Shown one piece after another: positions 1-64,000 of a stretch of DNA of 64,000 bases. Made by a program: the position numbers and the translations under genes. Below the pieces are notes generated by a model that was not told the DNA's origin, ran no database searches, and worked only from the letters and a program-made list of their open reading frames with translations. The stretch's first letter is position 1; each line of letters opens with the position of its first letter. The stretch comes from Octopus vulgaris (lineage: Eukaryota), in contig OX597822.1 in the NCBI GenBank assembly GCA_951406725.2, forward strand, positions 108,748,001 to 108,812,000, given 5' to 3'.

Positions 1-1539
1 TATTTCATTAGCAAAGCCTCGGGTTAGGCACACTCTCCATTGTATTTAGATAACACGAAAGCCATGGTGGTACGAAACAATATCTTAGCATTAAATTCCG
101 CCCGCGAATCTATTTTGCTTGCATCATAACATGTTCTAATGTTATGTAACAAAAGCAAAATATAATTACAAAATGTGTGTGGTTTACCTTTATATATTTA
201 CATGAATATTCCATTAATAACTTTACTTCGGATATTCGAGGAGATAATATTCTAAAAGTTATTATCCAAATATTTTGAATTATTTCTAATAAAAATATTT
301 GATATTTTATTAATTCCATTGTCGGATGTAGATACAAGATAAATAAACTATTGGAACGTGCGATAGAACGGTGGAATTGCATATTGTTTCATTTTTAATT
401 TTTTTTTTTTTCCTGTATCTATGTAAACTATCAACATAGGGTGTATAGATTGTGATACTTGCATTAAGCCGGTTTTGCAGAAAAATACCTTGGCCCAAAA
501 AATATGCAGTACATTATGGCATGTAATACATACTAAAATAGGGTGCAGAGGTGTAATAAGGCTGCCATTGTTTTCATGTTGAGAAAATATCTTAATGATT
601 ATTGAAATCGATCATAGAGAGAAATTGGTGATCGTTTCTTGGATTAAAAGACGAAAACCAAAACACGAGAATTCACAACATATCGTCACGAGAATTATTG
701 GTAAACAAAAACAAAAAATCAAAGGGGTAATACTTGGGTAAGAACTCTTGAATGATTTTCTCTGTTGGGTTTCACATTTGGAAAATATTGTGCAGAATGA
801 ATAATTTTGTTTATATTGTGTAGTGTCCTAGGTATTTGTAATCTTTGCATGTTCGTTTATTGAGAGATGCGTCTTCTTTCTGCAGAATTCATGAGATATA
901 TATGAAATGTTTTCGTTAAAAAAAAAAAAATTATCGGTGGTGGTTCCTCTTTGAAATGTCGGAGTATAAAACATTGATTATATATGCAAAAATGCAAGGT
1001 TTCATCGCTAATGTTTAAGATGATATCTTTTCATTGGATGATGTTCAGTTTTACAGTAATGCAAAACTCACATTTGACACCCTGTCCCCTGTATTTTTTG
1101 CTTTAGCAATAACCCTCCAGTTATCTAGGAGTTGCTTACAGAAACACCCATTCACATTGTTCGATATTTACGTATATATACACGTACATACATACATACA
1201 TACATACATACATACGCACTCATATATATCATACATACATACATACAAACCTATATATATATATATATATCCCAGAACACTGTGATGTATCTTTAGGAAA
1301 TGATGTATTGTGAATCAAAAATTGACTTGTTATCCTATCAATAGTTTCTTTTAACTAATTCGTAGTCATACCAAGAGATTTCAGATAATATATCGGTAAA
1401 CAGGAAACGTCAATAGATTGAATTTCAAATAACCTTAACTTGTTTGATTTTCCTCCGATGTAGGACGATGAATATTATGTTTTCTCATACCGTAAATAAT
1501 TGACATCTCTCATATGTTGAAGTCATATTATCGCATCCC

Positions 1540-1744
1540 TAAAATGGTATTTTTCATCTTTTCATCTCTAACATAATTCGCCAACACTACACCTGATTTT
1601 CTCCCCTCCATACACATGCAAGCATGTATCTGACTCATACACTGTTCACTTTCCAGACATTTGTACATTATTGCATATGCTTTATACGCACCTTTGACAA
1701 GTTGTGGTGCACCTGAGCACTGTATACAATAATTTCATTATTAT
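1540..1744 (+). mobile_element. Probable 3' UTR remnant of a LINE
   Basis: Ends in GTGGTGCACCTGAGCACTGTATACAATAATTTCATTATTAT, a stem-loop followed by an (ATT)n tail as in CR1/L2-type 3' ends. No coding part seen. Confidence 0.35.
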
Positions 1745-2420
1745 GATAAATTTAGGCAACGGTACACACAATTTTAGATGTGTTTCCACAGAACAACATA
1801 AGAATGTAATGTCTGTGAAAAGATATTCATTTCTCAATCACCAAATTATTTTTGATTAACATCTATCCTGTATATATGCGACTGTTACTCCATGAGTACG
1901 AAAACCTGATCGGAAACATGAAATGTAGTATACAAAATTGATGTTTCTTTAGAAGATTCTCTCCGATAAAGGTCGTACCAGACGCGCATTGGGTTTCTGT
2001 ACCTTTAGGAAAGCTTATCACCCATTGGTTAGAACAAATTTTCAATACATTGTAAGCGGTAATTAATACAGAAATTCTAGTTCATATCATTAGTCGGGAG
2101 AGGACTGTCAGCAGCCATTCGATCAATTATAACAAAATAGACGCTTTTAAAGACCTGCATGAGTTGTGTGTTTGTATTTCAACGGGAATCAGTTTGTGGT
2201 TGTATATACCCTCAGCTAATTAAATCGTGGAGGATGTTGAGAAGGTTGAAACATCCCTTACTCTCTTATTGACTTTTGTTTGCTCTGGATTATTTTCTTA
2301 TCGAAGTCATACTCACAAACAGTGAAACAGCAAAATGAATTAATGATATTATAAACTAGATCTATGTGCATCACTAATAAATAAGTAATCTATTCCCACT
2401 AATAATATCTTGCGTTATTA

Positions 2421-2636
2421 TACTCTTTTAGTCTTTTACTTGTTTCAGTCATTTGACTGCGGCCATGCTGGAACACCGCCTTTAATCAAGTAACTCGACC
2501 CCGGGACTTATTCTTTTGTAAGCCCAGTACTTATTCTATCGGTCTCTTTTGCCGAACCGCTAAGTTACGGAGACATAAACTCACCAGCATCGGTTGTCAA
2601 GCAATGCTAGGGGGAAAAACACAGACACACAAGCAC

Positions 2637-2677
<41 letters not shown>

Positions 2678-2843
2678 TACGACGGGCTTCTTTCAGTTTC
2701 CGTCTACCAAATCCACTCACAAGGCTTTGGTCGGCCCGAGGCTATAGTAGAAGACACTTACACAAGGTGCCACGCAGTGGGACTGAACCCGGAACCATGT
2801 GGCTGGTAAACAAGCTACTTACCACACAGCTACTCCTGCGCCT
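2421..2843 (-). mobile_element. tRNA-derived SINE, family A (internal (TA)n/(TG)n, (GAGTAAAA)n tail)
   Basis: Minus strand begins AGGCGCAGGAGTAGCTGTGTGGTAAG (box A) ... GGTTCAGTCCC (box B). Very similar copies at 14898, 41064 and 42961/45198; older copy at 51420. Confidence 0.9.
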
Positions 2844-3474
2844 AATGAAACCATACAATTTTATCTAAATATAAATAGATGATGAGATCATAGAATTCAT
2901 ATGTTACAGGAAATTCATTGTGTTTATAGATAGAAATCAATAACGAAACTACCTACGAATACTATGTTAGGATTAGCTTGCCGCAAATTTCATAAACATG
3001 ACAGTGCGGTGACTGCGTTTTTGATATTAACCAAATATTGTCTTAGTAACTTAGGGATGCATCGAAATTACAATGCAATTAGATTTGCTCACCATGTACA
3101 TTTGCTTAGTGAGGATAGTAATTTACTGTTACATGTAAGCAAATTTGCGTTATCCATCACCTCTTACGATAGTTATGTAAAAGTCTAAAACCCAACGGAA
3201 GAGCGAGACGCATATGTCAAGACAACTGAATAAAACGAATCGTAACTCCAGTTATAACGACGCACTTTCATATAGATCCAGTAAATACATCGTTTCAAGT
3301 CCACTACATTAGTTATAAAATACACATTAAATTTAAGAAAGACAGAATTTGAAATTATGCTTCATTTTACTATTAAAATTTATCAATTTTTCAACATACA
3401 CTTTTTAAAATGCAGAAGAGTCGTTGTGTGTCTATTTGTGTATATATATATACCTGTGTGTGTGTGTGTGTGTG

Positions 3475-3510
<36 letters not shown>

Positions 3511-3804
3511 TGCGAATGCATATACATGCGTGCACGTTAGTTGTATGCATGTGTTTATGCTTATTTCAATGTAAAAGCTTGTAATACCTTAAACATGTTC
3601 TGGAAATAATTCACTAAGCCTTAATTAGTGTTATTGTATTCCGAAAAGATTAATAATTGCGCATGCGTATATACATACATATATATATGTATATATATAT
3701 ACATATACATATATCTATGTATATATATCCATACCTAGATACATATACACTCGCACACATTCAAACACATACATGGAAAGACACACATATATACATACAT
3801 GCAT

Positions 3805-3855
<51 letters not shown>

Positions 3856-4277
3856 TGTATAATATCTTGAGAGTTAACAAAAACTTACCTAGAAGGAAAT
3901 CTGCAAATATACACGTATCGATATGGAGGCGTTTGGTAATAGTTAGAATTGAAGGGTGGTTCACTGCAATTAGAAGGCAATTAAGGAATATCTATATATA
4001 ACGTATCAATAACTACTGCATTGGATTTAGTTTTCCTAATTCTCGGAGGATATGTTTGTTCTTTAGATATATTTCTTCTTGCTTTCTTCTTTTTCCTGTA
4101 TTCCAGTTATAGGTTTTAATATTTTTAATTATTAATTTCATTATTTCTATAACAAAGGCTATGGAATTCGATATAGCAGCAGGTCATAAAGACATCTTTT
4201 AGTGCAAATGCCGGAAGAATTATATATCGTTTCACGTACATAAAACAGTAAAATAAATATTACTGTTATATAACATA

Positions 4278-4792
4278 CTAGCAGTATCGCCCGGCGTTGC
4301 TCGGGTTTGTAAGGGAAATAACTATATAAGCATTTTTAGAGAGTCACTTCCCTTATAGATGCCAATTCGGGCTTTCTTAGCCATTTCTGTTTTGGTGTCT
4401 TCAAACCATTAAGTCGTTGTTCTAAAAGAACGCTGGTCTCCTTGACAACGCTTTACGACGTTGATTTCCTTACACTGCCTTCCCCACAGCTTCACGAGGG
4501 AGGGAAGAAGGGGGAGAAGCAAACACAGGTGCAGGTGTGACCATGGACGCCAACTCCGCCGCCATCGACACACGAAAAATTATGCATTAAAATGGAATAA
4601 AAAATGATGTTAAATTATTTTTAAAATCGTAGACTCATCGTAGACGCGCGCTAATACTCAGACGGGCTCGATATGAATCACGACTATAAGATACCCGAAT
4701 TTGGTTAAACTGCACCGCAAAATGTGGGAGTAGTTAGGAATCTAAATCGAAGGGGACAGACACTCACACAACTACAGTTTTATATATATAGA
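4278..4792 (-). mobile_element. Non-autonomous Helitron
   Basis: Minus strand A^TCTATATATATAAAA ... CCCGAGCAACGCCGGG hairpin ... CTAG^T: 5' TC, 3' hairpin plus CTAG, inserted in an AT dinucleotide, no TSD. Second copy at 9981. Confidence 0.85.
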
Positions 4793-4884
4793 TGTAGCTG
4801 TAGTGTAGTAGGGAGATATTTGATATTATAGTCTTAAATGGAGTATAGCTCATTAAAAAAATGCACAAAATATATCCTGTTTTA

Positions 4885-4995
4885 CCTGGGGAAAGTCACT
4901 CTCTTTTAGTGCTTATATGTTAACACCTCACAGATAAAATTTCCACTTATTTCCTTTTTTTTCTAAAATTTTCGTTGCGTCTTGCACCTCTTCCC
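4885..4995 (-). repeat. Decayed Penelope-type pLTR fragment (hammerhead remnant)
   Basis: Minus strand GAAGAGGTGCAAGACGCAACGAAAATTTT. Related sequence recurs at 27380-27800. Confidence 0.35.
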
Positions 4996-5549
4996 TAATT
5001 ATTCACACTGAGTTTCCTTTTCTTTGTTTGTGAGCATGTGTGTAGGTCAGTGTGTGTGTGTACCTAACCATGCATGTATGTATGTATGCATGCATGCATG
5101 TATGTATGTATGTGTGTGTATGCATGTATTGTGCGTGTGCATATGTATATAAGTATGTGTGTATATTTGAATGTATGTATTCTGCATATTCATGTGTTTG
5201 CGTGTCCTTGTTTGTGTGTTTTTTGGTATATGTGTGCGCATGCGTATGTGTACATCTGTCTCCTTTTGGGGCAGGTCTGAGTGTGTGTGTATGTATATAT
5301 ATATATGGTCATGCGCTTCAGTCTCCATTTGTGTATTTGTGGATACGTGTGCTTGGCTGTTCATATAACCTAGCCGTCAGTACGTTGATCTATTTGCTTT
5401 CAAATCCATTTGTTTATGTTCGTGTGCATATACATATATATATATACATACACCCATCCCCACACACATACCTGTGTAAACCTTGGTTATGCGGGTATGA
5501 AATCTACTATATATATATTTCCTATTTAGTATTGGGGAAGTTTCATTTA

Positions 5550-6110
5550 TGAGGTTGAAATCCTGCGTTTGTCTGAGTGTTGGGTCTTTTGGGGCCTTGG
5601 ATAAGATGCGGATGTTACGTTGACCCAGGTTGACTCCATGTCGGTAGAGTATGGAGGACTGTTTGTTTTGTCGTCCTATTGTCTCAAATGGTAATTTAGT
5701 CGTTCTGCAATGCTCCTAGATGTCTCCCCTATGTATGCCATGTTCATGTCTTTACAAGCATCTTCTATGCACCTTATGCCGTAAACTATATTTCTAGTTC
5801 TACAGTTAATGCCAGGGCTAACCTACATAGCATGCAGTTATCATTGGTGCATGTGGTATTCTCAAGGCGGTACGTCCTACATATGTCGTAATCTGACGGA
5901 GTTCCCTAGACTTTCAATAAACTTAATGTTAAGTTTGGTCTCCTTCAGGGCATTTCTAAAAGTTCTCCGTGTGTTGCGGCCTCTACAAACATCAGTCATT
6001 GATATTTGTCGGATTTATGCCACATGTTCGCGTTGTTTCCTTTGTCACAAATTATTTGTATCCTATTCCAGTCTTTGTTTCTATATCTAGGACAGGTACC
6101 ACTGGTATCA
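5550..6110 (-). pseudogene. Penelope-like element fragment, GIY-YIG endonuclease region
   Basis: Minus-strand translation CTNDNCMLCR...INCRTRNIVYGIRCIEDACKDMNMAYIGETSRSIAERLNYH: Cys linker plus GIY-YIG motifs, with stops. Confidence 0.8.
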
Positions 6111-7303
6111 TTACTTATAATGTTCTCTAATTTCCTTCTAGCACAAATAAGAACAACACAAATAGGGACAACACAAAGGAATTGACACATAAGGTGTAAT
6201 GTAAAAATCGAGTAAGCAATAAAATAACAATGAGAATTAAGAAGAAAAAAATTCTAGCAACTAATATCTCCGATATGGAGGAGTTCGACTCAGAGCCGAC
6301 TAAGGTACCCAAAATATCCTGGTCACCCCACCAGCCAAGGGCACCTCAAACAGGCACCCCACTTCCTCTCAAATGCTGTGGCCTACAAGCGAATGTTCAG
6401 AATAGGCCCATTCACTCAGGCCATATTTGCTCACATTCACTCACATTTCAACAAAGTTACTGGGAGTAGTACTCCGCTTTCACCTTCACTTTCCTTTTCA
6501 AGTGGAACTTGGGAAAGTAGGTGAGGGCTTGGCTGAAGAGAAAAGTATCTGTCTTTATCCCTCCTTGTCTCGTCCATTACATTACATATTTCGCTATAGC
6601 CACCAGGCAAGAGAAATACTCCATTTTCCTCCCGGCCAAAAGAAGACCGCAGGGCGATACTCACTATGAACTTGGCAGATAGCCGGATCCGTCTTACTCA
6701 CGTCAACAACTGCTCAATAAGGCTTCTCAAGACTGCATTGCCCAAAGACCAATGAAGTGCATGCAGAACAGTTTCGTCACCATCCGCACATCTCTGACAG
6801 ATCCATCTGATGGCACGTCCGTGCCTGTGGAGGTTGTCTCGATCTCGGTGAGCACCCCTTTCCCGATGACAGTCCCCGACCAGGGATTTCTGGGAGATTT
6901 CCATAGGCTCTGACCCAAAAGAACCAGTCAATGGATTCCTTCTGACACCCAGAATCTCACTGAGGATGTTTGTCACTCTTCCCCACCACCAATCCTCTAT
7001 AGAACTGCAATGTGGGACTTCTAACGGCCCATTGCCTGACTGTTAGAGGACTGTAAGCGCTTGTCGATTCTCCAGGTGCCATGCGCCTATTCTCGGTCTA
7101 CGTTCGATCCAGGTCTGTAGCACTTTCAATGGGACAAACTGTCTCATAAACGGTAACCACAGCTGCTCATTATTGAGGAATGGCTGGAGATGTCGTATCC
7201 TCAGCGCATGTCTGCGAATCCTTAGTCAGAGAATTCTAGGTCTTTCACTCAGTACCTGCTGACAGCAGATGGTCTGTCGAACTAGCGGAACACATCGGTT
7301 CCA
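6110..7303 (-). pseudogene. Tx1/L1-clade ORF2 C-terminal fragment plus 3' UTR
   Basis: Minus strand WNRCVPLVRQTICCQ...RRHALRIRHLQPFL and CQRCADGDETVLHAL (L1/Tx1 C-terminal Zn motif CxxC..ETxxH). Frameshifted; T-rich 3' UTR. Confidence 0.75.
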
Positions 7304-7309
7304 TAAATA

Positions 7310-7620
7310 TAACAATAAGAAGAAATAGGTCAAAAAGAAAAAGAAAAATTCCAATCCTTCAAATTTGAAATAGGAAGAATTTGAAGTATGAGGTCTATAA
7401 AGTTCGTGCCTACAATAATTGGTGGATCGGAAACAGATAGCAAATATATAGACGAATGGCTGAAGGAGGTTTGAAGATGATACCCTGTAGAACTCATACA
7501 GAAAGTTTGTCGCTCAGGAACAGCAAAAATTATTGGGAGGGTTCTAAGCACTCGAAATACTACTGAAAACTTGTGGTTACCTACGGTTAGAGTTAAAAAC
7601 CCACTAACCTTAAAACTTCT
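7310..7620 (+). pseudogene. R4/Dong-like (RLE-bearing) non-LTR retrotransposon 3' end
   Basis: EKEKFQSFKFEIGRI*SMRSIKFVPTIIGG...EWLKEV...LIQKVCRSGTAKIIGRVLST resembles the RLE C-terminal pattern (K..KY..L..EI.R.W....VP..IG.LG...QK...GT.RI.R.VL). Confidence 0.7.
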
Positions 7621-8228
7621 ACCAAGAATAAGGGTGACCTTAGTCAAACGAAATGATACGAATATTAAGAAGAAGAATAACCAGACAATGGATATCATGG
7701 CTCTTGATCTTAACTGATGGATGTGTAATCATTTCTGAAGAACCAATATTAAATAATCGATACGCCGCTACACAAATACATATAATATATTATTTCGTTA
7801 AAACCTCGCTTCACATATTGCTTTGCTCTATAACTGTAGATGAATTGATATTATTAGCGCTATTTCCGTAATAACTGAGCTTTCATATTCTACTCTATAG
7901 GGTTTATTAATTTTCGAGGTTTGGCTTAAATGATATCGTTGGTATTCTTTCGGATATAAATTGATTATTGATTGTAAATGCCCCATGCCTCGAAATCTAC
8001 CAACATACATATAAAACCTTTTCAAATACGAGTCGCAACATTCGCCATCATATAAACTTACGGACTAACATTACAAGTTATGTTAGTGATGTCATAGTTT
8101 GCATACGATATCCTCTAAATTCCATGATATTGAAGCATAATTTTGTCAGTGTACAGGTCGTGGTCTCAAAGCGACGAAAGTATTTTCACAAATTAAATTT
8201 AAATGTTAAAGAGAATATTTTGACAAAT

Positions 8229-8369
8229 TAAATTTAAATGTCGAAGTGAATCTAACGGATTTTGTTTGTGTTTCTTAAATTACTGATAAATACCGTCCAC
8301 GCTGCAATTGTTTTCCTTCCAGCACACGATCCCTGATCAGGTCACTTGCTATGCAAGTACATCTCCGTA
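8229..8369. mobile_element. Possible MITE end
   Basis: Higher-complexity segment ending ...TGATCAGGTCACTTGCTATGCAAGTACATCTCCG|TA (TA-flanked terminus). Partner TIR not found. Confidence 0.25.
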
Positions 8370-9700
8370 AATTCAAGGTATTTAATGATTAAATATGTTA
8401 GACCTCAATACTTTCCAATTTTTGAAGCATATCTTAGAAACATAACGCTAAAACGCAATAACACCAAAAGTTTTCCACACTGAAAATATCAAATATATTA
8501 TTTGTTATATCACTTATCCAGCACAGAATATTTTTGAACAACTGTGACTAAATATTTTGCTCAAAGTGTTTGGCACTGAAAATGTCATCAATGTCACTTA
8601 GTGTTAACAAGTTACCCTTACTTGTGTAGATTTTTATTGTTAAAATAAGACATATAACCAGCAGCAATACTAAAACCACGTCCTGATATGATCTACGGGA
8701 ATACCAGATTGTCGACATTTTTTGTTGCTACCACATTCCGCTTGTTAAACAAACGTTCATACGCATCACAAAATAAACTTTTCGATAAAATCATGTTGGT
8801 ATTCTTACAATACAACAGATGCTTACACCTTAAATATATCCACTTCTAAGCAATCAAAGCTATTGCTTGTTATGACAACCTCCGATGCTGTAAATTATAA
8901 GTGACTGCACGTAAATATCGAAAATGATTCACACAAATTGGAATATGGTATTAAAATTAAAGACCTTTCTATATGGAGATTTCTTAGATACATAGAACAT
9001 AGATTCATAGAACATATAATTTAAATCCAAAAGTACTACAAATCTAAGGACGAACCAAGAAACGACTGCCAGTTCTCTCTTATTCCAAGAAAGTATTTTA
9101 TTTCCTTCACATAGAATGTATAACAGAGTAATATATTGCTAATATTCAATCTAACCTGACAGGAAATAATCAAATATAATTCCGAAGCACTGATCCTTTC
9201 AAATGATAAAACATCTTCAAAAATGTGCTCCTTTAACTCATACCTTAATAGTTTTTTTTTAATTATCTTGAAATATTTAGTGTACACTTACATGTATTTC
9301 TGATATTTTACAATACATAGAATTCCATCAGTTTTTTACTTCATAGATGGAATCACATTCCTACTTATACATTGACTTAGCTTCACGTTGAATACTGCGT
9401 AATCGTGTGCATACAGAAAACTGCCATTATTCAGATAAATTTGCGAATGAATACAGTATTCGCCATCTGCATCCTTAGCCGATTTTCTATTTATCCACCA
9501 GAATTACAAGTCTTACAGTAGGGACCGCAATTTCTCTATGCCCTACAGTTCTATACACACCTGACTGACAAAATATTCATAAGGGATTCAACATTGAAAT
9601 AAATGAAAACTGTGCGTAGCAATTTATATTAATTTATTCACTTTCAAACATGATTTCAATTTTATATACTCAGATATCTACATCTAGTATTCCTTGCGTA

Positions 9701-9832
9701 ATCTGATGTAATCTCCAGGGATACAGGCATCCAGCAACAGGACCTCCGTAATGCTATGATGGACCGTGAAGTCTGGCGTAACATAGTAAATTCCATTGTC
9801 TCGACCACGGTCGAACAATGATGATGATGATG
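9701..9832 (+). mobile_element. 5'-truncated RTE-type LINE 3' end with 12-bp TSD
   Basis: Encodes DVISRDTGIQQQDLRNAMMDREVWRNIV...EQ* then a (TGA)n tail. ATTCCTTGCGTA duplicated at 9689-9700 and 9833-9844. Confidence 0.85.
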
Positions 9833-9980
9833 ATTCCTTGCGTAGTCTTGCACTATATCTTGCAAATTATTGAACATAGTTACCAACATTCCTTTGTCAT
9901 CGTCTATTAGATCAACTGTAGATTATAATAGTAGACGCTAGTAAATATCAATTTTTTCCCGCCTCCACACATTCGAAATA

Positions 9981-10366
9981 TTTATATATAAAAGTGAGGT
10001 TGTGTGCTGTCTGTCTCCTACGATTTAGATTCCTAACTACTCCCACATCTTGCGGTGCAGTTTAACCCAAACCGGGTATCTTATAGTCGTGATTCATATC
10101 GAGCCCTTCTGGGAATTGGCGCGATGAATCTACGATGAGTCTACGATTTAAAAAAAAAATTGCCATCATTTTTTTCCATTTTAATGCATTTTTCGCTATT
10201 ATATAAGGGAAGTAACACTCTAAAAATGTCTACGATGAGTCAACGATTTAAAATAAATTTACCATATTTTTTTCTATATTTGCTATTTTTTGGCGATAAC
10301 TCTCTAAAAATGTGTATATAGTTTTTTTCCCTTACAAACCCGAGCAACGCCAGGCGATACTGCTAG
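9981..10366 (+). mobile_element. Non-autonomous Helitron (same family as 4278-4792)
   Basis: TTTATATATAAAAG start, shared body, CCCGAGCAACGCCAGG hairpin and CTAG^T end. Confidence 0.85.
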
Positions 10367-10518
10367 TATTATATATTAATTAACTTCATTCATTTAACGG
10401 AAAATTCGTACAGGACAGAGATGGAGTATAAGATAGTTCAGTTCTATATTTAAGAGATGAGGTCTTATGTACATTATTTACATTTGACGGATATTTGTCT
10501 ATTATCTTGTTTGTTTTT

Positions 10519-10564
10519 AACATAACGTTTCGGCTGATATACCCTCCAGCCCTCTTCAGGTGTA
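10519..10564 (-). ncRNA. Minimal type I hammerhead ribozyme motif
   Basis: TACAC-CTGAAGA-G-GGCTG(gagggtatat)CAGCC-GAAAC-GTT-ATGTT on the minus strand. Confidence 0.65.
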
Positions 10565-10610
10565 TTTGGGAAATTTGAAACGTGGATTCTCATTCTTAGG
10601 GTATTTTCAA

Positions 10611-10687
10611 TGTTGCTGTTGTTGTTGTTGTTGTTATTATTATTATTATTATTATTGTTGTTATTGTTGTTGCAGTTGCTGTTATTA

Positions 10688-10767
<80 letters not shown>
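10611..10767. repeat. (GTT)n/(ATT)n microsatellite
   Basis: Direct reading. Source of the poly-L and poly-Y/C pseudo-ORFs. Confidence 0.95.
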
Positions 10768-10768
<1 letters not shown>

Positions 10769-10804
10769 CTTAGGAATGAGAACCCATGTTCGAAATTTCC
10801 CTAA

Positions 10805-10850
10805 GACACCTGATGAAGGCTGGAGGGTATATCAGCCGAAACGTTGTGTT
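10805..10850 (+). ncRNA. Minimal type I hammerhead ribozyme motif
   Basis: GACAC-CTGATGA-A-GGCTG(gagggtatat)CAGCC-GAAAC-GTT^GTGTT. Stem I GACAC/GTGTT; palindromic minimal stem III (AACGTT). Confidence 0.75.
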
Positions 10851-11500
10851 AACAACAAACAAGATGAGGTCAACATATCCAATAAATATAAACAATGTAA
10901 ATAATATAAGATAGTTGTTCGTAATTTGAAACGCTATGGTTCGACATAGAGGTTCATACTCGCATTACTTATAGCTTCAGTCTTTATTCTTTCATGTGTT
11001 TCGATATATTTTGTGATACAAAGATGGCATACACTGCTATGAGCATAGAGACCTCGAAATGTGTGGGGAAGTCTCCGTTACTGGAAGGGTTGCAAATGGC
11101 AACAAAAACAATTGACGAAAATATAACAAAACAACAACAACACCAAACCACAACGATAAAAACGTGATTGACTGTTTAACCAACAAGTTAGACTATCGAT
11201 TACTAGCTGGATAGATATTTTTATCCGGTCGATTAATAATAAAGGAGTGGTATTGAACCTCTGCCTGTGTTATTGCAAGACACAAATTAACATGAAGAAT
11301 GTTGCAAAGCAAATACAAAGCCGAAGACAATAATAACTGACCCGTATAAAGGATAGGGAGCTATATCAGCAGACGTACCAAGGATATCCAATTATTGGTT
11401 TCGGATAGAATTATAATATAATATGGCAATATTCCTTCCCCTTGGAAAGGTCCGTGACAGTTTAACCGCAATAGGAATATTGCACCATAATATTGCAATA

Positions 11501-11889
11501 TGGATGGAAGCACTCCGTCGGTTACGACGACGAGGGTTCCGGTTGATCCGAATCAACGGAACAGCCTGCTCGTGAAATTAACGTGTAAGTGGCTGAGCAC
11601 TCCACAGACACGTGTACACTTAACATAGTTCTCGGGGATATTCAGCGTGACACAGAGAGTGACAAAGCCGGCCCCTTGAAATACAGGTACAACAGAAACA
11701 GGAAGTAAGAGTGAGAGAAAGTTGTGGTGAAAGAGTACAGCAGGAATCACTACTATCCCCTGCCGGAGGCTCGTGGAGCCTAAGGTGTTTTCGCTCAATA
11801 AACACTCACAACGCCCGGTCTGGGAATCGAAATCGCGATCCTATGACCGCGAGTCCGCTGCCCTAACCACTGGGCCATTGCGCCTCCAC
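11501..11889 (-). mobile_element. tRNA-derived SINE, family B, 10-bp TSD
   Basis: Head GGAGGCGCAATGGCCCAGTGGTTAGGG (box A) ... TTTCGATTCCC (box B). TATTGCAATA at 11491-11500 and 11890-11899. Confidence 0.92.
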
Positions 11890-12295
11890 TATTGCAATAA
11901 ATAACATCATTATTAACGATTCTAAATACTTGAGATAGTATGTCACCCTACACATTATTTTATGTTTATGCCATTCTCTTGGAATGTAAAAGTGTTTTGG
12001 CGTAGTGTTTCAACGTGGAAGGAGTGACCCGGTTTTAATCGGTTACAATTGATGACTCAAGCATCCATTCATGTAGCAAGGAAAACAATTTCCTAAATTA
12101 TGATTTCAACATGTTTTGTGGGCGTTATGTCCGTTTACGTAGCATTTTGCTTCTCTATCGCTCCTTCTCTCTCCACCCAAGCTCCCCATTGAGATTCAAC
12201 ATCAATTTAGGAACTGGGGATTTTCTATTTACTTTGAGACTTTTATAATGCCAGTTATACAAGAATGTTTATATATGTATATGTACATATATATT

Positions 12296-12328
12296 TGTCT
12301 ATCTGTCTATCTATCTATCTCTATCATA

Positions 12329-12377
<49 letters not shown>

Positions 12378-12383
12378 CATATC

Positions 12384-12458
<75 letters not shown>

Positions 12459-12480
12459 CGCTAGTTAGCTAGCTATCTAT
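12296..12480. repeat. (ATCT)n microsatellite
   Basis: Direct reading. Confidence 0.95.
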
Positions 12481-12518
12481 TAACCCCCTACCAGTCTCTC
12501 AGTGAACCTATATTATAC

Positions 12519-13511
12519 GAGGTGGTATCCAAGAAGTTCACGCACTAGATAGGTTTAATAAATATAAGTCATTTACCTACGTTTTAACATAATCTCCTTC
12601 GAAATAATCACAGATATACAGTGATACACCGGTCCCAGCGTTCCTGCCACTTTTGTAATCTAGCCTGGATATCATGGTTGTATACTGTCAATCTAACACG
12701 AACGTGACAGTAGGGGGGTTCGCCACCGCTGTTTAGCCCTAGGAAGCATCGACGCCTCCTGATGGCTTTGACAATTTTTTTCCTGTGTCCTTATGTACAT
12801 TTACGAAGGGGAGACAAATACCCCCAGCTGCCCGGGCTGCATCTAGGGACACGTGTTTCAGGATGATTGTCCTTCGTCGGCCTAGAGTAGCAGACACCGG
12901 TCAGCTGACGATATCTGTCTCGACTTGTAATGTATATATCTAAATTTCAGTGATTTTGATGGTCAGCCTGGATATCGTTTTACGTAAAGGAATCGTGGAC
13001 CTTCTGCGATTCGCCGTTAATCCCGACAATGGTGTTAAAATGTTTACATTTCAGCTGCATTTTGATATTGGAGAAGAGGAGAAAGTTCTCAAATTTGGCA
13101 AAAAGAGCGGGTGGGTCGGGAGCGATAACAAGTTGTTTTCCGTGAAAAACTCACGAGTAATAACAACCTGATGACAGGGTACATTGTCGTAATGAAGAAT
13201 CGAATTGTGTAAGACCCATTGCCTCGTCACCCTAAGCTTGCTGTATCATGATTAATGTCTGTAGAAGACTTGCCTAGTTTGACACAAACTTTCACGTTGG
13301 CTTTTTTTTCCTGTTCATGAAAATCGCAGACTAGAGCCTGCACATGATCACATAATCACAAATTTCACAACTTGTGAAATAAACACAGCAATGTCACTCT
13401 GAACACTGCGCCATGAAGGTTACTTCTTGCTCACACAGCGTACGCAACTAAGTGCTGCCGACTGTTGGCGCGCTGCCGAAGCAGTACGGGAAAATATTGT
13501 TATCATCTGGT
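12519..13511 (-). mobile_element. Internally deleted, decayed mariner transposon
   Basis: TA|CGAGGTGGTATCCAAGAAGTTC TIR with a degenerate partner near 13481-13511. Minus-strand peptides KANVKVCVKLGKSS, QQA*GDEAMG, ILHYDNVPCH, LQKWQERWDRCI. Confidence 0.8.
12674..12964. mobile_element. Unclassified 291-bp insertion with 12-bp TSD inside the mariner
   Basis: AGCCTGGATATC at 12662-12673 and 12965-12976. Removing the insert restores the mariner reading NDIQARLQKWQERW. Confidence 0.7.
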
Positions 13512-14122
13512 TCAGACACACAACATACACACACACACACGCACACGCACGCACACGCGCACACACACTCCTCCCCACATATATATATATATATATATAT
13601 TGTGTGTGTATATATATATATATACATATACATGTATATATACACACATGCAGACACATACACATTCACTCACACACATATACGTATGTGTGTCTGCGTA
13701 TGTCCTTGTATCTGAAAGAGATAGAGAGAAGGAGAGAGAGACAGAGAGAAACTGAGAGAGAGGGAGAGACGAAACACGGAAAATTATCATATGACTTTGT
13801 TTCCTGAGTATACACGGAAAGTTGATACGTTATATATCACTCAGGGGCATAACATATGTCGTATTGAAAAGCTGAAATTTAATAATCAATAAGCACACAC
13901 ATACATTTACGCTGTTCGTGTGAAAAATACATTGATTTATTATGGTTAATAGTAATGATGACAAAAATTGAAAATAAAAACACTATTTCTAATACACCTA
14001 CTGATGTTACTACTACTAATAATCATGATGATATTGGTAATAATAAACTTGTGACAGACAATATTAACTAATTTCCCCCGAGGTTAGCGCCCCAGACTGT
14101 TTTATTTATTGCTTACATTATT

Positions 14123-14171
<49 letters not shown>

Positions 14172-14897
14172 TCTCAATATATATATATGTGTGTGTGTAT
14201 GTATGTATGTATGCATGTCTGTATGTACGTATGCATGTATATACATACACATATGTACATATATATATATAAACATATACACATATGGATGTATGTATGG
14301 ATATAGTTATACATACTACAGACCTATGAACATATCCTTGTGCGTGTGTGGCTGCTTGTTCGAGAATTAAACAACGTCAATGCATTTAATAAATACCATC
14401 ATAATATAGGTTGATAAATTTTTTATATTGCCATTGAAAAATTTATTACTCTAATGTCAAACGTTAGTAACAATTCTGAAGCTTTGTTATATATAGTTGT
14501 GCTAATATTCATAAACACCTGCTGAATAAATTCTGTGAAGAATTCAAAATATCTTTTGATTTCCTGATCATTCAAAAATGTAAATAATATATCGTAACTG
14601 ATTCCAGTCTGTTAGAAGAATAATATACAACTCGTTTCTTTGGGGGGTTACTAAAGTAGAATTTTTGTTGTAGTTTCCTTACACATGTATACTATATAAT
14701 TGATGTGAAACAGCGTCGTTGATACAGATTTTTGTAGAAATGTCTTACTGCTGTATAAGATGGTCTATTGAGGGCAAAAACCTCTCGTTCGATTAACTTA
14801 TTCCCGACTCCATTGAACAATGGTTCTTATTATAGGTCTTTAACTAATAAACCTTACTATAATACAATATTTCGAGAACATATGTTACGTACGACTA

Positions 14898-15055
14898 GAG
14901 TGGCTGTGTGGTAAGTAGCTTGCTAACAAACCACATGGTTCCGGGTTCAGTCCCACTGCGTGGCACCTTGCGCTAGTGTCTTCTGCTATAGCCCCGGGCC
15001 GACCGATGCCTTGTGAGTGGATTTGGTAGACGGAAACTGAAAGAAGCCTGTCGTA

Positions 15056-15097
<42 letters not shown>

Positions 15098-15329
15098 TGT
15101 GTGTGTATATGTTTGTGTGTCTGTGTATTTCCCCCTAGCATTGCTTGACAACAGATGCTGGTGTTTTTACGTCCCCGTCACATAGCGGTTCGGCAAAAGA
15201 GACCGATAAAATAAGTACTGGGCTTACAAAGAATAAGTCCCGGGGTCGATTTGCTCGACTAAAGGCGGTGCTCCAGCATGGCCGCAGTCAAATGACTGAA
15301 ACAAGTAAAAGAGTAAAAGAGTAAAAGAG
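14898..15329 (+). mobile_element. SINE family A
   Basis: GAGTGGCTGTGTGGTAAGTAGCTTGC...GGTTCAGTCCC head, internal (TA)n(TG)n, (GAGTAAAA)3 tail. Confidence 0.92.
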
Positions 15330-15721
15330 ATTCGTATGTAAGTTGTTAAATCCAGGCTGTTCCTGATTAAACAAGTTCAAAGACATTCTCATTATAACCA
15401 CTCATTTTTCTTCCAAATATCAGGTAACTTAAGTTTTTCATTCTGCGGGATATACGTCAAGAATTTTAGTGATACTGAAAAGAGATTAGTGTGTTTCTTT
15501 TTTCTAGCTAACTCAGTAATGGCCCATCATTATAATACTTTTCTTTCATTTCAAAAGTTGTGTAAATTAATGCCGACACGAAATACTATTCACAAAATCA
15601 TCAATTAATTAAAACGGAGGCTGATGTCATTTACTGCAGCATTACCTCCCTATGAATAGTATGAACATTCTAACATATGTTCTCAAGTATATTAATGCAG
15701 TAGTATGGTTATTAATCTAAT

Positions 15722-15919
15722 ATTGATTTCAAAGTTTGGCACACGGCCAGCAAATTCGAAGGAAGGGGTCAGTCGATAACATCGACTTATGTTATCGCCA
15801 ACAAAAGGATAAAAACAACAGGTTGGCATCCGTAGAATTTGAACTCAGAACGTAAAGATGGACGAAAGGTAGCTAAATATGTTTGTTTGGAGTGCTAACG
15901 ATTCTGCCTGCTCACTACC
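15722..15919 (-). mobile_element. Old SINE family C copy
   Basis: GAATTTGAACTCAGAACGTAA...GTGCTAACGATTCTGCCTGCTCAC, a degenerate match to the 23577 and 57446 copies. Confidence 0.65.
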
Positions 15920-17269
15920 ATGGTTAGTAAACAAATATTAAGGTGCATATCTGGTATGTATGTATGCACGCTTGTTTCTGTGTATAAAAATATAAACTAA
16001 ATCGATAATAGATAAGAGAATATCTTTGGATTTTCATTCTGTGTTACTACACCTATTAATCAGATATATAGTTTTCAGGGATAAGTGCTTGTTCCGTAGG
16101 GTATTTATCCCAAATGATTGGATATTTTACTCGTGAACTTATTTAGGTTCTCGATGTAAACAACATATTTATGGATTTAATCTTCTCATTTTAGCATGTC
16201 GGAGCAATGGTCGTAATAATCATGTAGTTATCGTAATTCACATAATTCAATTCGGAAATTATTATATATCCTTTGCTCAAATAACAGTGTAGAAGTTCTT
16301 ATGTATTTCTGTATCAGATATATATACGTGTTATTTATTGCTATCATTTCATTTATCAATACTACGTCCAACCTCAGGGCTTTGTTCCAATACAACATAT
16401 ATGTAATTAAAACCAGTAATTAGAAATCTAACTAGTTTTCCTTAAACTATATTGTTATGCTTTCCGTACTTAGCATTAGAACGTTAATGTTGTTTTCGCC
16501 GCGAACGACTGAAACATATTACCAAAATTTCGATTCCACTGTTTCAGAAACCTCCTTGGAAAATTAAATCAACACACTTCTCTGTATCTGTTTTGAAATA
16601 ACTTATCAAACTCTCCTTCAATTAACCTTAATATGCATTACAAATCTGTAACATATAACACCTCCGTATAACTAATTTATTCGTTGAAGGTCATTAACGG
16701 TATATTTTTAAAGAAAGTTTAACCTAACAAGAGCAATTTCATGTATTTTCGTCTTTTTATAGTTACATATTCATAACAGCTTTATATGATAGAAATGGGT
16801 GGATATTTGTCATTTTAATAATGTTTTACCCACAAATCCACCAAATAAATTATTAGACTTCTTCTTGAACAATTGCAAATGGACGTCTGCAAGAGGAATA
16901 TGAACTGGGGAGGAATTTCAACCCTAAATAGCTCTACCAATAGTGCTCTTTGTTGGATCTAGGGATGAACATATAGCGTTGGCAATGACATGAACATGAA
17001 AACAACTTGTGTTTTTTTTTATACTGGCGGGAATAACAAATGCTACGAGCAGACGCCACTGATCCTACGAGAAGGCACCGTCGCTCTCAGAAGCAGACTC
17101 CGCAGTATTTTCAGATAAAATGCAAGTGTGAGGAAGCAGTACTTGTTATGCTGACAGTGACATTCTCCAAGACGTAGGAGCTTTGATCCATTGTGGATGA
17201 TTCACAAAATTTGTAGCGAATCATTATTATGATGCATGTAAATATAGACATTCTATAACTGCGATTCCT

Positions 17270-17463
<194 letters not shown>

Positions 17464-17595
17464 ATGAGGGTGTCTAAAGACACCAACATGCCGAAATAGC
17501 AGTCGAAACACTGACTATAGTACCACGTTAAATGTTCATATCGCACCATGAGGTAAAGCGGAGGGACAAAACATACAAGCAAAAATTATTGAATA

Positions 17596-17655
17596 ATTCA
17601 AGATCCAAGGATTTCTGGTTCTGCTTTAGGTAAGCTTTACCGTCATCAATTGAAT
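17596..17655 (-). ncRNA. Type I hammerhead motif (U3 variant)
   Basis: Reverse complement of 18604-18663, with one substitution in the stem II loop. Confidence 0.6.
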
Positions 17656-18078
17656 ATATCAAGGGTACATCAATACAGATATATATATGCACAGCAAACG
17701 ATATACTTACATACACGAGCGTCGCACATACATACATATGCACGTATGGACACAGCCAGTTTGAATCGCCCGCCAAATCACCGCATAAGTACGATATGGT
17801 TAAAATAAGCACCGCAGTGAATATAATAACGAATTATATAAATTTATATATGAGGATAATATCGATATTTAAGTGTCGAAATTATCAAGTGGCCAGCATG
17901 AAAGAAATACCTTACAAAGGTAAACAAATTTTTTAACAATTAAAAATGAGGGTGTCTAAAAGACACCAACATGCCGAAATAGCAGTCGAAACACTGACTA
18001 TAGTACCACGTTAAATGTTCATATCGCACCATGAGGTAAAGCGGAGGGACAAAACATACAAGCAAAAATTATTGAATA

Positions 18079-18138
18079 ATTCAAGATCCAAGGATTTCTG
18101 GTTCTGCTTTAGATAAGCTTTACCGTCATCAATTGAAT
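18079..18138 (-). ncRNA. Type I hammerhead motif (U3 variant)
   Basis: Reverse complement of 18604-18663. Confidence 0.6.
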
Positions 18139-18603
18139 ATATCAAGGGTACATCAATACAGATATATATATGCACAGCAAACGATATACTTACATACACG
18201 AGCGTCGCACATACATACATTTACCTCATGGTGCGATATGAACATTTAACGTGGTACTATAGTCAGTGTTTCGACTGCTATTTCGGCATGTTGGTGTCTT
18301 TTAGACACCCTCATTTTTAATTGTTAAAAATTTTTTTACCTTTGTAAGGTATTTCTTTCATGCTGGCCACTTGATAATTTCGACACTTAAATATCGATAT
18401 TATCCTCATATATAAATTTATATAATTCGTTATTATATTCACTGCGGTGCTTATTTTAACCATATCGTACTTATGCGGTGATTTGGCGGGCGATTCAAAC
18501 TGGCTGTGTCCATACGTGCGTATGTATGTATGTACGACGCTCGTATATGTAAGGATATCGTTTGCTGTGCATATATATATCTGTATTTATGTACCCTTGA
18601 TAT

Positions 18604-18663
18604 ATTCAATTGATGACGGTAAAGCTTATCTAAAGCAGAACCAGAAATCCTTGGATCTTGAAT
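18604..18663 (+). ncRNA. Type I hammerhead motif (U3 variant)
   Basis: ATTCAA-TTGATGA-CGGT..ACCA-GAAA-TCC TT GGA-TC^TTGAAT: 6-bp stem I, stem III TCC/GGA, AUC cleavage triplet. Confidence 0.65.
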
Positions 18664-18898
18664 TATTCAATAATTTTTGCTTGTATGTTTTGTCCCTCCG
18701 CTTTACCTCATGGTGCGATATGAACATTTAACGTGGTACTATAGTCAGTGTTTCGACTGCTATTTCGGCATGTTAGTGTCTTTTAGACACCCTCATTTTT
18801 AATTGTTAAAAAATGTTTTTACCTTTGTAAGGTATTTCTTTCATGCTGGCCACTTGATAATTTCGACACTTAAATATCGATATTATCCTCATATATAA

Positions 18899-18938
<40 letters not shown>

Positions 18939-21255
18939 CGTGTGTATGTGTGTGTGCGTCTCTGTGTTTCTATATGTGTGTATGTATATTTTTCGGTATC
19001 TGTGAGAGTAGGCGGTAATAAATATGTAATAATGAAAGAGAAAAATCAATATGACGTCATTCGATAATTACGATGTTTGTTTCGAGACACGAGGCTACTT
19101 TGGCATGAAGTAAGTTCTAGGTAGTTAATAACTATACAGAGAACTGAAGAGCTGTGAAGCGTTGCTATACAAGGTGTTGGTTTTGCTGTAGGTGACAAAA
19201 GGTAGATATTTGTTGTGCATCTAGAAGAATAAGTAGACTTATAACTAAACAGAGATGAAAATATATTGTTGAGGGAACATGGCTAATAGAGACGTACATC
19301 TACGCATGCTGAGATATTTGCGTCCTAAGGGTAGCTGTTCTATTCAAAAAGCGAGAAGCAGATAAGTGTGCTTAGGCCGGCAGTTTAGCGCTCAGATTTC
19401 AATGTCAGATATGGTCGAAATCGTCCATGACGCATTCGTAGTTAATTGTAGTAACATGATCAAGAACAACAGGTTTTATTATCAAGAACAACATTTCACA
19501 CTTTTGTCAATTGTATTATCCATATTTTCTTAGTTTATTTATACTGAAGAACAGGGATCCAATTTTGATCGGCATTTCATGCGAATATATAAGGCGTTGC
19601 GATTTTTATTACATTGAGTTGCCGCTCTTAATTCTTGATCGCGTTTTATTTCATGTATTGGAAATAATGATGATCTGATTGCCCATCTAAATTTTCGTGT
19701 ATCTCCATTAATCCAAGTGATGAATGAGGTATCGGCTGTAGCGCTATTGAAATGCAAATTGTGCAAGTATCAGTAGTTTATTTCAGATCTTCCTTCAATA
19801 CACAGGAATACGAAGATCTGTATTGTTACCTGAAATACCAGAGAGTACAGTAGACATAACTCCTTCAACACATATTCTACCTTCTACATAATACATACGA
19901 CATAATACATAACATATCCTTATATTCTATGCGACATATTCTTGGTTAGATTGCCGTTCGTTGAAATGCGGCGAAACTTACTATTTGATTTCTGAATACT
20001 AAATTAAATATATCACCACATCTGTGAATTTAAGCGTGTAAATCAATGTGAATCGTGACATATCCATTTTTTGTATGTAAAAAATGTATAAAAAATCTTA
20101 TAAGTTTTTCTTCATTCAATTGTTGAAGTACAATACTACTGTGTTAGTGAAAAAGCTATTGATATTCGATGAGAAATCGGGATCGAAAAAATATATATAC
20201 AAAGTGAATTTAACAGTAAGGTGTGTTGTTAAATAACTAAAACAGTAGCTTTTCAACACACGATCTAAGATGAAATGATTTCATCTATAAGTGTAAATCC
20301 GATGAGACATTTATTTAACATTCTAATATATTCGATAAACGTATGAATACCGAAGCTTCAGTTTATCTCCCTGAAATCACGATAGAAATGTGTTACATGA
20401 AAAAATAATTGTTTAGCAAGAAACACTTCTAAAAAGAAATAATCTTGGAAATATTTTACTGTTAACACATAATGTGAAACAGTTCTGAGATTGCATAATG
20501 AAATCCTGCATGTTGAATTACAGCAATGTATATTATATTCACAAACAAAGAAAAGGTGAAATGTATAATTCGATATCTGCTAGCCAAATATCACTTAAGC
20601 ACTTCCATTTATCATTTCACAAAAGTTCTATACAGTTTGAAAACAGTCACATTTTAGAAAGATACTATTGCTGAAAAGTATGTAAACTATAATCTTTTAG
20701 AATGCCTATATTTTATTAATGGATAGAACAAAGTGGGTGGGAATCTCACATCAACTACATGCATCATAACAAAATATTAGGGATTATATATATTTCAAAA
20801 ATACCGACGTGGATATCATATTCATTTTTACGGATAATTTTCTTACCTTCCTCTGGAATGTAGTTTTTCGGAGTATTTTTACCAAACCCTACACTTGCAA
20901 TCTCTGAAACCTTTCCCGTGGGAACGTTTCTAAAACAATTATTCATGGTGATTTCCCCCCTCAATTGTGCCACCTTTATTGTTTCTATTTCGGGCACTTA
21001 TGTACAATGTTTGAGTCTGAAACATAAGTCTGCAGTGTTCCTGCTGATTTCAAAGAACCTAAATATATTACAAAGTAGAATCAAATAATTCAGCAAACAT
21101 AACTTTAGAGAGATTGTTGGAAAAACTATAAATACTATGCCCCCCAAAGGGACATAGTATATACTTCGGTATCCACATATTTTAACTCTAAATAGAAAAC
21201 ATATGTGACGTTCAGTTCGGGTTGCTCGGTTAATATATGGATCATTCTTTATTAT

Positions 21256-21645
21256 GGGATGGAAGCACTCCGTCGGTTACGACGATGAGGGTTCCGGTTG
21301 ATCCGACCAACGGAACAGCCTGCTCATGAAATTAACGAGTAAGTGGCTGAGCACTCCACAGACACGTGTACCCTTAACGTAGTTCTCGGGGATATTCAGC
21401 GTGACACAGAGAGTGACAAGGCCGGCCCTTTGAAATACAGGTACCACAGAAACAGTAAGAAAGAGTGAGAGAAAGTTGTGGCGAAAGAGTACAACAGGGG
21501 ATCACCACCACCCCCTGCCGGAGCCTCGTGGAGCTTTAGGTGTTTTCGCTCAATAAACACTCACAACGCCCGGTCTGGGAATCGAAACCGCGATCCTACG
21601 ACCGCGTGTCCGCTGCCCTAACCACTGGGCCATTGCGCCTCTACT
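21256..21645 (-). mobile_element. SINE family B, 12-bp TSD
   Basis: Full copy. ATTCTTTATTAT at 21244-21255 and 21646-21657. Confidence 0.92.
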
Positions 21646-22700
21646 ATTCTTTATTATAACATACAGGAGAAAGGATTCACAAGATAAGCTACATAAAAAT
21701 GATGTTTCGAAAATTACTGGATTTTGAGGTTTCTTCAATAATGCTTGTTTCAAATTCGCGTACATTTTCAAGTTCAAGTAGAGCAGATGTTCACTTCAAA
21801 TTCTCTTCCTCCATATTATAAGGACAACATAATCCATCTTCTATGCACTTTCTTGAAATTTACAATATCTTCCCAATTAAATATAATTACCTAATCAAAT
21901 AATATTTTATCTGTTATATATTCGAAAAAGGTTTTGCTATATTTGTAATAAAAGTAAGGCTGTACGAAGAATAACCGCAATACTTAATATCACATTATAT
22001 AATAATGTGATAGAAAAAGGGCAATATAGACTTAAATGTGTTCTGGTTTACCAACAATTTATTTATTTTTTTACTTTTAACACGTGAGCTCCGATACAAG
22101 GAACCCAGAAATCTTTACTGATTTGTAAGTAGATTACAACTTATTGGCTAGAACCTAATCTATATTGAATTTACAATTCGAAAGTGATTTCTTCACCTTT
22201 TACCTTCTAATTTGTAATCTTTAAAGACTCTAAACAGAATTGTTGAAATATTGCTCAGCAGAGATGCTTAGTATAATCATCACAAATCTAAGCTCACAAT
22301 ACGAAAATAAATTTATAGGACACAAAGGTTACATGACATAGCATGTGTGAAAATCCATTTAACCTCTTAATATTATCACTTCATTTAATGCTTAAGTAAA
22401 CATTACATCATGGAATCTTAACCTGTCTTTTGTTACCTATTTCCTATTCAACGTTCTTAAACAATTAATCCTTCTTCATATATCTGCTTTTGTTAAGTGC
22501 TATAAAGTTTATTAAATATAATCCGATTCTATGTTAACTTAATGAATTTCAGTGTTCCTAATTATTGGATAATCTGATTTCAGATTAGCGCAGTCGATTT
22601 TTACATTACAAACTTCAAACCCGGAAGTGTCAGAAACTAAATGCGGCCGGATATTTAAGAGACAGTCGCACTTCAAAATGATTTGTCCCCTATAAATTTG

Positions 22701-22758
<58 letters not shown>

Positions 22759-23570
22759 GTCTGTGTGTATTTATATACACGTATGTATGTATGTATGTAT
22801 GTATGTATGAACGATGCCTGTATGTATATGTGTGAGTGTTTTTGAATGTGTACGTGTGTCTTTGTATGATTATAAATGTGTTGTGTTGTATTTGTCTTGC
22901 ATATTTATACAAATATATGTGTATGTACATATGGATATATATTTATATGTCATTTTAATTATTATTGTTATTGGCCCTGTGGCGAAATACATTTAAATGA
23001 TTAAATTGGTGAATGCGTATGTCCAGCATTCAATATTAAATTCAACGTCAGCCATAGCTAAAAGCACATATAACTTTGCAAACAGCAGTCAATGAGAGAC
23101 CGCCAACCGAGTATCTTAATAGACACAATTCTACTTCATCTAATGATAAAAGTGAGTATCTATCGTATTCATGTGCATGACTGTGAGTTATAATTATATC
23201 TTATATATTTTTAATATTTTCCGGATCTGTTACAGTTTAATTGGACATTACTTTCAATTTTATCATCTGCCTTCCTTAGACCAACACACTCTTTGTTTCA
23301 TCATGTTATGTGATTTTGCATTTGAGATGACTAATTTCAGTGGTATTGCCACTAATGTAGATGTCTATACATTAACACTCGTGCTTTATTTTTGCTAATG
23401 TTTGTAATGTTATTTACGATAATTATTGTTTCCAAAATGAGTGTGATATTTTGCAAAGGTAAGATGAGTTTTTTGACTATATTGGAAAATGCAGTGATTT
23501 TTATATCATGTCAAAAAGTATATCCCCTTAATTAGCATGGGTAAGTGTGTGATTGAGGCGATAGAATAAT

Positions 23571-23809
23571 TATCGAAAGGCAGCGAGCTGGCAGAACCGT
23601 TAGCACGCCGGGCGAAATACGTAGCCGTATTTAGTCTGTCGTTACGTTCTGAGTTCAAATTCTGCTGGGGTCGACTTCGCCTTTCATCATTTCGGGGTCG
23701 ATAAATTAAGTACCAGTAACGCACAGGTGTCGATGCAATCGACGTAATCCGTTTGTCTGTCCTTGGTTGTCCCTTCTATGTTTAGCCCCTTGTGGGTAAT
23801 AAGGAATCA
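23571..23809 (+). mobile_element. tRNA-derived SINE family C (Nin/Deu-like central domain), 11-bp TSD
   Basis: GAGCTGGCAGAACCGTTAG (box A) ... GAGTTCAAATTC (box B) ... GCCTTTCATCATTTCGGGGTCGATAAATTAAGTACCAG. GATAGAATAAT at 23560-23570 and 23810-23820. Confidence 0.88.
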
Positions 23810-24559
23810 GATAGAATAATAATCAAAATCGTTTAAACAGTATACCAGTTGTAGTCATCAGATATACAAATGACAATGACTGTATTAGTGATGTAAACTC
23901 AGAGTATTTCTGTAGATAATCAACTACCACTGCCGCTAGCTATTTTCACAGTCAAGAGAGAGAGGGGGAGAGGAAGCGAAAATGAAAGTTAAAAGAGAGA
24001 GACAGTAAGAAACAGGGAGAAAATTTAGGAATATTACATGCAATATAAAAAGAAGCAAGAAAACAAGTATTAGAAATAAACGACTTTTCATAAGAGATTT
24101 GGCATTAGAGAATATAGTTCTAGGCACATTCTAAATGGGAAGACGATGCTTCCTTCAGAAATGTGCTTCATTCAGAACTGTATATATTAGATCAAAACGC
24201 ATGTAATAGGGAAATGGGAACATTTGTTAGAAATTACTAACAGGCTGATCACCGTTTCTTGATAAGGGAACCAGGAAGAGGAAGTAGCAATGTGAGACTA
24301 TCCATGATATCTAAGCCATGGCAGAATTCTAAAGGATCAGAGTTGCTTTAAACTAAATAACAAAAAAAAAACAATAGCAACGACAAGAGATACATTAACA
24401 GATTTTATATGTGGTATGAGTTGCATGCTGAAATTAATACAAGTGTAAGTGCATCTTCTATATTAACTGACACAAGTCGCTGAAACTACAAATATTAGAA
24501 AGAATCTCTTCTACACAACGATACACAACAAGTGTTGTTATTCCGTCAACCCTTAACCC

Positions 24560-24940
24560 AACTCACGAATTGTCTATCATAAATTTCAGTTTTCTCTCTT
24601 GCTCTCATTTTTTCGCGAATAATTTCTCATCTTCTGAATCATCGACTCGTTCTCGGCAAAATTTGTCTTATATATGATTGTAGGAAAGTGTTTAGCCTAC
24701 TTGTCTATTGTGAATACTTGCCTCCGTTGGCCGAGTTTCTGTGGTATTGGTCCAATTCAGTTCCCATTGCTTGTTTCGATCTCAATTTTTAGTTTCTTTT
24801 TTCGTTGAAATTCTCCATTCAGTTGAACTTGTTAATAGTGCTCTTTCCGTAAACAACCTGCAGGGTTCAATGGGTGTCAGACTGCGTGATTCCTACCTCC
24901 TTCCAGAACTCAATGACGGCGACAGGTTGATTCTGCTAAG
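24560..24940 (-). pseudogene. Decayed mariner transposase N-terminus
   Basis: Minus strand QPVAVIEFWKEVGITQSDTH*TLQVVYGKSTI resembles the mariner HTH start (RAVIEFL..EG....IH.RL..VYG). Confidence 0.55.
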
Positions 24941-25904
24941 AAATTATTTGGCTACAAGAAGAACAAGTGTAAATGTTTCGATATAAATAGACTCACTCTG
25001 TAAACGTGTGAAAACTTCGAACGAATTTCATATATCATTGACCAAGTTTGAATTACTTTTGGTTGAAACTTCGTAAAAATACAACCTTAAGAAAGAAAAT
25101 GTGCAAAGATTTTGCTATTTCATTTTTATTCCCATGTTATTTATTTATTGTTACAAACGTGAAACATGAATTTCAATTTATGATGTTTCACTTCTAAGAT
25201 TTTTTTAAGAATAAAATATATAGTTCTATTTGTTCCATTTAGGATATTATTTAAAATTATTGGTGTATTTTATTTTATTTATACTCTACTAGAGTACTAT
25301 ATTTTTTTAAATTGTTTCTCTGAAGAATTTATAATTCTTGCTGAAATGAGCATCGCCTGGTTGCCGTTTTAATACATCATACTTCTCTGCAATGGATTAG
25401 AAACATTTTTTTACTTCCCGAGCGAAATTTATAACATTCTTCTTCCTTCATGTTTGTGTGTGTGTGTGTGCGGGGGGGTGCTAACGTTCATAATTGGGGC
25501 ACTTTCACAGAATATAGCTTTTAGCATTTTTATTTTAAATCTTTCTTTATCTCTTAGTGCCAATCATCTTAAAACTTTCAATATAACCAAGTAAAATGAC
25601 AGCCATTGGCAAGTATAATGTATTTGACACTTCACTGGGAAATATTTCATGAAGTGTATTTGTTGCCATAGAAACTAGGTGCTAACCGCTTTATAAAGAT
25701 TTTCCTACTACGGTCCTTAGATCATATATTCAAAATCATTATATTACACCTTGCATATGCAGGTCTCCAGTGGTCACTATGAAGTTATAAATCACATAAT
25801 GATGAAAACGTTATTAAGCATATAAAGCTGTTTAGCTTTCTAACCATTAGGTACCTAATACTTTTCACTACGAGATATTTAGACATAATATATGCGCTTC
25901 CATA

Positions 25905-26525
<621 letters not shown>

Positions 26526-26788
26526 AGTAATAGAAATATGAAATTTATTGGGAAATGTCTATTTTAAGTAAAGAACTTGTCTGATACACAATTCAATCGG
26601 CTATAGAGGATGCACATGATTAATATAATAGAAGCTGACGGTTTACTTTCCGATGCAACCCGAGTACGGGAGTTCTCCACATTCAGAAACCACCCAAACT
26701 CACAGCAACTAAAAAAAATTGACTTTTGCTTAATTATCCAGGGTACATAAACGCATATACATGCATACATAAATCCCATCACATACGC

Positions 26789-27255
<467 letters not shown>

Positions 27256-28459
27256 CTAATGTAGCATAAAATTTTTTTCGAAAAAAATTCTCCTCCCCCA
27301 AAATGTTATCAATCGGCATTAGACATTTTTTCGTTTGCCCTAATTTATGAATTGTTTATATATATATATATAAATATTGTTGTGTCTCAGGAGAGTCATT
27401 CTCTTTTAGTGTCTTAAGAATAAACATACCAAAACAAAGTTTCCCCTTTAGACATTCTATTTTTAACATTTATGATTTGAATAATATATATATATATAAA
27501 TATATGTATATCTAATGTAGCATAAAAATTTTTTTGGAAAAAAATTCTATAAGTAAATGAATGGAAATTAGACACGGTGATTTATATGTTATATATATAT
27601 AGAAATAAATTATATAGTGTCTCAGGAAGAAAAGATAAACACGCTCACCGGTTCAGTTTCCACTCAGTTCCTCCTTTTTCTAACATTTTCTTTGAATCTC
27701 AATGAATATACAAAGGGTAGCAAGACGCAGTGAAAAGTTTGGAAAAAAACTATAAGTAAATGAATGGAAATTGAACCGGTGATTATGTTATAATAAAGAA
27801 ATAAATTATATAGACAAAGAAAAGATAGAGGCCAGTCACAAGTGTTGACAGCATAAGGGAGTGTGGGGATGTAGATAGCAAATAAATGTCAGTGGTATTG
27901 ATAAGTAAAGGCTAATGATTAAAATATTAAGTGAACGCGAACACATGGGAGATCACACAGGGATAGCACATTCTAGAGTGGGAAAAAATATCTGCCACAA
28001 TGGTAAGAGAGGGATGAGAAGCAGAATAGTGAGGAAGTTACGATACTATAGTACAGATGTTGAGATACCGTAGTACAGATGTTAGAAATAAAGAGGATGG
28101 AATTATTAGGACTTAATGTAATGAGAGAACTGTCTACAGAACTTATGTTTACACATGTAAATTACAACAATAGAACGATCTAATATGATGACTGCATTGT
28201 GATATAACGTACTGAGTGATTCGCTGCAACAAAATTTAAGGTCGTATATTCCTCATATATGTAATTCCACCATAAACACTGACATATATGAGGTTCCACC
28301 ACATATGGAGTTCTCCATATATGGCGTTCCACCACAAACTCTGTGAACTCTGACATGCTATAGATATGATATCAATATTTCTTGGGTTAAATGAATGTCA
28401 GGGAAACTAGATTCCTTTCTGGCACAAACAAAGAAAGCTCTTAATTATGAAAAATGACG

Positions 28460-28669
28460 GTGCTGAAAATTAATTATGCCAATAATCTGATGAGATGAAC
28501 TTACAGAAATCATACTGGAGTGCAATCGCTAATAACTTTTCACTAATGAACTTATTCTTCTTCCTTGCTTTCTTCGACATCCGAACACTATGGCAACTGT
28601 TTGAAGAAACAGTTAAACACGTATGTAAATTCATATCATCAGATTATTTGCATTATTAATTTTCAGCAC
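28460..28669. repeat. Foldback/MITE-like inverted repeat (46-bp arms)
   Basis: 28460-28505 and 28624-28669 are reverse complements with 4 mismatches. Confidence 0.65.
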
Positions 28670-28671
28670 AA

Positions 28672-28990
28672 TCGGCCACAATCTGCTGCTAGAGAAAATA
28701 TCCAACGCTAGAGTCCGTGGAAAGCAGTTACGAGGCATCAAGCTTTTCCTGACAAAGAGAACTCACCATGTCGTGATTGATGGAATCCGCTCAAGATTAC
28801 CACAAGTCTGCAGTGGAGTCGCGGAGGCAACTGTAGTGGAACCACTTCTATTAATATACTCATAGCACCATAAAACCTTTTGCAGTAGACACTGTGCTTC
28901 AAGAATTCATCAAGGGTGTACATGATCGAACGAAACTTCAATCAGATCTATGCGCGGTCATCCAGTGGGCACAGAAAACAGTATGCAGGT
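28672..28990 (+). pseudogene. Decayed CR1-like RT fragment (partly repeated at 30311-30555)
   Basis: HNLLLEKISNARVRGKQLRGIKLFLTKRTHHVVIDGIRS...SGVAEATVVEPLL aligns to HNILLSKLANVGIRGKVLHWIQYFLANRTQHVVVDG...SGVPQGTVLGPLL of the 48-kb ORF. Confidence 0.8.
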
Positions 28991-31873
28991 GTTCGGGGTA
29001 AATGGTAGATGATCCATATTTGTGGGCATATTGATTGAAGCTCTTTATCAACATTCATCTAAAATTTATAGAATTCTGAGACTCTCTCACTTATGCGTAC
29101 GATTCTTATTGCAAATAGCTTAATATATGAACAAATCCATTTCTATACTGAGTACCATTAAAATACATTATTTAATAAAACACCAGTGTGCGTTTACGGT
29201 ATTTTCAATGTATCTTCTATATGAGTGTTACAAAAGCGTAAAAAAATGGACGATTTCATTAATGAATATATGAAGATAAAACATAAATATCAGAAAGAAA
29301 CTGAAAAAATTCAACGCAAGACAACAACCAGAAGGTTCATTTGCCTGATTCATATGTTGAAAACCGTGGATTTAATCTGATTAAATATTTTAACAACAGA
29401 AATGCATGAGTGTGACAAACCGGAATAACTTTCGTGGCGTTTACTGTGAAATGTGGAATTTTATCCCTTGGAAATTTTGATACGGTTCTTTGAATTTAGT
29501 AAAAGTCTATGTGAAAGTATGAATTACCAAATTTAACTATTACAGTGTAAGTTAGAAGTCAAAATCTTCCAAAACCTCCCGCTGTAAATATATTTCAACG
29601 TACATCATGAAAAGATTGAATGACTATGAATTATCAAGTATTTCTATATTATATATTCTAGTATTGTTTTTCTTTGCTTTAGAAATCAGCTAGTGAATAT
29701 ATAACGACGTAAATATTAAAATTATGGAGAACTCACCTAAATTCTGAAACTGAAAACTGAATAAATATGAATAGTTATATTTAATGTGAACTAAAGCTAT
29801 TAACATTTTAAATAGAGATTCGCATCTATTAGCATACAGAAGCTATAAATTATTTTGTTATATAGTGTTATTCATTACCATTTACTTATCCATCTGTAAG
29901 AAAGTATGCTATTGAACTTGTAAGCGTGGGATCCTAAAATAATTTATAATATCAGACACACCATTAAGTTTACATTGAATTTAGAGATCAGTCACTGTCT
30001 AGGTTTAACGTTGGTATTAACTAGCTAATGATAAATACTTCAATATCAAGAGAGTCAATTTCAGAATAAGATAAAGTGCTTCAATTATATGGTAATTGAT
30101 ATACTGGAATTTCGATCTTCATTAATTACAGTCCATAAAATTACTTCAGATAACACGGATATATATATATATACGCAATGTTACGATATTCCCTTGTTGC
30201 ATATAAGAGAAAGGCAGTGATTTACTTAGAGAAGAGTAGCAAACATACAATGATATTCCCATTGAAGATTGTTGCTAAAGCAGCATGTACACTCAAATAT
30301 ACATAGTTTACCTGACAAAGAGAACTCACCATGTCGTGATTGATGGAATCCGCCCAAGATTACCACAAGTCTGCAGTGGAGTCGCGGAGGCAACTGTAGT
30401 GGAACCACTTCTATTAATATACTCATAGCACCATAAAACCTTTTGCAGTAGACACTGTGCTTCAAGAATTCATCAAGGGTGTACATGATCGAACGAAACT
30501 TCAATCAGATCTATGCGCGGTCATCCAGTGGGCACAGAAAACAGTATGCAGGTGTACGGGGTAAATGGTAGATGATCCATATTTGTGGGCATATTGATTG
30601 AAGCTCTTTATCAACATTCATCTAAAATTTATAGAATTCTGAGACTCTCTCACTTATGCGTACGATTCTTATTGCAAATAGCTTAATATATGAACAAATC
30701 CATTTCTATACTGAGTACCATTAAAATACATTATTTAATAAAACACCAGTGTGCGTTTACGGTATTTTCAATGTATCTTCTATATGAGTGTTACAAAAGC
30801 GTAAAAAAATGGACGATTTCATTAATGAATATATGAAGATAAAACATAAATATCAGAAAGAAACTGAAAAAATTCAACGCAAAACAACAACCAGAAGGTT
30901 CATTTGCCTGATTCATATGTTGAAAACCGTGGATTTAATCTGATTAAATATTTTAACAACAGAAATGCATGAGTGTGACAAACCGGAATAACTTTCGTGG
31001 CGTTTACTGTGAAATGTGGAATTTTATCCCTTGGAAATTTTGATACGGTTCTTTGAATTTAGTAAAAGTCTATGTGAAAGTATGAATTACCAAATTTAAC
31101 TATTACAGTGTAAGTTAGAAGTCAAAATCTTCCAAAACCTCCCGCTGTAAATATATTTCAACGTACATCATGAAAAGATTGGATGACTATGAATTATCAA
31201 GTATTTCTATATTATATATTCTAGTATTGTTTTTCTTTGCTTTAGAAATCAGCTAGTGAATATATAACGACGTAAATATTAAAATTATGGAGAACTCACC
31301 TAAATTCTGAAACTGAAAACTGAATAAATATGAATAGTTATATTTAATGTGAACTAAAGCTATTAACATTTTAAATAGAGATTCGCATCTATTAGCATAC
31401 ATAAGCTATAAATTATTTTGTTATATAGTGTTATTCATTACCATTTACTTATCCATCTGTTAGAAAGTATGCTATTGAACTTGTAAGCGTGGGATCCTAA
31501 AATAATTTATAATATCAGACACACCATTAAGTTTACATTGAATTTAGAGATCAGTCACTGTCTAGGTTTAACGTTGGTATTAACTAGCTAATGATAAATA
31601 CTTCAATATCAAGAGAGTCAATTTCAGAATAAGATAAAGTGCTTCAATTATATGGTAATTGTTATACTGGAATTTCGATCTTCATTAATTACAGTCCATA
31701 AAATCACTTCAGATAACACGGATATATATATATATACGCAATGTTACGATATTCCCTTGTTGCATATAAGAGAAAGGCAGTGATTTACTTAGAGAAGAGT
31801 AGCAAACATACAATGATATTCCCATTGAAGATTGTTGCTAAAGCAGCATGTACACTCAAATATACATAGTTTA
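28748..31873 (+). repeat. 1563-bp direct tandem duplication
   Basis: 28748-30310 repeated at 30311-31873, with roughly eight substitutions seen by eye. CCT microhomology at the junctions. Confidence 0.95.
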
Positions 31874-34800
31874 CCTCTGTTACGCTGTTTATGTGCTTGC
31901 TGAAAGTTATGAACTTAATAGATATTCAAGCATTAAAGGAATTAATATCGTGATGAATGAATGCATTACAATATTTATCTACAACCTTCGATGATGTCGT
32001 ATATCTACTATATGTGTGTTTAATCAACGACGCCAGTCGTTTGCCGTTTTCCACATATAATGCATTTCATCATGGTAACTGCTGTAGATAGCAAAGTCCA
32101 ATTATGTGCAATCAGATTTTAGATGTGTTTTCAATTAGAGTGAGAAATGTTTTGAAATCTTACAACACTTGTAATGTCGATATGTTACAGTAATATGTTA
32201 TATAACTTACAATATGTTTTGACTGTAGTTTAGGCTGTCAATTTAATAATTAAACAATTAAACATTCCGTTTCATGAGCATCAAAATCCCTTACTGTTAT
32301 ACGAAATGCAAGAATGCCGATTGATAGTTCTTGCTTGGTGTTGCACAGTGTCTGAATGAAGAGTCACATTTTCACTATTATAATTCACTTTAGTAGGTAA
32401 ACATTTTTGGGGAAAAAGAGACTGATATTTCAAACGTCAAATCTTAGGGTTTTTTTTAAATATTTCCATAGACTGGAATGTTCTGACATGCATGCGTTTA
32501 CGAGAATACACATAACCATAGTGACATAGCTTTATATTGTGATAACAAGCATGTAGTTGACATTGAATTTTGAATCTCACCTGATTTCAGCTGGAACAAA
32601 TGAATGCCATTCCTTTTTAAATAAAAACAATGATTTTATATAAATTTAAGCTCGCAATTGTCTGTCACGTCATTTCAATAAAAGTATTTTAGAGCAACAC
32701 GGATATTGTGTCACATATTCTTCTGTGATGTAATTCATTTTTGTCTTTACTCGTTTAGTAAAAAACGCAATAAACTAACTAAAAGGACAATATAATATTA
32801 AAATTCAACAACGTTTCTTAATTTGAACATAAACGTTATTGTTGTAATTATTCATCCATAATTTATGACACGATGTTCTCTGTTTTGTAGACATTCTACC
32901 ACTTTCGTTTCTCCTTCCTTTAACGTGTTATTTTTTTTTTTACTGTGCTTACCCAAATTTTGTCCTGAATATGAGTCAGTAAATAGAAACTACGGGTTAT
33001 GAAAAATTTTCAAGAACATATCCAGTATTCCAAGCAATAGTTTGCTATTGGTAGTATTTTTAGTAATTGTTGCTCAGATTTCATTGAGTAAAATTTCATC
33101 TAAGCGATAACAAGTGCAAACTTTGTTTCATTGCTTACATTTCCTTACGATTAATTCAACTAGAAATCTTCGATTTAACTAGTAATTTCTGATTAAATTA
33201 ATTTTCTCAATATTTGATCGCTATTCATTTTTAGAATTAGACGATTTACTAAATGCTTAAGTGAAATTACACATTGCATATGTAGTACAAATCTCAACAA
33301 AAGACAGCATGCGCTTAACAACTCTATAATTTCAATGAAAATATATACAGATGATCAGAAATGCCTTATCAGAAATGCCTTTAGTCAAATTTTAAATTCG
33401 TCCACCGTTCAAAAGGAGCTACATTGTATATTCAAACATATTCCTGAGCTTTTATAAACTATGTTCTTAAGAATAGCATCGTGATCCTATTCAAGATGAA
33501 AGAAAGATAACTGCAAGCACGCACAAGAACAATTATGCATTATGAAACGTCACGCTGTATAATATTTACATTGTGGTTTAATGTTTACAAATTTCTATGA
33601 AAATCTTAATGGCATTTAATAATGTTTTGTGGATCTTTTATATTCACTATTTCAAAAATGTAGATACATGTGTATATAAAGAGTGTAGTCTTACAGAAAG
33701 CATGACACGGTTTATAACAGAAATTCTTTGAGAAAATGATGGATATACTTTGTGAAGAAATGCGTGAGTTAAGGTTAGATGATACAATTTAATTTTTGTC
33801 AAAAATAAATCTTTTGGCAAGAAATAAACATATTTCCATATCTTTTGTAGAGTTTTCCTTATATAAAATCGTGCCCAACTCTAGAAAGAGTTAATTATAA
33901 AATCAGAGATATGTGTATAATTTTGTGTATGAATTTGATTAAGAACGGTGCAATTGTAGGCGATGAACTGTTAGCGAAAGTTAGTTAGCTAATTATGTGA
34001 TCATTGAACAATCGATATATTCAGACATATTTAATTGAATAAATATGGCACTAGAAAAGAAACAAAACCTATCAAGTTATGAACTACTAATTATCCGATT
34101 GAGAGGTTATGACTTTCAAAAGGGAAGAATTAATTAATATTTACGTCTTTTGAACTAATTTTCTCTGAAGTAAATGTGTAATTTAAGTTTTCATCAAATA
34201 AATGAACAAACCTTCAAAGTAGATTATATATTTGGACAAGATACGCGAAAGAAAACAAATTTTCAATTCCAGCAATCACTTTTACCCTACACAAAGCTAT
34301 ATTATTAGATGGTTACTCAGAAATTACTTGCCCTTCTATTATTATTTTGGTCAGTGATATATGAAACTTCCTTTTTATTGATATTACTCTTAAATTTTAG
34401 TGAATAGCGTGAGTTGTGACGGTAGATCTTTGTTGTTTTCTGAACAATATTACTTGAAGTTATTCTACAAATTGTATCAAAGCACATGATATTATATAAA
34501 CGAATGTACTTTATATTCATTCCGTGGAGTGGCATATTGTGATATATAACTATGGATGTATAGAAATATCAGTATGTCAGTGCTTAGTATTGCTGAATGG
34601 CGTATTAGTTGATGGATACTAGGATTTCTCCACTATACACCATTGATGAGGACTAAGATTTCTACACCATATATCTTGCTATGAACCTATTTCATGGCTG
34701 GTTGGCTGGCTGCCTATTCCACAAATCATGCAATTCTCTTGCTTTAAGTGTAAACAATGAACATTCGTGCACATGCATACCATCGATGCCATATTTTCAG

Positions 34801-34958
34801 AAATGCTGACACTTGCGGTGTCGTGGTATATGTATGCCGACATTATACCAGAGATTCGTGAAGTAAACATGCCGTGAGCTAAAATTCTTGTAAGTCTCAG
34901 TTTACTACAAAGTCATCTTAATTTTATCTTGAGACTGAGCATGCAGCATATTCAAATA

Positions 34959-35170
34959 CTGGGGGTGCTGAAAAGTTCTTGGCTTTAAGAGTGTCGCGAA
35001 AGGCGTAGTTGATGCCTCTACTTTCCGAATTCTTTCACAGGTCAAAGAAAAACCGAAGTGCGCTGCAATAAGTGTATAAATGTGAGAAGGCATATGTTGA
35101 ATAAAATTAACATTAACTGATGCTCCTTTATTTTCTTTGACCCAAAGTCAGGAATTTTTCTGCAGCCAAT
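34959..35170. mobile_element. Mariner-derived MITE
   Basis: TA|CTGGGGGTGCTGAAAAGTTCTTGG ... CAGGAATTTTTCTGCAGCC TIRs. Homologous copy at 61747. Confidence 0.7.
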
Positions 35171-36919
35171 ATGCATACTATTATTGCACGATGCCGTGAC
35201 AATGTATACGATTGCACTTATAAAACACCCATAAATATAATCATTCATAGAGAGAAGGCATCCTTGAAATGTTGGTGATTGAATGACAATCACGGTTCAA
35301 ATGGAACAACATATGTGGGTTTGATTAGTGAAATAATGTGTTAAAGTTTGGGGTATAAAGAAGCCTTACCAGCGATACATAGGTAAGTAATAGCTGATGC
35401 ATTGCGTTAGTTACGCTTGCAAATTAGATGCATTATCATTGGCACCGGTAATGGGTTGATCACTCCAGTGATCATAATATGAGCGGAAACATTACAATAC
35501 TTACTGCAGATTCTGTCATTTTATTACAAGAATCCCATTCATTGCAGTTCTTGCTGTTTTCTATATCTATATGAAATGAAATACTTGCCGTTGAAGATAC
35601 CAGCCGCGGATATTCGTATTTAACCGCAATCGATTACTCGAAAATCAGCAGTGATTTTTGTTCTAAGAATCGTACATATATATCATGCACAAAGTGTAAC
35701 GGCTGCAGTCATGTCCATGTAATATTGTCTGACCGTCAATAGCACCTGTAATGTGGTCAAAATTTTTTACACCATATTTCCGAAAATGAGTGTGCCAAGT
35801 AATAACTTAGATGGCAGAGCTTCTGAATACTGGCCCAAATAAGATTTAAAGAAGAATTAGTCAGGTGTGGTTTTTTTCACAACAGCGTCCCTATAGAGCA
35901 TAATTTAAGTACAAAATTCAAAAGATATCCAAACCAAAACGTGACTGTTACATCTGAAGAATTCCTCATGAATCTCTCTCCTTCTCTCTCCCTCTCTCTA
36001 TCACTCTCTCTTTCTCTCTGTCGCTCTTCCCCTCTGTCTCTCTTTCCTTTAAATTGTAGTCTTTATTTCAGGTTAATATTTCAATAAATGATATCTTTTA
36101 AAGAGTTTGTCATTTGGGTTTACTTCTGAGACAAAATAATATCAGGTGATATTTTACATATTTTGATGGGTTTCTTTTCATTATCATTATTTCTTTTTTG
36201 AATACTTATTTTGGATCTAAAGTCCTTTACAACAGATCCCTTTATATGAACAATAAAACAGTAACTGCAAACAAATGTGACAATCAAATAGCATTGTTTT
36301 TTCTCTGCATTGTGATTACTGATTTGGGTTTTATCTTCATCATTGGCAGATACTTCATCATGCAACTATACTCAGGTATATATTTACCATTCCGAGATTC
36401 ACACGACGGAATTGAAGATTGGCAGCATTTACGGCCGGTAAATTAGAGATAGATTCAATTCCCTAACTTATCTTATAGCTCCATTCGTCTTTTTTCTTCT
36501 ATCTGTCATTATAAATATGCTCTGTTCTACAAAAATTATTCTTAATCCCATTTAAAATTGCGAGCATCTACTCTTGATGATCTCTCAAAAAACAGGAAAT
36601 TAGAGAGTTGTTTCGGCTCTCTGTGTATTTTATTTTTCAAGCTGATGTCATCAACTAGTATCCCTTACGTCAGTAACTCTTTTGTTGTATTCTTTATCTT
36701 GGGTCTGTTCTAGTCAGAAGGAGAAGAACAGAATTCACATTTTGATTGTAAATTTTGTATTGGCTTCAGTTTTTATTATAGTTTATCTACAAACTAGATA
36801 TAGGAATTGATTTCTTCTTGGATTATTTCTTCGTGGTATATTCTGAAACAAAATGAAAATTATTAAAACAATCCCCTTCAAAACATATACAGAAACGATA
36901 CAGAGCACATGCTAAGTCA

Positions 36920-38070
36920 TATAGGCCTATCTCTCTGACCTCAGAATCGGCAATGTCATGGAACAAATATTACGCAGGAAATTAATTGCATTCCTTGAAG
37001 AGTATGACTTGCTGACTGACACCCATCATGTTTTTCGACCAGGTAGGAAATGTCTGACACAGCTCTTGCAACACTACGAATGGTTGCTAAAGCGGTTGAT
37101 GAACAACTCAAATGTGGAGGTGATATACATCGACTAAGCAAAAGCTGTTCACAAATTCGACCATGGTATGACTTCTCACAAGCTCCGAAAATTTGGCATA
37201 TTTCCACGTAGTGGTGGTCAATGAGGCCACCTCCAAGAAAATAGAAATAATGGGTGGTGTTCCACAGGCTACTGTTCTGGGGGCGCTATTATTCATAGCG
37301 GTCCACCCTGACATGTCCTCAGCTGCTCAAGTACCTACCTTTGCTAGCTATGCAGACGATACAAAATTAACTCAGAGGATGCAGAATCCTGTAGACATCA
37401 CTAGACTTGGAGGGATTCCAGCCCTTGAATCAAAATCACTCCGTGACCGGGGGCGTCGACATGAGTAATGATGCATCTTTACAGGTGCACATTACTAAGT
37501 TAGCAATAAAATGTAGGCGTCTGGATGTATAGGTCTTTCGAACTTTCAAAATAAGGAAAAAGAAAACCATGATGGTCTTCTGGAGGACTTTCGTTCTAAG
37601 TCGTCTGGTCACCAAACAGTGTATAATTAACGAAAGTTCTCGAAGCGATCCAACGAATTTACACAAGTAAGATCGATACTATGCGACATGTCAACTACTG
37701 GGAGAGACTGAAGGAGTTAAGACTCTACTCCGCGGAGCGAAGGCGGGAAAGGAATACAATAAGATACATCTTAAATTTCTTAGAAAAACTAGTTGCATGA
37801 TTTAGCATTCTCACTTAAGCAAACAGCAGGATGGAGCGCTTCTGCATGGTAACAAAGTTCCCAACATTGTCATTAGGGTACAGGACCAGATACTATAACA
37901 GACTGGTCTTCAAAGGCTCCTAAATCCTTCCACAAAGCGTGAGAGCCATGTATGGCGTGGATGTACGCTTTTCAAAACAAAAATAGATCTCCTTCAGTCA
38001 TGAGTATCAGATGAACCGACGTCCAGGAAAGATACAAAGACGAGGGCAACAAAGTCAAATTCCCCAGCAT
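36920..38070 (+). pseudogene. Decayed CR1-like LINE ORF2 (RT and C-terminus)
   Basis: YRPISLTS, GVPQATVLGALLFI, SYADDTKL, YWERLKELRLYSAERRRER, with frameshifts and deletions. Confidence 0.85.
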
Positions 38071-39653
38071 GACCTCAGTCCTTGGACAGAAGCTTAAATA
38101 AGGAAACAATTATATATATATATACATATATATGATGATATGATGATGATGATGATGATGATGATGATATTGGCCAGAGGTAAACACCTCTATCGTGCAC
38201 ATGAATGTTAAGAGCTATTATTTATGTTCAATAAAATCTAAGTGAATAACTTTCAGTGTTCAAGATAGAATTTTGGCAGGCTATTTTCATCCCAGTCGAC
38301 GATGCGTTTTTCTGCGAGTATTTCATATATTTAGTAGAGGCGTCTCCCAGATATTATTGTTTTATCGGTTAAAATGTGAAATAATCCACTAAAAAGCACA
38401 TACAGACATTCAGAGTAATTGCTCTGATAATTGTTGACACTAAACTGGTTCACCTACACTATTTTCGAAAGGAAATAAAGGATTACATAGAGTAACGAAT
38501 CAAACAACAAATTATTAAGGAGTTATGAAAGAAGAAACGGAACTCGGTAGCCATTTGGAATACCATCCTTAAATTAGTACGGTTGAACTACTTACACCTA
38601 GATTTTGTGATACCGTATATTTACTAGCGAATGATACAATGTGAGAGGCTATTTGATATATTTGATATATTGCAAATGTGAGAGGCTATTTGATATGTTT
38701 TTCTGAACAACGACCATAAAGGAAGAAAACTTTCTGAAGTTTTTCGCTCAGTGCATTTCTGTTTTTACACTTTAATCACCCGTTCATGCTCACATAAATA
38801 TATATTTGAATAGGGATTACTTTTTCACAGAAAGCCATCCCTATATGTCAGAAGAAGCTAAATATATATTAGTGTATTTAAGTTCCTTTGTCAGGATGAT
38901 AAGAACTGTGAGAGAGAACACACTTTATGTCGAGAAATCTAACTTCAAGGCAGAATTAAATTGTAGACTTTTATCACTAAGAGTAAGACGTTCGAGCTAT
39001 ATTATTACTTTATTCTTTTACTAGATTCAATCAAACAACTGAGGCAGCGCTTGGGCAATAGCTACAGGGAAAGAAGAAATTGCCCAATATTGCTTCAAGT
39101 AATCGTTTCAGCCTCGTATATAATCTTATCCATTGATATTCAACGAATATTTACTTTCTTCATATGGAATGACGTGAAGTGTCTCCAACTACCGATTACA
39201 ATGAAATCAATTTTGAACCCAAAATACAAGCAGAATTTACACACATCAACATTTTTATGTTGAGCATTTTGTGATGTTTTTATCGTATATTGCATTATCA
39301 ACTTTTGGGTGTAAAATTGAACGTTGGCACATTCGTTTATTCCACGCATTCTCTATTGTAACGCTTGCGATTGCTTGTCAGAGATACGGTTGTTGGAACA
39401 GAATGTCCTCTATTGAAAAACTAGCTTTAAGAGAAGCATCAGGCATTTATTTCATACTGAGCGTCAGTGATTAATTCTCCTGGTCAATATTTTATTAAAC
39501 AGTCTTATGTCGCACCCAGGAAAAACTTTTGTGCAAAAATCGAGAAACACGTTCCGAAAGTAAATAACAATGTGCCTTTTGGATGACCTCAAACTAGTAC
39601 CACATATGCTCAACTACGTAAATACGTACGTGTATATACCTGCACACACACAC

Positions 39654-39716
<63 letters not shown>

Positions 39717-39719
39717 CAC

Positions 39720-39739
39720 ACATAGATGGTAGATAGACT

Positions 39740-39813
<74 letters not shown>

Positions 39814-39850
39814 GAGATAGGTAGATAGATAGGTAGATAGGTAGATAGAT
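39720..39850. repeat. (GATA)n microsatellite
   Basis: Direct reading. Confidence 0.95.
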
Positions 39851-39877
39851 CTCGCCTTGTTTTTTCCTGTGTCCCTT

Positions 39878-40004
39878 TCTGTAGAAGATCGTAAGCTCGA
39901 AACGTAAAAGACTTTCTATTCTTAGGCGTTATACTATTACAGCTGTTTGTTTTGTACACCACTTGTCTTCGTCTTTTGTTGTTTTTTTTTTGTAAACTCT
40001 GCCT
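39878..40004 (+). repeat. Second copy of the 26870 repeat
   Basis: Shared ...CGAAACGTAAAA.ACTTT...TTGTACACCAC...CGTCTTTTGTT. Confidence 0.55.
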
Positions 40005-40799
40005 ATATACATACATACATACATGCCGGAAGGGCGGAGCGCATACCGGATTTTGCATAAGTGTAATTGGGTCACCTTAAACATTTGTAGTAGGGCAAGC
40101 TTTAATGGAGTAGCATGGAACACGAAACCAGTTACCTTGCATTCAAAGTCATAAAAGGCTCTGCTATAGCATTGATTGATCTTATTGCATTGAGAAAATA
40201 TTACGTAGGTTTATACGTAGGTTTATACGTATGTGCTACGGAGACCCCAGTGAAAACGGCACGCTAAAATTAAATAGTTAAAAACGTACAATCGTTAAAC
40301 ATCTTAGTCAATGCATAACACTGTGTGAAAGAAATACTGATAAAATTTTGTATTTAGAAAATGCATATTTCAGTTAATAAGAAATGTAGTAACTAAATAT
40401 ACAGACAAAAATCTAATTTTAATGCAGTTATGTAAATTAATTTCCCTTGTTAGGTTTAAATATATATATCTCCAGCCTAATCGATAATATTGCATCAAAT
40501 TAGCATTTTTCGAGAACATTCTTAATTACATATAATGTGAAAATAATAACACTAAAACATAAATTTATATTCATTACAGTATATTTCCGTAGAGTAATTA
40601 TGTAATTTACTTAAAAAATATATTTACATTATATTATATTATATTAATTCCTAAAAAGAAACGTTATTACTATGATCTAATTAGATAACCAAAAATAAGG
40701 AGAAATTGAGATGTCATCGGGGTGGGGGGTGTGCTATATCAGAGTTGATTAAATACCGATATATACTCGTATATCTATATAATATTTTCTTATATTGTT

Positions 40800-40991
40800 T
40801 TATTTGTTTCACTCACTTCACTGCAGCCCACCTGGGTCTCAGTCGAAACAACGTCTAAAAGACTTTTTTTTTAATATAATTCATATCTTATCAGTTTCTT
40901 TTGTCGAGCGACGAATTTTCGGGGACCTGAGTGCACCACAACCGGTTGTCAAGCGGAAGAGGTGCACACACTGACACAAACAAACACACAG

Positions 40992-41029
<38 letters not shown>

Positions 41030-41310
41030 ATGCACACATACATATTTCTATATACATAGAATAATGTGTTTGTGTGAGTGTGTTTGTCCCCCTAGCATTG
41101 CTTGACAACCGATGCTGGTGTGTTTATGTCCCCGTCACTTAGCGATTCGGCAAAATAGACCGATATAATAAGTACTGGGCTTACAAAGAATAAGTCCCGG
41201 GGTCGATTTGCTCGATTAAAGGCGGTGCTCCAGCATGGCCGCAGTCAAATGACTGAAACAAGTAAAAAGAGAAAAAGAGTAAAGAATATATGTGTATATA
41301 CGACGGGCTT
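40800..41310. mobile_element. Nested SINE A copies: young 5'-truncated plus-strand copy (41064-41282) inside an old minus-strand copy
   Basis: Degenerate minus 3' half 40800-41040, then the plus 3' half, then TATATACGACGGGCTT resuming the minus copy. AGAATA on both sides of the insert. Confidence 0.7.
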
Positions 41311-42124
41311 AACTCCCACTAAACACCACTTGTCACAGTTTATTACCGCTCCCGTTTCCTGAATACCGTAGGAAAATTTGGGCTCCCGCTAAGTTACGAG
41401 TTAAGATGGTCATAAGCTTGACATACTTATGAAATACTTCAGATCTTATGCATTAATATTTTTGCAAGTAAAAGAGGATCGAAGACGGTGGAGGGGAGGG
41501 GAGACTTTACGAGAGTTGTGGGAAGGAGAGGCAAGTCAGAACATCAGTGCTAGTTCAAAATATTCAGTCTTCTCGATGAAGAATCCAGTGCGACCTAGAA
41601 AAGCAATATATAAAGAGTTTGGAATAGGTGTGGTAACACCACACAATTATTTATGGAAATCTGAACATATGCAAAATGTGCGCGACCTTTGTTACCTGGG
41701 TGCCCTATGATGAGCATTTTGGTAGTCAACTATTCGACAAGGCTATACGTCAGAACTATCACTCACCATACGTCTAGATAATGGTTCCACTGTCTTTTAC
41801 ATATTTTCCACATTGAAGGAACTCGGGAGAATAGTCCTTTTGAAGACGAACGGGGCTGCAACAAGAGCGTTGGATACCTTCAAAACTGGTGGACTTCCGA
41901 TAGGCCTTCACAACCTACCTTGAGCTGTACAGGTACGTTGAACTCAGAGTATACTACTTTAAAAGAGATGAGAGTTTTGTACAATTTTGTAATTAATGTC
42001 TCTCCTATAAAATATTATAAACATCTGCAACGCACCCTATATACATACAACATACATACATACCTATATATATATGTATATCTAAAAATTGTTGTTTGTC
42101 ATGATGCTGATATACGTTCCTTGT

Positions 42125-42204
42125 GTTTCCTGATGAGAAGGCGGCATAATGCACCCTTTATTCCTTCGGAATTAGGAATATGCAGTCTTCGAAACATGTG
42201 AAAT
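42125..42204 (+). ncRNA. Hammerhead motif with long stem II (probably inactivated)
   Basis: GTTTC-CTGATGA-GAAGGCGGCATA...TATGCAGTCTTC-GAAAC-AT-GT-GAAAT. Stem II pairs 11/12; the H nucleotide of the cleavage triplet appears deleted. Confidence 0.55.
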
Positions 42205-42390
42205 TTTGTTAAATCGTCGTTCGACTCCATTCTTTCATTTATTCATAGTAATAAACACACACAAATTTCCACACGAAAGCACGTGATCTCAGCCCTTGGC
42301 ATGTAGCTTCAACCACCGTGTTTTCTGACGTGAATTTGCTACCCAGGTATCGGTTAGCCGAATTATCCATACTACATTCATTCAACTACT

Positions 42391-42428
<38 letters not shown>

Positions 42429-42564
42429 TATACATATATATGTATATAGATATATATAAACATGTATGTATATGTATATATATACATATATATGTATATA
42501 CATACAAATATATATATATACATATATATATATATTTATATATATATGTACAAATATGTATATG

Positions 42565-42602
<38 letters not shown>

Positions 42603-42611
42603 CTTATATAT

Positions 42612-42664
<53 letters not shown>

Positions 42665-42844
42665 TGGTATAAAGTACTAGAAATCCTTATGGGTATAACC
42701 CACTATGGGATAGCATTTATCCAATATACTGTTGGTACAGTACCCATATAAGTATATGGCTATTTGGATATTTGTTTATTTTTTATATATATTAAATAAT
42801 ACGTGTATCATGTTTAATGTATTAATACTGATATTTTTAAAGTT

Positions 42845-42946
42845 CCTCTGACGAGGCCTATGGTTATTTATATAAGTACTCTATTTTATATGTCTACAAC
42901 CTCAGTATGTTTACAACTATAGGCAATGAAAATAAAACAGCTGTGG
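42845..42946 (+). ncRNA. Degenerate hammerhead motif (pLTR remnant)
   Basis: CTGACGA-G-GCCTATGGTT...AACTATAGGC...AAACAGCTGT: 10-bp stem II and palindromic stem III, but the GAAA junction is disrupted. Confidence 0.35.
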
Positions 42947-43015
42947 CTGTTTTATAAAACAGGAGTGGCTGGGTGGTAAGTAGCTTGCTAACAGTTGCTT
43001 CTGCGCATGTGCGAG

Positions 43016-43052
43016 TCAGTGTTGTGTTTGGCACTGAAGCGGTGAAGACGTG
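43016..43052 (+). promoter_or_regulatory. Candidate internal Pol II promoter (Inr TCAGT + DPE-like AGACGTG)
   Basis: TCAGT at 43016-43020 and AGACGTG at 43046-43052, i.e. +29 from the Inr A, one base off canonical spacing. Confidence 0.35.
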
Positions 43053-43613
43053 CTTTTGAAGCCGTCTTGAATTGAAAACTTTGGAAGCCCCATGTAAGGT
43101 AAGATTCTGTTTTCTGGGTCCAGTGGGAGTTTTTGTTGAGAATTGTTTTTTACAGGCAGGAAGTCCTACTGGATTCAGAATTCTGATTCTGCCGACATGT
43201 GGCAAATATATTTTTCTCGCTGAGAAAATTTTGGGGGGGCGTATCCCTCTTCGATAAATTGAGTGAATATTTTTCTCACGTAATTGTGAGAATTGTATTG
43301 TGCTGTGAAGAACTTTTATGAATTGTGAAAACTACTATATAGGGGAGTATTTTGCCTCCGAAGTTTGAACAATTTTTACCAATTTTACACCAATTTTTGT
43401 GGAAGTTGTGCGATCCTGGTTCAATTTAGGCCGGGAGTACCAAATGGCCAGAAGGATTTTGCTGTGTTATTGACTTTCTTTTTAACTTTATTTGACTTTC
43501 CTTTTAACTTTATTTGACTCTCTCCTTTTTTAACTGTGACTTTCTTCGGATTTCCTTTTCTTCTCGTTTTTTAGTTTTATTCTGAATACATTTAAAAAAA
43601 ACAAAGAAAAAAC

Positions 43614-44854
43614 ATGGCAATGAAAAATAACAAAATTTTGGAGTGGGAAATCATACCGCCTAAAAAGTTGTTAAAAGACCGTGAAGATAGGACGGTGGTG
43701 TTGAGAACCTACTCCAAGGCACTCGACATCATCGCCCTATTCGAAAAGACGGCAATTGAAAAGGAGTTGGAAGAGTATTTGCCAACAATTAAATTCAATT
43801 CCAGGGGTGTCAAATATGCAACGGTGTGGTTGCTATTTGACACCCCTGAAGAGGCTTGCAAATTTGCTAGCAAACCCCTGGAGGGTAAGGAAATCTTATT
43901 CCTGCCCACGTACAAAAAAAAGAAATTGATCAAAGCTTGGATCTGCGGGCTGCCACCCGACATAGAACCCGAGTGGATAGAGGAGACTATCCGCCGGGGT
44001 CTGGGTGGCAGCGAAACTAAGCTCCTTAATGTAAAAGTTCTTCCTGCGGCTGCTTGGGTTGGGTCAAAAGCAATTTTGACCCTGTGGACCCAATCAGCCA
44101 ACCTGGTTCTTCCAGATTTTTTGAAAATGGCCGGGTGCAGGTACCCGGTGATGCTTGAGGGTCGCCCCCCCCTAAGAGTCATCGGTGCTTGGAGTCCGGC
44201 AACATAAAGAAGAACTGTCCCCGGGAACAAAATAGGATCCCGGAACAGTTAAGTAAAACCCCTCTAGAAGAGGGAATGATAACGGCCGATAAAGCAGAGG
44301 ACTCCTCAAACAGAGGCCGAAAGAGGAAGGTGAGCAACAATGGGTGCTCACCAAAGGATAATAGGGATGAGGAGAGGAAGGCGAATCTTCCAGCCACGGA
44401 GGAGACGCACCCTCCCTCAGTTGAAATGGGAAAAATAAAGAAAAAGAGGAAGAAAAACGGGACATTACCGGCTGTCAGTGTAGCACCGGAATGTCCCGGA
44501 ACTGCGTCGGTTAGGGTTGTGCCACCGACAAGAGAAGGAATACCGTTGGCGGGAACTGTGCAGCCAACGAAAGAACTGAACGTATTGGTCCTCTTCTATA
44601 GAGGAGGAGAAATTGAAAAAGTGATGGAAGAGCACTACAAGGGAGCACCTTTAGCCTTCACACAGGACCCCGAATGGCCTCCGCAGGTAGCTGTGGAGGC
44701 CGTGGCGTTCGACGTGACGCTTGGGCTAAAGGAGCTCAATGAAGATTATAACTTGGTCCCGGGCGACGCCAACTCGGAACTTGATTACGTTCTGAGGGAG
44801 GCGTGGTTGATGGTGGAGGGCGCGGGCACAAGCTATTTCGAGGCCGATATGTAA
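43614..44854 (+). CDS. Gag/ORF1-like nucleic-acid-binding protein (RRM-like + degenerate CCHC knuckle + basic tail), frameshifted at a C8 run
   Basis: ORFs 43614-44207 and 44189-44854 join at 44165-44172 to read EGRPP-K-SHRCLESGNIKKNCP (CX2CX4HX4C with C>S and H>N). Homologous to the 62703-63822 protein. Confidence 0.7.
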
Positions 44855-44870
44855 TTATTGAACTGTTATT

Positions 44871-45018
44871 ATTAGTAATGGACTGATAAGTCCAAAAATT
44901 GAAAAATTGTAAGAGGATTAATACCTCGTTTTGTGTTTATTTTTATTAATAATGGACTGCTAAGTCCAAAAATTGGAAAAATTGTAAGAGGTTTAATACC
45001 TCGTTTTGTGTTTATCTT
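44871..45018 (+). repeat. 74-bp tandem duplication in the element 3' UTR
   Basis: ATTA.TAATGGACTG.TAAGTCCAAAAATTG.AAAATTGTAAGAGG.TTAATACCTCGTTTTGTGTTTAT twice. Confidence 0.85.
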
Positions 45019-45325
45019 TAAAAAGAACAATGTTTTAGAGAAGCGAAAGTCGGCGGGCGCTTTTTGTCTTCTCCCATCCTTATCATCTTTCTTTCATTAT
45101 CATTCACTTCATTAATGTCCTCGTCCAGCCCGCAAAGCTAACTTAATCTGTGTACTGCCTTTATGGGAAATGTTTTGAAATAAAGTAGCTTGCTAACCAG
45201 CCATATGGTTCTGGGTTCAGTCCCACTGCGTGGCATCTTGGGCAAATGTCTTCTGCTATAGCCCCGGGCCGACCAATGCCTTGTGAGTAGATTTGGTAGA
45301 CGGAAACTGAAAGAAGCCTGTCGTA

Positions 45326-45408
<83 letters not shown>

Positions 45409-45775
45409 GTGTTTGTGTGTCTGTGTGTCTGTGTTTGCCCCCCTAGCAGTGCTTGACAACCGATGCTGGTGTGTTTACGTCCCCGTCACCTAGCGGTTCA
45501 GCAAAAGAGACCGATAGAATAAGTACTGGGATTACAAAAAATAAGTCCCGGGGTTGATTTGTTCGACTAAAGGCTGTGCTCCAGTATGGCCGCAGTCAAA
45601 TGACTGAGACGAGTAAACGAGTAAAATAGAGAGTAAAAGAGTAAGAATGGTGGGTGGAAGCTTGATTGTAAACGTTTGTTTTGAGAGAACCATGTTGATA
45701 AGTGAAATAAGCAAGATCCTGAAACTTTTTCATCCCAAAGATTATGGTTCAATACACACACACACCTATATTACA

Positions 45776-46171
45776 TATAGCATAGGAGCACTCCGTCGGT
45801 TACGACGATGAGGGTCCCAGCTGATACGATCAACGGAACAGCTTGCTCGGGGAATTAACGTGCAAGTGTCTGGGCACTCCACAGACACGTGTACCCTTAA
45901 CGTAGTTCTCGAGGAGATTCAGCGTGACACAGAGTGTGACAAGGCTGGCCCTTTGAAATACAGGTACAACAGAAACAGGAAGAAAGAGTCAGAGAAAGTT
46001 GTGGTGAAAGAGTACAGCAGGGTTCACCACCAACCCCTGCAGAAGCCTCGTGAAGCTTTAGGTGTTTTCGCTCAATAAAATCTCACAATGCCCGGTCTGG
46101 GAATCGAAACCGTGATCCTACGACCGCGTGCCCGCTGCCCCAACCACTGGGCCATTGCGCCTCCACAAACA
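45776..46171 (-). mobile_element. SINE family B, ~9-bp TSD
   Basis: Full copy. TATATTACA at 45767-45775 and 46172-46180. Confidence 0.9.
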
Positions 46172-47138
46172 TATATTACAATTATGGTAAAGACAAGTGA
46201 TTTCCCCTTAAGTGGATGGCTTCTAAAGAAGATCTTTGTGACCAGAGCGGTAAATCATAGTGGGTGTGATATCATACAAATGGCAATGCTATACGTCATC
46301 AAATATTTAACGAACAAACAAAATCTAGAATCAATCTTCCGAAATATTTTATGTAAAACTTACAAACCAGGCAAAAGCAACTAAATCTCTTTCGCCGCCT
46401 CGTACATCTGATTCTTAACAGATAATTTCATAGCGATTTATCCCAATTGCAATGCACTCTGTACAACAAAAGTGCAGTTGGTGGAAATTTATCCTTGCAA
46501 TATTTGTAACATAAAGGGATGGAAATCCTTTTTACTAAAATCCTATATCTAAAATACCGCTCAGAGAACTTTGCTAACTGCATTATTTGAAAATTCACAT
46601 TATCCAGACTTTGCAATCGATAATCCACACCCGACGGATGGAGCAAATATTAACACTATCTCTATTTTTGGTCGATCAGTCTACTTGTCTTTATTTCCAT
46701 TGATGTAAATATATATATATTTGCCTTCTCATTCATTGTTTTAGTGTTCTTCCTTCATACAGTTATTTTCTCAATCAATCGTATATCAATACCAGTACCA
46801 TTGATCTATATTCCTATCTCTATTTCTGTAGGCGTATGCGTAAGTATTTTATGAATGCTCTTGTCATTCGGCCCCATCTTTCAATGTTTCTAGTCCAGTA
46901 CTTATCTCCGTTTAACACCATTTAACAACATCGATTCTCTTCTTTTCCATTCGTGACAGAAACACCTTTTTCTCCTTATCGATTTTCTTTGTTACCTCTC
47001 TAAATGTCTCGTTTGGAAATTCAACCTCGTTTTATATTAACTAAGAATTCAGATGACGTAAGAAAATATCATAGCTATATGACCGCGTGTGTGTCAGTTT
47101 GTGACTATTATAAGAATATATATATATATATATATATA

Positions 47139-47349
47139 CCGGAGTAAACACATAAATGTGAAACAAGGTGGAAAAAAAGAGTACTCAAATACCAGTGGTA
47201 GAGTAATATGCTTTATTTAAAGCAGCAGATAATTCAACAAAACCTGCTACTCTGAGTTTCCCCGAGCAAAAACTGTCCGATGAACGGCAACGGGAAACTC
47301 AGAGTAGCAGCTTTTGTTGAATTTTGAATTTTCTGCTGCTTTAAATAAA

Positions 47350-47350
<1 letters not shown>
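47139..47350. mobile_element. Inverted pLTR-like repeat in (TA)n with hammerhead
   Basis: CTTTATTTAAAGCAGCAG...CTACTCTGAGTTTCCC (47211-47262) inverted at 47292-47350. Confidence 0.7.
47273..47310 (+). ncRNA. Minimal type I hammerhead motif (U4C)
   Basis: CTGT-CCGATGA-ACG GCAA CGG-GAAA-CTC A GAG-TA^GCAG. Confidence 0.55.
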
Positions 47351-47440
<90 letters not shown>

Positions 47441-47809
47441 TGATAGATTAAGCATACTAATGCCCAAAACCTTCTGTAAGAACACAATATACATATCCAT
47501 CTCAAAAAAATATTAGTCTATTAGAGAGCGGCATAAACGATTAAAAAGGGACAAGGGATCAAGGAATTATATAGTAATTATCATTAGTTTACAGCTGTGT
47601 CTGTTGTAAGGTGCAATCACTCAAAGCTGAATGCTTGTGTATTACTCTATATATTTACTCAGATCTATAACGCTGAAGTGTAGTTAAATTTGAGAGAGCA
47701 TTTATATGTATGGAAAATAGAAATGGTTGTATATTAAAATATACATACGAAGGTTAAAAGGAAGCAACACAAATGTCAAGATTTCCTGTATGTATATACA
47801 CATGTGTGA

Positions 47810-47873
<64 letters not shown>

Positions 47874-47892
47874 TTACATACAAACATATATA

Positions 47893-48015
47893 CAGTAATC
47901 CCTCCGCTATCGCGTGTGTGGCGTTCCTAATCTCACAGCGATTGTTTAAGATTCGCAAAGTAGAAAAGGTACTGTATTGTATATTTCTTATTGTCATTTT
48001 AATAATTTGTATATT
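47893..48015 (+). mobile_element. Tigger/pogo-like DNA transposon end, interrupted by the LINE
   Basis: TA|CAGTAATCCCTCCGCTATCGCG...CGTTCC, a TA-flanked CAGT terminus. Confidence 0.5.
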
Positions 48016-48079
48016 ATTACCTGGAAAATATGAAGGCCGACCTAAGCCAGGAGATCCAGCGAGCCATCACCAACCATCT

Positions 48080-51000
48080 ATGCAAATCACAAGGACCACT
48101 CACCCATTACCAACTTCCCTTACCTCGACATTCCTGTTAAATGTACGTGGCATCAACCCATCAATTATTGCCCAAAAATGGAAGATCCCATATATAGAGA
48201 GTTGGCTTGCCGAAATGGCACATTGCTTCCCTTTCTTTATCCTTACCGAGACTCACCTGAACAACACCCATATAGACGCAGAGGTGAAAATAAAAGATTT
48301 CACCATTGTTCGTGCGGATCGCACAGACCGAAATAAGGGAGGGACAGCCATCTTTATCCATGACTCCTTTTCACTTGATGCCAAGGACACATTTTCCAAT
48401 GGCTACTGTGAATCGGTATCAGTATACAACAAAGCCAAGGACATAACCATTGTTGGTCTTTACAGGCCTCCCCAGGCACCTCTAAAGTACTTTGAAGAGT
48501 GCCTTAGCAAAGTCAAGTCCTTCCTTCGGAAGTACCACTCCGGAAACATAATAGTGATGGGTGATTTTAACCTCCCTCATGTGAACTGGCCCACAAATAC
48601 TCCGAAGTTAGGCAAGTGCTCTACATCAGATAGGGCAGCAGCAGAACTGCTCTTTAATCTGATGGATGAGTATTTCCTGACTCAGCTAGTGCTTGAACCA
48701 ACGAGACAGAATAAAACGATCTTGGATCTGGTACTGACCAATCACTCTAGCTACGTTCACAGCATTTCAGTCGAAAAAACTCTCCTCTCAGACCACGACA
48801 TGGTACTCTGCAATCTTAATTCCCGACGTATAAAAACCAAACCAGCCAATCCCACTCCATGGCACCCATTTGACAACATAAATTTCCACAAAGCGGACTG
48901 GGGAACAATCAGAAAGGATCTGTCTTCCATCGACTGGTCTTTTACTCTCAATTCCCCTCATATTGAGACCGCGTGGCAGCACTTTGAAACCATTGTCACC
49001 GACACATGCTCTAAACACGCTCCCAAGAAATCTACTAACACAAACAGAAACCGGCTCCCTAAAAAGAAAAAAACACTCATCAGGCGCATCAAAAGACTCA
49101 ACAAAAAAATCAACCAATTAAAATATTCCCACACGCAACATCCACATTCAACAACAATGAAAAGACTAGAGCTGGAAAAACTTCATCTGCAGACTAACAT
49201 GAAAACCTCCATTGAAAATCAAAGAGCTGTGGAGGAACAATGGGTAATCAAAAACATCAAACAGAACCCAAAAGTGTTCTATTCTTATGCAAATAAGCAT
49301 AGAACCACTGTCTCACCTATTGGGCCATTGATTGATGAAAACGGCATTCCCCAACACGATGCTAAAGAAATGGCAGAAATACTGCAGAAACAATATTGCT
49401 CTGTCTTCAGTGTTCCCACTGATATTGATGTGAGGGAAACGAACGAAGCTGACTCCCAACACAAAATCGCAGACATAACCTTCACTGCCACCGACATCGT
49501 AGCAGCAATAAATGAGGTCAAACATTACTCCGCTGTAGGCCCTGATAGATTTCCCGCCAGTCTCCTGAAGGAATGTAGATATCAACTTGCAGTCCCTCTG
49601 ACCAACCTCTGGAGAAACTCGTTAGACGCAGGTTATATACCGAAAAAGTTTCTATCCCAGTCGGTCATCCCGGTTTTCAAACAGGGAAACAGATCCCTCG
49701 CAGTCAACTATCGCCCAATCTCACTCACCTCCCACATCATTAAAGTGTTTGAAAGAGTGTTAAGATCAAGGATAGCTGACTTCCTGGAGACCCACAAACT
49801 CCTAAATTCAAATCAACATGGCTTTCGCTGTGGCAGGGACTGTCTAACACAGCTCTTACACCACATTGAAGATGTACTCAAAGCCTTGGGAACAGGTTCG
49901 AACTCTGACGTCATATACCTTGACTTCAGTAAAGCGTTCGACAGGGTAGACCATAACATCCTACTCTCAAAATTGGCAAATGTTGGAATCCGTGGAAAAG
50001 TTCTACACTGGATTCAGTATTTCCTAGCGAATAGAACACAACATGTTGTAGTTGATGGAGTCCACTCAAACCCAGCAAAAGTCACCAGCGGTGTTCCCCA
50101 GGGAACTGTTTTGGGTCCGCTACTCTTCATAATTTATGTAAACGACCTTTCCAGTGTCGTACATCACTGCAAAGTGAAAATATTCGCTGATGACACTAAG
50201 CTCCAGCAAATCGTCAATGAAGAAGCAGACCGAACTCAACTCCAGTCTGACCTATATGCTGTGAGTCAATGGGCAGACAGAAACAAAATGCAACTGAATG
50301 AGGGAAAATTTGAGCTGATGCATTTTGGAAGAAATTCCTCACTAAAACAACCATACTCTCTTCCTTCAGGGGAACCGCTCACAGCCTCTAACAATATCAG
50401 AGACCTGGGTGTAATTGTTGATGACGATCTCAGTTGGAGTGCACACATCAACAAGAAGGTCGATACAGCTCGTAGGATGAGTTCCTGGATCTTAAGAACT
50501 TTCCGGTCCAGAGAACAAGGTGTCATCATACCACTTTTTTCATCCTTTGTACGGCCACACCTTGAATACTGCTGCCCACTGTGGTCTCCTCACACAAGAC
50601 AAAACATCTCCAGAATTGAGTCACCCCAGAGGGCTCTCACTAAACAAATTGAAGGCATGGCTGCTCTCGACTATTGGGATCGCCTTAAAGCCTTGAAACT
50701 TTACTCCCTCCAGCGTCGCCGTGAGCGGTACATCATTTGTACGATGTGGAAAATATACCGCCAACTTTGCCCAAACGACCTAAACATTAGCTTCAAGGTT
50801 CATCCGAGACTTGGACCACGGGCTATACGTCCCCTGCCAAATTCAAGATCACAACATACATGTACACTGCAACATAATTTCTTTTCCTCAACAGGCCCTG
50901 CCCTATTTAACATTGTCCCGAGGGAGATCAAAGAGGAAAAGGATCCCATCAACTTCAAACAGAGTCTGGATAGATTCCTTCAAAGAATACCAGACAAGCC

Positions 51001-51088
51001 ACCCATAATTGGATACAACTCACCCAACAAGAACTCACTACTTGAACAAAACTGGATACAACTCACCCAACAAGAACTCACTACTTGA
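48080..51088 (+). CDS. LINE ORF2: apurinic-like endonuclease + reverse transcriptase (~1002 aa from ATG 48080)
   Basis: APE motifs LNVRG, LTETHL, YRPP, GDFN, LDLVL, SDH; RT motifs YRPISLTS, QHGFR, YLDFSKAFDRV, GVPQGTVLGPLLF, FADD; CR1-type C-terminus RPHLEYCCPLWSP, LQRRRER. The track start at 47918 runs into flanking DNA. Confidence 0.95.
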   Translation: MQITRTTHPLPTSLTSTFLLNVRGINPSIIAQKWKIPYIESWLAEMAHCFPFFILTETHLNNTHIDAEVKIKDFTIVRADRTDRNKGGTAIFIHDSFSLDAKDTFSNGYCESVSVYNKAKDITIVGLYRPPQAPLKYFEECLSKVKSFLRKYHSGNIIVMGDFNLPHVNWPTNTPKLGKCSTSDRAAAELLFNLMDEYFLTQLVLEPTRQNKTILDLVLTNHSSYVHSISVEKTLLSDHDMVLCNLNSRRIKTKPANPTPWHPFDNINFHKADWGTIRKDLSSIDWSFTLNSPHIETAWQHFETIVTDTCSKHAPKKSTNTNRNRLPKKKKTLIRRIKRLNKKINQLKYSHTQHPHSTTMKRLELEKLHLQTNMKTSIENQRAVEEQWVIKNIKQNPKVFYSYANKHRTTVSPIGPLIDENGIPQHDAKEMAEILQKQYCSVFSVPTDIDVRETNEADSQHKIADITFTATDIVAAINEVKHYSAVGPDRFPASLLKECRYQLAVPLTNLWRNSLDAGYIPKKFLSQSVIPVFKQGNRSLAVNYRPISLTSHIIKVFERVLRSRIADFLETHKLLNSNQHGFRCGRDCLTQLLHHIEDVLKALGTGSNSDVIYLDFSKAFDRVDHNILLSKLANVGIRGKVLHWIQYFLANRTQHVVVDGVHSNPAKVTSGVPQGTVLGPLLFIIYVNDLSSVVHHCKVKIFADDTKLQQIVNEEADRTQLQSDLYAVSQWADRNKMQLNEGKFELMHFGRNSSLKQPYSLPSGEPLTASNNIRDLGVIVDDDLSWSAHINKKVDTARRMSSWILRTFRSREQGVIIPLFSSFVRPHLEYCCPLWSPHTRQNISRIESPQRALTKQIEGMAALDYWDRLKALKLYSLQRRRERYIICTMWKIYRQLCPNDLNISFKVHPRLGPRAIRPLPNSRSQHTCTLQHNFFSSTGPALFNIVPREIKEEKDPINFKQSLDRFLQRIPDKPPIIGYNSPNKNSLLEQNWIQLTQQELTT

Positions 51089-51095
51089 ACAAAAC
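51010..51095 (+). repeat. 43-bp perfect tandem duplication at the ORF2 C-terminus
   Basis: TGGATACAACTCACCCAACAAGAACTCACTACTTGAACAAAAC twice. Confidence 0.95.
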
Positions 51096-51251
51096 TTGAC
51101 TTAAACAGGATTCGAATAATACTATCAGGTGGTGCTATTAAGTTAGACATGGCCTGGACCAATCTTTGGTCGAAACATATCTAAGTTTTATCTAAGTTTT
51201 ATATATTTTATTATAAATGCAAAACAACACTACATATGCACACACACACAG

Positions 51252-51322
<71 letters not shown>

Positions 51323-51419
51323 TCTGATCACTGTGACCAACCAGGCTATCAGATGTTGCTACACATCGCTGGTCACAATGCGCTTAGCATTGTTTTAGCT
51401 TTCAAATGATGCCACCTCG

Positions 51420-51737
51420 CTGGCCAAATGTTTTCTAATATATCCTCGGGCCGCTCAAAGGCTTGTGAGTGGATTTGGTAGACGAAAATTGAAAGAAGCC
51501 CATCATATATACATATATGTATATATTTGTGTCTGTCTTTGTACCCTCACCGCCATCACGAGACAACCGATGTTGATGTGTTTACGTCCTCGTAACGTAG
51601 CTGTTCGGCAATAGAGACCGATAGAATAAGTATTACGCTTACAATGAATAAGCCGTAGGGTAGATTCTTTCAACCGAAGGCGGTGCTCCATCATGGCCGC
51701 TGTCAAATGACTGGAACAATTAAAAGAATAAAAGAAT
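51420..51737 (+). mobile_element. Old SINE family A copy (head missing)
   Basis: TTGTGAGTGGATTTGGTAGACG...GAGACCGATAGAATAAGTA...GGCGGTGCTCCATCATGGCCGC. Confidence 0.75.
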
Positions 51738-54700
51738 ATGCGGAAAGTCACGATCATGAATCGTGGTGCGTTGTGTTGTTAATGAAAAGACCATCACTCT
51801 ATCTCATGTTGCCCTCTGATCTGTTCGACACCTGACTCGGCGTACACCGTTGCACATGTTCAGGTAAGAAATATTTGATGGAGAGAGTGAACCTATGTAC
51901 AACATATACATATTTGCTGGTCAAACGCTAAACACTCATGTCTCGTCTTCGCCAAAAGTTTCTATCACACACACACACACACATACACACACACACACAC
52001 TCATACACACGCTCACACACATATATAAAGAGAGAGAACATGAGAGTGTGAGAGATAGTGAGCGAGAGAGAGAAGGAAAAATATATGTATACAACATATA
52101 AGTATAGATAAATATGTCCGTATTTGAGGAAATGCATGGTTTAATCAGCAGAATATACAATAGATGTCTAGGGTATGCCAATGCACTATCGGCTCAATTA
52201 TCACTCTTTATCTTCTATTCATCGCGGACATACAGACAGACAGGGAGAGAAAGAAAGAAAGAGAGATAGACAGACAGACACGCAGAAATATTTATTAAAT
52301 ATGTGTTGTGTCGCAGTAATTATTTACACCTCGAAATTTGTTATATCTGAATATTTCGCAGTTTCAATTAACAATAAGCGTTTAATTATCATCCTAAGAC
52401 TAGTTGCATTATTAGAAACCGAATGCTGTGATTTCCAATGCAATCATTTTCAATGGTACCAATCTAATATCATTTCAATTAGTAGCATGTACTTATTAAA
52501 TAGCTATGATACGGAAGACATCAATAGGACATAATTTATTTAATTACGCTTAGTTGTATGTTAGGATTCATATCAGCCTTGCCTATTGTGATGACACAAA
52601 TTCCTTTAAGTGATGTTTCCGCTTGCTTTATTATGATTATTAGAATCTGATATCACTGGTCTAAATACATATAAAGTTACGCTATGATATCACTATTTGA
52701 AAATTTCGAAACTTGACTTTGTTCATGCAATGACTATTCTATCGCTATCAATGCGTGTAATCGTTACAGGTGGACTTCGAGGCATGATTTAATAAGTGTC
52801 GATATGCTGTGTATTGGAACTTCAAAGTGATTATGGTCACCATTTATTATTCATGATAGTGCAGACGCTAATAGATATCAGACACAATTGCGCACTAACC
52901 TGTATGTATGCATTTATGTATGAGTATGTAATTGCTTGTGCGTATGTTTCTACACCTGTCCATATGTGTGTGTGTATCGGTATTATAGATGTCATAATGT
53001 TAGGCTGGTTATATATTTCAAAGTAGCCATCACGCTGGTCTTTTTTTTTTTTTCGTTGTTATTTAACCCTTAAAATTATCCACGACATGCCGTCCTATGT
53101 ACAGCAAAATTACATTCGTGTAAGTTCGATTTTACACATACATATGGAAGAATATATATATGAAAGAATTTCCTTTAAAATGTTCACGAGATATACTGGT
53201 TCACATAAATGGACTGGAATCATGAAAGTGTACCGCAACTGTTTTAATGTTCAACTCAGCTAAACCACATATTTTTTGTCTAGTGTTCATTTTATCGTCT
53301 CTATTTGTGCAGGAACAAAAGCAATACCAATTTTTAGAACCTATGTAGTAAGAAATATACAGGCACAAACACACACGCACACATTCACAAATACACATAG
53401 ACATATGGGTCTATTAACACATACGCCCACATACACACATAAACATAATTGATAACTTGCAGTGGATTTTTGGCAATGCTGTCGACTGTTTGTTCTCTGA
53501 AACCTGGGTATCGTGGATGCGGCTTTTTAGTGTTGTTCTTTGCACAGATTCGGCAATGATAAGCATCTTTTGCAGTAGGTATTCAGAGAGGTTGCCACTT
53601 ACGCTGACACATGCCTTTGTTCCATCATGGAATTTTTCATTTGATGTTTTGCTTTTCGCGACTTCAGCTAACTATGATATTGAACTCACAAAATAAATGT
53701 TGAAAACGAAACGATGCCTTTGCCTGAAGCTTTTTTAAAGCGATGAAAGAACGTACACAGGATCAATCGCACTCTCTAAACAACGAAAGCATTTGTCCCT
53801 CCTCTTAAAGCAAATAAATTACATCATTGGATGCAAACAAAGTCAGAGATTTTACATCAGAGACGACCTTCACCTAAGGTGATATAACACATACACACAC
53901 AACCACACAAAATTCTAGCTGGTATTTCACACATGGCTATTGGATGGCTGTTAATCGTACAGAATCCATCTGCCTTTGACTAGTCTTATTTTCGTCCAGT
54001 AGGGTGTCCAACAAAAGCCATCCTCCTCCCAAGCAGATTTACCCGAATCGACGGTCATATTGCCGTCGACTTTCCCATACAACAGTTTTTCTCAGTTACA
54101 TCTTCTAACAGAGTCAGTTCTAACAGAGCCCGCCATACATGCATACATAAATACATACATGCATGCATAGAAGCATGTATGCATAGCAACATACACATAT
54201 TCCATACAAAACCGACTGAGTTCTGCGTGGTTTCTCTCTAAACACTTTACGACAATATGATTGAGCATACAGAGATGTATCAACGGAACAGATATGGAGA
54301 ATTATACCACATTATCAACATCATATAATGAAGCATCCGACCTACCTACAAAATAAGAAAATCAGGCAAAATATTCACAAAGCAAAGGTACGAATTCTAA
54401 GTAATCATAGAGGAAATGTTACACATTCTAGATATTTTGATGCAAAAGACAATTTAGAACCACGTGATGTAACAATAAAATGTCAGAATGCAAAACATGA
54501 ATCAGAGACATGACAATCAGCAAATTTTTCAACTAGAAGCAACACGCTGGTAGCGTTTTTCACAAAGAGAGCTTGTAATTAAGATATCAGCAGGCAAAGT
54601 CGAAGAACATCTATGCAACGGGTGACGTAAAGCAATCATACCAAAATATATTTTCAACGAGCCAATTAAGATGTAACGGGGAAGACGAACAATATAAAAC

Positions 54701-55035
54701 GAACAAGATATGAAACAAAGGTCAAATTTGAACACGTCATCATTTCATAAAACAACGGGTATGATATTAAACTGTGCCACATTATGCAAACCGAATTACG
54801 ATTAGTAAAACACAATGAAGCTGTTGGTGTCAGTGTGTGAAAATTTATTTCATAGGAAACGAATTCTTTTTCGAATAAGCAATAGACACTGTACGACATA
54901 TTGATGCGATGAAGATTCTTCTTCTATTACTTTGAAAAAGTAGTATTAACATTTGAATGCATGTAGGCGTATGTGTGTATGCGTGTGGGTGCTATAGAGT
55001 GCGCCTGTAGATGTTCCTGTTAGTGTGTGTGTACT

Positions 55036-55085
<50 letters not shown>

Positions 55086-55192
55086 TATATATATATACAT
55101 GTACAAGTATATATACAAATATACATACTCATAAACTGTGCATCTGTTCGTGTGTTTCATTGCGTGTGGATGTTTATATATATATGTATATG

Positions 55193-55240
<48 letters not shown>

Positions 55241-57445
55241 TTTGTGTATATATACATAAACACATATACATATGTATTTTATATATATATATATATATAT
55301 ATGTACAAGCATACCTATCAGGCAAACATCCCTGTATAACGAAACGTGGTATATAATCCTCACCACTCTATAATTATTACAATACATTCAAACAACATTT
55401 ATGATACATTAAAGAAAGATGTTAGATGTGTTTGAAGTAATATTGCTAAAAACGTAAAATAAAAAAAAAAATGAACTAAAAAAAAACAAGCAAAAAAAAC
55501 TAAAAGACGAAACAAGATTTCAATGATCTTTCGTACCTGAATATTATCTTTTATAGAAATCGATATTGCGGCTAGTTTATTAATATTTTGCTTTTTATTC
55601 ATGATATGTCGCATCAGCAATTCATTTGTTACTATTTAGATGTAAATATGTAAATTCGGCAATAAATGATTGCCAAGATAATATAAACATTGATATATAA
55701 CCTAACCTTTGGAATGATTTATTATATATCTCAGTCAATATGTACTTGAATATTCTGCAGTGGTTTTTAATGATAATACTATTGCTAATATCATGAGTTT
55801 TTTTTTCTGTCAGGAAAGCGACGAGTGAGGAGACATCACAAGAATATAAAAAAGGGTTAGACTTTTTTATATTTTCCCTTATAGCAACAACAAGAATTAA
55901 AACATATTTTGACTAATGATCAATAAAGAGAGGACCCTTAAAAAGTACGGCTATGTAGGTCCAAACAAGAATCTCAGCTTCAATTTATGTTTTACAATCT
56001 GCATTCAATTTGACATAACCTCGACGAATCTTACCAAGACTTTAGGGCATTTATTTTAGAGAGACTCCAATGTTTTCACAACGATAAATTAGCAAATTGA
56101 ATACGTTTTGTGCTCAGTTATTTCATTGGTGCTAGCCATAAAATCTCGATTTATCTACACAACCACAAAACTGAGATAAGCTACCTAGAAATAGGGCTCC
56201 TATCAAAAGGCCTCTTATTATAGAAACTTATGTTTCTAATCGAGGTAAAACCGCAACGATTTCAAGTGGAATATACAAGATTTTATGACTTCCTCGTCTA
56301 TAGGAGAACCACATTCGTCTACATGGTTTTGGACACTATATTGTTAATATCTTCGAAATATATTGATACAAAACTCACTTGTCTTCTTACAAGCAGGTTG
56401 CCTTTTACAATTTTTAACTTCTGTAGCAATATGCCAAAAGCCAAATCGGAGAGTAACGATTTAAAATGTTGCACTCGTTGCTAACGTCTAGTACATATCT
56501 ATTTCTGTGAATATGTACATAATTTAACAATAAATGGCAACTGATGCGTTACAGTCTCTGAGAAGGGGACCAAATGTGAGCCCAAACAGAAGTCTTGTCG
56601 AATACAGAAATCCAAATTTAATTTAAGGCTTATGCTCGATTCATATTTCGGGGAATCAAGGAAACAAGGTTTAAGACCCAAGATTCATATCGCTATATGA
56701 TATCATCAAGCCGCGAGTTCAATTCTTGTTGGTATCCTCGTACTTACAATCGCTTAACCGCTTACAAAATATAGAACTTTAGTCTAATTAGCTTATAGGA
56801 TTCAAATAAATATTACCTAATATTACCATTTTCTACTAATTTTATCTCAGGTGAAGTGTTTGGCAATGGAGCAGCTGAGACTAACACTTAGTGTATGGTC
56901 CTGGTCAAGGTGCCTTGCGCCAAATTATACTCAGAGACTTAGGTCTCAGCGGAAAACCCTTATGCTCTCAACATAAGCCAACAAGTACGCTATCAAGAAT
57001 GCATTTAGATGTTGTAAGTGAACACCAAACCACTACGTCCTACTTAGCCTTTAAAATGAAAGTAAAGCATTCACTGCTAAGGTTAGCAATTTGGCGGTTT
57101 GTCTCTGAACCTTGTTTGAAGAGAAACGGGCATAAATCGAAAATTAAGACACTGCTGAAACATTTCTACTGCCATCCTTGTTCCCTACCCAACGAATGTG
57201 TGTGTCGATGAGATTTTGATCTCATTGAAGTCTAATACATCAAAACTTAGTCCCCTAATTGGCGTCGCACATTTGACAACCAGCACGATAATAAAGAAGC
57301 TAAAACGTAGTACTGTCTCCTTGAGCTGAGAATAATAAAGCACGCTGACACGTTCACTTCACCTATATTAGTAACGGAGCCGGGTAATAATAATTTTGCA
57401 GTTAACAATTTTCTGCAAATTTGCTTATATTTTGAACTTTAAATA

Positions 57446-57678
57446 GATATTTCTTTACTACCAACAAGGAGCTAAACACAGAGAGGACAACCAAGGACAG
57501 ACAAACGGATTAAGTCGATTATATCGACCCCAGTGGATAACTGGTACTTATTTAATCGACCCCGAAAGGATGAAAGGCAAAGTCGATCTCGGCGGAATTT
57601 GAACTCAGAACCTAACGGCAGGCAAAATACGGCAACGCATTTCGCCCGGCGTGCTAACGTTTCTGCCAGCTCGCCGCC
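57446..57678 (-). mobile_element. SINE family C, 16-bp TSD
   Basis: Reverse-complement homolog of the 23577 copy. TTTTGAACTTTAAATA at 57430-57445 and 57679-57694. Confidence 0.9.
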
Positions 57679-58753
57679 TTTTGAACTTTAAATACCACTT
57701 TTATGTGTAAACATCAGGTCCCGATATTTTATAGACGTCAGTTGCTGTCCTAAACAGATGTATATCGATTTAAATTTTCAGAGGAGTGGGTCAATTACCA
57801 AATTATTTTATTTTTGTTTTGTATTACATAAGCACTTAACTCAAATCGAATAAATCAGTTGGATAAGCAGGACGCAAGAGAATAATTATTAGAAATAACA
57901 TTTGGAATCTGTAGTTTGGAAATCTATTTAAGATCTTCTAAGATCTAATCGAATTTGCTAAGTTCATAGCAACTCTTTCAAAATGAAAAATTATTTACGT
58001 GAGAAGAATGAGAAGCAGGATGAGGAGATTGAATTATTAAAAATATTTTGTAAATCAGGAGACGAAGAAAGCAACTACTGGCCATCTTTCTACAAAAGTT
58101 CGATGAGATATTAAGCCCCCACCCCCTACATTCACCCACAACCAAAGCCATCGCAATATTTTCTTGCATAACTTATATTTACAGTTTTCCTGATGTCCTA
58201 GAAAAGACAAAGTAGTAGAATGATGTATAAGATTATCTTAAATTCTGTTTTGCGATTGAGTTTATCTGAATAGAATTTCTTCGACTCCTAACACTAATTC
58301 AATAATGTTCCTCACCGAAATTTCTCTTAAATGCAATTTTTTAGAGCATACTCTCTGCCATTCGAAACATTTCTGTTAAATAGCACGACCTGAAATTCTT
58401 CCAACAAGAGAATTCATAAACCATTCATTAATTGCCTCTGTACTGCTACCATTTCTAAGAAAATCGTTTTATTTGGTGCCAGTCACCAGGGAAGGCTACA
58501 GTAATTCCACTAAAATAGCTGTCTTCCTCATGAATATTACCTATATTATCGATTTTCTGGTAATGCAATACTAAAGTTCATTCATTGTTTTTTTTCCAGT
58601 AGCCGCAATTTAAACACTAACACATGTGTTCGATATTTTGAGCTGTGTGTAGCGTAATGTTCAATGATGCAATAACTGTAAACATTGAAATCACCTCGTC
58701 CGCTCACAGAAGATAAAACCTACTACTATGTCATCACACTACCTATTTAGGTA

Positions 58754-59004
58754 AATAATAATAAATGCGGCCTTTTAAAGCCTAGCCAGACTCATGGGCC
58801 CGGTTTCCCGGTTTCAATGGCGTATGTGTTCCCCAGCGGGACGGGACGACAGTCCATCGCAGCGTTACTCATTTTTGCCAGCTGAGTGGTTAGAAGCAAA
58901 TAGAAATGAATTGTTTTGCGCAAGGACACAACACGTCACCCGGTCCAGGAATCGAAACCACAATCTTACGATCATGATGCTGACACTAATCCAGGCACCT
59001 CCAC
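58754..59004 (-). mobile_element. tRNA-derived SINE family D (CORE-like central region)
   Basis: GGTTTCGATTCC box B, then GTGTTGTGTCCTTGCGCAAAACA...CCACTCAGCTGGCAAAAATGAGTA, and a (TTA)n tail. Confidence 0.7.
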
Positions 59005-59264
59005 GCCTGTTTAGATTAATTTCAATCATATCACATCCTTTCAAAACTTGCTCCGAAAAGTTCATTTTAAAGATTTACTGTATTATATTTTACTGCGTCC
59101 ACTGAATCCTTGTACTATGTGGCTCTTTTTAGAAAGCTCGGGCACTGTCTGGAACATTTGGAATATTACCGTAATGGAATCTCATACTGAACACATTGGT
59201 AGATGTCAGACTATGTATAAGCTTTTAAAGATATATGTAGCAATATAAACTTTAATAAAAAAAA

Positions 59265-59306
<42 letters not shown>

Positions 59307-59468
59307 GTGTGTGTGCGTAAATGTAATATGTGACAATTATTCGGTAGCCATAATAAAACTCCGAGTTTCGGATGCCGAGGTAGAAATCCACGCCGCCAGT
59401 TTACAGATAGATTCCTCTATTTACACATATTGCGGTATCTTTTATTCTTTTGTTGCCTTGCCATTTTT

Positions 59469-59536
<68 letters not shown>

Positions 59537-59668
59537 TATATATACATAGCAATATTTTTTATGGGTATGAGGTTTTAATCTATAGGGGTCACACATTTTA
59601 AGAAAGCATGTAAAACCTAAAATAGCACATCATATCTGATATATTAGCTGAAATACACTGGCACACGA

Positions 59669-59671
<3 letters not shown>

Positions 59672-59750
<79 letters not shown>
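59672..59750. repeat. (CA)n microsatellite
   Basis: Direct reading. Confidence 0.95.
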
Positions 59751-59755
<5 letters not shown>

Positions 59756-60066
59756 AAAATACGCTTACAAATACAAACTAAATAATCGGATATACGCAAC
59801 TAAGATATTTAATTTCCCTTATTATTCTCATTTATTCGAATTTAATGAACGAAGTAGTCTTAATTAAAATAATTATATATATATATGTTAAAATTGTGCA
59901 TACTAATTAAATTTATATCCTTCTTCGTAGCTTCCTCTGGAATTAATCACTGAAAAATTACATCCGCTTCTTCTGGGTCAGATTAACCATCTATCACATA
60001 TTACTTAACACGTATCACTTTGCCATCGGTTGAGTTGTGTCTTGACCCATACAAGCACTAACATAC

Positions 60067-60135
<69 letters not shown>

Positions 60136-60263
60136 CACACACACACATACATATATAACATATATGTACGTACCTACATCTACATGTATATATACATGCA
60201 TATATAAATAATTATACGGGAGTATATATATATATATATATATATACACGTATATATATTATA

Positions 60264-60295
<32 letters not shown>

Positions 60296-60408
60296 ATATC
60301 CATCTCTTATATATATATATATATATATCGCGAATATATATATATATATATAAATATATATATATTATTCTATCGTCATATACACATCAGTATATATATA
60401 TAAACACG

Positions 60409-60480
<72 letters not shown>

Positions 60481-60614
60481 CGTGTGTGTTGTATGTATGA
60501 TTGATAGCTTTTGATATATATACCTATATATAAATATACAGACTTGTATATGCTAAATCATTGCTATATATATATATGCTATATATTTGTTTTATATATA
60601 TATATTTAAGTATC

Positions 60615-60660
<46 letters not shown>

Positions 60661-60741
60661 TAGATACGTATAAAAATATACAGTATATAGGCAAATTGCT
60701 ATATACATATGCTAATATTTGTATTATATATATATTTAAGC

Positions 60742-60800
<59 letters not shown>

Positions 60801-60858
60801 TCCCGGGTTGAGTCGGGGTTAACCACAGTAAATAATGTACTCAATACATGGCAAATTA

Positions 60859-60954
60859 ATTTATTTTATAGAAGGAGCTTCTCAGTCCTAGAACTGTTTC
60901 ATTCATGAAACAGTTCTAGTCCTGTGCAAGGCTCAGGAATTCTATAAAATAAAT
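60859..60954. repeat. Inverted repeat between (TA)n tracts, pLTR-like
   Basis: ATTTATTTTATAGAA..CTAGAACTGTTTCA / TGAAACAGTTCTAG..TTCTATAAAATAAAT. Confidence 0.55.
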
Positions 60955-61746
60955 ATATATATATATATATATATATTGTGTGTGTGTGTGTGTGTGTGTT
61001 GTTATATTTTACATGTGTGCGCGTGTGCTTGGGGGTGTGTTCGGTTGGAAATCCTCACTAGTCATCATCTATTATCTCGTCCTCATCTTTCCTTTCATCA
61101 CATCGTCTATATCTGGGAAATATTCGTTGGTGGTGCACAGGCGCAGGAATTTAAAATTTCGCCCAAAATAAAACAGACTTAATTCAGTATTAGATCATGT
61201 AGCTCAACGCAATGAATGACAGAAATACACTGTTTGTTTTTTTTCCTTTTAATTTCTTGCCTCCGACCTGCTTGGCAACTGTTTCCATCCGACAATACAG
61301 TTTATTGCGTGTGGAGGGCGTAAATAGATACTTAGCTCATTCTATATATAGTTTTACTAATGCTAGTCAAGAGCGTAATATTTTTCATCCTATAAGATTG
61401 GGCAAAATGATTTTTTCTAATAAACACAGGACCAGCCTTATTTAATTATTCTAACCCTTGGCTCAAATTGTCTGCTCGTGAAATGAAGGGAATACATTCT
61501 CCTCCTCCCCGTCTTCTTTCTTTTTCTTCTTCTTCTTCTATTTCTTCTTTCTTTTGTATCCCATCTGTTATCATGTGGCATTGCAAACTAAGTTGCATTG
61601 TGTACGTTTTTTGCCTCCTCTATAAACATACCTGGTCTTCTTGCGTCACTGTACGTTTAGATTTTATGAAGAAGTCCTATAAATTCTTGTAATTCTAATC
61701 TTCCGTCGCAGTGTCTCGTTGGTGTCATACTTCTTTTACAGTTATA

Positions 61747-61961
61747 TGAGAATTGCTGAAAAGTTCTTAGCTCTAGGAGTATCACGAAGGCCGCCTGGTT
61801 GGAGGCCCAAAATTCAGAGTGCATTTACAAGGCTTAGAAAACCTGAAGGTCAGCTGCAATGAGTGTATATCTGAAAGGAAAATATGTTGAATAAAATCAT
61901 AATCAACTTATCCTCCCGTAGTTTCGTTTACCCAAAACCAGGAACTTTTCAGCACCCTTCG
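61747..61961. mobile_element. Mariner-derived MITE (family of 34959)
   Basis: TGCTGAAAAGTTCTT ... CCAGGAACTTTTCAGCACCCTTCG|TA, with shared internal sequence. Confidence 0.75.
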
Positions 61962-62089
61962 TATATTATCATTCCCTCTATCATTTTCTCTGTTTATGTA
62001 TATCTCTGACACTGAGGGTGTGTGTTGGTATATATGTTTGTGTATATATGTTTATGGGTGTCAGTGTTTATGTCTGCATGTATGTAATT

Positions 62090-64000
62090 CCATTTAGGCG
62101 ACAGAGGCAAACGTCTATAACAAAATATTAGCAGCAAGCTCAGGAGACACCCTCACAGAACAGGAATACTTCTGATGATATGTGAACACAAGCCTCCGCT
62201 GCACAGTGTCGGGAGACACCTGAATCAGAGCATAGGACGAATCGATTACAAGATTAGCTCACAAGAATCTCCGAAACACAGCCTCAGGTGATAATGTCTA
62301 ACCTCAGTTCAATTGACTTCATTTTCCAGTGAGTAAACAAGAACGGCAAACATTTTCGTTTGCCAGTATACACCTTGAAAAAAAGTCTCTAACAAAACAT
62401 TAGCAGTAAGATCAGCAGACATCTTAACAGAACACGTATATACTTGATGATATGCGAACATGTGCCTCCGTCACACGGCCTCAGAAGGCACCTGAAACAG
62501 AGCAAAGGATGAATCGATTAGATAATTAGTACACAGTCGACGGTACGGTGACCACAGCTCGCTGTGGACGACGTAGAGGCGACGGTACACAGCTACCGAC
62601 CCACAGTCAACGCTACGGCGACGAGAGGAAACCCTTACTTCCAGCTAGACATCAGGCCACGACCATTTACACAACCAATGTGAATAGACATTATTTACAT
62701 ATTTAATTCGGGTTGTCCTCTGGAGAGGGACTCTCCACCTTTTCTTCACATAGGGTCGGAGGTGGCAAGTCTTGAAAAATGGATTGATTAATATCCAATC
62801 TTATCATCGACACCGACATTCTATACGCGTTAAGTAATACATTATGAGTCTTTTTATCAATTTCGTTGAACTCGTAGTTCTTATATTTATCAGAAAGTTC
62901 TGCAATCCTCGTGGCTGATCTTTTCGCTTTTAATTCTCTCATTAAATCTTCATTTTTGGTTTGTCTCTTTTCGCATTTTTTTTTTTTTGGTGTTAGTTCG
63001 ACCTGTTTTTGTTGATTTGAACTTTCCAGTTTTCTCTTGATTTTAGTTGCTTTCTTTTCTTCTGTTTCTCTCTCTCCCCCCCTCCTCCACTTCCTCATCG
63101 GATTATTTCTCACCGTCTCTACAGTTTTTTTTTTATATGGCCCAGCTGGCCACACTGGAAACATTGGGGCTTACGGCCCTCGACGAATACGTTAAGGAAT
63201 TCCTCTCCAATTTCTATTTTCTCCTGTAACTGTTCTAAAATTGACGGTTCTGCTTCTATTAGGAGGTGAACCGTTTGATCGGTCCAATAAGCCTTTTCTG
63301 TGATGGTAGCCTGAACGAGTGTTATATTATCTTCTTTTTCGCCAGGACTGCCTCCATCAATCACATAGGGTTGACTTGAGGTGAGACCCTAGGTATACGT
63401 ATCTTTGACGTCCTCATTTCCATGTATATTGGAATTAAAACAACGTCCTCCGTTTGTTAAGATTTAACTGAGTGCATTTGTGCAGTTTCTATATCTTTTA
63501 GTCGTACTTCGATAGTACCCAACTTCCCTCTGGCTAGGTTTGTGATATCCTGCCAGATGGGTTTCAAGCACTTCTCTCTTCGCTCACCTGATCATGTTTT
63601 TTTTCCTTTTAGACAGTAAGATTTAAAATTAATTGTTTTTCTTTTTTCTAACATTAATAGTTCTTCCGGGGATTGAACTTTCACAACACCGTTTTCAATT
63701 GTTATCATATCTTTGTACTTTATCAGGTCATTTTTGTTTATCAACAGCTGGCGCGTTCCACCTCCAGCCGCTGACGCAACAATTCTTTTTTGTTTAATTT
63801 CTTCTGTTTGAAGGCTTTTCACGTCAATATTCCTCTTTTCAAAAGTACATATTGGGGAAATTCTTTTTCAGAAAAATCCAAAATATCGCTAAATATTAAA
63901 CTTCCGATCTTTTTTGCCTCCCTGTTGGTTGACGACTCTTCGCCAGACGAAGGTACACTTTTCGGCATCTTGCCAGCAATTAATGTCCCCCCCCCCCCAC
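62090..64000 (-). mobile_element. Second ORF1-only gag-like retroelement (decayed; 5' end near or beyond the window edge)
   Basis: Gag-like pseudo-ORF followed by ~600 bp of non-coding DNA with a diverged ~150-bp repeat (62114-62262, 62388-62534), and no RT downstream. Confidence 0.65.
62703..63822 (-). pseudogene. Gag/ORF1-like protein with CCHC zinc knuckle
   Basis: EKRKTINFKSY...EKCLKPIWQDITNLARGKLGTIEVRL...VVLIPIYM...VEGRKPQCFQCGQLGHIKK(fs)NC, then a basic/coiled-coil tail. Contains stops and frameshifts. Confidence 0.8.

What the first reader, a model, noticed from the sequence alone, without database searches (positions are those of the whole stretch)
42993..45182. Complete 2.19-kb retroelement encoding only a gag/ORF1-like protein (no RT), with perfect 15-bp TSD
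Seen: exact boundaries are defined by AAGTAGCTTGCTAAC duplicated on both sides and by the split SINE. Inside are a 5' UTR, one ~410-codon ORF (single frameshift in a C8 run) and a short 3' UTR ending in AATAAA, with no endonuclease or RT remnant. The protein has an RRM-like beta-alpha pattern, a 'V.(L/V)EGR.P' lead-in and a CX2CX4HX4C-spaced knuckle, as in L1/Tx1-clade ORF1p. Established: HAL1 ('half-L1') elements are ORF1-only non-autonomous L1 derivatives. Inference: a cephalopod HAL1-like lineage that keeps its own RNA chaperone and borrows ORF2p from Tx1/L1 elements (relic at 6110-7303). I am not aware of such a family being described here, but cannot search.
Basis: partly seen in the sequence, partly recalled or inferred. 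Interest (0 to 1): 0.85.

Follow-up and report, generated by a model that had tools for sequence, protein, structure and literature searches.

The report
SINE-targeting ORF1-only hitchhiker retrotransposon
This is one damaged copy of a family of more than 200 jumping genes that encode only a predicted RNA-binding protein and land almost always at one exact spot inside another common repeat; they likely borrow their copying enzyme from a full-length partner element found at the same spot, and they appear to have followed that repeat's changing sequence over time.

Summary
The element is real and belongs to a family with at least 216 exact 3' ends, 211 of them followed by the target. An autonomous L1/Tx1-type partner (5.45 kb, intact 1,150-codon ORF2 frame) uses the same site, shares a 3' terminal motif and forms mixed head-to-tail arrays. 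ORF1 (predicted two RRMs plus a CCHC knuckle) is under purifying selection across several ORF1-only families (dN/dS 0.08-0.29). It forms its own clade, only 22-38% identical to partner ORF1s. The '15-bp TSD' is not a pure host duplication. The distal part of the left copy follows the element's subfamily, not the host SINE, so the RNA likely starts with a copy of its target. Older families sit in older-looking SINE subtypes with matching tags. The window copy has a broken frame and knuckle, and the relic at 6110-7303 is not the partner. Verdict: new variant of a known kind (HAL1/HeT-A-like, with Tx1-style targeting).

The parts
42960..42977 (+). 5' part of the host SINE head (A-box-like TGGCTGGGTGG by eye); host-derived
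   Evidence: Same sequence upstream of 28 of 30 loci. Its C/T variant is linked to the 3' host subtype, p=0.015, n=37.
42978..42992 (+). Left copy of the target motif. Hybrid: proximal ~9-11 nt can be host-derived, the distal part is likely the element RNA's own 5' tag
   Evidence: (L036 shows host duplication plus a separate tag)
42993..43613 (+). 5' UTR, one of several exchangeable 5' ends of the family. Holds GCGCATGTGC (43003) and TCAGT (43016), recalled as NRF1-like and Inr-like motifs, and many T4+ runs from 43054
43614..44854 (+). ORF1 (413-414 aa in intact copies): two predicted RRM folds (aa ~15-185), CCHC knuckle (aa 188-201), basic low-complexity linker, variable C-terminal region. 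Broken in this copy
44165..44172 (+). C8 run that shifts the frame in this copy only (C6 in 44 of 56 copies)
44177..44218 (+). Zinc knuckle, with Cys->Ser (44177) and His->Asn (44201) in this copy
44869..45020 (+). 75-bp tandem duplication in the 3' UTR (1 to 3 units among copies)
45025..45182 (+). 3' UTR block shared by the ORF1-only families (77-80% identical), not by the autonomous partner
45146..45182 (+). Terminal ~37 nt shared with the autonomous partner (GCC-N4-TGGC-AAAT-N6-AAATA); likely ORF2p recognition signal. This copy has G for C at 45167
45183..45197 (+). Right copy of the target motif (host SINE sequence; insertion point T^AAG)
45198..45647 (+). Rest of the host SINE (B-box-like GGTTCAGTCC by eye, body, (TA)n(TG)n, tail with GAGTAAAA repeats)

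Best explanation
The element is a damaged copy of an ORF1-only retrotransposon family that sits at one fixed position in a SINE head and is likely mobilised in trans by the ORF2 protein of an autonomous L1/Tx1-type element found at the same position. Shown: multi-copy family, no ORF2, fixed target, partner family with intact EN-RT-zinc-finger ORF2 at that target, shared 3' terminal motif, mixed head-to-tail arrays, purifying selection on ORF1, and 5' junction sequence that follows the element rather than the host. Inferred steps: (1) Pol II makes an RNA that begins with a ~15-16-nt copy of the target (AAG...) and ends at ...AAATA without poly(A). (2) The RNA's own ORF1p (two RRMs + CCHC) coats it in cis. 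(3) Partner ORF2p binds the shared 3' ~37 nt, nicks the bottom strand at GGT^AAG and reverse-transcribes. (4) The top strand is cut ~10-16 nt downstream, and the cDNA copy of the tag anneals to that overhang to prime second-strand synthesis, which gives uniform, mostly full-length 5' junctions. (5) Each insertion recreates the target, so arrays grow. (6) New masters renew their tag from the SINE subtype they occupy, so the lineage follows SINE succession.
For: Target: 211 of 216 exact 3' ends are followed by AAGTAG; 29 of 29 loci with a 3' end continue into the SINE. Independence of insertions: the same 5' subfamilies occur in both linked host-SINE haplotypes, arrays of up to 5 elements of 3+ families fill one SINE head (L061), and two 5'-truncated relatives sit at the site with a 10-nt duplication (L090, L093). 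No ORF2: 0 of 18 position-picked copies and 0 of 20 divergent ORF1-type loci. Partner: L078 and L079 have 1,150-codon ORF2 frames with RVT_1, Exo_endo_phos and zf-RVT. The best PDB match is L1 ORF2p (E 1e-66; R2 1e-20). More than 80 of 150 scored EN hits are >=93% identical, 14 with frames >=1,133 aa. All 10 partner-lineage loci with a readable 3' end lie at the target. Selection: dN/dS 0.08-0.29 over 28 pairs, dS 1.0-2.7 between families. Tag: where the host copy reads T at position 13, the left copy reads A in 11 of 14 cases, and the 3 others are L036 and two copies whose subfamily tag itself has T. Subfamily indels occur on the left only (5 of 5 and 4 of 4). L036 carries a 16-nt host duplication followed by a separate tag. 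Precedent for annealing of target-derived 5' sequence: R2 (PMC3774820, abstract).
Against: No transposition assay. The partner shares only ~37 nt with the element (blastn E 1.5, 76%), so helper status rests on co-location, co-activity and a short motif. No RNA 5' end was observed. Two famA 5'-truncated copies (L027, L100) lack the SINE 5' half, so they do not themselves pass the truncation test. The upstream-linkage test is weak (p=0.015; 0.083 for TAAC-tag copies alone). Most loci were chosen by score, which favours full-length copies. The AlphaFold model has mean pLDDT 51 on 9 sequences, and RRM Z-scores of ~8 are a common fold. The SINE age order rests on 10, 22 and 7 copies. The tRNA origin of the SINE head was not confirmed by ARAGORN or Rfam.
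Confidence: 0.85

Rival explanations
1. Hitchhiking composite: one or a few insertions into a SINE were amplified as a long SINE-plus-insert unit, so the fixed site is inherited rather than targeted.
For: Flanks are the same SINE in all copies. Full-length copies dominate (15 of 18 position-picked). Two famA truncated copies lack the SINE 5' half.
Against: Each 5' subfamily occurs in both host haplotypes. Left and right motif copies disagree in a directional way. Unrelated autonomous and ORF1-only families share the site and stack in tandem. Truncated relatives L090 and L093 show a 10-nt duplication at the site. T4+ runs right after the 5' end would stop Pol III (established knowledge).
Confidence: 0.04
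2. Recurrent internal deletion: ORF1-only copies are short-lived deletion products of autonomous elements, and the selection on ORF1 was exerted while ORF2 was still present.
For: HAL1 arose several times from L1 (PMC5753468, passage). Searches score only the best 150 candidates, so a rare autonomous source could be missed.
Against: ORF1-only ORF1s form one clade (100/100, stem 1.57) apart from the ORF1s of ORF2-bearing elements (96/93). ORF2-bearing loci have ORF1s only 22-38% identical to it. 0 of 20 divergent loci have ORF2. The families share a ~160-nt 3' UTR block that the partner lacks. dN/dS is also low between famA subfamilies (0.08-0.22).
Confidence: 0.06
3. Same family and helper, but ORF1p is kept for a trans role, as HeT-A Gag serves TART: it helps, or competes with, the partner's particle rather than serving only its own RNA.
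For: Mixed head-to-tail arrays of helper and ORF1-only elements (L114, L116) resemble HeT-A/TART arrays. HeT-A Gag directs TART Gag (PMC5537684, passages). Such proteins are proposed to multimerise with the helper's (PMC5786205, passage).
Against: No interaction data. The two ORF1s are only ~30% identical. Target choice in this group is attributed to the endonuclease (PMC4494074, passage).
Confidence: 0.25
4. Processed pseudogenes of a host RNA-binding gene (ZCCHC3-like).
For: Atlas neighbours include ZCCHC3-like clusters (0.90-0.91). The nearest database protein is annotated as a host gene model (P0001).
Against: Fixed target site, no poly(A), several families with exchanged 5' UTRs, tandem arrays, and homology to the partner's ORF1 (29%, E 1e-21).
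Confidence: 0.01

Closest known systems
HAL1 (half-L1) of mammals
   Same: Non-autonomous L1-group retroelement that encodes only ORF1p (PMC5753468 and PMC5786205, passages).
   Different: Here insertion is sequence-specific, there is no poly(A) tail, ORF1 is of the RRM-RRM-CCHC type rather than the coiled-coil mammalian type (recalled), the 5' end carries a target tag, and the ORF1 is ~30% identical to the current helper's.
HeT-A with TART/TAHRE (Drosophila telomeres)
   Same: Gag/ORF1-only element under purifying selection, co-targeted with an RT-bearing partner in head-to-tail arrays (PMC5537684, passages).
   Different: HeT-A is Jockey-clade, targets chromosome ends rather than a sequence and serves the host. 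This family is L1/Tx1-type, enters an internal SINE site and has no known host role.
Target-specific Tx1-clade elements (Tx1L in Tx1D; Keno in U2; Kibi/Koshi; Tx1-Mar with SINEU)
   Same: APE-type L1-group elements that insert at fixed positions in multicopy RNA genes or other transposons, with a non-autonomous rider sharing the target (PMC4494074, abstract, passages and section 15).
   Different: In the text read, the targets are DNA transposons, LTR elements, snRNA/5S genes, satellites and microsatellites, not a SINE head. The rider described (SINEU) is non-coding, not ORF1-coding.
R2 elements with upstream 28S sequence on the RNA
   Same: Target-derived 5' sequence is proposed to anneal and give uniform 5' junctions (PMC3774820, abstract).
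   Different: R2 uses a restriction-like endonuclease and an HDV-like ribozyme. Here the tag equals the duplicated region, and no ribozyme match was found.
Ag-Sponge (Anopheles, CR1-derived)
   Same: ORF1-only non-autonomous LINE (PMC5786205, passage).
   Different: CR1 clade; no fixed target mentioned in the passage read.

Membership tests
ORF1-present non-autonomous LINE (HAL1/HeT-A/Ag-Sponge type) | Multi-copy, with discrete ends and no ORF2 | tested here: met
ORF1-present non-autonomous LINE (HAL1/HeT-A/Ag-Sponge type) | ORF1 homologous to an autonomous LINE ORF1 and kept intact by selection | tested here: met
   29% to partner ORF1, E 1e-21; dN/dS 0.08-0.29; intact 413-414 aa ORFs in 10 loci
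ORF1-present non-autonomous LINE (HAL1/HeT-A/Ag-Sponge type) | 3' end shared with an autonomous partner | tested here: met
   Terminal ~37-nt motif; short and only 76% identical
ORF1-present non-autonomous LINE (HAL1/HeT-A/Ag-Sponge type) | Mobilisation in trans by the partner ORF2p | not testable with these tools
   Inferred from shared site, shared 3' end and mixed arrays
HAL1 in the strict sense (mammalian L1 derivative) | Poly(A) tail and dispersed, non-specific insertion as for mammalian L1 (recalled) | tested here: not met
   No tail; 211 of 216 at one target
HAL1 in the strict sense (mammalian L1 derivative) | Derived by internal deletion from a co-existing autonomous family | tested here: inconclusive
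   ORF1 clade is separate from all sampled helpers' ORF1; the ancestor may be extinct or unsampled
L1 group (partner element) | ORF2 with APE endonuclease, RT and C-terminal zinc-binding domain, closest to L1 ORF2p | tested here: met
Tx1 clade (partner element) | RT phylogeny groups with named Tx1 references (Tx1L, Keno, Kibi) | tested here: inconclusive
   Homologue search returned almost only unnamed proteins; no named Tx1 reference was available for a tree
Tx1 clade (partner element) | Sequence-specific insertion into a multicopy target | tested here: met
   10 of 10 partner-lineage loci with a readable 3' end
tRNA-derived SINE (host) | tRNA-related head with A and B boxes | tested here: inconclusive
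   Box-like motifs by eye; ARAGORN 0 genes in 7 loci; no Rfam tRNA match
HeT-A | Jockey-clade Gag and telomeric location | tested here: not met
   Interstitial on many contigs, inside SINEs; partner is L1-group

The most novel reading that the evidence does not exclude
A three-tier parasite system not found in print by my searches. A SINE head serves as a renewable landing pad for a sequence-specific L1/Tx1-type lineage. An old, independent radiation of ORF1-only elements rides that lineage with its own deeply diverged ORF1p. Both carry a 5' RNA copy of the target that templates the junction and has been updated as the SINE's target sequence changed (AAGAAG..TTCCC, then AAGTAG..TTACC, then AAGTAG..TAACC), possibly an escape-and-chase race, since each insertion splits the SINE's internal promoter.
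Probability: 0.55. Interest if true: 0.75.

Novelty: new variant of a known kind. Interest (0 to 1): 0.62.

Why it matters
ORF1-only LINEs are known from three clades, and why they keep ORF1 is open. This system offers many young intact copies of both rider and helper, with ORF1s only ~30% alike, so cis versus trans roles of ORF1p can be tested directly. Polymorphism between SINE subtypes marks which junction bases come from the RNA and which from the host: a natural read-out of second-strand priming in an APE-type element. It is also a case of a retrotransposon lineage that targets and interrupts another retroposon's promoter region and follows its subfamilies. The compact sequence-specific ORF2 with a short 3' signal is relevant to site-specific RNA-templated insertion.

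Tried and rejected
Pfam found nothing on the two broken frames and only a sub-threshold zf-CCHC on the intact ORF1 (E 0.008). A pattern excluding famA's last bases found only 2 sites and did not reveal the partner. The relic at 6110-7303 was rejected as helper. The 1,071-aa RT ORF at 47873-51085 is only 25% identical to the partner RT region and is not at the target. No ribozyme or other Rfam family was found at the 5' end, and neither end folds better than shuffles (z -0.49 and 0.94). The GCC/GGC hairpin appears in the predicted fold of only some family ends, so it stays a sequence motif. Expression: no RNA holder was listed; the contigs laid cover the ORF in four runs but cannot show transcription, start sites, or whether C8 is an assembly error. 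Earlier scan findings: none. The original HAL1 paper and the 2004 Tx1 survey are not held, so their content is known only through citing passages. No complex prediction was run. Repbase and Dfam could not be searched.

Full report
Observation. The 15-nt direct repeat AAGTAGCTTGCTAAC lies at 42978-42992 and 45183-45197 and encloses 2,190 bp. An ATG at 43614 opens a frame to 44207, and a second frame runs 44159-44854. The C run at 44165-44172 is C8 here, C6 in 44 of 56 copies read and C5 in 11. This copy also has Ser and Asn in place of the first Cys and the His of the knuckle, and G for C at 45167 in the conserved 3' motif; contigs of public runs show the family bases at these places. AATAAA straddles the junction and there is no poly(A). 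The window copy is therefore a damaged family member, 97% identical to its nearest relatives.

Family. The window lies in a 2.8-Gb genome; the nearest named proteins are from Octopus and Argonauta, so an octopod host is inferred. A DNA search scored 40 of 3,202 candidates and gave near-full-length copies at 89-97% on many contigs. A protein search scored 150 of 12,188 candidates, all 82-100% identical. The exact last 28 nt occur 216 times. Intact 413-414-aa ORFs occur in L008, L041, L047, L052, L054-L057, L059 and L102. At least six different 5' ends are joined to the same body. I took 18 of the 24 famA-type ends among the first 100 listed, skipping six already seen. Of these, 15 are about 2 kb with both ends, one is a 106-bp element with both ends (L099), one is 5'-truncated (L100) and one is a fragment of a related family (L110); none holds ORF2.

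Fixed target. 211 of 216 exact ends are followed by AAGTAG. In 29 of 29 loci with a 3' end the sequence continues into the same SINE, and 28 of 30 have the SINE's 5' part upstream; one more is preceded by another element and one is truncated. The empty target occurs 58,747 times exactly, control 0. The site lies between A-box-like and B-box-like motifs read by eye; ARAGORN and Rfam did not call a tRNA.

Targeting versus hitchhiking. Kojima raised the same question for SINEU-3 (PMC4494074, passages). The host SINE has two linked haplotypes, and the element's 5' subfamilies occur in both (68 filled sites, three of them not famA; 53 empty). L061 holds five ORF1-only elements of three or more families head to tail in one SINE head, each separated by the target motif. 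L116/L117 hold seven such units followed by an autonomous element. Two 5'-truncated relatives (155 and 369 bp) sit at the site with a 10-nt duplication. Against: the two truncated famA copies seen (L027, L100) lack the SINE 5' half.

The partner. A pattern for the shared end plus target has 695 exact matches, control 0. Of 20 loci picked by end variant, L078 and L079 carry 1,150-codon ORF2 frames, L080 and L081 degraded ones and L091 an ORF2 3' fragment; 12 have ORF1-only-type hits without ORF2 and 3 are 3' fragments. L078 is 5.45 kb with the same flanking motif. Its ORF2 has Exo_endo_phos, RVT_1 and zf-RVT and matches L1 ORF2p best (E 1e-66; R2 1e-20). More than 80 of 150 scored EN hits are at least 93% identical and 14 have frames of 1,133 aa or more, so helper and rider are both young. 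Among 21 ORF2 loci, the 10 of the 73-100% lineage with a readable 3' end all lie at the target, while four more distant ones (59-66%) end elsewhere. Rider and helper share only the last ~37 nt; the riders share ~160 nt among themselves. Placement in Tx1 rather than L1 was not tested by a tree with named references. The relic at 6110-7303 is 37% identical to the partner ORF2 and lacks the motif.

The protein. AlphaFold on 9 sequences gave mean pLDDT 51, with residues ~21-160 mostly 63-88 and the C-terminal half below 50. Foldseek returns tandem-RRM proteins (best E 5e-5). VIA-align matches each half to single RRMs (Z 8.1, rmsd 2.6 over 79; Z 8.3, rmsd 2.8 over 75), scores that a common fold can reach. 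Atlas neighbours carry zf-CCHC and ZCCHC3 RNA-binding domains (0.90-0.92). Over ~203 codons, 28 pairs among 8 ORF1-only sequences give dN/dS 0.08-0.29, with dS 1.0-2.7 between families and 0.08-0.22 within famA (Nei-Gojobori; open frames only). In a 27-row tree the ORF1-only proteins and P0001 form a clade (100/100, stem 1.57) apart from the clade holding the ORF2-bearing elements' ORF1s (96/93); the root is midpoint only and deep nodes are weak. Of 20 divergent ORF1-type loci, none has ORF2 downstream in the same orientation, and 14 show a junction at the target.

The 5' tag. There were 58 single famA insertions with both ends; 46 were scored by position, 11 with indel tags and one short copy being set aside. 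Where the right copy reads T at position 13, the left reads A in 11 of 14. The other three are L036 and two copies whose subfamily tag has T. Host variants at positions 10-12 are likewise absent on the left in 8 of 9 cases. A 1-nt deletion (5 copies) and a 1-nt insertion (4 copies) recur on the left only. Host variants are copied to both sides in L059 (position 7) and L039 (position 11). L036 shows a 16-nt host duplication followed by a separate full tag starting at AAG. The SINE sequence further upstream follows the host (p=0.015, n=37). So the left 'TSD' is a hybrid, and the RNA likely starts with a copy of the target. R2 gives a precedent for annealing of target-derived 5' sequence (PMC3774820, abstract). 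How the 5' end is made is unknown: no ribozyme match, and T runs argue against Pol III.

Tracking of SINE subtypes. Empty targets fall into AAGAAG..TTCCC, AAGTAG..TTACC and AAGTAG..TAACC types, with mean pairwise divergence 0.138, 0.124 and 0.086 (n = 7, 22, 10). Six of the 20 divergent ORF1-only loci sit in the AAGAAG type, five of them with a readable AAGAAG-type left junction. Older autonomous copies have TTAC tags; the young families mostly have TAAC tags and lie mostly in TAAC hosts (43 of 68). Succession fits. An arms race is speculation, since elements may simply use whichever subtype is abundant and least decayed.

Comparison. ORF1-only LINEs are known: HeT-A (Jockey), HAL1 (L1) and Ag-Sponge (CR1) (PMC5786205, passage; PMC5753468, passages; PMC5537684, passages). 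Tx1 elements that target other transposons, with a non-coding rider, are known (PMC4494074). Ten literature searches (listings only unless cited) showed no ORF1-only element with a fixed target in a SINE, nor a SINE-targeting Tx1 in cephalopods. An O. vulgaris repeat annotation lists 80 L1-Tx1 families without target analysis in the part read (PMC13282606, part 1 of 3 and one supplement). PMC9115989, PMC10294476, PMC4758252 and PMC3747384 (passages) add nothing on this. Repbase, Dfam and subscription papers could not be searched, so deposited consensus sequences may exist.

Verdict. A real, young, ORF1-only family that works like HAL1/HeT-A but is targeted like Tx1, with an identified probable helper and an element-borne target tag. 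It is a new variant of a known kind; interest 0.62.

Noticed in passing
window 47810-51088 (+): Intact 1,092-codon frame with endonuclease and RT domains, flanked by (TA)n, with a 43-bp tandem repeat at its 3' end. A second, apparently young LINE unrelated to this family.
   Followed up: partly
window 63131-63816 (-): Frameshifted ORF1 relic 34-35% identical to the partner's ORF1 (E 5e-32), running on into the open frame 62703-63170; another Tx1-type element near the window end.
   Followed up: no
window 6110-7303 (-): Old 3' fragment of an L1/Tx1-type ORF2, 37% identical to the partner; relatives 67-76% identical.
   Followed up: yes
L061 (G000:C4:151500500-151510400), L108, L112: ORF1 modules are shuffled between families: one N-terminal type is joined to two different C-terminal regions, and L108/L112 join a 69%-identical 5' half to a 95%-identical famA 3' half. 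5' UTRs are also exchanged (L062, L063).
   Followed up: partly
L099 2775-2880 (oriented): A 106-bp element made of a famA 5' end and the last ~35 nt, at the target with both junctions; may mark the minimal cis signals.
   Followed up: partly
G000:C1:223689310-223706780 (L116, L117): Array of seven ~2-kb ORF1-only units plus one autonomous element; several units appear to break frame at the same place, so part of the array may come from duplication or read-through rather than separate insertions.
   Followed up: partly
L121, L122, L123: A sister L1/Tx1-type family (EN 59-66% identical to the partner); L121 and L122 end in the same different flank (AAAGAAATCCTTTCGG), perhaps a second specific target or tandem junction.
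   Followed up: no
G000:C1:111116890-111116969: Two matches to the shared end-plus-target pattern on opposite strands, 25 bp apart; unexplained.
   Followed up: no
window 14906 (+) and 2827 (-): Two empty copies of the same SINE target in the window.
   Followed up: partly
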